From: Octopus vulgaris
Taxonomy: Eukaryota
Assembly: GCA_951406725.2 (NCBI GenBank)
Contig: OX597815.1
Location: 17,856,001-17,920,000 of the forward strand
Reading direction: 5' to 3'
DNA: 64,000 bases
Shown: piece after piece, positions 1 through 64,000 of the stretch
Position numbering within the stretch: position 1 is the stretch's first letter
Layout of the letters: every line of letters begins with the position of its first letter
Notes under the pieces: model-generated
What the model saw: the letters and a program-made list of their open reading frames with translations, nothing else
Database searches by the model: none
Told to the model about the DNA's origin: nothing
Program-made: the position numbers and the translations under genes

Positions 1-87
1 TTATGTTACTAAATTCTTTGTTATATTTGAAATCAATTGAAAGAAACACAGAGCATCTCAAAATAAATGCAGTAACGAAAGGGTTAA
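1..87. mobile_element. End of a piggyBac-type MITE (truncated by window edge)
   Basis: Ends in AAAGGG-TTAA, the same terminus type as the TTAA-CCC...GGG-TTAA MITEs at 2208 and 6759. Confidence 0.4.
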
Positions 88-231
88 ATGATATTCATTA
101 CTTACTTTTTAGATATGGTTACCTTCGGTAATTAAGTAGTAATCAGAATTAAACTTTATAGTGTCCTCTAAAAAGAAGAAGCATAGTGAGATATTGATTT
201 TGATCTGATTTTATTCTGGGGGACCAATGCT

Positions 232-452
232 ATCATCATCATTGTTCGACCGTAGTCGAGACAATGGAATTTACTATTTTACGCCAGACTTCACAGTCCA
301 TCATAGCATTACAGAGGTCCTGTTGCTGGATGCCTGTATCCCTGGAGATTACATCAGGGTAGGAGAGTGCGCACCCTCTGGTATCGCGAGCAGATGGCTT
401 CCAGAGGAGAAGAGTAGAAATTACCTCGTTTTCAGACCAATGCCAAAGAAAC
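232..452 (-). mobile_element. RTE-clade LINE 3' fragment
   Basis: Minus translation ENEVISTLLLWKP..RG..LSYPDVISRDTG..QDL.NAMMD.EVWR resembles an RTE ORF C-terminus and is followed by a (TGA)n tail. Confidence 0.7.
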
Positions 453-539
453 ACCTATCTGATGGGCTGATTAACTAGAATCTACTAAATAAGCATCAGA
501 CATAATATTTAGCAGTATCCGTCCCAGTTCTTTACATTC

Positions 540-1065
540 CGAGATCAAATGCCACCAAAGTCAACTTTGTCTTTCATCCTTTCAGGGTCAGTAAAATAAA
601 GTACCAGTCAAATACTGAGGTTAATACAATCAACTATCTTCTTCACCCTACAAAATTGCTGGTCTTATGTCAAAATTTGAGACAATTATTATTATTATTA
701 AAGCTCTCGGAATGGTTGGCGTTAGGAAGGGCATCCAGCTGTAGAAACTCTGCCAGATCAAGATTGGAGCCTGGTGCAGCCATCTGGTTCGCCAGCCCTC
801 AGTCAAAATCGTCCAACCCATGCTAGCAAGGAAAGCGGACGTTAAACGACGATGATGATGAGTTGGTAGAGCTGGTGAAGTAGTGGAAAAAATGCTTTGT
901 GGTATTTGTTTTAACTTTTTATCTTCTAAGCTCAATGTTGTCTGCCATCCTTTCAGAGCCAATGAAATAATGTACCAGTGAAATACTGGGGTCAATTTGA
1001 TCAACAGCACCCCCACCCCCACCCCCGTCAAAACTGCTGACCTTGTGCCTAAATCAGAACCAATC
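540..1065 (+). mobile_element. Two decayed family-B (Meta/MESC-domain-like) SINE pieces with a family-D tail element at 708-860
   Basis: CTTTCATCCTTTCAGGGTC..AAGTACCAG motif twice; AGGAAGGGCATCCAGCTG...GGACGTTAAACGACGATGATGA between them. Confidence 0.7.
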
Positions 1066-1314
1066 ACCATCATCAAGATTTTCTTTGAACAATTTCTGCA
1101 ATTTTGGGATTATCACTTTACTGAATTAAAAAGAGAGGTTACAAAGTCTGGAGCAAATTAAACTGAACATGAGAAGTCGATACATCATATATTAAATTTA
1201 TAGATCTGACAATAAATTATACAATCCTGTGATAATTACAGCTAAATCAGTTTGATCCATAGTTGTTAAATGCCTTGGTCATGGATAGATGTCATAGACC
1301 TAATTTAAATTACA

Positions 1315-1720
1315 CATCGTCGCCTTACTGGCACTTATGCCTGTGCTAGTAGGGTGCCAAGAGCACCATCTGAGCGTGATCGTTGCCAGAGCAGCCAACT
1401 GGCTTCTGTATCCGTGGCACGCACAAGGGCACCATTTGAGCGTGATTGTTACCAACGTCGCTTCACTGGCACCTGTACCGATGGCATGTGTAAAAAGATT
1501 CGAGCGAGGTCATTGCCAGTCCCGCTTGACAGGCTTCTGTGCCGGTGGCATGTAAAAAGCACCCACAACACTCTCGGAGTGTTTGGCATTAGGAAGGGTA
1601 TCCAGCTGTAGAAATGCTGCCAGATCAAGATTGGAGCCTGGTGCAGCCATCTGGCTCACCAGCCCTCAGTCAAAATCGTCCAACCCATTTTAGCATGGAA
1701 AGCGGACGTTGAACAATGAA
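1315..1720 (+). mobile_element. Family-D retroposon 3' end (RTE-type tail)
   Basis: Near-identical to the copies at 48425-48765 and 59475-59686. Confidence 0.8.
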
Positions 1721-2207
1721 GTTGTTTACACTGACTCTAGTACTTATTTTACAGTCCTCAGAATAAAGTCAACCAGGATGGAATTTGAACCGAGATGCTC
1801 AGCAGGTGAAACAAAATAGCTCAAAGTATTTTGTTCCATGCTCTATCAATTATGGCATCTACCAGCCGCAAGTAACAATTTTTTAAATGAATATGTACTC
1901 ATGCATTTAAAATATGCTATAATTAGGTCATCTGTATCAACAGATTCGAAATATATGCAGATGCTTTTAGCAAATCTGGATTGCACATTTGCAATAATAT
2001 TCCTCTTACCTCATCATGATGATCTAATTGAGAGAAGGTACAGAATTTGATATTTCTCTAATATTAACTGGGTCACATGGTTCTATTCTACCGCAGGTGC
2101 TGCTTTGATTCCTTCACTTCAACAGACGAACAAATGACGGCACTTATTTTTTTGATTTTTTAAAAATTAGATTGGGTTGAATTGGCAAGTATAGTAATGT
2201 GTCTTGC

Positions 2208-2577
2208 TTAACCCTTTAGTGTTCAGATTATTCTGTCAAATGTGATGTTTTTTTTTTATTTAAAATGGTTTGAGTTAATCATGCATTATCTTGTAATTTA
2301 GAAATTTCAGTGACGTGATTTTTTTTAGTTTTAGAATGACATGGTAGGGCTGAGGTAAGAGGCAAGATCTGGTCAGTTTCAATATCATCATCATCGTTTA
2401 ACGTCCGCTTTCCGCGCTAGCATGGGTTGGACGGTTCGACCAGGGTCTGGGGAGCCAGGGGCTGCCCCAGGCTCCAGTCTGATCTGGCAGTGTTTCTGGA
2501 TGCCCTTCCTAACGCCAACTATAAAACAGCTTAAATATTTTGGCCGGACACGGCCGGTTTGAACGCTAAAGGGTTAA
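2208..2577. mobile_element. piggyBac-type MITE with nested family-D fragment (2385-2520, minus)
   Basis: TTAA-CCCTTTAG ... CTAAAGGG-TTAA termini; homologous to 6759-7665. Confidence 0.7.
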
Positions 2578-3140
2578 GGGTCGATTAAAATGATGGTAAC
2601 CAATGACTATGAAACCAAGACTAACTCCCGCATCATTTTTTATCTTGTAGTTTTTAACCCACTCGATTTATACATGCACAGACTCTTGAACATGTATCAT
2701 TCAAACTTTACATCTGTTAGTTCTTAGCTATAATAGTAGCTTGAATCAATTATTTTAATTTGTTTCAAGTGGACTTTAAGCCTGTCATCAGACATGCTTC
2801 TTATACAGCGATGATACCCGACTTAAGTATGTTTATGGGTGTGTGAAAAAGTATCTTGATAATTATTGTTGAAGTTATATATTTATTTATTTGTATTTCT
2901 TCTACTATGAATCTATTATACTGCTACCCAAGTCTAGTCATGGAAACTGCATCAGTAATAGTTGCCATAGTGATCGTAAAGGCTGGAATAAAATACAGTT
3001 TCAGCAGCAGTGGCAACAAAACTAAGTGTTCTGAAGCTCATATTTTGCTAACGGGTTTTATGAGCTAACAATACAAATTTAAGGGAGAAATTTAAGAAAG
3101 AAACACATTGTATTTTATAAATAATTGATGTTTATATTAC

Positions 3141-3545
3141 ACTAGCAGTATCGCCCGGCATTGCTCGGGTTTGTAAGGGAAATAACTATATAAGCATTTT
3201 TAGTGAGTTATAGCCAAAAAATAGCAAAAAAATGCATTAAAAATGGGAAAAAAATTATGGTAAATTTTTTTTTAAATCGTTGACTCATCGTAGACATTTT
3301 TAGAGAGTTACTTCCCTAATATAATAGCGGAAAAAAAATGCATTAAAATGGAAAAAAAATGCTGGTAAATTTTTTTTTAAATCGTAGATTCATCGTAGAC
3401 GCGCGCTAATACCCAGAAGGGCTCGATATGAATCACGACTATAAGATACTCGGTTTTGGTTAAACTGCACCGCAAAATGTGGGAGTAGTTAGGAATCTAA
3501 ATCGTAGGAGACAGACACACAACTTCACTTTTATATATAAAAATA
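3141..3545 (+). mobile_element. Helentron-associated / Lep1-like non-autonomous element (HINE)
   Basis: Starts ACTAGCAGTATCGCCCGGCATTGCTCGGG and ends (CAGA)..CTTTTATATATA; related copies at 29263, 43828 and 60787. Confidence 0.65.
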
Positions 3546-3653
3546 TGTGCATGAGAAATATATGTATACATTCATACATGTATGCATGCCTGTAGATATA
3601 CACATGTGTAAATCTAAGAGACGAGACATATTTCATGTTAATATTTTTAACAA

Positions 3654-4168
3654 ATATTGTTGTATTTAGGAAGGGTCATTTTGCCAGTTTAGCCAATAAA
3701 AAAACACACGCACTATATATTTGGTGTTACTTTGCTTCAGCGTTATTTATTTTTTACATTAATCTTAATCTTATTTCGGCCAGAATTCTTTCGTCATACT
3801 CCTGTGACCGCATATAAACAGGAGATACAAATATTACAGGCATCCACCCCCCCAAACACACACACACACTAACTAAACATAGACGCACATAGAGATATAC
3901 GCATGCGCAAATGAAGACACATACAATAGAAATACGAAATACAAAATCGCTGACGGTTGGTAAGGAGAGACACACAAATAAGAAAGAAGAAAGCAAAGGA
4001 CCACTGATGCGGTCACAGGAGTGTGACGGAAGAACTCTGGCCGAAATAAGATTAAGATTAATGTAAAAAATAAATAAAGCTGAAGCAAAGTAACACCAAA
4101 TATAAATAGTGCATGTGTTTTTTTATTGGCTAAACTGGCAAAATGACTATTCCTAAATACAACAATAT
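3654..4168. mobile_element. Penelope-type terminal-repeat element with ~160-bp inverted arms
   Basis: 3654-3813 is the reverse complement of 4007-4168; carries a hammerhead remnant; same family as 45748-46040. Confidence 0.7.
4001..4040 (+). ncRNA. Decayed minimal type-I hammerhead ribozyme
   Basis: CCA-CTGATGC-G-GTCACA-GGAG-TGTGAC-GGAA-GAAC-TC-TGG; two core substitutions relative to the intact paralog at 45877-45916. Confidence 0.6.
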
Positions 4169-4233
4169 CTGTTTCAACACACGATTTCACATCAAAAATC
4201 TTGCAAAACAAATATATAAACGTAAATTGTTAA

Positions 4234-4637
4234 CAGGAGTTGCTGTGTGGTAAGTAGCTTGCTAACCAACCACATGGTTCCAGGTTCAGTCCCACTGCGT
4301 GGCATCTTGGGCAAGTGTCTTCTGCTATAGCCCCGGGCCGACCAATGCCTTGTGAGTGGATTTGGTAGATGGAAACTGAAAGAAGCCTGTCGTATATATG
4401 TATATATATATATGTGTATGTGTGTGTGTGTTTGTGTGCCTGTGTTTGTCCCCCTAGCATTGCATGACAACCGATGCTGATGTGTTTACGTCCCCATCAC
4501 TTAGCGGTTCGGCAAAGAGACCGATAGAATAAGTACTGGGCTTACAAAGAATAAGTCCCGGAGTCGATTTGCTCGACTAAAGGCAGTGTTCCAGCATGGC
4601 CGCAGTCAAAATGACTGAAACAAGTAAAAGAGTAAAT
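4234..4637 (+). mobile_element. Family-A tRNA-derived SINE (~400 bp, internal TA/TG microsatellite)
   Basis: A/B-box-like head TGCTGTGTGGTAAG...GGTTCAGTCCC; more than 10 copies in the window. Confidence 0.9.
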
Positions 4638-5676
4638 ATATCCATATATGTTATATTTGTTAACTTGTTTCCTTCCCCTTTTACTAGAAAATCTTGTTCA
4701 AGATTTTTTCAGTTTTCCTATCTATGCAAACATATCTGTGTAAGTTACTTAAAACTAGTATTAAACTTACTTTTCGGTCCTTTGTATCAAAATTTCCGTA
4801 CTATTTTGTAAAATGCGTCCAATTTTGTCACCACTTTTGAAGGATGTCTATACTGTAGACTATTTGTACACGTCATATTTTGTAACACACATTATTACAA
4901 AAAATTCATTTTAGTTAATATCCGTCCATCTATAATAATTTTTAAAAATCTATGCCAACATCATGTTTCAATATTGACAATCAATGTTATTCAGCAGATC
5001 AAGTATCAATATATAGCTATAAGCACGATAGAAACACATTTTATCTATTTTGTTTATTAATGTTTATTTTAACCTAGATCTTTGCAAAATTAGCCTTGGT
5101 GAAAGTTACAGAAGGCTTTTTGTTTGCTTATTTCGGTTTTACAGCTGCAATTCTTGAAAATAAGTGATAAGACAATATTGAAGGAAGGCTTTACAAATCT
5201 ACTTTCTTGTCAGAATTTAGACATCATTATCTCCGAGGTGTTCATTTAAAGTTATTACCTTTCAATTCAAAAGTTTTTTGGCCTTTGTTATCTAAGAATT
5301 GATATTGAGTCAATAGAGAAAAGAACCCTTCTTCTTTCAATTTCCCCAACTTTTTTTTTCTTTTTACCGTTATCGAATTGGTTTCTAATTTGTGTGAAGC
5401 AGATGTTAATTTTTGAACACTTTCCTGTTGCTGCCTGAATTCCTTTGGTCTAATCTTATTCACTGGGGATAGAATGAAACCTCATTTTACTCTTATCTTT
5501 TTATGTGACTTTAAATTATTCAGACTTCCCAGCTTTTCCCCTGCTACAGCATGTTTAATTTTCATACAATATCTGATGGTCTAAGATATCCAATCAGTGG
5601 CGTATTAATTACAATATGTAAATTTGTTTCTGAATTGAAATTATTTAATACTACAAGTGCCAACACTTAATCCATC

Positions 5677-6050
5677 TTATTTCTTTGTTGTCCACAAGGG
5701 GCTAAACACAGAGGGGATAAACAAGGACAGACAAAGGGATTAAGTCGATGGCATCGACCCCAGTGCGTAACTGGTACTTAATTTATCAACCCCGAAAGGA
5801 TGAAAGGCAACGTCGACCTCGGCGGAATTTGAACTCGGGGCTAAACATAGAGGGGACAAACAAGGACAGACAAAGGGATCAAGTCGATGGCATCGACCCC
5901 AGTGCATAACTGGTACTTAATTTATCAACCCCGAAAGGATGAAAGGCAAAATCGACCTCGGAGGAATTTGAACTCAGAACATAACAGCAAACAAAATACC
6001 GCCAAGAATTTTTCCCGGCGTGCTAACATTTCTGCCAACTCCCTGCTTTC
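5677..6050 (-). mobile_element. Family-B SINE, partially duplicated
   Basis: Reverse complement of the GGCAGAA..TTAGCACGCCGGG..GAGTTCAAATTCC..CTTTCATCCTTTCGGGG family; flanked by a CACTTAATCCATCT direct repeat. Confidence 0.85.
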
Positions 6051-6758
6051 ACTTAATCCATCTATTACAATGCCACCAACTTCGATGTTCCAAGCTGATT
6101 ATTTTTTCTTTATCTAACTCCCACTGTTATGTATAAAAAGTTTTTCAGGTTAAGCTCAGCTTCCAATCTACAGGTACAAGGCCTTAACTAATATATTATG
6201 ATTAACTGGTGTTATTCTTGATCCATTTATTTACTGTAGTTCTTCAGTAGAGAGAAATTAAATAATTTTCAGATAACAGAAAAAAAAAAAAAAACAAAAA
6301 AAAAAAAAAAAAAAAAAAAAAATTATGTCTTTGGAAAGACAGTTGAAAAACTACTGATGGTAAAGATGAAGATTATAAAGATAATTATTATTAGCAATGC
6401 TGATCACCATCTGTTCAACAACATTTGAACAACTTTAATAATAGAATATTGAATTTGAAGTGTCAAGATAGATAACCAATGAAGGAAGCCACTAGATTTC
6501 TCTGCTACACCCCGATTTAATAACAAACAAGAGTAAATAGCATAAAATGTTTAAAATAACTTATTTTTGTTTTCAGGTTTGCTAAAGTTAAAAATAATGC
6601 ATTCTCATTATTTAAGACATTCTTACAAAAAAAAAACATACTAAATCCTAACTAAAGCTCATTACACACCTAAATATTTGCAAACACCTTGTTTAGTGAT
6701 TAAACTCTACCTTTCTAGCTAATCTCTATGCTTTACCTACCTCATCTTCAAAAAAAAT

Positions 6759-7665
6759 TTTAACCCTTTCGCATTCAGATTACTCTTTTACTCTTTTACT
6801 TGTTTCAGTCATTTGACTGCGGCCCTGCTGGAGCACCGCCTTTAGTCGAGCAAATTGACCCCAGGACTTATTCTTTGTAAGCCTACTACTTATTCTATCG
6901 GTCTCTTTTGCCAAACCGCTAATGATACGGGGACGTAAACACACCAGCATCAGTTGCCAAGCGATGTTGGAGGTACAAACACAGACACACAAACATATAA
7001 ACACACACACGCATAAATATATATATATACATATACGACGGGCTTCTTTCAGTTTCCGTCTACCAAATCCACTCACAAGGCTTTGGTCAGCCTGAGGTTA
7101 TAGTAGAAGACACTTGCCCAAGGTGCCATGCAGTGGGACTGAAAATCGACCCCAGAACTTATTCTTTGTAAGCCCAGTACTTATTCTATTGGTCTCATTT
7201 GCCAAATTGCTAAGTTACAGGGACGTAAACACACCAGCATCAGTTGTCAAGCGATGTTGGGGGTACAAACGCAGACACACAAACATATACACACACATAC
7301 ATATATATACATACATATACAACGGGCTTCTTTCAGTTTCTGTCTACCAAATCCACTCACAAGGCTTTGGTTGGCCCAAGGCTATAGTAGAAGACACTTG
7401 CCCAAGGTGCCACGCAGTGGGACTGAACACGGGAACCATGTGGTTGGTAAGCAAGCTACTTACCACACAGCCACACCTGTAATACTTATTCACATAGTTT
7501 TGAATTAATCGTGCATTACCTCATAGCTTCATGATTCTAATGTGATTATATATTTTTAGAATGACATTATAAGGTAGGTGTGACAGGCCTGATCTAGCTG
7601 GTTTGAACATTACACAGGTAGAATATTTTGGCCGGATATGGTCAGTTTAAATGCTAAAGGGTTAA
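6759..7665. mobile_element. piggyBac-type MITE interrupted by two tandem family-A SINEs (6781-7480, minus)
   Basis: TTAACCCTTT at the left end; the MITE body resumes at ~7480 and ends AAAGGGTTAA. Confidence 0.75.
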
Positions 7666-7799
7666 GCTATATAGTTTTAGTTTAGTATATTAAACAAAAG
7701 CAGTTTGGAGTGTTGAAGAGTATTTTGACTGTTTCACTCCAAGTGGTATTGTTGTACTTTTCATAATTTGTTTCATTTACTCGAAGACCCGACAAATAA

Positions 7800-8316
7800 T
7801 GTGAGTTCATGGCTGTTTCCTGCACCAGCTTCACATAGAAGCCCCAGCCTTTCTAAAGTGCCTTGGATAGCAGGACGGCCTGCTGTGTTAACCTTGGATC
7901 GTAGGGCAACCTGCTGTGCTTGAGGAGACCTATTGAGTCAAGTACATCAACATCAAAAAAAATTCTTTTTTTTAAATCTCATGGAAATTGTAGTTGTGAT
8001 ACCTGTGCCGGTGGCACATAAAAAGCACCATCCGTACGTGGCCGATGCCAGCACCACCTTGACTGGCTTTCGTGCCGGTGGCACGTAAAAAGCATCAACC
8101 GATCGGGGCCATTGCCAGCCTCCCCTGGCACGTAAAAAGCACCCACTACACTCATGGAGTGGTTGGTGTTAGGAAGGGCATCCAGCTGTAGAAACACTGC
8201 CAGATCAGACTGGAGCCTGGTGCAGCCTCCTGGCTTCCCAGACCCCAGTCGAACCGTCCAACCCATGCAAGCATGGAAAATGGACATTAAACTATGATGA
8301 TGATGATGATGATGAT
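7800..8316 (+). mobile_element. Family-D retroposon 3' end with (GAT)n tail
   Basis: Repeated GGTGGCACGTAAAAAGCA motif, AGGAAGGGCATCCAGCTG, and a (GAT)n tail. Confidence 0.8.
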
Positions 8317-8706
8317 AGAGATAGGCTATCTCTATAAAAGTACTCCATCTAAGTTGAAGTTTTCAGAAAATAGGAAATCTGTCATGGAAACCAATATATA
8401 TGGATTCTCATTGTAATTTGGTTATGATTCAACTTCGGAAAGGATTCTAATGATAAAAATAGATGCTGGAGACCTCAGCAAGAAGCCATAAGCAGCAACT
8501 AACTTCTACTTAAAACTTTTCAGTAGAAATTGATAAGTTTTCAATATAGATTTACATAACTTATCTAGCTGTTCATCAAACGTTGGCAGCTTGGTATCAT
8601 TTCATATTATTTCAGTAAAGATACACAATTATCAGAACTGGAACTTTGGAAACTAATTTCAAGGTTAACTGACACTCATGCTTTGACTGCCACTATAAAC
8701 AATAAG

Positions 8707-9008
8707 TGGAGGCGCAATGGCCTAGTGGTTAGGGCAGCGGACTCGCGGTCGCAGGATCGCGGTTTCGATTCCCAGACCGGGCATTGTGAGTGTTTATTGA
8801 GCGAAAACACCTAAAAGCTCCACGAGGCTCCGGCAGGGGGGGGGGGGGTGATCCCTGCTGTACTCTTTCTCCCAGTCTTTCCTCTGTTGGCCTGCTTGCT
8901 TAGCCAGCGGGGTGGCGTCATTCGAAGGCTAAAAGCAATGCAAACGCATTGTGACCAGCGATGTGTAACAACATCTGATAGTCTGGTCGGTCACGTGATC
9001 ACGTGATA
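8707..9008 (+). mobile_element. Family-C tRNA(Arg)-like SINE (resembles octopus OR-type SINEs)
   Basis: Head GGAGGCGCAATGGCCTAGTGG...GGTTTCGATTCCC with A and B boxes; flanked by ATAAACAATAA direct repeats. Confidence 0.85.
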
Positions 9009-9057
9009 AACAATAATTAGTATTGTATTTGTGGACTTAATATTATAGATAACATTA

Positions 9058-9262
9058 AGGCAGAGAGCTGGCAGAATCATTAGCACACGGGGCAAAATAC
9101 TCGGAGGCATTTTGTCCATCTTTACACTCTGAGTTCAAATTCCACCAAGTTCGACTTTGCCTTTTATCCTTTTGGGGGTTGATAAAAATAAGTGCCAGTT
9201 GAGCACTGAAGTCAATGTAATCAACTTACCCTTCCCCAAAATTGCTGGCCTCATGCCTAAAT
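9058..9262 (+). mobile_element. Family-B SINE
   Basis: GGCAGAGAGCTGGCAGAATCATTAGCAC head and CTTTTATCCTTTTGGGG domain. Confidence 0.8.
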
Positions 9263-9832
9263 TCTTTATTTTCGTTTGTAAACCATATTTCCAGTGGTTT
9301 AATCTCCACATGGTGGGGAGGGCACCTAATAGGCTTCTACTGGAATTTGCCTTGCATATCCAATGCTTGGAGAACTGATCACATAACGAGCATTTATCAT
9401 GTACTTATACATAACACCTGATAATGGAAAAAGACTAAAAATACACAAAATCCCAGAAAATATGACATCAACAAGTATGGGTGAATGATGTATTTAAAAT
9501 GATTTAGACATAACAACTACTTTAACTCCCAACAGATTCTCTTACAAGTCAATAATAGTGTATATTAGCAAGCTAATTCATCATAGGAAACAATCACAAA
9601 GATATTTGGTAGCTAGATCGAGTCTTCCATTTCCTATCATTATTATGTAACAAAATGATGATTCTCTGTGGCATCCTTGCATTTTAATATAATCATACAA
9701 TCAAACTTTATCAGTTTAGTAGACTAATATAAAGAAATAAAGGTTGGAGCAATCTGTATCAACATTTACATGTAACTAGTTCCTGTTCAATTACCAACTC
9801 AGACCATAAAAGTGAATAAAATTTTGAAGTAA

Positions 9833-9999
9833 CAGGCGCAGGAGTGGCTGTGTGGTAAGTAGCTTGCTAACCAACAACATGGTTCCGGGTTCAGTCCCAC
9901 TGCGTGGCATCTTGGGCAAGTGTCTCCTACTATGGCCTCGGGCCAACCAAAGCCTTGTGAGTATATTTGGTAGACGGAAACTGAAAGAAGCCCGTCGTG

Positions 10000-10040
<41 letters not shown>

Positions 10041-10235
10041 CTGTGTTTGTCCCCCTAGCATTGCTTGACAACCGATGCTGGTGTGTTTACATCCCCGTCA
10101 CTTAGCGTTTCGGCAAAAGAGACCGATAGAATAAGTACTGGGCTTACAAAAGAATAAGTCCCGGGGTCGATTTGCTCGACTAAAGGCGGTGCTCCAGCAT
10201 GGCCGCAGTCAAATGACTGAAACAAGTAAAGAGTA
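9833..10235 (+). mobile_element. Family-A SINE
   Basis: Full-length match to the other copies. Confidence 0.9.
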
Positions 10236-11029
10236 ACAAAACATAACCACTACTTCTATGGTGATCATATACACTTTCTTTATTGAATCCACGTAGTAGT
10301 AGTAGTAGTATTAGTAGTAGTTTGTAGTAGAGATTAAGACACAGCAAAATTCTATAAAATTTGTTGAGCACCTTTTGGTTATAGTAAACGTATGCAGTAT
10401 TGATTAACAGTTCACTGTGTCTTCGGTTAGAGATACAGCTGTCACTCTCAAGATGCTGTTGGACTTCATAGAGAGCTCAATCACTAATTGATTCTTTACT
10501 TTTAACCATGTTCGCAGCCATCCTCTTAAAATTGAAGCTGTACCCGCCACCCCTGGCATCGTTCCCGTTTATTCCAAAATGAAAACTGCACAGTGGAATC
10601 TAAGAATAGACTATTTACAGTTCTACATTTTGTGGGGGATTTTGTGTTTTTTTTTTTTAAGATTCTGAAATGAAAGATCTATCAACATTGAGACATTGTC
10701 CAAACTTTTAATCTTTCAGGGTTACTGGATTCGAATGAGTATTAAATTGGAGTCAAAATATTGAAGAGAAAGGAACGATGCCACCAGATTAAAATGCGCC
10801 AATGAAAAGGGAACTTAGAAGGGGAACATTTGGCTGGAATTGAATGCTTCAGAAATCTGTTCAACTGAATAATGATCGATAAGAACTGCTACAGGATCCA
10901 GGTTCTGAATTAGGCAATAATACAATTGGACAATGAAACGAAAATAAAAGGGCATTTGAATAGGGGTTTTAACGAATGGACAGTTACTGTAAAACTAAGA
11001 TGCTACCACTACAAATAATAATAACAATA

Positions 11030-11285
11030 CCCATGTTTCCAGAGGTGAATTATTCAAACCCCAAAGAATCCTTCTCAACACATGGCTATGATGCTCCCCC
11101 ACTACTTCTGCTCGTGATCAGAGATGCACATATCGTCAGCCACTAAGGGACATGCTCAACTGGTTAAGGTCAAACAACTGACAAACAAATCTGTGGTATT
11201 GAGCAGAATATTTGCTGTAGCCCATCTTTTATACCAAGACAAGGCATGCTCTGCTCGCTCACTCAATAATAATAATAATAATAAT
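11030..11285. mobile_element. Dong/R4-associated 3' UTR repeat with 5' inversion
   Basis: 11030-11242 matches the minus-oriented UTR at 42098-42310; 11243-11285 is the element 3' tip plus (AAT)n in plus orientation. Confidence 0.7.
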
Positions 11286-11726
11286 TGTTTCATGCATTCA
11301 CATGTGATAGGGAAAATGGGAGGAGTGGAGTGGAAAGCAGAGTGCCTGCAATATATTGGCTTCCGGTAATTTTGCAACTACAAAGAGAACACTTGCAAAT
11401 AAATAATCAGCACGTGCATACAAACATTGACTAAATGCATAGATAAACCGAACTGGAAGAGGTTATAATAACTCGCTTCCTTCTCAACAACGTGGTAATT
11501 ACAGAATTCAGTTCAAATCAAAAACACAAAAAGAGGGTTAACACGGCCCCCTTTACACGATGTATTTTGTTGTTATTTACAAACTATTTCACCGTCAAAC
11601 AAACTTACCTGTTAACACACTGATTTCCCTTCGTTTTTTGTTCGTTATTATTTTTACCGATCGAATTATATATTATTAGACACCTTTCCTTTCCACTTCT
11701 ATTTATTTTCAGCATTTTTCTGGGGG

Positions 11727-11786
<60 letters not shown>

Positions 11787-12377
11787 CGTTTTTACTTCAT
11801 CTTTTAAAGACATTTTAATAACATCGATACATCTATATTCCTTCTTGTACACACTGTGATCGGTTAAGAAGAATATTCATAGCTAGAGTTATTTCATTTT
11901 GATATTTTGCACGGATATTGACGCAAAAAAAAAAAAAAAAGAGAAAAAGAGAAATAGAAAAGAAAATCAAGCAGAAAGACACTCAACATTCTCTATAGTT
12001 ACATCAATAGCAAAATACATATGTATTTTGTTACAGTTTCTTTATTGAGGAAACAAGTTTCAAAGCAGAAACTCTTTCAAGTTTTGGTCATAATTTTTTT
12101 TTTTTTTTTATATATAAATATTTCTTTTTGCTTTTCTTTAATCAGAAGATTTTTATAAACATCGCTAATTTGATTATCATTAAAACAAGAGCAAAATATT
12201 GACAAACTAACATTTTTTTTTTTCTTACTTTTTTACTTTAGGTGAATATTTCGATCGATAAAAAGTTAAAAAGAAATTTTTTTTTTTTTTCATTACAGTA
12301 TCGGTTTACAAAATAAAGCGATTGTTCAAAATAAAAAAAAAGAATCGCATGCAACATATACATACATATACATATAA

Positions 12378-12427
<50 letters not shown>

Positions 12428-12638
12428 CCACATACGCACATATTACACGCAGAAACGCAATCTTATCATTATCTAGACATATATAAAAGTGAATATAGAT
12501 TAAGTAATCTAAAGCGTTTTAAATTATTAAACTTTTTGGGGAGTTAGAACTAGGGGGGAATAAAATGACAATCAAAAAAATGTCAAACTTTGTTGCAGCG
12601 CACTTATAAACTTATTGGTGCATCTGTTGGATACTTAC

Positions 12639-12838
12639 AAATTACTGGAGACGTCATCAAAAGCAGACAAGTAGGAAGTTGAGTAACTTGAGTGATGTAT
12701 AGGGTGTTCAAATCCTCCTTCACCGATTACTTCAGAGGCCCTCCTGGCTGCTATTGAAGCACGTCGAGTACTGAGAGCATTGCTTGCAGGTCCTGCAGTA
12801 GTTGCAGCTAACTCGGCGAAAAATCTTACGGACGTCAT
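12639..12838 (-). CDS. Probable alternative first coding exon of an unidentified gene (MTSVRFFAELAATTAGPASNALSTRRASIAARRASEVIGEGGFEHPIHHSSYSTSYLSAFDDVSSN..)
   Basis: ATG in CAAC-ATG context with an upstream in-frame TAG; GC-richer unique sequence; ends at TT|GTAAGT (phase-2 donor overlapping the TAA at 12635-12637); two RRAS PKA-consensus sites. Confidence 0.65.
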
Positions 12839-13542
12839 GTTGTCGCGCACACAGCCATGTGAAAAAGAGATGTGCAACTAGTGTCGGACGGTTTACACAG
12901 AGTAGGCATTAGATGTATGGAAAATAAGGAGCGAAAGAAAAGAGGGGGGAAGAAGAAAAAAGCAAACTAGAAATGTGCGAAAGAGAAGGTAAAATGAAAT
13001 TATGATGGAGGAGAATGAAGGAAAAATAACAGGCAAGGCCGATGCGTGAGAAAGATAAGAAAAGCAAGCAGATATAATAGAAGAAAAATAAGAAGAATCG
13101 AGACGAAAAGGAGGATTAGATAGAGTTGAGGTAAGGGATATAGAATAATGAAATGCTAGGACCGGACAGGAAGAGAGGGAATATGTGCGTGCATTTGTTG
13201 GTGCTGAGTGGAAGAAGTTAATGTATGTAATAAGTCAGAAGAAGACAGGCGAAATATCTGCTGCTAGGAAGAAGACGGATGCATTAAATAAGGAAAGCGA
13301 CAAGATACATTTAAATAGAAAACAATGTGTTAGAACATCAAGGGTGCATGAATGAAGGTAGAGAGAGAGCGAGAGAGAGCGACTGCAGAGTTTTATAAAG
13401 TGTATAAGAGTGAGAGAAGAAAAAGTTTGTTTTGTTTCGGTTTTTCAAGAAATTGCGACAAGATATAAAGTTGAGGAGAAAATGATGAAGAAGAAGAAAG
13501 TAAAAATAAGAAAGAAAGAAAGAAAGAAAGGAGGAAACTTAC

Positions 13543-13546
13543 GAAG
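13543..13546 (-). CDS. Candidate 4-nt microexon (CTTC)
   Basis: Minus strand reads attaac-atttcgctttaatttacttcag|CTTC|gtaagt: branch-like TTAAC, pyrimidine tract, CAG acceptor and consensus donor; converts phase 1 to phase 2. Confidence 0.5.
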
Positions 13547-14215
13547 CTGAAGTAAATTAAAGCGAAATGTTAATTTTGTGCAGTTATTTGGCTTAGTATT
13601 TTGCTAATAACACAGAGAGAGGCATAAATTGAAAAAGGAAGAGAAGAAAAAGCCTAAATAGTTATCGGAAGGTTAATAAAATATACATGGCACTGCTAAG
13701 TGGTGTGCTGGCTGCTGGATGGGAAACTAAGATGTTCCATTGGTGAGTTGTTCTGTTTTTTTTTACAGGAAGAAAGTAAAAACATTTAAGAGTGTATATA
13801 AGTGAGACTTAGTTATGGTGTTGCTATCTATCACTCACGCTAGCGATGAGAAGAAGCTTCAGGCTAACAAGAAACTAGTAAACAACATTGGTCGCTATAC
13901 AGCATAAGAACATAACACAGATGAAAGAAAGTACATTCCTGTGAAGCCGTTTCTGGCGTCAATTTTAAAGTAAAGAAATACTCCTTGTTGCTGCTAACGC
14001 CCTTAGAGAAACAGCTTCACCCATCGCTTATTCTCACTTTCTATCCGATAAAATTTCCGAATTTTATCTTCCTTAATTACGAAAGATAATTATTCAGATA
14101 ATTAAGACCATGGAGTTTGATAAAAAGAAAATCTGATAAATGATATATTTTCGGTGACGGTCGACTTGACTTGCAGGATTCTAGGCAGATAAAGAAAAAA
14201 GAATCCACAAAAAAA

Positions 14216-14260
<45 letters not shown>

Positions 14261-14513
14261 TTAACAAATGATTGATTTAATGCTTTCATTATTTTGTGCC
14301 GTTTTATTTCAGCTATATTTTTTTCTTCCACGCGAATTAGAATTTTATTTCTTTCATTACTTTGGCTTATGTAAAAGAAATGATATTCTTTCTAGAGATA
14401 TTTTTTCGTGGTGAAAATTGTAACATTTTATTACATTTTTTCCCCGTTTTTATGTTTCAGTTTAGCGAAAAAGCATCTGTATAATACACTGCAATACATT
14501 CAGGTAACTATAC

Positions 14514-14683
14514 CTTTCCCCCCAGGACTTGCAGGAGGAGAATGCAACCGGCACCTTGGTCTGGAATCCGGAGAACCAAAGAAGGATCCTGTGTCAAAGT
14601 CCTCTAGAAATTTTATAGATTTCTCCTTTCCGGGGCTCTGAAAGCAATCTTGTTCCACCTTGCGTAATTCCTCCCGAAGGGCT
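14514..14683 (-). CDS. Candidate internal coding exon (ALREELRKVEQDCFQSPGKEKSIKFLEDFDTGSFFGSPDSRPRCRLHSPPASPGGK)
   Basis: GC-richer unique block with an open SP-rich frame; donor AAAG|GTATAG (phase 1); acceptor is weak (ggcag| at 14684 or gaag| at 14689). Confidence 0.5.
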
Positions 14684-14945
14684 CTGCCCTTCCGTCATAC
14701 AAAAATAGAGCATTATGCCTATCAAAAGAAATTACTATTCCGATGGCAAACGAAAAGGAAAAACTAATTTGCCTGTAATTTAAAATCCAAGATTCAGTTT
14801 TGATTATCCACCAAATATGGTTTGATTCGAGGAATACACGCTTCAAATACAATATTTTAAAGGATGTTGGGATAGAAATCGATTTTATCTATGACTATTG
14901 GACAACAATAAAGACATCTAAACAGATTAGAATTAAGGTCCAGAG

Positions 14946-15673
14946 CAGGGGTTCTCAGCCATTATTTTTTCTATGGACCCAGGAATGGCTGTGTGGTAAG
15001 TAGCTTGTTTACCAACCACATGGTTCCGGGTTCAGTCCTACTGCGTGGCATCTTGGGCAAGTGTCTTAAAGCCTTGTGAGTGGATTTGGTAGACGGAAAC
15101 TGAAAGAAGCTCGTCATATATACATATATGTATGTGTGTGTATATGTTTGTATGTCTGTGTTTGTCCCCCCAACATCGCTTGACAACCGATGCTGGTGTG
15201 TTTACGTCCCCGTAACTTAGCGGTTCGGCAAAAAGAGACCGATAGAATAAGTACTAGGCTTACAAAGAATAAATCCTAGGGTCGATTTGCTCGACTAACG
15301 GCGGTGCTCCAGCATGGCTGCAGTCAAATGACTGATACAAGTAAAAAAGAGAGACCCCCCCCCTCTAATAACTATTTTATTGTGGTGGACCTCCATAGCT
15401 ATTCGATGTTTAAAAACTAGTTTTTCAGATCCTTTTTCCAAAATTCATATTTTGTTGTGTTGTTCACACATTAATTTGCGTATGTTGAACTATGTAAAAT
15501 GTTAGAGAAAGAAACCTAGCTGGTTCTTGAAATACATACATCTAAAGCAACATTTTTTCAGTGGTCATTGAAAAAAATTGTGAATCCCCACTTTACTATT
15601 TTGTTGTATGGACCCCCCAAAAAATGTTACATGGACTCTCAGAGGCCACATGGACCCCGGTTGAGAACCACTG
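14946..15673. mobile_element. hAT (Charlie-type) MITE with nested family-A SINE (14980-15353)
   Basis: TIRs CAGGGGTTCTCA / TTGAGAACCACTG; 8-bp flanks GTCCAGAG / GTTTAGAG resemble the NTCTAGAN target. Confidence 0.75.
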
Positions 15674-15685
15674 GTTTAGAGGATA

Positions 15686-16214
15686 TGTTTCTTTATTAGC
15701 CACATAGGGCTGCACACAGACGGGACAGATTACAAAGTAGAGCTTTTCTTTTTTTGGGGAGAGAAAAAAGGGTGGGGTAGGTTTTCGATCAAAAGGGATC
15801 GTAAAAGAAGAAAAAAAGGGGGGAAAAGAAAAGAAAACGATCAATAGGGATCGTGTATCACAGTGTCATGATGTAAAGTGTAAAGGGGAAGCAGATAAGG
15901 TTTATCCATGTGAAGAAAAGCCTACGGAAAAGACCACGGTAACCTCGGTCAATAATGTCACATGTTAATACATTTATTTGCAAGTAACTCTCTGTTTAAA
16001 AATTTTCCGGGTTCATAGGATTATGCTCAAGGTGGCTTCGTCATTCATACGTGTCATCCTTGCTACATTCACCCATCTTTTTTTGAAATATTCGCTAGAC
16101 AAAACTTGCCTCTCTACTTTCACTTTCTTTTTCAAGTGATACTTGAAACAGTTGATGAGAGATTGACCAGAGAGGAAAGTGTTCGTCTCCAATCTTTTCA
16201 GATGCGTCCACTGA
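15686..16214 (-). mobile_element. 5'-truncated L1/Tx1-type LINE (ORF2 C-terminus plus 3' UTR)
   Basis: WTHLKRLETNTFLSGQSLINCFKYHLKKKVKVERQVLSSEYFKKRWV; AATAAA near the 3' end; TSD TTTAGAGGATA at 15675 and 16215. Confidence 0.7.
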
Positions 16215-16634
16215 TTTAGAGGATAGATAGTTGGTACAGTAAGAACAGATGACAGGTGTAGAACGACAAAAAAGGGTTGGTGAGAAAAACACACTCTAAA
16301 GTCACCGGTGAACAATCACACGGATTTCCAATTACTGTATATGCGTTGAGGAGGAAGTACGAACCTATGTTTAGCATCACTCGGGAAAATCAGATCAGAA
16401 AGTGAATTTTATAGGTCACTTGTTTAGGAGGAACATTTGTAATTCATAAAGTTAAAGTCGTTAAATTCAGGGACCGCAAAGAGAGAGTAGGTCGAAATTT
16501 GCAATTGTCTAGACGGTCAGAGCAATAAGATTGAATATTTCATTAAGTTTTGCATACTAATGATGCTTTTTTTTTTAAGTAGGAAATTTTAATTATTCAG
16601 AAACAATTTATAAACTACAACTGCTGGCAAACAA

Positions 16635-16671
<37 letters not shown>

Positions 16672-16699
16672 CATATACACACACATACATACATATACA

Positions 16700-16731
<32 letters not shown>

Positions 16732-17116
16732 TATATGTATATATATCACGAGGTTGCTAGAGCAAGTACGTCTTTATTTACTTCTATAAATTCAAACTGA
16801 AGATCAAAGAAGATTTTTTCTTCGGTTTATATCTCCAATAAATAAGTAAAAAAGAAAGCATTTTTTTTCTTCGTAGATCTCTCAGGTATTAAAGATTGTG
16901 ATTGTTTATTGATTAACGAAATATCAATTTGCTCTATTTGAAGTTCCTGTGAAAGCAGAAATCAAAGTAGCAACCCAGTCATTCTTCTTTAAGTTTATTC
17001 TAGAGAGTAACTGAATTATCTATTCGAAAACATCAGCAATACTACGAGGGAACTTATCTGATCAGGAAGCTTAAGAGGTAAAATAGGCAAAGCCTTTTTT
17101 GTCAAGAAAGGACTTG

Positions 17117-17525
17117 GGATCTTTCCGGTTTGAACGGCAGATTTTTCAAGCGGTGTCATATGAAATTGTCACCCATAATTATGACCCTAGTATCGATCTA
17201 TTGCATTTCAATCTGTTCTAGGGTTAGGGTTAGGGGGATATCTTTTTTTCTTCACAAATGTAAATAAACCCAATCTGTTTCTTAAACGAGGGACATATTC
17301 ATACGGCACAGAATGTTTTTTACTTCAATAGAAGTCAGTGATTGGTTGAAATTGCAGAAACTGAAGAAAAGAAAGACAACAAATGTCTTACAAACTATAG
17401 AATTTTCTCAATAAAGCCAAGAGAAAAAGATGTTTTATAAACACATTCTACCAGTATACGAAGTTTACAATTTTTTAGTTACCTAGAAATTATGTTAAAA
17501 ACTGCCGTTCAAACCGAAAAGATCC
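17117..17525. mobile_element. GGATC-terminal MITE with internal TTAGGG repeats
   Basis: TIR GGATCTTT(T/C)CGGTTTGAACGGCAG; copies at 24033 and 26470, relative at 30104. Confidence 0.85.
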
Positions 17526-17634
17526 AGAGCTTGTCTTCTCGTGACAACAAATAGGAAAAATAAAAATAGCAACAAAATACAAGCCAACTCATATGAATTA
17601 GAAGTATCCAAACTTTAGCATGTCTACGAAATTA

Positions 17635-18147
17635 CCGTAAATCCTCGAGTATAGTCCGCCCTTGAGTATAATACGCAGGGGATTTTTAGGGGGCTGTACC
17701 TCTGAAAAACCTAAATCTTGTGTATAATACGCACCCCTTCTCTAACTTGAGTCAAGGAGGTCTATATAACGTCCTTGGTTTGTAAAAATGTATACGGTAA
17801 CGTCCTTTATTATTATTGTAGATATAAACATAATGCAAACATGTAGCTTTTTTGTGCATTTTGTTTACAGAAAATAAAGAAATAACAGTAATAACGTTTA
17901 ATAAATGTTGCTTACTGCAAGTTATGGATGATTCTTTTATGACTTCATTGCTTTCAGGCTTAGCTTAAGGTATTTTTGTGCCCGACATCACAAAATGCGT
18001 CTGAATAGACATTGCCGGACAGCAAATAGAGACTTGGACATTGCTTAGAAAAACGTTTTCATTTTTAACCTCGTATATAGTACGCATTAGGGATTTTGGC
18101 CTTTGAATTTTGGGGAAAAAATGCAGATTATACTCGAGGATTTACGG
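17635..18147. mobile_element. Tc1/mariner (Tc2-type) MITE
   Basis: TA-CCGTAAATCCTCGAGTATA ... TATACTCGAGGATTTACGG-TA: perfect TIR with TA TSD. Confidence 0.85.
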
Positions 18148-18623
18148 TAAGTCAGATCTGAACACATTTTTACGCTCACAACGCTACGTGCTTATTACAT
18201 ACGTGACTGGTGACACATGATATATGTTATTATTTATTAGCTCTATGTCTCCGACAAAACTTGGGCAATTCTTTTTTTATTATTTAAAAGACAAATGCAA
18301 AGCAAATGGGAAAAGTTTGCAAAGCTGTTCCTCGAAAAATTGTGCTTTCATCAGTTTAACGTTCATTTTACCACGCTCGCATGAATCAAACGGAATTCGT
18401 CGAGGCAGATATTTTTTTTACGGCCAGATGCCCTTCCAGTCGCCACCCCTCAGCTGTTTCCAAGCAAGTTAATAATTTCGTCATGGCTAGACGTATCACC
18501 GGATACCGCTTGTACGATAGGGTAGTTCATTTATAACTATCGCGTAATATCGAGACAAGGAGACAGAAACGCTCACGCTTTCTCTCTCTCTCTCACACTC
18601 TCTCTCTCTCTGTCTCTCTCTCG

Positions 18624-18672
<49 letters not shown>

Positions 18673-18769
18673 ACATATATATACATATTTTAATCTTTTA
18701 CTCGGTTCAAATCGTGAGCTGTGGGTCATATTGAGGCACAATGATTGATATAGCTACATCTTCATTAAT

Positions 18770-19050
18770 CCTCTTTTATTAGCTGGCACTTGGTGAATGA
18801 GAAATTTGATGTTGCTGTTGAGCGAAGCGGTCTTCGTCCCAGAGCTCGCAAGATGGGAGAAGTCCGAAACGTGGTCCTTTGCTATTCGTAAGGCCCGCAG
18901 AAGAGAAAGCAGGTCAACCCCCGACACCGAGAGCATCGACGGATGGATGAATGCGCATCCAGGCTCAGCGGTTGAGTAGGATGTCGGGGATGATGTTGCT
19001 GTCCACATTTGCGTTTGCGTTTCCTGTTGTGAAGTTGGTTCATTCAGGTC
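18770..19050 (+). other. GC-rich unclassified insertion inside a decayed family-A SINE, with a possible hammerhead remnant (18817-18882)
   Basis: Hairpin GGTCTTCGTCCCA/TGGGAGAAGTCC directly followed by GAAA-CGTG-GTC; upstream core degenerate. Confidence 0.35.
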
Positions 19051-19479
19051 TCTTGATTGTAGGAGATCCAGTTCGACGGGCTTCTCGCAGTTTCCATCTA
19101 CCAAATCTGCACGAAAAGCTTTGGCCGGCCCGGAGCTGTAGTAGCAGACACTTACCCAAAGTGCCATTTAGTAGGACTGAACTAGAAACCTCGTCACAAT
19201 GCCTGCGTTCAATAGTTTTCTCTCATCTTCATTGAATTCATTTCTACCTTCATAATCTCGTAATCATGTTGGTTAACTTTATTATTTAAATACACTCGGT
19301 AAAGCTGTATAAATATCGCTATACTAGCACGCCAGGTCATAGTGCTAGTGCATGCATATACAGCTGCGTGCGTGCACACATATACGCTAGTACTGTCCAA
19401 ATCTCCGACCAATCACATACAGCTAGCTGGCATTCAATTGGCGTATCAAGTTTCAGGCATTTTGATTGGGTTTTGGATA

Positions 19480-19683
19480 GAAAATTCACAAAAAAGTCAC
19501 TTCTATTGATTTTTTAATGGCTTTGCGGGGTGACTGGGGAAATGTAAAGATATGCACGACCACCCTTGGATGGTTTTGAATGACCATAGAAAGTGCGAAC
19601 CCTCTAACAGAAAAAATGTGGATTTGTATAAAGGACACAGACAGACATGACAGACATTTTGCCGTTTATATATAGAGAGAGAT
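19480..19683 (+). mobile_element. HINE-like 3' fragment
   Basis: Ends CAGACAGACA..GCCGTTTATATATAGAGAGAGAT, like the terminus of the 43828 element. Confidence 0.45.
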
Positions 19684-19894
19684 GAACTGTTTTGCACCTT
19701 GTAGAATGGCGATTTATTGTCATCTCAAACCAATTACTAGAACCATTTCATGAAAACTGGCAGGTGGTAAAAAAAAAAAAAAAGAAGTTATCTTGAATTG
19801 TTACACAATTTTAAAAGACAGCTATCGATGATATTTTCTCTGAAAGACAAACCGGTTTTTCTTCGCCTTTTTCTTTCTGCTTCTAGCTTTAGCA

Positions 19895-20285
19895 CAGGTG
19901 CGGCTGTGCGGTTAAGGAATTCACTTTGCAGTTAAGTGGTTTCAAGTTCAGTCCTACTGTGTGGCACCTTGGGCAAGTGTCCTTCTACTATAATCTTGGA
20001 CCGATTGACCCCTTGTGAGAGAATTTGGAATACGGAAACTGTGTGGAAGCCCTCGTACATGAGTTCGCATGTCTTTGCGTTTGTCCCCCACCTCCACCAC
20101 TTGATAACTGGTATTGGTTCGTTTACATCCCCATGACTTTGTAGTTCAGCAATTGACACTGAAAGTATAAGTACTAGACTTTAAAAAAAAACAACTTATG
20201 TACTGGAGTCGAATTGTTAGGGTGAACCCTATAAGGATGGAGCCCCAACATTGCAGCGGTCCTATGACTGAAACAAGTAAAAGAT
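19895..20285 (+). mobile_element. Old divergent family-A SINE
   Basis: GGCTGTGCGGTTAAG..GTTCAGTCCTACTG..TTGGGCAAGTGTC..ATGACTGAAACAAGTAAAAGA. Confidence 0.75.
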
Positions 20286-20297
20286 ATTTCTCGTGGC

Positions 20298-20750
20298 AAC
20301 TCTCTATCTCTATCCGCTCAGTCGAAGTCGACTCTCGGTCACTCGTTGGATCAGTGTCCTCCAGTCAGTTCTATCCTGGGCCGCTTCTTTCAGATTGGCT
20401 ATGTCCATTCCTGTATCACTCTTGATGGTGTCAAGCCAGCGGGTTCTTGGTCGGCCTCTTCCTCTCTTGCCACTGACCATTCCGAGCATGATGTCCTTCT
20501 CCAGGGATTTTCTCCGCATAATATGACCGAAATATGCCAATCTATACTTGGTGATCCTAGCTTCTAGAGACATTTTCGGCCTGATCTGCTTAAGAACTTC
20601 TCCAACCGAGTGAGAAATGGTGAAGAACTGCATGACCAAGAAGGGATCAGGAAAAGATGGAAAGAGTACACTGAACAGTTGTATGCAGGGAACAACCTCG
20701 ATGGACAGGCAGAAGAGAAGCCACTGGAACTGGAACTGGAGCCAGACATC
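20298..20750 (-). mobile_element. RTE-BovB-like LINE fragment with inverted 5' piece
   Basis: Minus 20310-20605: SLEARITKYRLAYFGHIMRR..GKRGRGRPRTRWLD..AAQDRTDWR; plus 20612-20750: NGEELHDQEGIRKRWKEYTEQLY..LEPDI (EN-RT linker). Confidence 0.85.
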
Positions 20751-21274
20751 AAAACAGCTAAATCAAAAGTATTTAAACACTAAACATGTAAACATCTGAC
20801 TTAACAATAGAATTCAGGGTTGAATTATTATAGCGATAAAACAGCTTAATATATATTTTCACAATTTTAGATTCGTAGCATATAAGTTGTATGTGATATT
20901 GAAATGTATCCAGAATTTGCGTACTGGCGAGTATAAGCAACACCTGAAATGACTTATAATTAGAACTTATGTGAAAACAGCAGACTTTTCCTCAAAGACA
21001 ACAAAGCAGCACCAAAGATAATAGAGAATGGTAAGGAAGTTAAACATAAAGGTGGGAATATATAACGGGAAAAGTAATTATATTTCTTTAGAATTTGTAG
21101 GTGGCGTATTCTTACAGATGTCAAATGATTTATAATTGTTTACATTTCGAAGTTTATTACATAATTTCACTTAATATTCCTGTCACAATAATGGCTAACG
21201 AATGCGGTAAAATGTACGTTGAATGCGATTTCTCCATTTTATAAAGCAAATAACACTTGATAAAGTTAATGGAT

Positions 21275-21648
21275 GGAAGCACTCCGTCGGTTACAACGAT
21301 GAGGGTTCCGGTTGATCCGAATCAACGGAACAGCCTGCTCGTGAAATTAACGTGTAAGTGGACCCTTAACGTAGTTCTCGGGATAGGGATATTCAGCGTG
21401 ACACAGAGAGTGACAAGGCCGGCCCCTTGAAATACAGGTACAACAGAAACTGGAAGTAAGAGTGAGAGAAAGTTGTTGTGAAAGAGTACAGCAGGGATCA
21501 CTACCATCCCCTGCCGGAGCCTCGTGGAGCTTTTTTTTTTTAGGTGTTTTCGCTCAATAAACACTCACAACGCCCGGTCTGGGAATCGAAACCGCGATCC
21601 TATGACCGCGAGTCCGCTGCCCTAAGCACTGGGCCATTGCGCCTCCAC
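21275..21648 (-). mobile_element. Family-C SINE
   Basis: Reverse complement of the GTGGAGGCGCAATGGCCCAGTG head; TGATAAAGTTAAT direct repeat on both sides. Confidence 0.85.
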
Positions 21649-21966
21649 TGATAAAGTTAATACAGCCATGTTGAACATAGAAATAATGCAGTGTTTGATC
21701 TACGATGACCACATTCTATTCGTGTAGTGTATTAAAAACTATATTTTTACCACGGCATCATGTAATTTACCTTTAGTAGAGATCGAAAGAGGTTCTAGAA
21801 AAAATGTGATAACCAAGAACTTCGAGAGATAAAAGGATGAGAGTGAATGGTAGAATATGGAAAGGAATGGAAGGAGAAAAAAAAAATCTCAATTGATATG
21901 GTCTATAACATATTATTATGAAATCTTTCACAAGATTAGACTTCTGAACTTAAGATTATTATTAAT

Positions 21967-22285
21967 AAGGTGGTGAGCTGGCAGAATCGACAACACGCCG
22001 GACAAAATGCTTAACGTAATTTCGTCCGTCTTTTACATTCTGAGTTCAAATTCTGCTGAGGTCGACTTTGCCTTTCGTCCTTTCGGGGTCGATGAAATAA
22101 GTACCAGTTACGCACTGGGATCGATGTAATCGACTAGCCCTCTTCCTCCAAAATTGTCAAGGCCTTCTTGTGCTTTTCATCCTTTTCCAGTTGATAGATT
22201 AAGTACCAGTGAAACACTTGGATCGATGTAATCGATTAGTCCCCACCCAACAAATTTGAGACCTTGTGCCTCTAGTAGAAAGGAT
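21967..22285 (+). mobile_element. Family-B SINE with duplicated 3' domain
   Basis: Head GGTGGTGAGCTGGCAGAATC; CTTTC(G/A)TCCTTT domain twice; (ATT)n tail. Confidence 0.8.
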
Positions 22286-22315
22286 TATTATTATTATTAT
22301 TATTAGCAGCAGCCT

Positions 22316-23100
22316 CATAGCCGTGTGTCGAGAGGGATTTTTGGGGGTTTGAATGATTCACCTCTGGAAACATGGGTGTTTCGTTCAACATCCTTAAACA
22401 ACCTTTACTGAGGGACCTGTTGAGCGGGATGGGCTACTCAACCTGAAGAAAATTCTAACTGGGCCCCACCTGCAAGGTGATGCGCTGTTTATTTTGATAT
22501 GAGATCACCATGTTGCGCACATATGGTTGTGATGCATGTGCCTTGTGTACCCTTATCAGACGGGTAGTCATGATGGGTATATTGGGCTTCGTATATTTTA
22601 CCCCTAGTGTCACTTTGATGGCATGCACGGCTCTCTCACTGGGGGTAAAATATACGAAGCCCAATATACCCATCATGACTACCCGTCTGATAAGGGTACA
22701 TCAGGCACATGCATCACAACCATATGTGCGCAACATGGTGATCTCATATCAAGATAAACAGCACATGACCTTGCAGGTGGGGCCCAGTTAGAATTTTCTT
22801 CTGGTCGAGTAACCCATCCCGTTCAAGAGGTCCCTCAATAAGGGTTGTTTAAGGATGTTGAACGAAACACCCATGTTTCCAGAGGTGAATCATTCAAACC
22901 CCAAAGGATCATCCCTCTCAACACATGGCTATGATGCTCCCCAACTACTTCTGCTCGTGATCAGAGATGCACATATCGTCAGCCATAAAGGGACATGCTC
23001 AACTGGTTAAAGTTAAATAACTGACAAGCAAATCTGTGGTATTGAGTAGAATATTTGCTGTAGCTCATGTTTTATACCAAGACAAGACAATGTACATGAT
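22316..23100. repeat. Tail-to-tail pair of Dong/R4 3' UTR repeats forming a long palindrome
   Basis: 22316-22604 is the reverse complement of ~22642-22933 (diverged, ~35-nt spacer); same family as 41830-42322. Confidence 0.85.
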
Positions 23101-23159
23101 AGTGGTGCCCTAGCATGGCCGCGGCCTTCGGGCTAAAACATTTTAAAGGATTTTAAGGA

Positions 23160-23219
23160 TTATTATTCATATTATTATTATTATTATCATTATCATCATC
23201 ATCATCATCATTATCGTTA

Positions 23220-23262
<43 letters not shown>

Positions 23263-23490
23263 AACGGCGAGCTGGCAGAGTCGTTAGCACGTTGTACAAA
23301 ATGCTTAGCAGCATTTCGTCCATCTTTACGTTCTAAGTTCAAATCCCGCCGTGACCGACTTTGCCTTTTATCTTTTTGGGGGGTCAATAAAATAAGTACC
23401 AGTTGCGCAGTGAGATCGATGTAATCGACTTATACCCCCCACCACCACCACCACCAAGTTACTGGCCTTGTGCCAAAATCTGAATCCATT
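23160..23490 (+). mobile_element. (ATT/ATC)n microsatellite followed by a family-B SINE (23264-23490)
   Basis: Direct sequence reading. Confidence 0.8.
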
Positions 23491-24032
23491 ATTATTATTA
23501 TTATTTTTAGTAGTAGTGGTAATAGCAGCAGCAGCGGCAACAGCAGCTGAACAATCGCAGCTTTATTTAATACTCAATTGGTCTTGCGTACAGAAAATGG
23601 TACTGAGAAGCTCTAATAGAGAAAGGCGGCTCAAATTTTTCTAAGCTAGTCTAAACATAACAACTAAGCAGGCTATCCAACTACTCACATAGTCATCAAA
23701 TTTTCCTGAAATAGTAACATGCCATTCTTTACTTAAAAATAAATACAACTAGTTTATTTAAAAGCAGAACAGATTTATTTTCATATACTAAGCATTTCTC
23801 GAGATTTCTACATAGAAATTATACACCTTTTCATTATAAATGATTAATTTTTTCAGGTGGGTTCTTAAATCAAATTATCTTCAGTGTTTGGTCCTATTCA
23901 ATTAGGCTAATTATTCAGTAATCAAAACTGCAATGACGTGGTGAAGAATAAAAAAAAAAATTATAGAGTTAGATCAACAGAAAGGATTTCATCTATAAAC
24001 TACTGAAATTTTTAATTTTCATATTCCCTGTC

Positions 24033-24435
24033 GGATCTTTTCGGTTTGAACGGCAGTTTTTTAACATAATTTCAAGGTAACGAAAAAATTTTAAACTTCG
24101 TATACTGGTAGAATGTGTTTATAAAACATCTTTTTCTCTTGGCTTTATTGAGAAAATTCTATGGTTTGTAAGATATTTGTTGTTTTTTTCTTCAATTTCA
24201 ACCAATCAATGACCGTCTATTGAGGTGAAAACATTCTGTGCTGTATGAATATGTCCCTCGTTTAAGAAACAGATTGGGTTTATTTACATTTGTGAAGGAA
24301 AAAAATATACCCTTCCCCCACTCCTAACCCTAAATTAGATTGAAATGCAATAGATCGATACTAGGGTCATAATTATGGGTGACAATTTCATATGACACCG
24401 CTAGAAAAAAACTGCCGTTCAAACCGAAAAGATAC
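24033..24435. mobile_element. GGATC-terminal MITE (opposite orientation to 17117)
   Basis: TIRs as above; 8-bp TSD TCCCTGTC / TTCCTGTC. Confidence 0.85.
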
Positions 24436-25180
24436 TTCCTGTCTAACCAAAAGCAGCCACTTAGACGTTTCACTTGAGATTACAATTGATATCCTGCAAG
24501 TGCAAACCAACTACGAACAAGCAAACAGACAAACAAAAAAATTAGATTGAAATGCAATAGATCGATACTTGGGTCATAATTATGGGTGACAATTTCATAC
24601 GACACCGCTAGAAAAAACTGCCGTTCAAAACGAAAAGATTCTCCCTGTCTAACCAAAAGCAGCCACTTAGACGTTTCACTTGAGATTACAATTGATATCC
24701 TGCAAGTGCAAACCAACTACGGACAAGCAAACAGACAAACAAAAAAATTAGATTGAAATGCAATAGATCGATACTTGGGTCATAATTATGGGTGACAATT
24801 TCATACGACACCGCTAGAAAAAACTGCCGTTCAAACCGAAAAGATACTCCCTGTCTAACCAAAAGCAGCCACTTAGACGTTTCACTTGAGATTACAATTG
24901 ATATCCTGCAAGTGCAAACCAACTACGGACAAGCAAACAGACAAACAAAAAATTAATATTCTTGCTAATGCAATAGATCGATACTTGGGTCATAATTATG
25001 GGTGACAATTTCATACGACACCGCTAGAAAAAACTGCCGTTCAAACCGAAAAGATACTCCCTGTCTAACCAAAAGCAGCCACTTAGACGTTTCACTTGAG
25101 ATTACAATTGATATCCTGCAAGTGCAAACCAACTACGGACAAGCAAACAGACAAACAAAAAATTAATATTCTTGCTAATT
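24335..25180. repeat. Tandem repeat, ~206-bp unit x ~4, spanning a MITE end plus flank
   Basis: ATTAGATTGAAATGCAATAGATCG recurs at 24335, 24541 and 24747, with a shifted junction at ~24969. Confidence 0.9.
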
Positions 25181-25531
25181 CTGAAATAACACGAATAGCA
25201 ATGAAAAAATGTTGAAAAACATGCAATAATATGCGGTAAAATTATATTAGGTTAATAAGATCGAAGTTTTCATTTTTAATGAGTACAAAACACACAGCAT
25301 TAGAAGCGAACAAATTAAAACTATCCAAATGAAATATTGATAATAAACATTGTCAATAATAAAAGATTATAATTGTTATTATTAAAGCCAATTTTTCTAT
25401 TAGTAAAAAAAGGCAGTAATATTTAGTATATTTTGCACAATGTTAAGAACCCGAAACAGGTGTGATGTTGACATGGGTTACTACTGCGACGATGTTCTTT
25501 TGACTACATTGTGCATATGTATGTTTGTGCA

Positions 25532-25564
<33 letters not shown>

Positions 25565-25569
<5 letters not shown>

Positions 25570-25833
25570 CAACAATTGAGGGTAAAATTAATTAATTATT
25601 AATCAATTTCACCAATGTTGTTTTGACTAATCTTGAAACGTACGTTCTCAAATAACCTTAGCATTTGATTTATTGATGTCCTTACCCCCAAACTTTTGTG
25701 AGTTGAATTAAGCAAACACTATATATGAGAGAGATTTTCTTTAAGTATTAGAAATAGCTTTAAAAACGTTTTTTAGCTTCTATTTCTAATGAGTTCAGTA
25801 TGCGGCAAAGTAATTTACTTTACTAAGCCCTTT

Positions 25834-25835
<2 letters not shown>
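25565..25835 (+). repeat. Possible PLE terminal-repeat remnant between (TA)n tracts
   Basis: Contains GAAA-CGTACG-TT (3' half of a minimal hammerhead) at 25635; no 5' half visible. Confidence 0.3.
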
Positions 25836-25875
<40 letters not shown>

Positions 25876-25876
<1 letters not shown>

Positions 25877-26259
25877 CTTTTAATCTTTTACTTGTTTCAG
25901 TCATTTGACTGCGGCCATGCTGGAGCACCGCCTTTAGTCGAGCAAATCGACCCCGGGACTTATTCTTTGTAAGCCCAGTACTTATTCTATCGGTCTCTTT
26001 TGCCCAACCGCTAAGTGACGGGGACGTAAACACACCAGCATCGGTTGTCAAGCAATGCTAGGGGGACATACACACATACACACAGACACACAGACATACA
26101 CATATATATATATATACATATATACGACAGGCTTCTTTCAGTTTCCGTCTACCAAATCCACTCACAAGGCATTGGTCGGCCCGGGGCTATAGCAGAAGAC
26201 ACTTGCCCAAGATGCCACGCAGTGGGACTGAACCCGGAACCATGTGGTTAGTTAGCAAG

Positions 26260-26260
<1 letters not shown>
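25876..26260 (-). mobile_element. Family-A SINE
   Basis: Near-identical to 38995-39402. Confidence 0.9.
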
Positions 26261-26325
<65 letters not shown>

Positions 26326-26327
<2 letters not shown>

Positions 26328-26940
26328 AGCTCAAATTTACAGAAAACAAAAGACGAAGACAGGTGAAGGAACAAGAAGCAGGTGTATTACTTTAACGCTC
26401 GGGAAGGATGGAAAAGTCTTTCATATTTCAAGTCCCATACTCTTTGACAGAAAGGATTAAGAGGAAAAAGGATCTTTTCGGTTTGAACGGCAGTTTTTTC
26501 TAGCGGTGTCATATGAAATTGTCACCCATAATTATGACCCTATTATCGATCTATTGCATTTCAATCTGTTTTAGGGTTAGGGTTAGGGGTGGGGGAAGGG
26601 TATCTTTTTTTCTTCAGAAAAGTAAATAAACTCAATTTGTTTCTTAAACGAGGGACATATTCATACGGCACAGAATGTTTTACCTCAATAGACGTCATTG
26701 ATTGGTTGAAATTGCAGAAATTGAAGAAAAAAAACAACAACAAATATCTTACAAACTATAGAATTTTCTCAATAAAGCCAAGAGAAAAAGATGTTTTATA
26801 AACACATTCTACCAGTATACGAAGTTTAAAATTTTTTAGTTACGTGGAAATTATATTAAAAAACTGCCGTTCAAACCGAAAAGATCCGGAAAAAAGAAAC
26901 GGAGAGAGAAAAAATGTGTAGAGATCAACGGTTCAGCATG
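26326..26940 (-). mobile_element. PLE-type terminal repeat (family of 46267-46457) interrupted by a GGATC MITE (26470-26887)
   Basis: AAACAAAAGAC.AAGACAGGTG..TAACGCTC.GGAA..AAAAGTCTTT shared with 46267; decayed hammerhead at ~26418-26454. Confidence 0.65.
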
Positions 26941-27203
26941 ATCAAATGATCGGAAGGATATATGAAACCAGCTGTTCATGCAGGGATAAAAATTTGTGCC
27001 CGTAAAATAGAGCTTGCATGTCCGAGATCATAATTTGTGAAGGCACCGCAAACTCTGTATCCACTAATGACACGGTTTCGACGAAGAAATATGTGAACCT
27101 TACAGAGGCTAATCCCAAGGCTAGGTTCAATAATCACACCTTGAGCTTCAGGCACTGGGATAAAAGGAGAACGACCAAATTATCCAGTCATATATGGTCC
27201 TGG

Positions 27204-27755
27204 TGGAAGCGCGTGGCTTAGTGGTTAGGGTGTCAGCATCATGATCGTAAGATTGTGGTTTCGATTCTTGGGACTGGGCAACGCGTTGTGTTCTTGAGCA
27301 AAACACTTCATTTCACGTTGCTCCAGTCCACTCAGCTGGCAAAAATGAGTAACGCTGCGATGGACCGGCGTCCCGTCCAGCTAGGGAACACATACGACAT
27401 TGAAACCGGGCTCATGAGCCTGGCTAGGCTTTAAAAGGGCGCATTTATTTATGGAGGCACAATGGCTCAGTGGTTAGGGCAGCGGACTTGCGTTCGGAGG
27501 ATCGCGGTTTCGATTCCCAGACCGGGTGCTGTGTGTGTTTATTGAGCGAAAACACCTAAAAGCTCCACGATGTTCCGGCAAGGCGTGGTGGCGACCCCTG
27601 TTGTACTCTTTCGTCACAACTTTCTCTCACTCTTTCTTCTTGTTTTTTGAGTAACGCTGCGATGGACTGGCGTCCCGTCCAGCTGGGAGAAACACATATG
27701 CCACAGAAACCGGTAAACCGGGCCCATGAGCCTGGCTAGGCTTGAAAAGGGCGAA
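27204..27755 (+). mobile_element. Two tandem tRNA-derived SINEs (27204-27450 CORE-like; 27452-27755 family C) inserted in the PLE ORF
   Basis: Two A/B-box heads; shared CTGCGATGGAC.GGCGTCCCGTCCAG 3' domain. Confidence 0.8.
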
Positions 27756-28698
27756 ACAAAGAATGTATTGTCCTTAAAAGATAAAGGTGTCAGTTACATC
27801 TATTGGAAGATCTTAGCTAAGTGTAAGCCCTATACTAATGGCAGTAGAAAGTGCGGTCTTTGTGATATGGAAAGATGGCTCATCTGGAAAAGCAGCTTAG
27901 ACCCCGCAACATGTCTAAATTCAAGAACTGAACTTTTCGGATCATGTCCATATGTTGTTAAATATTTGTTACGTTTTTGGTCCCCCTCCCTGAGATTACA
28001 GATAGGACTTGCTTTCTATATTGTGTCCACGTACAAGCTTGTTATCTCTCTATACTTTTTACTTATATTTCTTATACATTTTTCATATATTTTTTACATA
28101 TTTATAGATATTGTTTCATAGTTTTATTGCTCATATGTTTTTTACACAATTTTTCTGTATTATAACTTCCACCTTGCATTTTTCCTGTGCGTATATAGTC
28201 GTGTATATGGAATTTATTGTGTGCGCATGTGGATGTGTGCGTGTGCGCGGGTATGTGCGTATATAAACGTGTGTGTGTGCGTGCATGCGAGTATGTGCTT
28301 ATTTTTCACACATTTTCTCTATTTTGCCTTTAGCTCTGTTTTTTCTTGTGCATGTGCGTATATAGACGTGTGTATGAACCTTTTTTGTGTCACGTGTGTG
28401 AGTGTGCAGGTATGTATATATATTTTTTGGCGAATGTGTGGATGAGCACGTGTGTGTTTCAAGTGAGGGTGGATAAGTATATCCAGATAGGCGCATGTAC
28501 ATGGGTGTTCGGAGGTGCATGTGTATGTATGGACAAGCGCGCTTACGCGATTACTATGAACATTTTTACTCCCTTATCTTTACTCCCTCCTCTTTCTTAG
28601 CGGTCATTCTAATAGTTCTTTTGTCTTAATAACAGTCAAACACACAGTAATTTCACTTTGTTTAACGGTCATTTTCATAGCATTTTTTTCGATGGCCC

Positions 28699-28758
28699 GA
28701 TAACTAAGAGATGCCGGCGGGGGTTACCGCCCCGACATCGGAAACTCGGAGTTTTATC
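28699..28758 (+). ncRNA. Decayed type-I hammerhead in the PLE 3' repeat
   Basis: GATAA-CTAAGA-GATGCCGG..CCGACATC-G-GAAA-CTCGGAG-TT-TTATC: stems I, II and III pair, but the core lacks one base versus CTGAAGA. Confidence 0.55.
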
Positions 28759-28794
28759 ATGGCTACCGAATAATTGTCACATATTATATTTACA

Positions 28795-29018
28795 GATATA
28801 TATGTGTGTGTATGTGTGCGTGTTTGTCCCTCCATCATCGCTTGACAACCGACGTTGGTGTGTTTACGTCCCCGTAACTTAGCAGTTCGGGCAAGAGACA
28901 GGTAGAATAATTACAAGGCTTACAAGGAATAAGTCTTAGTGTCGATTTGCTCGACTAAAGGCGGTGCTCCAACATGGCCGCAGTCAAATGACTGAAACAA
29001 ATAAAAGAATAAAAGAAT
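28795..29018 (+). mobile_element. 5'-truncated family-A SINE
   Basis: 3' half match. Confidence 0.8.
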
Positions 29019-29262
29019 ATACATATAGACATATCTCTCTCTTTCAAAATTTTTTTGATGGATGAAATCAGTAAAATATGTTATCCTTTACTTGGAAAAG
29101 GAAATAAGAACTTGTATCATAAAGGGCAAACATGGAAAAATGGACTAAAACGAAAGAATATGTGCGCGCGCGCGTGTATTCTCGTTCACGTAACATCTAA
29201 TATATATGTTAAATGAACGATAATATTTTGAAAACAAGTGTTTTATATTAATTTCATATAGA

Positions 29263-29655
29263 TACTAGCAGTATCGCCCGGTGTTGCTCGGGTTTGTTTC
29301 GACCCTTTAGAATTAGAATTTTTGAAAAGTAAAAATTTTGCATTATGTAGCTTGTTATTCTCTTTAAGTGAACATTTTTCTGGTTGAAATACACCGAAAA
29401 ATGGTGACACAGCAGTCAAAAAATCGTAAACAATAGGGATTTTCATAGAAAAAAAGCACCTTTTTGATGTAAATAATTTTTGGTATTAATATGGTCCGAT
29501 TTGAATTTTTTCTTCTACGGAAGGAAGAGCAAGCCTTCTTCTATCATATTCTCAAATTTGGTCAACTTGCGCCGCAGGGTCTCGGAAGAGATAGTGTTAG
29601 TTGAAGGCTACCAAACCTGCCACACACACAGACAACTTCAGCTTTATATATATAG

Positions 29656-29657
<2 letters not shown>
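29263..29657 (+). mobile_element. HINE-like element
   Basis: TACTAGCAGTATCGCCCGGTGTTGCTCGGG start and CTTTATATATATAGAT end; interior differs from the 3141 copy. Confidence 0.65.
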
Positions 29658-29711
<54 letters not shown>

Positions 29712-29712
29712 T

Positions 29713-29793
<81 letters not shown>
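29657..29793. repeat. (TG)n(AG)n microsatellite
   Basis: Direct reading. Confidence 0.95.
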
Positions 29794-29797
<4 letters not shown>

Positions 29798-30103
29798 GAT
29801 AAAGTAAATACAATTTACAATAAAAATTCGCAGTTTAATCGTGATTGAAATGCCAACGTCTTTCAGAGCAAAATCTTTGAAGGCTGTTCGCATGCTTTAC
29901 TGCCTCTGTCTGCCTTTTATTATATGTAAGATGTGGTTCAGAATGCAATCTGTTAACATATGTGATGGTCACGTGGCTAGGTAAGGGAGCATTATAGCCA
30001 TGTGTTGAGAGAGATTCTTTGGGGTTTTGAATAAATATAACAAAGGCAAAGATTGAAGGAAATATTAGCCATTTTTCATACTTTCTAGGGGTAAGTAAAT
30101 AAG

Positions 30104-30503
30104 GGATCTTTTCACTTTGACCGGCAGATTTAAAAAATGATTTTTTGTAACTAAACACTTTCAAACTTCGTCTACTGGTAGTGTGTTACATAAAACATCT
30201 TTTTCTCTTGGCTTTCTTGAGAAAATTCTGTAAACAGTAACAAACAAAATATACACCGCCGGAACTTCTTGTTGACAAACAGCAGCAGTAATTGCATTCA
30301 CCTCAATAGACGTCATTGATTGGTTGAAATTGCCGAAATACGAGAAATTTAACAACAAATAGCTTACAAACTACAGAATTTTCTCAAGAAAGCCAAGAGA
30401 AAAAGATGTTTTATGTGACATATTCTACCAGTATACGAAGTTTAAAAGTGTTTAGTTACAAAAAAATTATTTTTAAAATCTGCCGGTCAAAGGGAAAAGA
30501 TCC
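30104..30503. mobile_element. GGATC-terminal MITE, long-palindromic subfamily
   Basis: GGATCTTTTC(A/C)CTTTGACCGGCAGA TIRs extended by ~120-bp inverted arms; 8-bp TSD (T/C)AAATAAG. Confidence 0.85.
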
Positions 30504-30694
30504 CAAATAAGAAATAACAGTTGCTACTCAAGGATAAAAATCGTATTACATAGTGTTATACATTCATGGATACCTAAATAATAAATAAATTAAAAGAATC
30601 GAGGAAACTAGAGATCGTTTGCACTGGAAGAAAATGTTCCTAATCAGCAGAACTCGCCTATCTTCGCAACATATAAGTTATTTTATTAATATAT

Positions 30695-31488
30695 CTTATT
30701 TCTTTACAACCCACAAGGGGCTAAACACAAAGAGGACAAACAAGGACAGACAAACGGATTAAGTCGATTACATCGACCCCGAAAGGATGAAAGGCAAAGT
30801 CGACCTCGGCGGAATTTGAACTCGGAACGTAAAACACAGACGAAATACCTATTTCTTTACTACCCACAAGGGGCTAAACACAGAGAGGACAAACAAGGAC
30901 AGACAAACGGATTAAGTCGATTATATCGACCCCAGTGCGTAACTGGTACTTTATTTAATCGACCCCAAAAGGATGAAAGGCAAAGTCGACCTCGGCGGAA
31001 TTTGAACTCAGAACGTAAAGACAGACGAAATACCTATTTCTTTACTACCCACAAGGGGTTAAACACAGAGGGGCAAACAAGGACAGAAAAACAGATTAAG
31101 ACGATTACATCGACCCCAGTGCGTAACTGGTACTTACTTTATCAACCCCGAAAGGATGAAAGGCAACGTCGACCTTGGCGGAATTTGAACTCGGAACGTA
31201 AAACACAGACGAAATACCTATTTCTTTACTACCCACAAGGGGCTAAACACAGAGAGGACAAACAAGGACAGACAAACGGATTAAGTCGATTATATCGACC
31301 CCAGTGCGTAACTGGTACTTATTTAATCGACTTATTTAATCGACGTAACTGGTACTTAATTTATTGACCCCGAAAGAATGAAATGCAAAGTCGACCTCGG
31401 CGGAATTTGAACTCAGAACGTAACGGCAGACGAAATACCGCTACGCATTTCGCCCGGCGTGCTAACCATTCTGCCAGCTCGCCGCCTT
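30695..31488 (-). mobile_element. Family-B SINE multimer (~4 units of ~185 bp, one head)
   Basis: Junction GAAATACC|TATTTCTTTAC repeated three times; single head at ~31488; TTTTAT.AATATATC flanks. Confidence 0.9.
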
Positions 31489-32015
31489 TTATTTTATCAA
31501 TATATCAAAAGCTTATCAGTTCTTTTTCGTTTTTGTAAATACAAATCTGGTTGCTTTCTCTTTATAATGTGAGATATTCCCAGGACGCTTAATTAACTGG
31601 AAGTGAATCATAGGATCCTGCATTCATCCTGATGCGCTTCATTAAAATAGCAAATGTCAAATAGACTTGCGTGGGACGTCTGATATGTTACCTACACGGT
31701 TTTCTTAGATATTCGAGATTCTTGATATCTATATACCGCCTTATCTTTGATTAAAGTTCAGTTCAGATTGCATTTCTGCAAGAGATGCTGCAGATTGTGC
31801 GTAGACTACCTGTATAAAAGTTGTTGGAAATCCTTGTCTGTTTCTTGCATTTTGAACTGATAAGCTTTAAGCTTAATTATGGGGGTTAAGTTTTTCAAAG
31901 TCGTGACATCATCAATAAAGTACACGAGCGCTAGAATTTCTCTGTGTGCTATGATCTGTGCTGACGACACAGCTCAAACATTTAATATATGCAAGGCGCA
32001 TGTGCACATACACGC

Positions 32016-33305
32016 ACAAGCACGCGCGTGCGAAAATGTGAATGTGTATGCACGCAAGTGGATGGGAATAATAGGTAAAACTTGCAGGTATCCATTAATG
32101 TGGATAGATCGTGGAGGCACATGGCCTAGTGGTTAGAGCAGCAGACTCGCGATCGAGGGATCGTGGGTTCGAATCTCAGACCGGGCGATATGTGTGTTTA
32201 TGAGCGAAACACCTAAGCTCCACAAGGCTCCAGCAGAAGGTAATGGTGAACTTCTGCTGACTCTTTCTCCATGACTTTCTCTCACTCTTTCCTCCTGCAA
32301 CTTGCAGCTCACCTGCGACGGACCGGCGTCGTCTAGGTGCGGAACCTATACGCCAAGGAAACCGGGATACCGGCCCTTATGAGCCAGCCTTGGCTCGAGA
32401 AGGAACAAAAAAGAAATGTGGATAGACTGCACTGTGTAACAAAATTTTTATTTATCATTTTTGGTTTATCTTTGTTTTTGGTCAGTAAGTGTTATTTTCT
32501 ATTTGCTTCTATCCAGGAATCAAAGGAAATGACTACTATTCCCTTCAAACTTTGCTTTTATGACCTGAATATATGTTTTGAAACTGACCTATTTTCCATT
32601 ACATTTCAGACAGATTCAGCACTGAGTTACGCCCTGGAGTCGATATAATCGACTTAATCCATTTGTCTGTCCTTGTTTGTCCACACACACAAGCACGCGC
32701 AAGCGAAAATGCGAATGTGTATGCACGCAAGTGGATGAGAATAATAGGTAGAACTTGCAGGTATCCATCAATGCGGATAGATCGTGGAGGCACATGGCCT
32801 AGTGGTTAGAGCAGCGGACATGCGGTCGAGGGATCGTGGGTTCAAATCTCAGACCGGGCGATGTGTGTGTTTATGAGCGAAACACCTAAGCTCCACGAGG
32901 CTCCAGCAGAAGGTAATGGCGAACTTCTGCTGACTCTTTCTCCACGACTTTCTCTCACTCTTTCCTCCTACATCTTGCAGCTCACCTGCGACAGACTGTT
33001 ATTCCTTCCAGGTGGGGAACCTATACGCCAAGGAAACCGGGATACCGGCCCCTATGAGCCAGCCTTGGCTCGAGAAGGAACAAAAAAAAAATGTGGATAG
33101 ATTGCACTGTGTAGCAACATTGTTATCTATCATTTTTTTGTTTATCTTTGTTTTTGGTCAGTAAGTGTTATTTCCTATTTGCTTCTATCTAGAAATCAAA
33201 GGAAATGACTACTTTTCCCTTCATACTATGCTTTTGTGACCTGGACATCAATGTTTTGAAACTGACCTATTTTCCATTACATTTCAGGCAGATTCAGCAC
33301 TGAGT
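32016..33305. repeat. Local tandem duplication (~673-bp period), each unit containing a family-C SINE (32112-32410; 32785-33085)
   Basis: The unique flank CACAAGCACGCGC..CTTGCAGGTATCCAT and the downstream flank are both repeated; family-B SINE scrap at the junction (32628-32685). Confidence 0.85.
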
Positions 33306-33439
33306 TGCTGAAGCAGAAATATCGTTATAGCAAACATTCTGCTCAGTATCATAAATTTGCTTGTCAGTCGCTTGACCTAAACCACTCGAGCATGTCCCGT
33401 AGTGGCTGACATTATATACATCTCTGATCATAAGCAGAA

Positions 33440-33848
33440 GCAGTATGGGAGCATCATAGCCATGTGTTGAGAGAAATTCTTTGGGGTTTTGAATAAATGT
33501 AACAAAAGCAAAGTTTGAAGGAAATATTAGCCATTTTTCATACTTTCTAGGGGTAAGCAAATAAGGGATCTTTTCACTTTGACCGGCAGATTTAAAAAAT
33601 AATTTTTTGTAACTAAACACTTTTAAACTTCGTATACTGCTTCGTAAACACTTTTAAACTTCGTATTCGGCGGAATTTGAACTCGGAACGTAAAGATAGA
33701 CGAAATACCTATTTCTTTACTACCTACAAGGGGATAAACACAGAGAGGACAAACGGATTAAGTCGATTATATCGACTCCAGTGCGTAAGTGGTACTTACT
33801 TTATCGACCCCAAAAGGATGAAAGGCAAAGTCGACCTCGGCGGAACTT
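33440..33848. repeat. Displaced copy of 29985-30180 (UTR repeat + unique flank + MITE end) fused to a family-B SINE piece
   Basis: GAAGGAAATATTAGCCATTTTTCATACTTTCTAGGGGTAAG.AAATAAGGGATCTTTTCAC present at both sites. Confidence 0.8.
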
Positions 33849-34246
33849 GAGAAGGTGGATTGCTGAAGCTAAAGAAGCGAATGGGTCACTGATGCAGTGA
33901 GTATCTATCGATATACGAGTCACTAGAGCACAATCAATTATTCTCTGCTTATTAAAATACCCTCCCTTCGCTCATGAATGACCATGGGGTTGACACCTAG
34001 AAAGTTCCCTTTCGAGGCACAAGCAAGGTTGTCTATGGAAGACTGCCTTCCCTCTGTTCAATATTTTTTCAGTTTGCGGAGAAATGGCAAAAAGCTTTCG
34101 CTGTTTATAATTATACCATATGTTACATATATATCATATCATATACCTGATACTGGAAATCGATTAAGGTTCAGAAATCGATTAAGGTTCATCCTTTTTT
34201 TCAGTCTGCGGAGAAATGGCTAAAACATTTCCCTGTTTATAATCAT

Positions 34247-34560
34247 TCATTCATTCATACATACATACATACATACATATATACATACATACATACACAC
34301 ATACATATAATCATACATACATACATGCATACATACATATAATCATACATACATACATACATACATACATACATACGTACATACATTCATACACACATAC
34401 ATACATACATACATACATACATACATGCATACATACATACATACATTCATACATACATACATACACACATACATACACACATACATACATACATGCATAC
34501 ATACATACATACATACATGCATACATACATACATACATACATACATACATACAAACAAAC
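34247..34560. repeat. (CATA)n microsatellite
   Basis: Direct reading. Confidence 0.95.
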
Positions 34561-34569
34561 AAGGCGGGG

Positions 34570-36720
34570 TGTAACCAGGACGTAAGTAATCGATATTCCA
34601 CAATGTGTTTCTTGTGCCAATGCTCATATCAACAGTCAGGCTACTCGACTGGACACTGGATGAGATTCAGGCTATTAATGTGAAAACCCGAAAATCGTTA
34701 ACTCGTACTAGGAATTTCCATATCGACATGACATAGACTGTATTTACGAAAATAAGGCTGCTGAGGCTTAACACTGATCCAGACAACTCTTCAATGCCAC
34801 GTCATATTCCTTCAACATATGGTGGTTGGTAGATGTTGTCGAAGTTCTGCTATATTAAGTCTGCACACGTGAAGCCGAAAACATCACGAGAGTTGGCAAA
34901 GAGCTTCTCGGAAAGTATTACCTGTCTAATAACTAGAGAAGTTGCACACTCCTCCAGAATAGGTCAGTAGGGAAGAAACAGCGTACATATTAGCAAAAGA
35001 AGTAGTGCACGCTTATGCTCTCGGAAACCTTCAGAAAGACAACATTGACAGTCAGGATGGTCATTTTGGATCGATAACCTATTTCTTTACTACCCACAAG
35101 GGGCTAAACACAGAGGGGACAAACAAGGACAGACAAACGGATTAAGTCGATTACATCGACCCCAGTGCGTAACTGGTACTTAATTTATCGACCCCGAAAG
35201 GATGAAAGGCAAAGTTGACCTCAGCGGAATTTGAACTCAGAACGTAGCGACGGGCGAAATACTGCTCAGCATTTCACCCGGCGTGCTAACATTTCTGCCA
35301 GCTCGCCGCCTTTTGGATCGATAACCGGGATATTAACTCTCCGTGGAGGAACATGGCCTAGTGGATAGAGCAGCGGACTGGCGGTCGAGGGATCGCGGGT
35401 TCGAATATCAGACCGGGCAATGTGTGTGTTTATGAGCGAAACACCTAAGCTCCACGCGGCTCTGACAGAAGGTAATGACGAACTTCTGCTGACTCTTTCG
35501 CCACAACTTTCTCTCACTCTTTCCTCCTGCATTTTGCAGCTCACCTGCGACGGACTGGCATCCCGTCCAGGTGGGGAACCTATACGCCAAGAAACCGGGA
35601 AACCGGCCCTTATGAGCCAGGCAGGGCTCGAGAAGGAACAAACAAAAATATTAATTCTCCCGTTGAATAATATACTTTTGCAATAGAAAAGAAGAAAATA
35701 GCCACATAATACCTGATACACAAAAAGGACAGGGATGTAAATAAACTATCTACCTGTAACAACCAATGCAGACTTTGGGGAACTGATATTGAGAAAGTCA
35801 TCCATATCATACTCTTTTACTTGTTTCAGTCATTTGACTGCGGCCATGCTGCAGCACCGCCGTTAGTCGAGCAAATCGACCCCGGGACTTATTCTATGTA
35901 AGCCCAGTACTTATTCTATCGGTCTCTTTTTGCCGAACCGCTAAGTTACGGAGACGTAAACACTACCAATATCGGTTGTCAAGCAATGCTAGGGGAACAA
36001 ACACAGACATACATATATATAGACATATATACGACAGGCTTCTTTCAGTTTCCGTCTACCAAATCCACTCACAAGGCATTGGTCGGCCCGGGGCTATAGC
36101 AGAAGACACTTGCCCAAGATGCCACGCAGTGGGACTGAACCCGGAACCATGTGGTTGGTAAGCAAGCTACTTACCACACAGCCACTCCTGCGCCTATCAT
36201 AAGTAGCTGTGTGAAAATGTCCTCACTGAATTACCTCGCGATGAGATATGATGCTGCAGCTGGAACACTATAAATGAGACCTGTAGAAAGGGTAGTCCTG
36301 AGGAGATAAATATTTGCCCTCTACAGTATTGTGGAGGGCATAAATACACAAAATTATACAAGAATACTGGTGGGATGTCCTTAAAACTTCAATAAAATTC
36401 AAGCACAACAGACCAGACATAATGATCGGGGATCAGACAAAAAACTATGCACACTAGTTGAAACAACCTACCCAGCAGATATCAACATAATGTTAAAGGT
36501 GAGTGAGAAAAAAGAGCATTTATGCCGAATTCATGAGCAATCTGCAGATGCTTCATCCGGTCTAGCTGAGGCGACCAACTGCCTCAGTACTAATCATTAG
36601 AAGCTGGGACTTACAAAACAATAAAGAATACGCCTACTCGAAATATCAGAGTTGCAAGCTGTGAAATGTACTGTCAAGATGTATAAAACATTCACGAAGT
36701 TGAGCGTGCAATAGGATCCA
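34570..36720 (+). mobile_element. Decayed Dong/R4-clade LINE ORF 3' half, interrupted by three SINEs (35077-35312 B, 35343-35645 C, 35811-36197 A)
   Basis: Frame-broken motifs LDWTLDEIQAINVKTRK..NFH, CRL.G..E.V.HII|SSC (CCHC knuckle) and YWWDV..KHNRPDIMI..LVE..PADINI (restriction-like endonuclease). Confidence 0.75.
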
Positions 36721-36799
36721 CACCTGTAAAGCCATCCATGCCTACGCCCATGTGTGTATAAATATATGTGCATACCTGTGCAAATGCATACATGACAGC

Positions 36800-36815
36800 A
36801 TGAATATATATATAT

Positions 36816-36860
<45 letters not shown>

Positions 36861-36943
36861 CATACATACATATATATATACATACATACATACACACACA
36901 CACATATATATGCATACACACACACACACACACATATATACAT

Positions 36944-36980
<37 letters not shown>

Positions 36981-37167
36981 CATACATACACACACATATA
37001 TATATATATACATACACACACACACATATATATATATACATACACACACACACATATATATATATACATTCACACAAACATATATATATATGCATACACA
37101 CACACACATATATATACATACACACACACATATATACATACATACACACACACACACATATATATAT

Positions 37168-37230
<63 letters not shown>

Positions 37231-37454
37231 GCAAAATGCAAGCATAAATATTCAGGCACACACGTATACATGCAAGACTACCATGTTTGATGGCGTCTAA
37301 ATTCCAGTGAAAAAGTCTTGTTTCTAGGCTAGAAACCGGCTATTTCTCTATTGGTTAGAAATTCGAAAAATAAAACCAAGAGCGATTATACTTAGACACA
37401 TGAACACACACACACACACATACATACATACATACATACATGCGCGCCTGTGTA

Positions 37455-37526
<72 letters not shown>

Positions 37527-37600
37527 CATGCATGTATGTGTGTGTACACTACATACATACACACAATCGTGTGTGTGTGTGTGTGTCTCTGTGCATGTGT
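36800..37600. repeat. Compound (CA)/(TA)/(TG) microsatellites
   Basis: Direct reading; source of the many low-complexity ORFs here. Confidence 0.95.
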
Positions 37601-38017
37601 GCATGTGAGGGGAAAGAAAGAGAGAAAGAGAAAATGTATGTCAGGTGGTAATGTTTATGTACACGGAATTCCTGAACCCGTTCCAAGATTGCCATAGCTA
37701 CTGTTCTTATTAGACAATAATATGTATGCCTGTGTAAGAAACCACTACCAGACGAAGTTTCGAGTTTTTCTCTACTTTCTTTTTCGCCAGTTGCCTCTTT
37801 TGTGTCTCCTGCTTAGAAAACTATTAAATTATAGTGTAAGCAAGTATACTTAAGTTGCAATTGTGTCAGTAGTGCAGAAACTGTAGGAAGGAAAAAATGT
37901 TTGGATCCGACATCCGTCATATAAAGAATAAATTCAATATAAGGAAATCTAATTAACATGGCAGAGGGATACACATTTGGGGGAAGAGGATACACGGTTG
38001 GATCGAACCCTTACATA

Positions 38018-38250
38018 AGGCGGCGAACTGGCAGAAGCGTTCGCACGCCGGGCGAAATGCTTAGCGGTATTTCGTCTGTCGTTACGTTCTGAATTCAAAT
38101 TCTGCCGAGGTCGACTTTGCCCTTCATCCTTTCGGGGTCGATTAAATAAGTACCAGTTACGTGCTGGGGTCGATATAATCGACTTAATCCGTGTGCCTGT
38201 CCTTGTTTGTCCCCTCTGTGTTTAGCCCCTTGTGGGTAGTAAAGAAATAG
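38018..38250 (+). mobile_element. Young monomeric family-B SINE
   Basis: Full head and tail; perfect TSD GGTTGGATCGAACCCTTA. Confidence 0.9.
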
Positions 38251-38994
38251 GTTGGATCGAACCCTTAGAACTTGACTGGTATTAAATTGCTAAAGAATGT
38301 GAAATTAACTTCTTTAGCATTTTAACTTACAACGTAAAGGACCGCAACGAAGCATTGCAAAGCATTTTGTTTAACGCTTTATCTTCTTTTACATATTAGA
38401 AAATGTAAGGGATTCAGTTATTAATCTTTAAGGAAATTTTCTTTATTGTTTTTGATGGGCATAGTTTTCTTGCTTTTTTCTTTTTGGCTTTTTTTTTTTG
38501 GTAACATGAAAAGGTTTGACGTGTTTTAAAGGCTTTTATATTTTGTACTAGTTGACTAGCCTTTTATATAAAGCAGTGACTTCCAATCTTTTTGACTTCA
38601 TGGTGCGTACAGGAAATCCAGTAAAAATTCTTTTATTTAAGATTCTTCACGATGTTTACCGTTTTACAAAATTAAGTTAGAAATTTGGACAAAACAGAGA
38701 ACACAACTGGAAAAAGTCAAAAAGAAAAGAAGAGAAAAAAACGGGAAAAAAAACCCCAAACCCAAAACAATTCACCACCTTGGGTTAAAAATTCGTTGTT
38801 GCGGATAATGGCGAGGTTGATGCGCTCACAGTCCCCAGCTTTGCATAAATGGTTAGTGGGGGGTGAGAGCGATGATGATATTGGGAAGACTTTGGATGTC
38901 GATAATAATTAACTGGTTAGTCTGTGCCAGAGGACTTTTGGATCGAGGACAATGGATAATTTGCAGATGTCTTTGGTCTGTTACTCTCTCTCTC

Positions 38995-39402
38995 TCTTTT
39001 ATTCTTTTACTTGTTTCAGTTATTTGACTGCGGCCATGCTGGAGCACCGCCTTTAGTTGAGCAAATCGACCCCGGGACTTATTCTTTGTAAGCCTAGTAC
39101 TTATTCTATCGGTCTCTTTTGCCGAACCGCTAAGTGACGGGGACGTAAACACACCAGCATCGGTTGTCAAGCAATGCTAGGGGGACAAACACAGACACAC
39201 AAACACACACATACATATATATATATATACATATATACGACAGGCTTCTTTCAGTTTCCGTCTACCAAATCCACTCACAAGGCATTGGTCGGCCCGGGGC
39301 TATAGCAGAAGACACTTGCCCAAGATGCCACGCAGTGGGACTGAACCCGGAACCATGTGGTTGGTTAGCAAGCTACTTACCACACAGCCACTCCTGCGCC
39401 TA
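38995..39402 (-). mobile_element. Family-A SINE
   Basis: Full-length match. Confidence 0.9.
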
Positions 39403-39651
39403 TATATATATTTTTTACACGAATTTATGAAACCCCATATTGCACTGTATTGTATCGCCCTGTATAGTCTTCGATCACTTTTTGCTAACTGTTAGTGGTA
39501 CTGTTCTTGATTGAATTCTTATACACGAAGGTTTTGTGCTAATTCCCCTCCTTGTCCCTTGTGTTGTGTTGACCCTTTTAGTTTTGTGTTCCACACTTCC
39601 GGCCAATAAAAGAAAACATCATCATCATCATCATCATTATTATGATTAAGA

Positions 39652-40095
39652 AGGCGGCGAGCTAGCACAGTCCTTAACGCGCCAGGCAATATGATTAGCG
39701 GCTTTTCGTCCGTCTTTATGTTCTGAGTTCAAATTCCACCGGGGTTGATTTTGCCTTTCATCCTTTTGAGATCGATAACATAAGTACCAGTTGAGTATTA
39801 CGGTCAGTTAAATCGACTTAACCCCTCCCCCAAATAGTTGGCCTTGTGCCAAAATTTGAAACAATTATCATTATAATTAAGGCGGCGAGCTGGCAGAATC
39901 ATGAGCATGCCGGGTAAAATGCTTCGCGGCATTTCGTCTGTCTTTACGTTCTCAGTTCAAATTCCGCCGCGGTTGACTTCGCCTGTTATCCCTTCAGGGT
40001 CGATAAATTAAGTACCAGTTGCGTACTGAGATGGATCTAATCGACTGACCCCTCCCCACAAATTTCAGGTCTTGTAACTATTGTAGAAAGGATTA
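39652..40095 (+). mobile_element. Two tandem family-B SINEs
   Basis: Two GGCGGCGAGCT.GCA heads at ~39652 and ~39880. Confidence 0.8.
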
Positions 40096-40099
40096 TTAT

Positions 40100-40695
40100 T
40101 ATTGTTCGTGATCAGAGATGTACATATCGTCAGCCACCAAGAGTCATGTTCAACTGGTTAAGGTCAAACGACTGACAAGCAAATCTGTGGTATCGAGCAG
40201 AATATTTGCTGTAGCCCATCTTTTATACCAAGACAAAACAATGTACATGAGAACACTTCCAATCAGTTGAGATCAAAAGTCATGAGAGTCGGAGCCTGGT
40301 ACTGCATCAGGGCATTAATTATAAGAAAATTCACAGCTTATTTTGCTGGGTATGAAGGAAAGTGTCAGCTGTCCACAGCCAGCAGACTAAGGCGACACTT
40401 GTTTACTGGTCATGCTTCAAAAACCCTGCGAAGAATTCTTGCAGTTCCAAGCAATGCTGACATATTTTGTAGGTGTTCTACCTTCTCACTTGCACCAATC
40501 TTTTTTAGCCATGTTGGTAGTTGAGTGCTGATACTTCCAAATGCTCCAATTACTATTGGTACCATGTCTACTCTCTTCATTAACCACAACCTTCGTATTT
40601 CCCACTTCAAATCGACATAGTTGTTTATTTTTCTTCTTCTTTCACATTGACCCTGTTGTCATCGGGGCTTGTTATGTCGATTATCATACATATTA
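40100..40695 (-). mobile_element. Dong/R4-clade LINE 3' fragment (restriction-like endonuclease C-terminus plus UTR)
   Basis: CMIIDITSPDDNRVNVKEEEK..YVDLKWEIRRLW..VPIVIGAFG..LGTARILRRV; abuts (ATT)n. Confidence 0.8.
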
Positions 40696-41829
40696 TTGGC
40701 AGAGATACACAACATGGAACTGAGGACCTATCAAAGCTGGTAACAGCGTGGTGAAACATATCTTGGTGGAGGTCACTTGAAGAAATGTTACTTTCTACAT
40801 CGTACATTTAAAATTTTATCTGGAACTGTGGATGTTTTTTAATTTCGCAAGATCAAAAAGTGTCATTTGAACAAAAACGATTGACACTCATTGACTTACA
40901 CTGCCAACCAACACTCAGTTTAGCAAGAAACCTCTTTCAATTGCGAATATTTTCATTCTCAAGATGAACATCGCAACATACTACTACAATAAGAATGGAT
41001 GGTCAGGGCAATAACGAAAACCAAATATTTTGTTCGATAAACTACCTCTGTTTGTTGTCGGAGCACTGCATCCTTCAAAACTTCCATGTTTCCTGAGATT
41101 CGCCAACACTACACCTGATTTTCTCCCCTCCATACACACCCAAGCATGTATTTGACACTGTTCGCTTTCCAGACATTTGTACATTACTGCATATACTTTA
41201 TAGGCACTTTTGTAAAGTTGTGGTGCACCTGAGCGCTGTATACAATAATTTCATTATCATTATTATTATGTTACATTAACATCATCATCAATAATACGTA
41301 TGGAAGCCTCTACGTTGTCATCCTTTGACCTGCTAGAAATAATTGCCAAATTTCTCTTAAATTACACCCAAGAATTGATATTTAATGCTAAGTTGGATAA
41401 TGTAATATTAGATACATGGGCGGAGTTTTGGGTAAGGACGCTCACAGAAGTTGAATTAGCTACGTTTTGACAGCGATTTTTCCAATTTTTCTTTCACCAC
41501 AGCCTTTGAAATAATGATGGGCATCTTTTTATGTATAAAGGTTTTTGAAAATGTATGATTTTTTTTTCATCCTCTCCACCTCCCTCGTAGGGACATAAAA
41601 ATAGAAGACAGGGTAATAATGACCAAAATACTTTGATCATAGGTCTGCTTAATCCGATACAACCTAAGGTTACAATACAATTACAACATAATAAAGATGT
41701 TTTATCATTAAAGATCGTTCAGCATGGTTGTCATTGCTCAACTGATCTATAATAAAACCATTCTAGCCGTGACCACACCAACTATTTTCCTGACATAGTA
41801 TACCTAGGTTTACATTGTCCAATGAGTCT

Positions 41830-42322
41830 TTTATTATTATTGAGTGAGAGAGCAGTGCACGCCAACAAAGTGACACTGGGGTAAAATATACGAAACCCAG
41901 TATACCCATCATGACTACCCGCCTGATAAGGGTACACTAGGCACATGCATATGTGCGCGACATGGTGATCTCGTATCAAGATAAACAGCGCATGACCTTG
42001 CAGGTGGGGCCCAGTTTGAATTTTCTTCTGGTCGAGTAACCTATCCTGCTCAAAAGGTCTCTGAATAAGGGTTGTTTAAGGATGTTGAACGAAACGCCCA
42101 TGTTTTCAGGGGTGAATTATTCAAACACCAAAGAATCCCTCTCAACACATGGCTATGATGCTACCCCACTACTTCTGCTCGTGATCAGAGATGCACATAT
42201 CGTCAGCCAATAAGGGACATGCTCAACTGGTTAAGGTCGAACAACTGACAAGCAAATCTGTGGTATTGAGCAGAATATTTGCTGTAGCCCATCTTTTATA
42301 CCAAGACAAAACAATGTACATT
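41830..42322 (-). mobile_element. Dong/R4-associated 3' UTR repeat with (AAT)n tail
   Basis: Overlaps the UTR sequence downstream of the 40410 ORF; flanked by TTATTATT on both sides. Confidence 0.8.
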
Positions 42323-43827
42323 ATTTTTATTATTATGTTTTTTTCCTTCTTTCTTCAAATTTTCTTCCGTTTCTCGCCGAGTGTTTTCCATACACCTAGG
42401 GTAGAGAAGAGCATTGGATGCATTCCCAGATTACGCGCGCAAATTCACAGGTAAAATATGTATTTAAAAAGGGATACTCATGTCAATTAATAAACACATC
42501 TTTTTTGTCTGATCTTTTATAATAATATCCGGTTTATTAGCTTTTATAGTCTTGTATTATTATTATTATTATTATTATTATTAAGACAGTAATGTATTAA
42601 TTTGGGGTAAGTTTGGCAGTTATTCTTGCATTACATGACCATGTAAAGGATCACTCGTAGGGTTCGTATTCGAAGTGGCCATCAATCATTGTGCCATTGT
42701 AAATTGAAACAAACATGTTATATATAATTAAATTGTAGATATCATTCACGGAGCTCGAAGAACGATTAGCCTAAAGTTTATATTTGTAAGTTGAAGAAAA
42801 ATTGCCCACGGTTTCGGCAAACCAGACATGATATCGATAATCTTTTGTTTGGTTGTTAATATAGGATAAAGAGGGAACTTACAATGGAAGTAGTTAAATA
42901 TTGATATGATTAGGTGACATGTTTAGGGCGAAATATGGATTGCATGCGTATATCAGCGTAGGACAAAAACCGGTACATTCTAACAGAGATAACCAGCAGT
43001 GCTATTTATGCTTGACTGAGTTATCTCCCTTTACGTCAGTGTTCGATTTTAGCATTTGGTATCTTATGAGAACGATGAGATGCCAATAATCGACTGAAAG
43101 AAGCCTGGCAGATGGAACCCAAGCATAGCCGCCATTCAAAAGAAGAATAAAAGCAGATAAACTACTTTTTCTCTCCTCCTCCTCATCTTCCCTCTGCAAT
43201 GATAATTTGTTCTCTTTTGCTCATAGTACAAATCATCATCATCATCATCATCATCATTAGTATTTATTAAATTGATATGTATTAGATGCTTCTTCATCCG
43301 AGAAAATTCCTTTGAAATGTACTCCCTGTTGGTTACCAATGCAAGGATAGAAAAGATATCAATAACGAAGAAATGGGCAGACGAGCAAAAAAAAAAAAAA
43401 ACTTATAAAAGACCCCAAAAAAAAAAAAAAATAAATAAAAGGATCTATAAGAGATAAATGCTGAAACTAATCACTTGGGAGCACAATTCGACCAATCGGA
43501 AACTACTACACAAAAACAAACACAGTTATCATAAACCTGGCCCCACCACCAACACCAACACCACCACCTCCCTCCAATGAATAGCAAAAGTTACAAAAAA
43601 AATTAAGAAACACACTGATGTTTAATTCATGCTTCTTGTAAACAATGTTTATACATCACTGAACAATAAATAAATAAATAAATAAATAAATAAAATGAAA
43701 ACATTAAACCAGGCGTGACCACCAGAGATCTGCTACTTAAAGTAAAACGAAATAAGGATTACGTGTGATGCACTTTTCGCTCGTTTTTGCAACACACATC
43801 GTCAGAAAAAAGTATTTTGACCCAATC

Positions 43828-44213
43828 TTCTCTCTCTATATAAACGGCAGTTTGTCTGTGCGTGTTTCTGTGTGTCTGTTTGCTTGTACCCTCACCCTGA
43901 CCACGGCTTTCAACCGATTCTGATGAAACTTGACACACACATAGCCCAATGTCATAATTCAAAACTAACGTAGCGAAAATTTTGAAAAGTTCCCCCAGTT
44001 CTGAAAAAAATCGATAAATTCGACATGGGGTCGAGAATCAGAAACACAAACCGCAAACTGTCTAGGGGACGCAACTCCACCTTTTTTCACTCTCAAAAGA
44101 AATTTAACATCATTTTTTTCCATTTTTTTGCTATTTTTTGGCTATAACTCTCTAAAAATGCTTTATAGTTATTTCCCTTACAAACCTGAGCAACGCCGGG
44201 CGATACTGCTAGT
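43828..44213 (-). mobile_element. HINE-like element
   Basis: Reverse complement starts ACTAGCAGTATCGCCCGGCGTTGCTCAGG. Confidence 0.65.
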
Positions 44214-44713
44214 ATTAACTAAAATGATTATCTAGATGTAATCGGTAAGTATTTGAGTGCGTTTTGCGTAACTAAAACTACCAGGATTTATTTCTGCCTC
44301 CTTTCAGTAAATTCTTAATGCTTTTTACTCCAAGCCTTGCTCCAGTTTTATTCCTTCTGTCTTCTTTGGTTTATTGCCAAATAAACATGGTTGTTCTTCT
44401 GTAAAAAACCGACATTACTGCTATTTTTAATCTCAGCAGGACGCCTCCTCCAACTGGTTATTCAATGCAATCTGCAACCAATATATATTGCAAGCAGGGG
44501 AGAGAACTCCTACCATCTTCTAGCCACGAGACCTCCAGACTGTACGGTTTTGACCTCTTTGTGATCATCCTCGATGATGGATACTTGTCTGCTAGAGATA
44601 GCAGTAGTTCATTTCAGCTCACAATATATAGAGAACAAGTGACACATAGTCACTGATCTTGCAACTAGCAAATTAGCTCATTAAGAAAATCTCTAAGGTT
44701 CATGATATTGGTG

Positions 44714-45012
44714 CGGAGGCACATGGTCTAGTGGTTAGAGCAGCGGACTCGCGGTCGAGGGATCGCGGGTTCGAATCTCAGACCAGGCGATGTGTGTGTT
44801 TATGAGCGAAAACACCTGAGCTCCACGCACTCCAGCAGAAGGTAATGGCAAACGTCTGCTGACTCTTTCGCCACAACTTTCTCTCACTCTTTCCTCCTGC
44901 ATCTTGCAGCTCACCTGCGACGGACCAGCGTCCCGTCCAGGTGGGGAACCTATACGTCAAGAAACCGGGAATCCGGACCTTATGAGCCATGCATGGCTCG
45001 AGAAGGAACAAA
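44714..45012 (+). mobile_element. Family-C SINE
   Basis: tRNA-like head; TSD CATGATATTGGTGC. Confidence 0.9.
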
Positions 45013-45082
45013 CATGATATTGGTGCTTTCTGATGAAACTTTTAGATAAGCCAGACTTGGTTTTCTCTCTCTCTCTCTCTTT

Positions 45083-45117
<35 letters not shown>

Positions 45118-45747
45118 TACCAGATAATAGAACAATTCTCTGGTTGTTCTGTTTTAATATCATAAATATATAACATATGACAAGATCACAAGTGACCTCT
45201 TTCTATACATTTCATATAAAACTAGAAATTCTTTTAATTGTTGACAGAATGAATTACAGGTGTAGGTTTAATTTTTTTTAAGGCTGTCAAGACAAACATG
45301 AGATAGGATATGCAATATAGTTCAAAATATATTAAAATTCTCCGTAAATCAACATATCTCCAGATTTTAATAACTAATGAGACAAATTATTGGATATTTT
45401 TAATAATGATCTGAAACATTAATAAACAGTAATCACAGCATTTATCAATATAAATCAGAAAATGTACTTACATATTGAGGCTTTTATGGCACAACTTTTA
45501 AACTCCACTATAATTTTAGCAGCATAATTAGCAGCCTGGTTTAATGAAATAAAGAGAGAGAGAAAAAAAGAACAATTAACTATATTTGCGAGAACTAATT
45601 CCAAATTAATAATTAAAAAATAAACACAAAAATGATTTAATGTGAATAATTCTATATATTTATTGGCTTCATTGAAAATTAATTTGGCAATGTTAAATAA
45701 TGTTAAATAACTAAAAAAAAGAAATTTATTGTTAAAAAAGAATAGGA

Positions 45748-46040
45748 ACTGTTGTATTTGGGGATGGTCATGTTGTCAGTTTAGCAAATAAAACACACAC
45801 ACACACTATATACATTTGGTGTTAATTTGCTTCAGCTTTATTTTATTTTTTTACATTAATCTTAATCTTATTTCGGCCAGAGTTCTTTCGTCACACTTCT
45901 GTGACCTCATCAGTGGTTCTTTGCTTTCTCCTTTCTTATTTGTGTGTCTTTTCTTACTACCAATCAGCCATTTTGTATTTTGTATTCCTATTGTATGTAT
46001 CTTTATTTGCGCATGCATATACCCCTATGTGTGTCTATTT
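45748..46040 (-). mobile_element. PLE-type terminal repeat (family of 3654-4168)
   Basis: Reverse complement aligns with ~3880-4168. Confidence 0.75.
45877..45916 (-). ncRNA. Minimal type-I hammerhead ribozyme, canonical core
   Basis: CCA-CTGATGA-G-GTCACA-GAAG-TGTGAC-GAAA-GAAC-TC^-TGG. Confidence 0.75.
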
Positions 46041-46209
46041 TTAGAATGATATTGTAGGGTAGGTGTAAGAGGCCATACCAGGTTGATTTAAACATGGAAC
46101 TGATGGAACATTTGGACTGGATATGGCTGGTTTTAAGGCTAAAGGAAGGTTTTTATTTCCATGCTGGCCACTGATAAGATCGTTATTTAATTTAAATTAA
46201 CATTCTTAT

Positions 46210-46266
<57 letters not shown>

Positions 46267-46269
<3 letters not shown>

Positions 46270-46457
46270 AGAGTTTACGAAAAAAAACAAAAGACAAAGA
46301 CAGGTGGTGTACAAAACAAACAGATGTATTAGTATAACGCTCAGGAATAGAAAAAGTCTTTTACGTTTCGAGCCTACGCTCTTCTACAGAAAGGGACAGA
46401 AAAAAAAACAAAGGGAGAAAAAAAGGAGAGAGAAAAATGTGTGTAGTGGCTAACGAT
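46267..46457 (-). mobile_element. PLE-type terminal repeat inserted in (TA)n
   Basis: Homologous to 26326-26940; carries a hammerhead-like fold. Confidence 0.65.
46358..46393 (-). ncRNA. Minimal hammerhead-like motif with U at core position 6
   Basis: CTTT-CTGTAGA-A-GAGC-GTAG-GCTC-GAAA-CG-TA^-AAAG. Confidence 0.55.
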
Positions 46458-47469
46458 ATATATATGCATTTATGAATTTGTGTTGCAAGACTCCATACAT
46501 ATCATCATCATCATAGACTTTTCCATGCTTGCATGGGTCAGACAGAACTTTCTGAGACAGATTTTCTATGGCTGAATGTCCTTCCTGTCACTAATTCCCA
46601 CCTATTTCTAAGTCAGGTAATATTTCCCATAGCAAGACTTGTTTTCTATGGAAGACAGGAAACAAACATCTTTTACATGACAGTGATGCTTTGTTTACAA
46701 CCATCATGTAATGTCAAGACAAAAGTACACAAACACACACACACACACACATGCATATACACATCTACAGGTTTCTTTTCATTTCTATCTACTCAAATCT
46801 ACTCACAAGACTTTGGTCAGTTCTGGACTCTACTAAAAGACACTTGCCCAAGATGCCATGCGGTGGAACTGAACTCAGATGAATATGGTCAAGAAGTTAT
46901 GCTCATAAATACACATCCGTGCTACTTGTGAGTGTGTGTGTGTGTGTGTGTGCGTGCATCCAGAAAAGGTTATTTCTGTGTGTGTTTCCTCAACATTAGA
47001 AAAGGATAACAGAAAATAATGTTGTCAGGAAATCTCACTTAATCCTATAACAATTATCTCACATCACATTTTGATGGATATACTTTTGCAATCTATCAAC
47101 GAATATTGGCTACTAAACTATTATTGAGTAAGAGATGATGAAGTCTTTAAACTCCTATTATATCACTGAAAATTTCGATGTCAAGTGTCTGTGAAGACAT
47201 TATTTGTCTGAAGAGCAGCTGCCTAAAGATGTCACCAAACTATTATCTCCTTCCTATGTTAAATCAATATATAATGTCATCTGTGAGATAAATATATGAA
47301 AATATTTCTGATTCTGATATATAAATTTGATATATTCAGTTCTGATGAGTATATTCATATATTCCAATATAGAAATATTGGTTGGACATAACTATCGAAA
47401 CTAGTACCAACTCCAAATAGACCAGCTTTAGTATATTAGTTTGAGACAGGAAACAGATACTATGTGTTG

Positions 47470-47980
47470 CCAGCATGGAAAGCAGACATTAAATGATGAT
47501 GATGAGGATGATGATGACGACGGTGGTAATGATGATGATGAGGATGATGGTGATGATAATGATGACGATGGTGGTGATGATGATGACGACGGATGATGAC
47601 GACGATGGTAATGATGATGATGACGATGATGGTGATGATGACGATGGTGGTGATGATGATGATGACGATGATGGTAATGATGATGATGACGACGATGGTA
47701 ATGATGATGATGACGACGATGGTAATGATGATGATGACGATGATGATGATGATGACGATGATGGTAATGATGATGATGACGACGATGGTAATGATGATGA
47801 TGATGACAATGGTAATGATGATGACGACGACGATGGTAATGATGATGACGATGATGGTAATGATGATGATGACGATGATGGTAATGATGATGACGACGAT
47901 GGTAATGATGATGATGACGACGATGGTAATGATGATGATAACGATGATGAGGAGGAAGAGGAGGGGGAGAAGGAGGAGGA
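47470..47980 (+). repeat. Expanded (GAT)n/GGTAAT tail of a family-D retroposon
   Basis: Begins right after GCATGGAAAGCAGACATTAAA, the family-D 3' end. Confidence 0.85.
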
Positions 47981-48424
47981 CAACTGCCCCATAGATGAGA
48001 ACATTACACCAAAAATTTGTGAGAAATAAAACATTTATGGGCAACTGTTCCCCCCAAAAATACACAACTTCTCTATCCTGATTATATATTTACACCAACC
48101 ATTGTTGGTGTGCATGGTCAAGGGTTATATGTTTGTTAAGTAATAATATTGAAAAGGTGAGAATTTGGGGGCAAAAAAAATGAGAGACTACGTGACTCGT
48201 GTTCCGCAGCAAACTGAAAATATGCAATGTCTTTACTGTTGCAGTTATCCAAATTCCAAACGATGGATGTTTGCTTCTTAGTTAGAAAGTAGCCCTTTTT
48301 ATGGGAAGACTTCAAAACTGAAAAAAATAGATAACACACACACACATATATGTATGTGTTATCGTCATCATCATATAACATCGGGTTTTCATGTTGGCAT
48401 GGTTTGGACATGCATATGTTTGTC

Positions 48425-48765
48425 TAGGCACTTGTGCCCATGCTAGTAGGGTGCCAAGAGCACCATTCGAGTGGGATCGTTACCAGCGTCGCCTTACTAG
48501 TACCTGTGCTGGTGACATGTGTAAAAAGATTCGAGCGAAGTCGTTGCCAGTACCACCTGACTGGCCCCAATGCCGGTAGCATGTGAAAAGCACCCACTTC
48601 ACTATCGGAGTGGTTGGTGTTAGGAAGGGCATCCAGCTGTAGAAACTCTGCTAGATCAAGATTGGAGCCTGGTGCAGCCATCTGGTTCGCCAGCCCTCAG
48701 TCAAATCATCCAACCCATGCTAGCATGGAAAGCGGACGTTAAATGATGATGATGATGATGATGAT
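48425..48765 (+). mobile_element. Family-D retroposon 3' end
   Basis: Match to 1315-1720. Confidence 0.85.
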
Positions 48766-49064
48766 TCTTATAACTACCCAGAAATGTTTATATTGCGTAC
48801 TGCAAAAATATATAAGATATCCTCACCTTTAATGTCCATTTTTCTATACTGCCATTGGTTGGGGGTAGTTAATTAAAATAATTATTAAGATTATAAATTT
48901 AGGTCTAGTCATCAGAAAGACACCTATTAACAAAAAGTTATTCAAAATGCTACACATATTTTCTTCTTCAGTCAAGACCCCAATACAAAAGCTATTTACT
49001 GACTTAAAACCCAGAACTTAAATGCTTACTCCTCCATTAATACTATTTGGTATTACTGAAACAG

Positions 49065-49668
49065 AGCAAGAACTGGCAGAAACATTAGCACGCCAGGCAA
49101 AATACTTCGCAGTATTTCGTCTGCTGTTATGTTCTGAGTTCAAATTCCGCCAAGGTCGACTTTGCCTTTCCTCCTTTTGGGGTCGATAAAATTAAGTACT
49201 AGTTACGCACTGGGGTCGATGTAATCGACTTAATCCCTTTGTCTGTCTTTGTTTGACCCCTCTATGTTTAGCCACTTGTGGGTAATAAAGAAATAGGTAT
49301 TTTGTCTGCCGCTATGTTCTGAGTTCAAATTCCGCCGAGGTCGACTTTGCCTTTCATCCTTTTGGGGTCGATAAAATTAAGTACTAGTTACGCACTGGGG
49401 TCGATGTAATCGACTTAATCCCTTTGTCTGTCTTTGTTTGACCCCTCTATGTTTAGCCACTTGTGGGTAATAAAGAAATAGGTATTTCGACTGCTGTTAT
49501 GTTCTGAGTTCAAATTCCACCAAGGTTGACTTTGCCTTTCATCCTTTCGGGGTCGATAAATTAAGTACCAGTAACGTACTAGAGTCGATGTAATCGACTT
49601 AATCCCTTTGTCTGTCCTTGCTTGTCCCCCTCTATGTTTAGCCCCCTTGTGGGCAATAAAGAAATAAG
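49065..49668 (+). mobile_element. Family-B SINE trimer
   Basis: One head and three ~184-bp units joined at AAGAAATAG|GTATTT. Confidence 0.9.
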
Positions 49669-50623
49669 AAGCGGAGCAAGAACTAGCACCGTTTCAGTTC
49701 CAAATGCCTTTTAAATAACACGAGAGAAAAACAGTTAGAAAGAATTAAAAAGATTTCAAATGCAGATGGCACAGAATTGTTGATGTTATCAAAGTAATTT
49801 CGAAACACACATGTAGGCCAAGAAGCATTTATTGGTTCCTATAACTAACACAAAACTACTTTACAAGCGTTTTAAATCCCATCTTGGCAGAAATTTAATA
49901 GCTTAAGATTATTAGTAAACGTTGTAGTAGCCAAAGGATCCTGGCATGGATTGTTATATCACAGCTGCAACTAGAACGAAGTGTGCCAAGAAAGTAATTT
50001 AAAGAAATGTTTCATTTTTGAAATTAGCTGATAGCTGAAAATAGTCATGAAAGATGGCAGCGAGCTCCAATTCAATAACTGTCACTGTTGCACATCACAT
50101 CACTATCACTTGAAAAAAGAATCTAAACATTGCTTTTGGCTATATTTTTTTTTATTTTTACTCTTTCACTTAAAGCATTTGCAGTTGATGTTTTTTTTGT
50201 TGTTTTTTTTTTTTTTTTTTTTTTTTTTTCTTTCTGTAAACAATATCATCTATCAAGAAGGAAATTTTGTGGTTGCTTGTATAATATTAGTTACTTGTGT
50301 TTCTTCTTGTTTTAAATTCTTCACTACATTTTATTATTTTTTTTTTTTGCTCTATGATTCACTGTTTGAAAATATTTTCTTGCTGAAAGGAAAGAAGCAA
50401 CTGAGAGTAAGAGAGAGAGATGGAGAGACAAGTAGAGAACATGGGTTGTTATTGTTTAGCCTCAAGTTAAAACTGACCAAGAACTAAGACCTAAAGAATC
50501 ACAGCCATTATCATCTCCAATCTATTTTTTTCATTTTTCAGACACAGAATATCTAGAACAACATTAGCTAATGAGTTCTTTCTCTAATAAAACAGAATGT
50601 GTCTTAAGACTATATTTCTATTT

Positions 50624-51211
50624 CTTATTTCTTTACTGCCCACAAGGGGTTAAACACAGATGGGACAAACAAGGACAGACAAACGGATTAAGTCGATTAT
50701 ATCGAACCCAGTGCGTAACTGGTACTTATTCAATCAACCCCGAAAGGATGAAAGGCAAAGTCAACCTCGGCGGAATTTGAACTCAGAAAGTAGCGGCAGA
50801 TGAAATACCTATTTCTTTACTACCCACAAGGAGCCAAACACAGAGAGGACAAATGGATTAAGTCGATTATATCGACCCCAGTGCGTAACTGGTACTTATT
50901 TAATCCACCCCGAAAGGATGAAAGGCAAAGTCGACTTCGGCGGAATTTGAACTCAGAACGTAGCGGCAGACGAAATACCTATTTCTTTACGACCCACAAG
51001 GGGCTAAACACAGAGAGGACAAACAAGGACAGACAAATGGATTAAGTCGATTATATCGACCCCAGTGCGTAACTGGTACTTATTTAATCAACCCCGAAAG
51101 GATGAAAGGCAAAGTCGACCTCGGCAGAATTTGAACTCAGAACATAATGGCAGGCAAGATACCACTAAGCATTTCGCCCGGCGTGCTAACGTTTCTGCCA
51201 GCTCACCGCCT
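50624..51211 (-). mobile_element. Family-B SINE trimer
   Basis: Same junction twice. Confidence 0.9.
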
Positions 51212-52092
51212 ATGCTACTATTTCTAGCAGATCTTTTGACTACGTAAAGGTAATCTTGTTAACTTGTGAAGACATGAGTAAATTTATTAAGATAAAAAAA
51301 GAAGCAAGGCTAACTGAGGAAAGATGATATTGTGAGGGTTAATGATAGCTATCAGAGTTAACGGAGGATATTACCAAAGTTAGGTATCATTGAAAGGCCA
51401 TTTTGTAGGCTTATTATGCAAGTAAGAAAAAAAAAATTGGTAGATATTTTTCTTATTTTGGCACAAAACCAGAAATTTAGAGTAGAAAGGAGGAGTATAA
51501 GCATTTAAATCAACTCCGTTACTTGACTGGGGTTTTATTGATTTAAACCCAGAACATAGAGATGGAACTAAATATCAAAAAGCATTTAGTTCATTGCTTT
51601 TCTGATTCTGCTATCTACCCACCCACCCTAAAAATATTGATAAGTTATAAATAATAAAGATAATTTATTGCATATTTTAATTAAAATCTCATTTATTTCA
51701 GCAAATATAGGTGTGAGGATTTATTTCACTTTCATAACAACTTTGGCCTAAAGATTAAAGATTAAAGAAATAAGTCTATAAAATGATTTTTACACAATTT
51801 TCAAATCAACATCACTGACGTATGTTCACAAGAGAAGCAGAAAACATTGAGCAAATACAATTTCTTTCATGAAGCCAAACTTTTCAATTAGAATTTAAAG
51901 TTTTTGTTTGAGAGAAAACTAAGTTGAAATCGAAGCAGTAGGTTCCAGAATAATGTCAGTCATAGATTTAACATTTAAGTATTATCTTTTTATCTTTTTA
52001 CGGAGATGTACTTGCATAGCAAGTGATTTGATCTAAGATCGTGTGCTGAAACAGAAACAATTGCAGCACAGGTGGAAGGTGTTTGTAAGCCC

Positions 52093-55000
52093 GGATTTTT
52101 GTCAGTGAACAGGTCGCGGTCGTAAAGCGACGAAAATATTTTGACAAATTAAACTTAAATGTTGAAGTGAATCGAACGGCTTTTGTGTGTTTCCTAAATG
52201 GCTTACAAACACCTTCTACGCTGCAATTGTCTATATATATATAAACCTTATTCAGCATGGATTTTTGTCAGTGAACAGGTCGCGGTCTTAAAGCGACGAA
52301 AATATTTTGACAAATTAAACTTAAATGTTGAAGTGAATCTAACGGCTTTTGTGTGTTTCCTAAATGGCTTACAAACACCTTCTACGCTGCAATTGTCTAT
52401 ATATATATAAACCTTATTCAGCATGGATTTTTGTCAGTGAACAGGTCGCGGTCGTAAAGCGACGAAAATATTTTGACAAATTAAACTTAAATGTTGAAGA
52501 GAATCTAACGGCTTTTGTGTGTTTCCTAAATGGCTTACAAACACCTTCTACGCTGCAATTGTCTATATATATATAAACCTTATTCAGCATGGATTTTTGT
52601 CAGTGAACAGGTCGCGGTCGTAAAGCGACGAAAATATTTTGACAAAGTAAACTTAAATGTTGAAGTGAATCTAACGGCTTTTGTGTGTTTCTTAAATGGC
52701 TTACAAACACCTTCTACGCTGCAATTGTCTATATATATAAACCTTATTCAGCATGGATTTTTGTCAGTGAACAGGTCGCGGTCGTAAAGCGACGAAAATA
52801 TTTTGACAAATTAAACTTAAATGTTGAAGTGAATCGAACGGCTTTTGTGTGTTTCCTAAATGGTTTACAAACACCTTCTACGCTGCAATTGTCTATATAT
52901 ATATAAACCTTATTCAGCATGGATTTTTGTCAGTGAACAGGTCGCGGTCTTAAAGCGACGAAAATATTTTGACAAATTAAACTTAAATGTTGAAGTGAAT
53001 CTAACGGCTTTTGTGTGTTTCTTAAATGGCTTACAAACACCTTCTACGCTGCAATTGTCTATATATATATAAACCTTATTCAGCATGGATTTTTGTCAGT
53101 GAACAGGTCGCGGTCGTAAAGCGACGAAAATATTTTGACAAATTAAACTTAAATGTTGAAGTGAATCTAACGGCTTTTGTGTGTTTCCTAAATGGCTTAC
53201 AAACACCTTCTACGCTGCAATTGTCTATATATATATAAACCTTATTCAGCATGGATTTTTTGTCAGTGAACAGGTCGCGGTCGTAAAGCGACGAAAATAT
53301 TTTGACAAAGTAAACTTAAATGTTGAAGTGAATCTAACGGCTTTTGTGTGTTTCTTAAATGGCTTACAAACACCTTCTACGCTGCAATTGTCTATATATA
53401 TATAAACCTTATTCAGCATGGATTTTTGTCAGTGAACAGGTCGCGGTCGTAAAGCGACGAAAATATTTTGACAAATTAAACTTAAATGTTGAAGTGAATC
53501 GAACGGCTTTTGTGTGTTTCCTAAATGGCTTACAAACACCTTCTACGCTGCAATTGTCTATATATATATAAACCTTATTCAGCATGGATTTTTGTCAGTG
53601 AACAGGTCGCGGTCGTAAAGCGACGAAAATATTTTGACAAATTAAACTTAAATGTTGAAGTGAATCGAACGGCTTTTGTGTGTTTCCTAAATGGCTTACA
53701 AACACCTTCTACGCTGCAATTGTCTATATATATATAAACCTTATTCAGCATGGATTTTTGTCAGTGAACAGGTCGCGGGCTTAAAGCGACGAAAATTATT
53801 TTGACAAATTAAACTTAAATGTTGAAGTGAATCTAACGGCTTTTGTGTGTTTCCTAAATGGCTTACAAACACCTTCCATGCTGCAATTGTCTATATATAT
53901 ATATAAACCTTATTCAGCATGGATTTTTGTCAGTGAACAGGTCGCGGTCTTAAAGCGACGAAAATATTTTGACAAATTAAACTTAAATGTTCAAGTGAAT
54001 CTAACGGCTTTTGTGTGTTTCCTAAATGGCTTACAAACACCTTCCATGCTGCAATTGTCTATATATATATAAACCTTATTCAGCATGGATTTTTGTCAGT
54101 GAACAGGTCGCGGCCTTAAAGCGACGAAAATATTTTGACAAATTAACCTTAAATGTTGAAGTGAATCGAACGGCTTTTGTGTGTTTCCTAAATGGCTTAC
54201 AAACACCTTCTACGCTGCAATTGTCTATATATATATAAACCTTATTCAGCATGGATTTTTGTCAGTGAACAGGTCGCGGTCTTAAAGCGACGAAAATATT
54301 TTGACAAATTAAACTTAAATGTTCAAGTGAATCTAACGGCTTTTGTGTGTTTCTTAAATGGCTTACAAACACCTTCTACGCTGCAATTGTCTATATATAT
54401 ATAAACCTTATTCAGCATGGATTTTTGTCAGTGAACAGGTCGCGGTCGTAAAGCGACGAAAATATTTTGACAAATTAAACTTAAATGTTGAAGAGAATCT
54501 AACGGCTTTTGTGTGTTTCCTAAATGGCTTACAAACACCTTCTACGCTGCAATTGTCTATATATATATAAACCTTATTCAGCATGGATTTTTGTCAGTGA
54601 ACAGGTCGCGGTCGTAAAGCGACGAAAATATTTTGACAAAGTAAACTTAAATGTTGAAGTGAATCTAACGGCTTTTGTGTGTTTCTTAAATGGCTTACAA
54701 ACACCTTCTACGCTGCAATTGTCTATATATATATAAACCTTATTCAGCATGGATTTTTGTCAGTGAACAGGTCGCGGTCGTAAAGCGACGAAAATATTTT
54801 GACAAATTAAACTTAAATGTTGAAGTGAATCGAACGGCTTTTGTGTGTTTCTTAAATGGCTTACAAACACCTTCCACGCTGCAATTGTCTATATATATAT
54901 AAACCTTATTCAGCACGGATTTTTGTCAGTGAACAGGTCGCGGTCTTAAAGCGACGAAAATATTTTGACAAATTAAACTTAAATGTTGAAGTGAATCGAA

Positions 55001-57085
55001 CGGCTTTTGTGTGTTTCTTAAATGGCTTACAAACACCTTCTACGCTGCAATTGTCTATATATATATAAACCTTATTCAGCATGGATTTTTGTCAGTGAAC
55101 AGGTCGCGGTCGTAAAGCGACGAAAATATTTTGACAAATTAAACTTAAATGTTGAAGTGAATCTAACGGCTTTTGTGTGTTTCCTAAATGGCTTACAAAC
55201 ACCTTCTACGCTGCAATTGTCTATATATATATAAACCTTATTCAGCATGGATTTTTGTCAGTGAACAGGTCGCGGTCGTAAAGCGACGAAAATATTTTGA
55301 CAAAGTAAACTTAAATGTTGAAGTGAATCTAACGGCTTTTGTGTGTTTCTTAAATGGCTTACAAACACCTTCTACGCTGCAATTGTCTATATATATATAA
55401 ACCTTATTCAGCATGGATTTTTGTCAGTGAACAGGTCGCGGTCGTAAAGCGACGAAAATATTTTGACAAATTAAACTTAAATGTTGAAGTGAATCGAACG
55501 GCTTTTGTGTGTTTCCTAAATGGCTTACAAACACCTTCTACGCTGCAATTGTCTATATATATATAAACCTTATTCAGCATGGATTTTTGTCAGTGAACAG
55601 GTCGCGGTCGTAAAGCGACGAAAATATTTTGACAAATTAAACTTAAATGTTGAAGTGAATCGAACGGCTTTTGTGTGTTTCCTAAATGGCTTACAAACAC
55701 CTTCTACGCTGCAATTGTCTATATATATATAAACCTTATTCAGCATGGATTTTTGTCAGTGAACAGGTCGCGGGCTTAAAGCGACGAAAATTATTTTGAC
55801 AAATTAAACTTAAATGTTGAAGTGAATCTAACGGCTTTTGTGTGTTTCCTAAATGGCTTACAAACACCTTCCATGCTGCAATTGTCTATATATATATAAA
55901 CCTTATTCAGCATGGATTTTTGTCAGTGAACAGGTCGCGGCCTTAAAGCGACGAAAATATTTTGACAAATTAACCTTAAATGTTGAAGTGAATCGAACGG
56001 CTTTTGTGTGTTTCCTAAATGGCTTACAAACACCTTCTACGCTGCAATTGTCTATATATATATAAACCTTATTCAGCATGGATTTTTGTCAGTGAACAGG
56101 TCGCGGTCTTAAAGCAACGAAAATATTTTGACAAAGTAAACTTAAATGTTGAAGTGAATCTAACGGCTTTTGTGTGTTTCCTAAATGGCTTACAAACACC
56201 TTCCATGCTGCAATTGTCTATATATATATAAACCTTATTCAGCATGGATTTTTGTCAGTGAACAGGTCGCGGTCTTAAAGCGACGAAAATATTTTGACAA
56301 ATTAAACTTAAATGTTGAAGTGAATCTAACGGCTTTTGTGTGTTTCCTAAATGGCTACTAACACCTTCCACGCTGCAATTGTCTATATATATATATAAAC
56401 CTTATTCAGCATGGATTTTTGTCAGTGAACAGGTCGCGGCCTTAAAGCGACGAAAATATTTTGACAAATTAAACTTAAATGTTCAAGTGAATCTAACGGC
56501 TTTTGTGTGTTTCCTAAATGGCTTACAAACACCTTCTACGCTGCAATTGTCTATATATATATAAACCTTATTCAGCATGGATTTTTGTCAGTGAACAGGT
56601 CGCGGCCTTAAAGCGACGAAAATATTTTGACAAATTAAACTTAAATGTTCAAGTGAATCTAACGGCTTTTGTGTGTTTCCTAAATGGCTTACAAACACCT
56701 TCTACGCTGCAATTGTCTATATATATATAAACCTTATTCAGCATGGATTTTTGTCAGTGAACAGGTCGCGGTCTTAAAGCGACGAAAATATTTTGACAAA
56801 TTAAACTTAAATGTTGAAGTGAATCGAACGGCTTTTGTGTGTTTCCTAAATGGCTTACAAACACCTTCTACGCTGCAATTGTCTATATATATATAAACCT
56901 TATTCAGCATGGATTTTTGTCAGTGAACAGGTCGCGGTCTTAAAGCGACGAAAATATTTTGACAAATTAAACTTAAATGTTGAAGTGAATCGAACGGCTT
57001 TTGTGTGTTTCTTAAATGGCTTATAAACTAAAGGTAGATGTATTTTAAATTCCACAAACACCTTCCACGCTGCAATTGCTTTTAT
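52093..57085 (+). repeat. 166-bp satellite, 30 units, hammerhead-bearing (retrozyme-like); inverted partial unit at 52057-52090
   Basis: Period 166 from recurring motifs (ORF starts 52198, 52364, 52530...); left flank ACAATTGCAGC..GTGGAAGGTGTTTGTAAGCC is the reverse complement of part of the unit. Confidence 0.95.
52098..52148 (+). ncRNA. Minimal type-I hammerhead-like ribozyme with G3-C8 core swap (first of 30 copies)
   Basis: TTTGTCA-GTGAACA-G-GTCGC-GGTCGTAAA-GCGAC-GAAA-ATAT-TT^-TGACAAA; 7-bp stem I, 5-bp stem II, palindromic stem III. Confidence 0.65.
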
Positions 57086-57099
57086 CTTTTGTTTTTTAT

Positions 57100-57652
57100 T
57101 TTTTTTTCAGTAATATGACTCTGGTCATGCTGGCATACTGCCTTGAAGGAATTTAGGTGAACAAATCGACACCAGGATTTATTTTCCTTCTTTAGGCCAA
57201 GTACTTATTCTATCAGTCTCTTTTGCCAAACTGATAAGTTACAGGGATATAAACACACCAATACTGGTTATCAAGCAGTAGTGGAGGACAAACATAAAGA
57301 CACACACATGGGTAAAGACCCCCTTCGGTCAGGCACTGACCATGGGTTTGCACCTAGAGAGATACCCTCTGAGGCACAAGTCTGGGCAAGGTTGTTTTAT
57401 GGAAGACCAGCAGTCGCCCATGCATACCAGCCTCCCCTCTCCACGCCACCAGTGTTGTCCAAGGGAAAGGCAAGGGCCGATACAGCTTGGCACCTGTGAC
57501 GTCGCAACTCATTTCTACAGCTGAGTGAACTGGAGCAACGTGAAATAAAGTGCCTTGCTCAAGAACACAACACGCAGCCCCGTCCGGGATTCGAGCTCAC
57601 AACCTCACGATCGTAAGCTCGACGCTCTAACCACTGAGCCATGCGCCTTCAC
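57100..57652 (-). mobile_element. Partial family-A SINE (57100-57310) plus full-length CORE-like tRNA SINE (57310-57652)
   Basis: Reverse-complement head GAAGGCGCATGGCTCAGTGGTTAGAGCG..CTCGAATCCC; TTCTTGAGCAAGGCACTTTA domain. Confidence 0.8.
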
Positions 57653-58082
57653 ACACATAGGTGTATATAAATATAATAAATAATATTTAAACATAATAAA
57701 TATAATAATAATATTCAGCGAATATTTTTTTGCCGGAAATAGTTAGAAACCATGGTCTGGGAAATAGTTGAGATGGTAAACGTTTTTAATTTTCATTCCT
57801 TTCGAGAATTTATCCTTCTTTGTGGGTTTGAGATTTCTACTGCTCTTTCTAGCACAACGCTTTCCTATTTGGAAACCTCTTATTGCATAGGTGTATATAT
57901 ATATAGACAATGATTGATTGAATTCTGTAGCTTGTATTTGTTATGATATGAAATAATAAAGTGAGCTTATATCTGTCTGAGAAGATGCACAGTCTGGTGG
58001 ATATCAGAAAGTATGTTATATCTATTTTCAATTAAAGACATTGAACAGCTTAGACACACCTTTAGTTTAGGTCCTATAAGAT

Positions 58083-58312
58083 TTATTTCATTATTGCCCA
58101 CAAGGGGTTAAACATAGAGGAGACAAACAAGGACAGACAAAGGGATTAAGTCGATTACATCGACCCCAATGTGTAACTGGTACTTATTTAATCGACCCCG
58201 AAAGGATGAAAGGCAAAGTTGACCTCAGCAGAATTTGAATTCAGAATGTAGCGGTAGACAAAATACTGCTAAGCATTTCACCGGGCATGCTAACGATTCT
58301 GCCAGCTCACTG
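58083..58312 (-). mobile_element. Family-B SINE
   Basis: TSD GGTCCTATAAGATT. Confidence 0.85.
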
Positions 58313-58932
58313 GTCCTATAAGATTATCTGAGTACTGTGCTAATTGATCAAACATAAAATGGGAACTGTATTTTTTTAGCTTAGATAAACTAAGGTAAGT
58401 AGGTAAACTGATAACCACCACAGTCATCTTCACTATTTTATATCTGCTTTCCATGTTAGCATGAACTAGACAAGTCATTATGGTCCAAGTTGGTTGTTAT
58501 GTAGAGCCACTGCCCTCCTAGATGGGTCGAAGGCCATATCTCATTGATATGTTCCAATTTTGGCATGTTTTCTAATGCCTGTTCCATTACAGAGTATAGT
58601 GGGTGAATTTGAACATGGCATCAGCAAAACTAAAGTAGACATGATAGCATTTCTATGAGAACAAGAAAATACATAACATTTTGAGCTCAGGTTCCTTATC
58701 AAGAAAGTGAAGAGGGAAATCAGTGAACTACATTTGAAATATAATGGAGAGTAGTGATAGAAAAGGTTACCACAAGCAGGTAGTTATAGTGTCTGAGAAT
58801 ACAAAATTTGTTTTTTGACTGTGTATGGTATGATAAACCTCAAAGTTAAACATTTTCTTATGTTTTTTAGCCCAAGAATAAACCAAATTAGATGGCTAAT
58901 GGAAAGTGCTCCAACCATGATTATCCCATAGC

Positions 58933-59162
58933 AAGGTGGTGAGCTGACAGAAACATTAGCACGCCGGGCGAAATGCTTAGCAGTATTTCGTCTGCCGCTA
59001 CGTTCTGAGTTCAAATTCCACCAAGTTCGACTTTGCCTTTCATCCTTTCGGGGTCGATTAGATAAGTACCAGTTACGTACTGGGGTCGACGCAATCGATT
59101 TAGTCCCTTTGTCTGTCCTTGTTTGTCCCCTCTATGTTTAGCCCCTTGTGGGCAATAAAGAA
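58933..59162 (+). mobile_element. Family-B SINE
   Basis: Full head; CATGATTATCCCAT direct repeat. Confidence 0.85.
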
Positions 59163-59474
59163 TTGTAAAGAATTGCATGATTATCCCATCTTTTATCTTT
59201 CTCCAGACATAATGTGCTTAACACTATATTATTAAATGTAGGCCTCTTTTAAAGGTAGTTGAGCATGATATAAAGATTTGTCTGATATTTTTACTAAGTC
59301 GAATATTGAAGCAGAGACTTCCTTTGTTAGCTTGACATCACATAGTTGTTTCACTATGGCATATTCTCAGACACAAAAAAAGAGCAGCTCGTAAATACTT
59401 AAATGTAAAAACCATTTGCATAAAAATATCATGAGTTGGGAAGATGTTTTTGGATTGGTTTTTTACAGCTGAGT

Positions 59475-59686
59475 GGCACACTCGTGCCAGTGACACATAA
59501 AAAGCACCCACTACACTCTCAGAGTGGATGGCGTCAGGAAGGGCATCCAGCTGTAGAAACTCTGCCAGATCAAGATTGAAGCCTGGTGCAGCCATCTGGT
59601 TTGCCAGCCCTCAGTCAAAATTGTCCAACCCATGCTAGCATGGAAAGCGGACGTTAAATGATGATGATGATGATGATGATGATGAG
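59475..59686 (+). mobile_element. Family-D retroposon 3' end
   Basis: (GAT)n tail, family match. Confidence 0.85.
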
Positions 59687-60086
59687 TATATTCTCAAGTA
59701 TCAACCACTTAACTGTGGAGCATATTTTCAAGAACGTAGATTAAGATGCTAGTCCTTATATTACACAGCGATTAACTCAGTCAGAATACATTGCTTTATA
59801 ACACAGACACTAATTGAAGTCTAATGTAAGCTTTGAACCTCATCCAGAGCATTAACTCTTGAAACTGTGTATGTTAACAGATACAAACACTCGTTATTCC
59901 TAAATATGCTATACAAATATATTCATTATAGCAATAACAGTATGGAAGACCCACGCAAACTTTAACTTCACTTAGCCATTTATTATTTGGTGTCAAAGTT
60001 TTCATCATGCGATCTTTTATTGGTTACTTACGCAATTCTACCAGAAGTCATCACTTGTGTTCAGTAAGCACCGGGTGATGACTAAA

Positions 60087-60480
60087 CTCTTTTACTCTTT
60101 AGCCTCTTTATTTGTTTCAGCCATTTGACTGCGGCCATGCTGGAGCACCGCTTTTAGTTGAACAAATCAACACCAGGACTTATTCGTTGTAAGCCTAGCA
60201 CTTTGTCTATCAGTGTCTTTTTCCAAACAACAAAGATATGAGGACATAAACACACCAGCATCGGTTGTCAAGTGATGGTGGGGGGACAAACAGACACAAA
60301 CATACACACACACATATATACGACAGGCTACTTTCAGTTTCTATCTACCAAATCCACTTGCAAGGCTTTGGTCAGCCCGAGGCTAGAGTAGAAGACACTT
60401 GCCCAAGGTGCCATGCAGTGGGACCGAACCTAGAACCATGTTGTTGGTATACAAGCTATTTACCACACAGTCACTCCAGT
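60087..60480 (-). mobile_element. Family-A SINE
   Basis: Family match. Confidence 0.85.
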
Positions 60481-60786
60481 ACCTATATACAGTAAAGAAA
60501 AATATTATATTTAAAACCCTGAAACCTATATATACTGGTCAACAGCTTTGTCCCAAGCCAGTTGTTGTGGCACTGTGTCAATGACCAGGTGGCAGACTGT
60601 GTGACACCAAAATTTTGACACCAAATAATAACTGATTAATTGAAGATTTTGTGTGTTTTTGAATGGTTTAAGTGTGTCTTTCATGCTGTAATTGCATTAG
60701 TTTCAAAACATGGTCTCAGATCAAATCACTTGTCAGGCAAGTACAACTCCAAGATATTGTACTTTGTTTTTAATGTACATACAGCT

Positions 60787-61183
60787 AATCTTTATATATA
60801 AAAGTGAAGTTGTGTGTCTGTCTCCTACGATTTAGATTCCTAACTACTCCCACATTTTGCGGTGCAGTGTAACCTAAAGCGGGTATCTTATAGTCGTGAT
60901 TCATATCGAGCTCTTCTGGGTATTAGCGCGCATCTACGATGAGTCTACGATTTAAAAAAAAATTTACCATCATTTTTTCCCATTTTTAATGCATTTTTTG
61001 CTATTATATAGGGGAAGTAACTCTCTAAAAATGTATTATTAAATCCCAGAACGTAAAAAGCTACAGTAACACCCCCCTTTGTGGTTAGCCATATTGAGAT
61101 GGCTATTATACTTTACATCTCTAAAAATGCTTATATAGTTATTTCCCTTACAAACCCGAGCAACGCCGGGCGATACTGCTAGT
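60787..61183 (-). mobile_element. HINE-like element (same subfamily as 3141-3545)
   Basis: Shares both termini and the 3' ~200 bp with the 3141 copy. Confidence 0.7.
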
Positions 61184-61411
61184 TGTGAATAAAAATAATG
61201 TTGATGCCATCTAATAAGACAGCAATAAAGACAACAAATAGTTCCAGATAAAAATTATCTATGATATTAAGCATTTCACAACAGGTTGCAGAAAATTACA
61301 AAACAAAAGATATTTTTAGAAACCCCAAACCCAATATAATTAGCATTATAAATTAACCCATAAATGTTTGCATGGAAAAAAAATATGAGAAGGACTTCAA
61401 TAAGAGATATA

Positions 61412-61800
61412 TGGAAAGTGGCTGTGTGGTAAGTAGCTTGCTTACCAATCACATGGTTCCGGGTTCAGTCCCACTGCGTGGCACCTTGGGCAAGTGTCTT
61501 CTACTATAGCCTTGGGCCAACCAAAGCCTTGTGAGTGGATTTGGTAGAGGGAAACTGAAAGAAGCTCGTCATATATATGTATATATGTATGTGTGTGTGT
61601 CTGTGTTTGTCCCCCACCCACAAGCTTGACAACCAATGCTGGTGTGTTTACGTCCCCCGTAACTTAGCAGTTCAGCAAAAGAAACCTATAAAATAAGTAC
61701 TAGGCTTACAAAGAATAAGTCCTGGGGTTGATTTGCTCGATTAAAGGCGGTGCTCCAGCATGGCCACAGTCAAAATGACTGAAACAAGTAAAAGAGTAAA
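61412..61800 (+). mobile_element. Family-A SINE
   Basis: Family match. Confidence 0.85.
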
Positions 61801-62130
61801 GTACAAGGATTAAGTTGAAAACTGCAAGAAATAAATTCATCTCAAACACATACACAAATAAGTTGCAATTTGCATCAAGAAAAATGAAAAGAATTTTTTT
61901 GGTTTTTGTTTCATACAATTTTGAAACCTTGTGATATTCAATGCCATTAAAATCAGTTATAGTACACACATTTTCTTTAATTTGAAGAAAATTCAAAGTC
62001 TTTAATCAAGCTGAGTTATGTCACATGTTCCAGATATTTCTATGAGAACACAGATGTCTGAATGGATGGAATACTGAATAATCAGCAAATATGTCAGCAG
62101 TTTATAATCTTTCACCGATACTGAATTGTT

Positions 62131-62726
62131 TCTTATTTCTTTATTGCCCACAAGGGGCTAAACATAAAGGGGACAAACAAGGACATTAAGTCGAATACAT
62201 CAACTCCAGTGCATAACTGGTACTTAATTTATTGACCCCAAAAGGATGAAAGTCAAAGTCGACCTCTGGCGGAATTTGAACTCAGAACATAATGGCAGAC
62301 GAAATGCCTATTTCTTTACTACCCACAAGGGGCTAAACACAGAGAGGACAAACAAGGACAGACAAACGGATTAAGTCGATTACGTCGACCCCAGTACGTA
62401 ACTGGTACTTATTTAATCAACCCCAAAAGGATGAAAGGCAAAGTCGACCTCGGCAAAAATTGAACTCAGAACGTAATGGCAGATGAAATACCTATTTCTT
62501 TACTACCCACAAGGGGCTAAACATAGAGGGGACAAACAAGGAGAGACAAACGAATTAAGTCGATTACATCGACCCCAGTGCGTAACTGGTACTTATTTAA
62601 TCAACCCCGAAAGGATGAAAGGCAAAGTCAACCTCGGCGGAATTTTAACTCAGAACATAACAGCTGACGAAATACCACTATGCATTTCGCCTGGCGTGCT
62701 AACGTTTCTGCCAGCTTGCCGCCTTG
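62131..62726 (-). mobile_element. Family-B SINE trimer
   Basis: Same junction twice; long direct repeat TTTCACCGATACTGAATTGTTTCT on both sides. Confidence 0.9.
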
Positions 62727-63062
62727 AATTGTTTCACCGATACTGAATTGTTTCTATAGCTAAGGTAATTTCCTAAATGATACACTCCACCTGGTAGAAA
62801 ATAGATATTACAAAGTTTGAAGAATTTGTTGTTCTAAGCAGTAAAAGCAGTAGAATTAACAGTTAGTTGTTGCTTAGTTCCAAGTTAAATTTGAACCAAT
62901 GATCAAAAGGCATTCTAGCCATATCCATGCTTTTTTCCCCCCATATATCAGGGACTTCATTGTCATAAGTCTACTTCTTTAAGATGGTAGGATAGGATTT
63001 GAAATTTAGCTGTTATTTCTAGTAGATTGTGCTACCATGTATAAGACTCCTTGTTGGATACC

Positions 63063-63437
63063 CTTTTACCCTTTTACTTGTTTCAGCCATTTGACTGTGG
63101 CCATGCTGGAGCACCGCCTTTAGTCGAAGAAATCGGCTCCAGGACTTCTTCTTTGTAAGCTTAGTACTTATTCTATCGCTCTCTTTTGCCGAACTGCTAA
63201 GTTACGGGGACGTAAACACACCAGCATCGGTTGTCAAGCAATGTTGGGGGACAAACACACACATACATATGCATATATACGACAGGCTTCTTTCAGTTTC
63301 CGTCTACCAAATCCACTCACAAGGCTTTGATCGGCCCGAAGCTGTAGTCTAAGACGCTTGCCCAAGGTGCCACGCAGTGGGACTGAACCTGGAACCATGT
63401 GGTTGGTAAGCAAGCTACTTACCACACAGCCACTCCT
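63063..63437 (-). mobile_element. Family-A SINE
   Basis: Family match. Confidence 0.85.
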
Positions 63438-64000
63438 TGGTTTGGCCAAGCCCACTCCTGTGATCTGAGCCAAACTACTCTTGAGATCAGTTTCCTGTCA
63501 CCACCCACTTTTCCATTTGATATTAATCCTGGTTCTAAGCTCTGTATGGCAAGCAACAGCCTGTTTGATATTTAACTTATCACACACACATACATACACA
63601 ACTGGTTGTACTTATTTCTCAGTCACAAGAGATATTAAAATCCACCACAAGGATTTGAGTTTTCATTTAACAGATTTATTAAATTTAGTAATTTATCAAT
63701 TATTATTGGCATACCAGGCAAGAATTTGTACTCGGATTATATTTTTATATAAATATTAATTAACATCAAAAGGACAGAAACTGATTATAAAATTAATTTT
63801 GTAATATTTGTATTAATGAATGGTTAATAATGAACATCTTATTTCATATCCATTCAGGCTTTATGAAGATATTTAATTTTAACATGGCATCTACAAATAA
63901 GAGATGGCTATAAGTGAATATGTAAAACTTTTAAGAAAACTGTAAGAGCAGAGATTAGTTAAGCCACACAGAAAATATTGTTTTAAGGTAAAAAAATAAT

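What the first reader, a model, noticed from the sequence alone, without database searches (positions are those of the whole stretch)
52093..57025. 30-copy 166-bp satellite encoding a hammerhead ribozyme with a swapped G3-C8 core (retrozyme-like array)
Seen: the units read TTTGTCA GTGAACA G GTCGC (9-nt loop) GCGAC GAAA ATAT T T TGACAAA. That is stem I (7 bp), a 7-nt core, stem II, GAAA, a tiny stem III, UH and stem I' in type-I order and spacing. The core differs from CUGANGA only at positions 3 and 8, and both change together (C3G, G8C). Established: positions 3 and 8 form a Watson-Crick pair in the active hammerhead, and compensatory swaps can restore cleavage; minimal type-I hammerheads occur in Penelope terminal repeats and in tandem non-LTR retrozymes (newt satellite 2, schistosome Sm-alpha), and related retrozymes yield monomeric and circular RNAs. 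Inference: transcripts of this array would self-process into 166-nt monomers or circles (first predicted cut between 52141 and 52142). Standard CUGANGA motif searches would miss this family. Caveats: the triplet is UUU (weak) and one extra G precedes stem II.
Basis: partly seen in the sequence, partly recalled or inferred. Interest (0 to 1): 0.92.

Follow-up and report, generated by a model that had tools for sequence, protein, structure and literature searches.

The report
Swapped-core hammerhead in Penelope satellite
This 30-copy repeat is the multiplied end-piece of a Penelope-type jumping gene that carries a small self-cutting-RNA (hammerhead) motif in which two paired core letters have traded places, a natural variant not found in the papers searched, but cutting and RNA circles are unproven.

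Summary
The array is real: 30 units of 166 bp, each with a type-I hammerhead layout whose core reads G3…C8 instead of C3…G8. It is not a stand-alone retrozyme. The unit is the pseudo-LTR of an autonomous Penelope-like element (RT + GIY-YIG), including that element's start codon; the left flank is the inverted PLE 'tail'. The parent carries the same core, as do 6,609 of 7,244 genomic copies. A sister PLE (55% aa) keeps the scaffold with C3-G8 and compensatory stem changes; a third PLE has U3-A8. The swap is therefore a true compensatory change. The extra G and U17 are ordinary PLE features (PMC4209133). The monomer/circle model lacks support: copies begin upstream of the ribozyme, not at the cut; some arrays start in the parent's 3' UTR or amplify broken ribozymes. 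Best reading: a pLTR satellite grown at DNA level, with a slow, probably dimer- and protein-dependent variant hammerhead; cleavage untested. No natural G3-C8 core was found in print (one key paper not held). The scan noted similar swaps in two protist genomes.

The parts
51986..51997 (.). Left copy of a possible target-site duplication (T-rich, low complexity; one T more than the right copy)
51998..52091 (-). Inverted, 5'-truncated piece of the PLE: unit positions 107-138 plus the ~60-nt 'tail' (first ~30 codons of the parent ORF)
   Evidence: 83 of 94 alignment columns match the parent L248; span
52093..57028 (+). Tandem array of 30 pLTR units, 166 bp (last unit stops at position 118)
   Evidence: unit 1 matches the parent pLTR at 122 of 133 columns
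52098..52148 (+). Type-I minimal hammerhead motif of unit 1 (stem I 7 bp, stem II 5 bp, palindromic AATATT stem III); repeated every 166 bp
   Evidence: sequence
52105..52112 (+). Core G3-U4-G5-A6-A7-C8-A9 plus the extra G before stem II
   Evidence: 30 of 30 units; G3+C8 in 6,609 of 7,244 genomic matches
52140..52142 (+). U16.1-U17 and predicted scissile bond 52141/52142 (not shown to be cut)
   Evidence: hammerhead numbering applied; no excess of copies starting here
52198..52230 (+). Start codon and first 11 codons of the parent PLE polyprotein; position ~138 is the first of two preferred 3' ends
   Evidence: same ATG opens the ORF in L248; 3' ends of 101 copies: 44 at 133-142, 53 at 193-200
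52231..52252 (+). (TA)n tract plus a short linker that joins one pLTR to the next; marks a rare tandem subfamily
   Evidence: 81 exact linker matches in the genome: 29 here, 41 on C28, 10 on C22, 1 on C15
52425..55913 (+). Higher-order duplication: units 3-11 recur as units 15-23 (12-unit, ~2-kb period)
   Evidence: mean unit distance 2.74 at lag 12 against 4.02 overall; 4 of those 9 pairs identical
57029..57078 (+). 25-nt insertion, then unit positions 113-137: 3' end of the insertion at the usual pLTR end
57079..57089 (.). Right copy of the possible target-site duplication
45877..45916 (-). Separate insertion, useful as control: hammerhead of the sister PLE family with canonical CUGAUGA core, extra G, stem II GTCAC/GTGAC, U16.1-C17

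Best explanation
The array is a satellite made of the pseudo-LTR of a recently active, endonuclease-bearing Penelope-like element (PLE). Shown by sequence: the unit runs from just upstream of the hammerhead through the 5' UTR to the element's first codons. Inferred: the element's RT-GIY-YIG protein copied an uncut read-through RNA of a head-to-tail pLTR pair, starting internally in the first codons, and inserted it with an inverted 5' piece and tail; unequal exchange or slippage then grew it to 30 units. The hammerhead is inherited from the parent. Its 3-8 pair was flipped once, in the ancestor of this family and an older related family, and kept. It most likely remains a slow ribozyme that needs a second copy (palindromic AAUAUU stem III) and probably the element's protein to fold; it is not needed for most insertions. 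My odds: PLE-pLTR origin 0.97; DNA-level growth of this array 0.8; detectable site-specific cleavage in a dimer or stabilised construct 0.5.
For: Parent: loci with the pLTR's upstream sequence lead into an ORF with YSRYVDD RT, CxxxCxxC linker and GIY-YIG motifs. In 5 of 5 parent loci fetched the G3-C8 motif lies 971-1,019 nt behind the stop codon; L248 is pLTR-ORF-pLTR and its ATG is the unit's position 106. 21 of 150 scored copies are at least 97% identical without stops. Two older copies (72-74% aa in the query part) also have G3-C8. PLE hallmarks: 11,250 matches of a 3' anchor; two-peaked 3' ends, head-to-head pairs and (TA)n neighbours in 101 sampled copies, as described for PLEs (PMC11167929; PMC8557442). 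Compensation: sister PLE (54-57% aa) has the same layout with C3-G8, stem II GTCAC/GTGAC and stem I CCA/TGG; C3 in 95 and G8 in 100 of its first 100 listed matches (4,699 in all). Family B (by my reading 23 of 67 rows, positions 3, 7, 8 free): G3-C8 in 16. Within the family loop II varies at 5 of 9 positions while no core position is polymorphic, and the one common stem change (12 of 57) keeps a U.G pair. The engineered C3G/G8C double mutant partly restores cleavage in a PLE hammerhead, which cuts only with the PLE protein (PMC11167929). Uncut templates: 48 of 101 5' ends at -16 to -2, 0 at 48-54; at most 56 genomic copies begin at the cut. DNA growth: 12-unit duplication; 5 of 24 linker-bearing loci begin in the parent's 3' UTR and none at the cut; 5 of 6 units of one array share a broken stem II.
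Against: No cleavage was tested. Nearest-neighbour folding puts the dimer form 14 kcal/mol above the free minimum and predicts a G3.U17 wobble (probability 0.66) that closes over the cut site; a similar 3-17 pair is a known trap (PMC3884650). No loop I-loop II contact exists in this layout as a monomer. Cores that should be damaged were also mobilised: G3.G8 in 12 of 212 copies, one such core in 9 loci, and the young sister subfamily has C at position 9 in 81 of 100 listed matches, so constraint on catalysis may be loose. Only 1 of 9 Xenopus retrozyme dimers cleaved in vitro (bioRxiv 10.64898/2026.07.22.740005). The swap is one evolutionary event, not many. 7 of 101 5' ends fall at 55-59, just behind the cut; AT-rich microhomology can explain this, but trimmed cleavage products cannot be excluded. 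No wholly intact parent copy was seen among those fetched (L248 has a stop and frameshifts; L246 lacks the first ~70 codons).
Confidence: 0.7

Rival explanations
1. True non-LTR retrozyme: transcripts of the array are cut into 166-nt monomers, ligated into circles and re-inserted as multimers by rolling-circle reverse transcription using the PLE protein.
For: Unit size and tandem type-I hammerheads fit the class (PMC7229834, passages; bioRxiv 10.64898/2026.07.22.740005). The same junction occurs at about two dozen loci with different flanks. 27 of 30 units keep the full motif and neighbours supply the dimer partner. The junction is also in a contig of a run of another organism label.
Against: No array starts at the cut; 7 of 24 start at -12 to -9 and 5 of 24 inside the parent's 3' UTR, which a 166-nt circle cannot hold. 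Broken-ribozyme units were amplified (L012 5 of 6; L008 only 1 of 6 intact). A 12-unit duplication explains much of this array. The linker subfamily is 81 junctions against 7,244 motif copies.
Confidence: 0.15
2. The motif is a catalytically dead relic: the fold is kept for another job (protein binding, promoter or splice signal in the pLTR), and G3-C8 was fixed by drift or for structure only.
For: Hammerhead mutants do not impair PLE insertion in vitro and no cut ends were seen in RNA-seq (PMC11167929). Mismatched cores spread here too. G3.U17 trap and unfavourable active fold. No genomic footprint of cutting.
Against: Two transversions landed exactly on the two partners of a tertiary pair that matters for the active conformation, while U4, G5, A6, A9, G12-A15.1 and U16.1 stayed; the pair is retained in family B, which is only 59-70% alike in the 3' part where it aligns (5 of 10 copies); three PLE families here show three different Watson-Crick 3-8 pairs.
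Confidence: 0.35
3. Chance resemblance of an ordinary satellite to a hammerhead.
For: Two of seven core letters differ from the consensus and Rfam gives no hammerhead match.
Against: 0 of 20,000 shuffles; position in the pLTR of a PLE, where hammerheads are expected (PMC4209133); canonical-core relatives with the same scaffold.
Confidence: 0.02

Closest known systems
Minimal type-I hammerheads in PLE pseudo-LTRs (Cervera and de la Pena 2014, PMC4209133; read: parts 1-2 of 4 and part 2 of 3 of supplement 2)
   Same: Place in the pLTR, extra nucleotide between 9 and 10.1, G10.1-C11.1 pair, palindromic stem III for dimer folding, frequent U17, thousands of dispersed truncated copies, opposite-strand pairs.
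   Different: Core G3-C8. The rows I saw show C3-G8, U3-A8 and one U3.G8; consensus CUGANGAH.
Poseidon element of Anolis, PAc (Frangieh et al. 2024, PMC11167929; read: parts 1-2 of 4)
   Same: Two internal RT start sites in the first codons that give an optional tail; AT-rich targets; uncut RNA as template; engineered C3G/G8C core partly active.
   Different: There G3-C8 is a laboratory mutant; here it is the natural state. The parent here has a Zn-finger-like linker (Neptune/Nematis type), and its ATG lies 56 nt behind the cut rather than in stem II.
Metazoan non-LTR retrozymes (Cervera and de la Pena 2020, PMC7229834, passages; Li et al. 2026, bioRxiv 10.64898/2026.07.22.740005, parts 1 and 3 of 5)
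   Same: Tandem units of 150-400 bp, each with a type-I hammerhead; derivation from PLE pLTRs and growth by unequal crossover are proposed by Li et al.
   Different: Monomer and circular RNAs are shown for coral, mussel and axolotl, not here; non-canonical core; genomic ends argue for uncut linear templates.
Natural U3-A8 hammerheads (Perreault et al. 2011, PMC3088659, passages)
   Same: Natural covariation of the 3-8 pair.
   Different: U3-A8 needs two transitions and keeps pyrimidine-purine order; G3-C8 needs two transversions and reverses it.

Membership tests
Penelope-like element (EN+), pLTR-derived | Sequence lies at both ends of an ORF with RT and C-terminal GIY-YIG endonuclease | tested here: met
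   L248 pLTR-ORF-pLTR, 5 of 5 parent loci. Motifs read by eye; Pfam gave no family for the 524-aa piece; homologues include one named GIY-YIG and others named RT domain proteins.
Penelope-like element (EN+), pLTR-derived | 5'-truncated copies, inverted 5' partner, optional tail | tested here: met
   window left flank
Penelope-like element (EN+), pLTR-derived | Clade: CX2-5CxxC linker of Neptune and Nematis; short linker of Nematis | tested here: inconclusive
   Linker present and short, like the Nematis rows of PMC8557442 supplement (compared by eye); RT motifs differ from those nematode rows; only 26-30% identity patches to the genome's Neptune-like element (via the sister); no tree built.
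Type-I hammerhead ribozyme | Stem I - core - stem II - GAAA - stem III - UH - stem I in order | tested here: met
Type-I hammerhead ribozyme | Consensus core CUGANGA | tested here: not met
   GUGAACA in 30 of 30 units; no Rfam match
Type-I hammerhead ribozyme | Watson-Crick pair between positions 3 and 8 | tested here: met
   G3-C8 in 6,609 of 7,244 matches; C3-G8 in the sister
Type-I hammerhead ribozyme | Compensatory conservation of stems | tested here: met
   One pair in stem II and one in stem I change on both sides between family and sister; few independent events, no formal covariation statistic run
Type-I hammerhead ribozyme | Site-specific self-cleavage | not testable with these tools
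   needs in vitro assay
PLE minimal hammerhead | Extra nucleotide between 9 and 10.1; palindromic 15.1-16.1 segment | tested here: met
   extra G and AATATT in 28 of 30 units, AATTATT in 2; features from PMC4209133
Non-LTR retrozyme | Two or more consecutive tandem units each with a type-I hammerhead | tested here: met
   (met only if the variant core is accepted)
Non-LTR retrozyme | Monomeric linear and circular RNA in vivo | not testable with these tools
   only assembled contigs were on offer; they show no ends or circles
Non-LTR retrozyme | Spread through cut or circular templates (copies in register with the cut; no flanking parent sequence) | tested here: not met

The most novel reading that the evidence does not exclude
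A natural, working G3-C8 hammerhead fixed in an active animal retrotransposon family of thousands of copies, made possible by U17 (which avoids the G3-C17 trap), with this array acting as a retrozyme that releases 166-nt circles. One genome would then hold PLE hammerheads with C3-G8, U3-A8 and G3-C8 cores, and CUGANGA-based surveys would be missing a layer of animal ribozymes.
Probability: 0.15. Interest if true: 0.8.

Novelty: new variant of a known kind. Interest (0 to 1): 0.5.

Why it matters
If it cuts, it is a natural test of a tertiary pair so far flipped to G3-C8 only in the laboratory, and it widens the descriptor used to count hammerheads in genomes: about 6,600 copies here are invisible to CUGANGA searches and to Rfam. 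Whether or not it cuts, it bears on an open question, what PLE hammerheads are for: one genome offers matched families with C3-G8, U3-A8, G3-C8 and an A9C core, each tied to its own RT. The array is also a clean case of a satellite born from a PLE pseudo-LTR with the parent identified, in an invertebrate. It is not a new kind of element.

Tried and rejected
Rfam scan: no hammerhead family. Expression: no RNA holder listed; four runs laid were contigs whose RNA status is a guess, so nothing on strand, ends, level or circles follows. First candidate parent, a very active Neptune-like PLE near locus L014 (784-aa frame): rejected, its pLTR has no similarity to the unit and carries a U3-A8 motif. 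A Neptune-type ORF directly upstream of a family copy (L195): rejected, the family copy is inserted into it at a truncation point. Genome-wide test for copies starting at the cut: 56 matches at position 50 (19 read ACTGAC, the likely inverted-junction microhomology), against 41 at position 47 and 119 at position 53; both controls are inflated (one-base deletion; a stem I subfamily variant), so this only shows that cut-site starts are under 1% of copies. One mistyped pattern gave 4 uninformative hits. MAFFT alignment of 14 motifs misplaced the stem II gaps, so no pair-count statistic was run on it. Family C (C3-G8 3, U3.G8 5, C3.A8 5, other 2 of 15 rows) could not be aligned to this family outside the motif (0 of 7) nor tied to an ORF; 5 of 10 family B copies gave no long alignment either. 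Eight older or diverged ORF loci (L251-L256, L258, L265) had no family motif in the stretch fetched. The 101-copy sample is the first 25 Mb of one contig and includes about six copies of one segmental duplicate, not removed. The 212-copy tally includes loci first picked by motif similarity. The upstream CTAAC...TTTCTCAG resembles a 3' splice site, but no spliced joint appeared in the contigs; a start site at about -10 fits as well. Lunse et al. 2017 and Martick and Scott 2006 were not held; the first, supplement file 1 of PMC4209133 and the supplements of the 2026 preprint could hold G3-C8 examples. No earlier notes on this genome or sequence.
Full report
Observation. The array runs from 52093 to 57028: period 166, 29.7 copies, 97% matches, 30 unit starts. 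Every unit has stem I (7 bp), GTGAACA, an extra G, stem II (5 bp, 9-nt loop), GAAA, a 4-nt loop, UU and stem I'; 27 of 30 are unchanged outside loop II, 2 have a 5-nt loop III and 1 a stem II mismatch. The predicted cut is 52141/52142. A descriptor with a free Watson-Crick 3-8 pair hit 29 of 30 units, 0 of 20,000 shuffled units and nothing else in the window. Rfam lists no hammerhead among 79 weak matches.

A large dispersed family. The genome (2.8 Gb, 227 contigs; the best named protein relative of the parent is from Octopus vulgaris) has 7,244 exact matches to the motif with positions 3, 7 and 8 left free; 6,609 have G3 and C8; the reversed control pattern has none. A 3' anchor gives 11,250 matches. 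In 101 copies taken by that anchor, 3' ends fall in two groups, 44 at unit positions 133-142 and 53 at 193-200; many are head-to-head pairs beside (TA)n. These are the tail, inversion and target habits of Penelope-like elements (PMC11167929; PMC8557442 passages). The window insertion has them too: 51998-52091 is an inverted tail piece, the right end is at position 137, and an 11-12-nt near-repeat flanks both sides.

The parent. 768 copies keep sequence upstream of the motif. Following it leads through about 1 kb of microsatellite-rich UTR into an ORF with a YSRYVDD reverse transcriptase, a CxxxCxxC linker and GIY-YIG motifs (motifs read by eye, Pfam gave no hit on the 524-aa piece). Of 150 scored matches to its RT part, 21 are at least 97% identical without stops. 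In 5 of 5 such loci fetched the G3-C8 motif lies 971-1,019 nt behind the stop. L248 is pLTR-ORF-pLTR; its ATG is position 106 of the window unit, so each unit ends with the first 11 codons; unit 1 matches at 122 of 133 columns and the inverted flank at 83 of 94. No wholly intact copy was among those fetched. The linker resembles Nematis rows in a published alignment (by eye); the clade is not settled.

Is the swap compensatory? A sister PLE (1,309 aa, 54-57% identical over RT-EN) has the same layout: 3-bp stem I CCA/TGG, C3...G8, extra G, stem II GTCAC/GTGAC, GAAA, 4-nt loop, UU. One old copy with fully canonical CUGAUGA and UC lies in this window at 45877-45916, minus strand. Of its 4,699 matches the first 100 show C3 in 95 and G8 in 100. 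Three canonical-core motifs with the identical GTCGC/GCGAC stem exist elsewhere. An older relative, family B, has G3-C8 in 16 of 23 rows (my sorting of the 67 rows; 15 rows are family C, 29 length variants of this family), and two older ORF copies have it too. In 57 dispersed copies with the whole motif, G3 is in 55 and C8 in 53; subfamily-level variation sits in loop II (5 of 9 positions), just upstream of stem I, and at one stem I position where it gives U.G; the non-ribozyme 3' part is about as conserved as the core, so this alone does not prove constraint. A third, Neptune-like PLE has U3-A8. Contigs from runs of three organism labels show no other letter at G3 and only rare G at position 8. 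The swap is real and derived, but it is one event.

The caveats. The extra nucleotide, the palindromic stem III and U17 are standard in PLE hammerheads, which are thought to work as dimers and cut poorly in vitro (PMC4209133). In the Anolis PLE the engineered C3G/G8C core is partly active, cutting needs the PLE protein, and uncut RNA is the template for insertion (PMC11167929). A G3-C8 variant is reported to be less active with C17 than with G17, in line with a 3-17 trap (PMC3884650 passages); U17 would soften that trap (inference), though folding still predicts a G3.U17 wobble at 0.66 and puts the dimer form at -57.4 against -71.7 kcal/mol for the free fold.

Against monomers and circles. Of 101 5' ends, 48 lie at -16 to -2 (35 at -13 to -7), none at 48-54, and 7 at 55-59. 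At most 56 genomic copies start at the cut, with 41 and 119 at two imperfect control positions. The tandem linker occurs only 81 times, 29 here and 41 on one contig rich in zinc-finger genes. Among 24 linker-bearing loci 7 begin at -12 to -9, 5 begin in the parent's 3' UTR, none at the cut, and one continues from the second unit into the ORF. One array amplified a broken stem II in 5 of 6 units. In the window, units 3-11 recur as units 15-23. Mismatched cores also spread: G3.G8 in 12 of 212 copies, C at position 9 in 81 of 100 sister matches. Only 1 of 9 Xenopus dimers cleaved in a recent test (bioRxiv 10.64898/2026.07.22.740005). These points favour copying of uncut read-through RNA followed by DNA-level growth. 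They do not exclude occasional cutting.

Mechanism, with status. Shown by sequence: identity of the unit, the parent, the swap, the insertion anatomy and the 2-kb duplication. From established PLE biology: internal priming in the first codons, tail and inversion, dimer folding through the palindrome. Inferred: a founder pLTR pair joined by (TA)n and a linker, uncut templates, slow protein-assisted cleavage. Odds are in Best explanation.

Novelty. Searches for C3G/G8C, G3-C8, G3C8/U3A8 and the literal core words and for octopus PLE hammerheads found only engineered G3-C8; natural covariation in print is U3-A8 (PMC3088659 passages; PMC4209133). The library lacks most subscription papers, and Lunse et al. 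2017, which by its title surveys many PLE-associated variants, could not be read. Papers seen: PMC4209133 (parts 1-2 of 4, part 2 of 3 of one supplement), PMC11167929 (parts 1-2 of 4), the 2026 preprint (parts 1 and 3 of 5), passages of PMC8557442 and its supplement, PMC3088659, PMC3884650, PMC7229834, PMC6765202 and PMC8495972. Two unchecked notes of this scan describe G3-C8 motifs in protist PLEs, which hints at repeated origins. Hammerhead numbering and the role of A9 are from my own knowledge. Verdict: a new variant of a known kind, interest 0.5; 0.8 if the motif cuts and circles exist.

Noticed in passing
window 45750-46030, minus strand: pLTR of the sister PLE family with a fully canonical hammerhead (CUGAUGA, extra G, UC cut site) and the start codon at 45771.
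   Followed up: yes
L260-L263 (e.g. L261:6383-6437); 4,699 genomic matches: The young, very active sister subfamily (1,309-aa ORF, many near-identical copies) has C instead of A at core position 9 in 81 of the first 100 matches; older copies keep A9. A successful PLE with a damaged-looking core.
   Followed up: partly
L099-L103 (e.g. L100:2423-4774, L102:1204-4832): Highly active Neptune-like PLE with two overlapping frames (446 and 784 codons), a U3-A8 hammerhead with palindromic CCGG loop and UA cut site, preceded by a splice-acceptor-like tract.
   Followed up: partly
L042, L043, L045, L046, L053, L057, L065: An old family with the same stems and a 5-nt loop II whose 3-8 states are C-G (3), U.G (5), C.A (5), other (2) in 15 rows; no ORF found.
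   Followed up: partly
contig C28 loci L002, L005, L006, L007, L010: Half of all tandem-linker junctions lie on one contig, several within a few kb of C2H2 zinc-finger ORFs; three of them are copies of a 5.2-kb duplication (L188, L189).
   Followed up: no
L248:4390-4425 and 768 genomic matches: Branch-point and acceptor-like sequence ends 8 nt before unit position 1; most full 5' ends of short copies map within 5 nt of it, several with a G where the genomic form has C (cap-derived G or exon junction).
   Followed up: partly
window 5698-5975, 6852-7427, 30772-31331, 49112-49666, 50677-51143, 62185-62676: Short tandem runs (2-3 copies, 139-284 bp) of abundant SINE-like repeats.
   Followed up: no
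window 24332-25162: Four-copy 206-bp tandem repeat, 97% matches.
   Followed up: no
L040:2263-2810: Intronless 182-codon frame resembling dCMP deaminase next to a family copy (identified by eye; label recalled).
   Followed up: no
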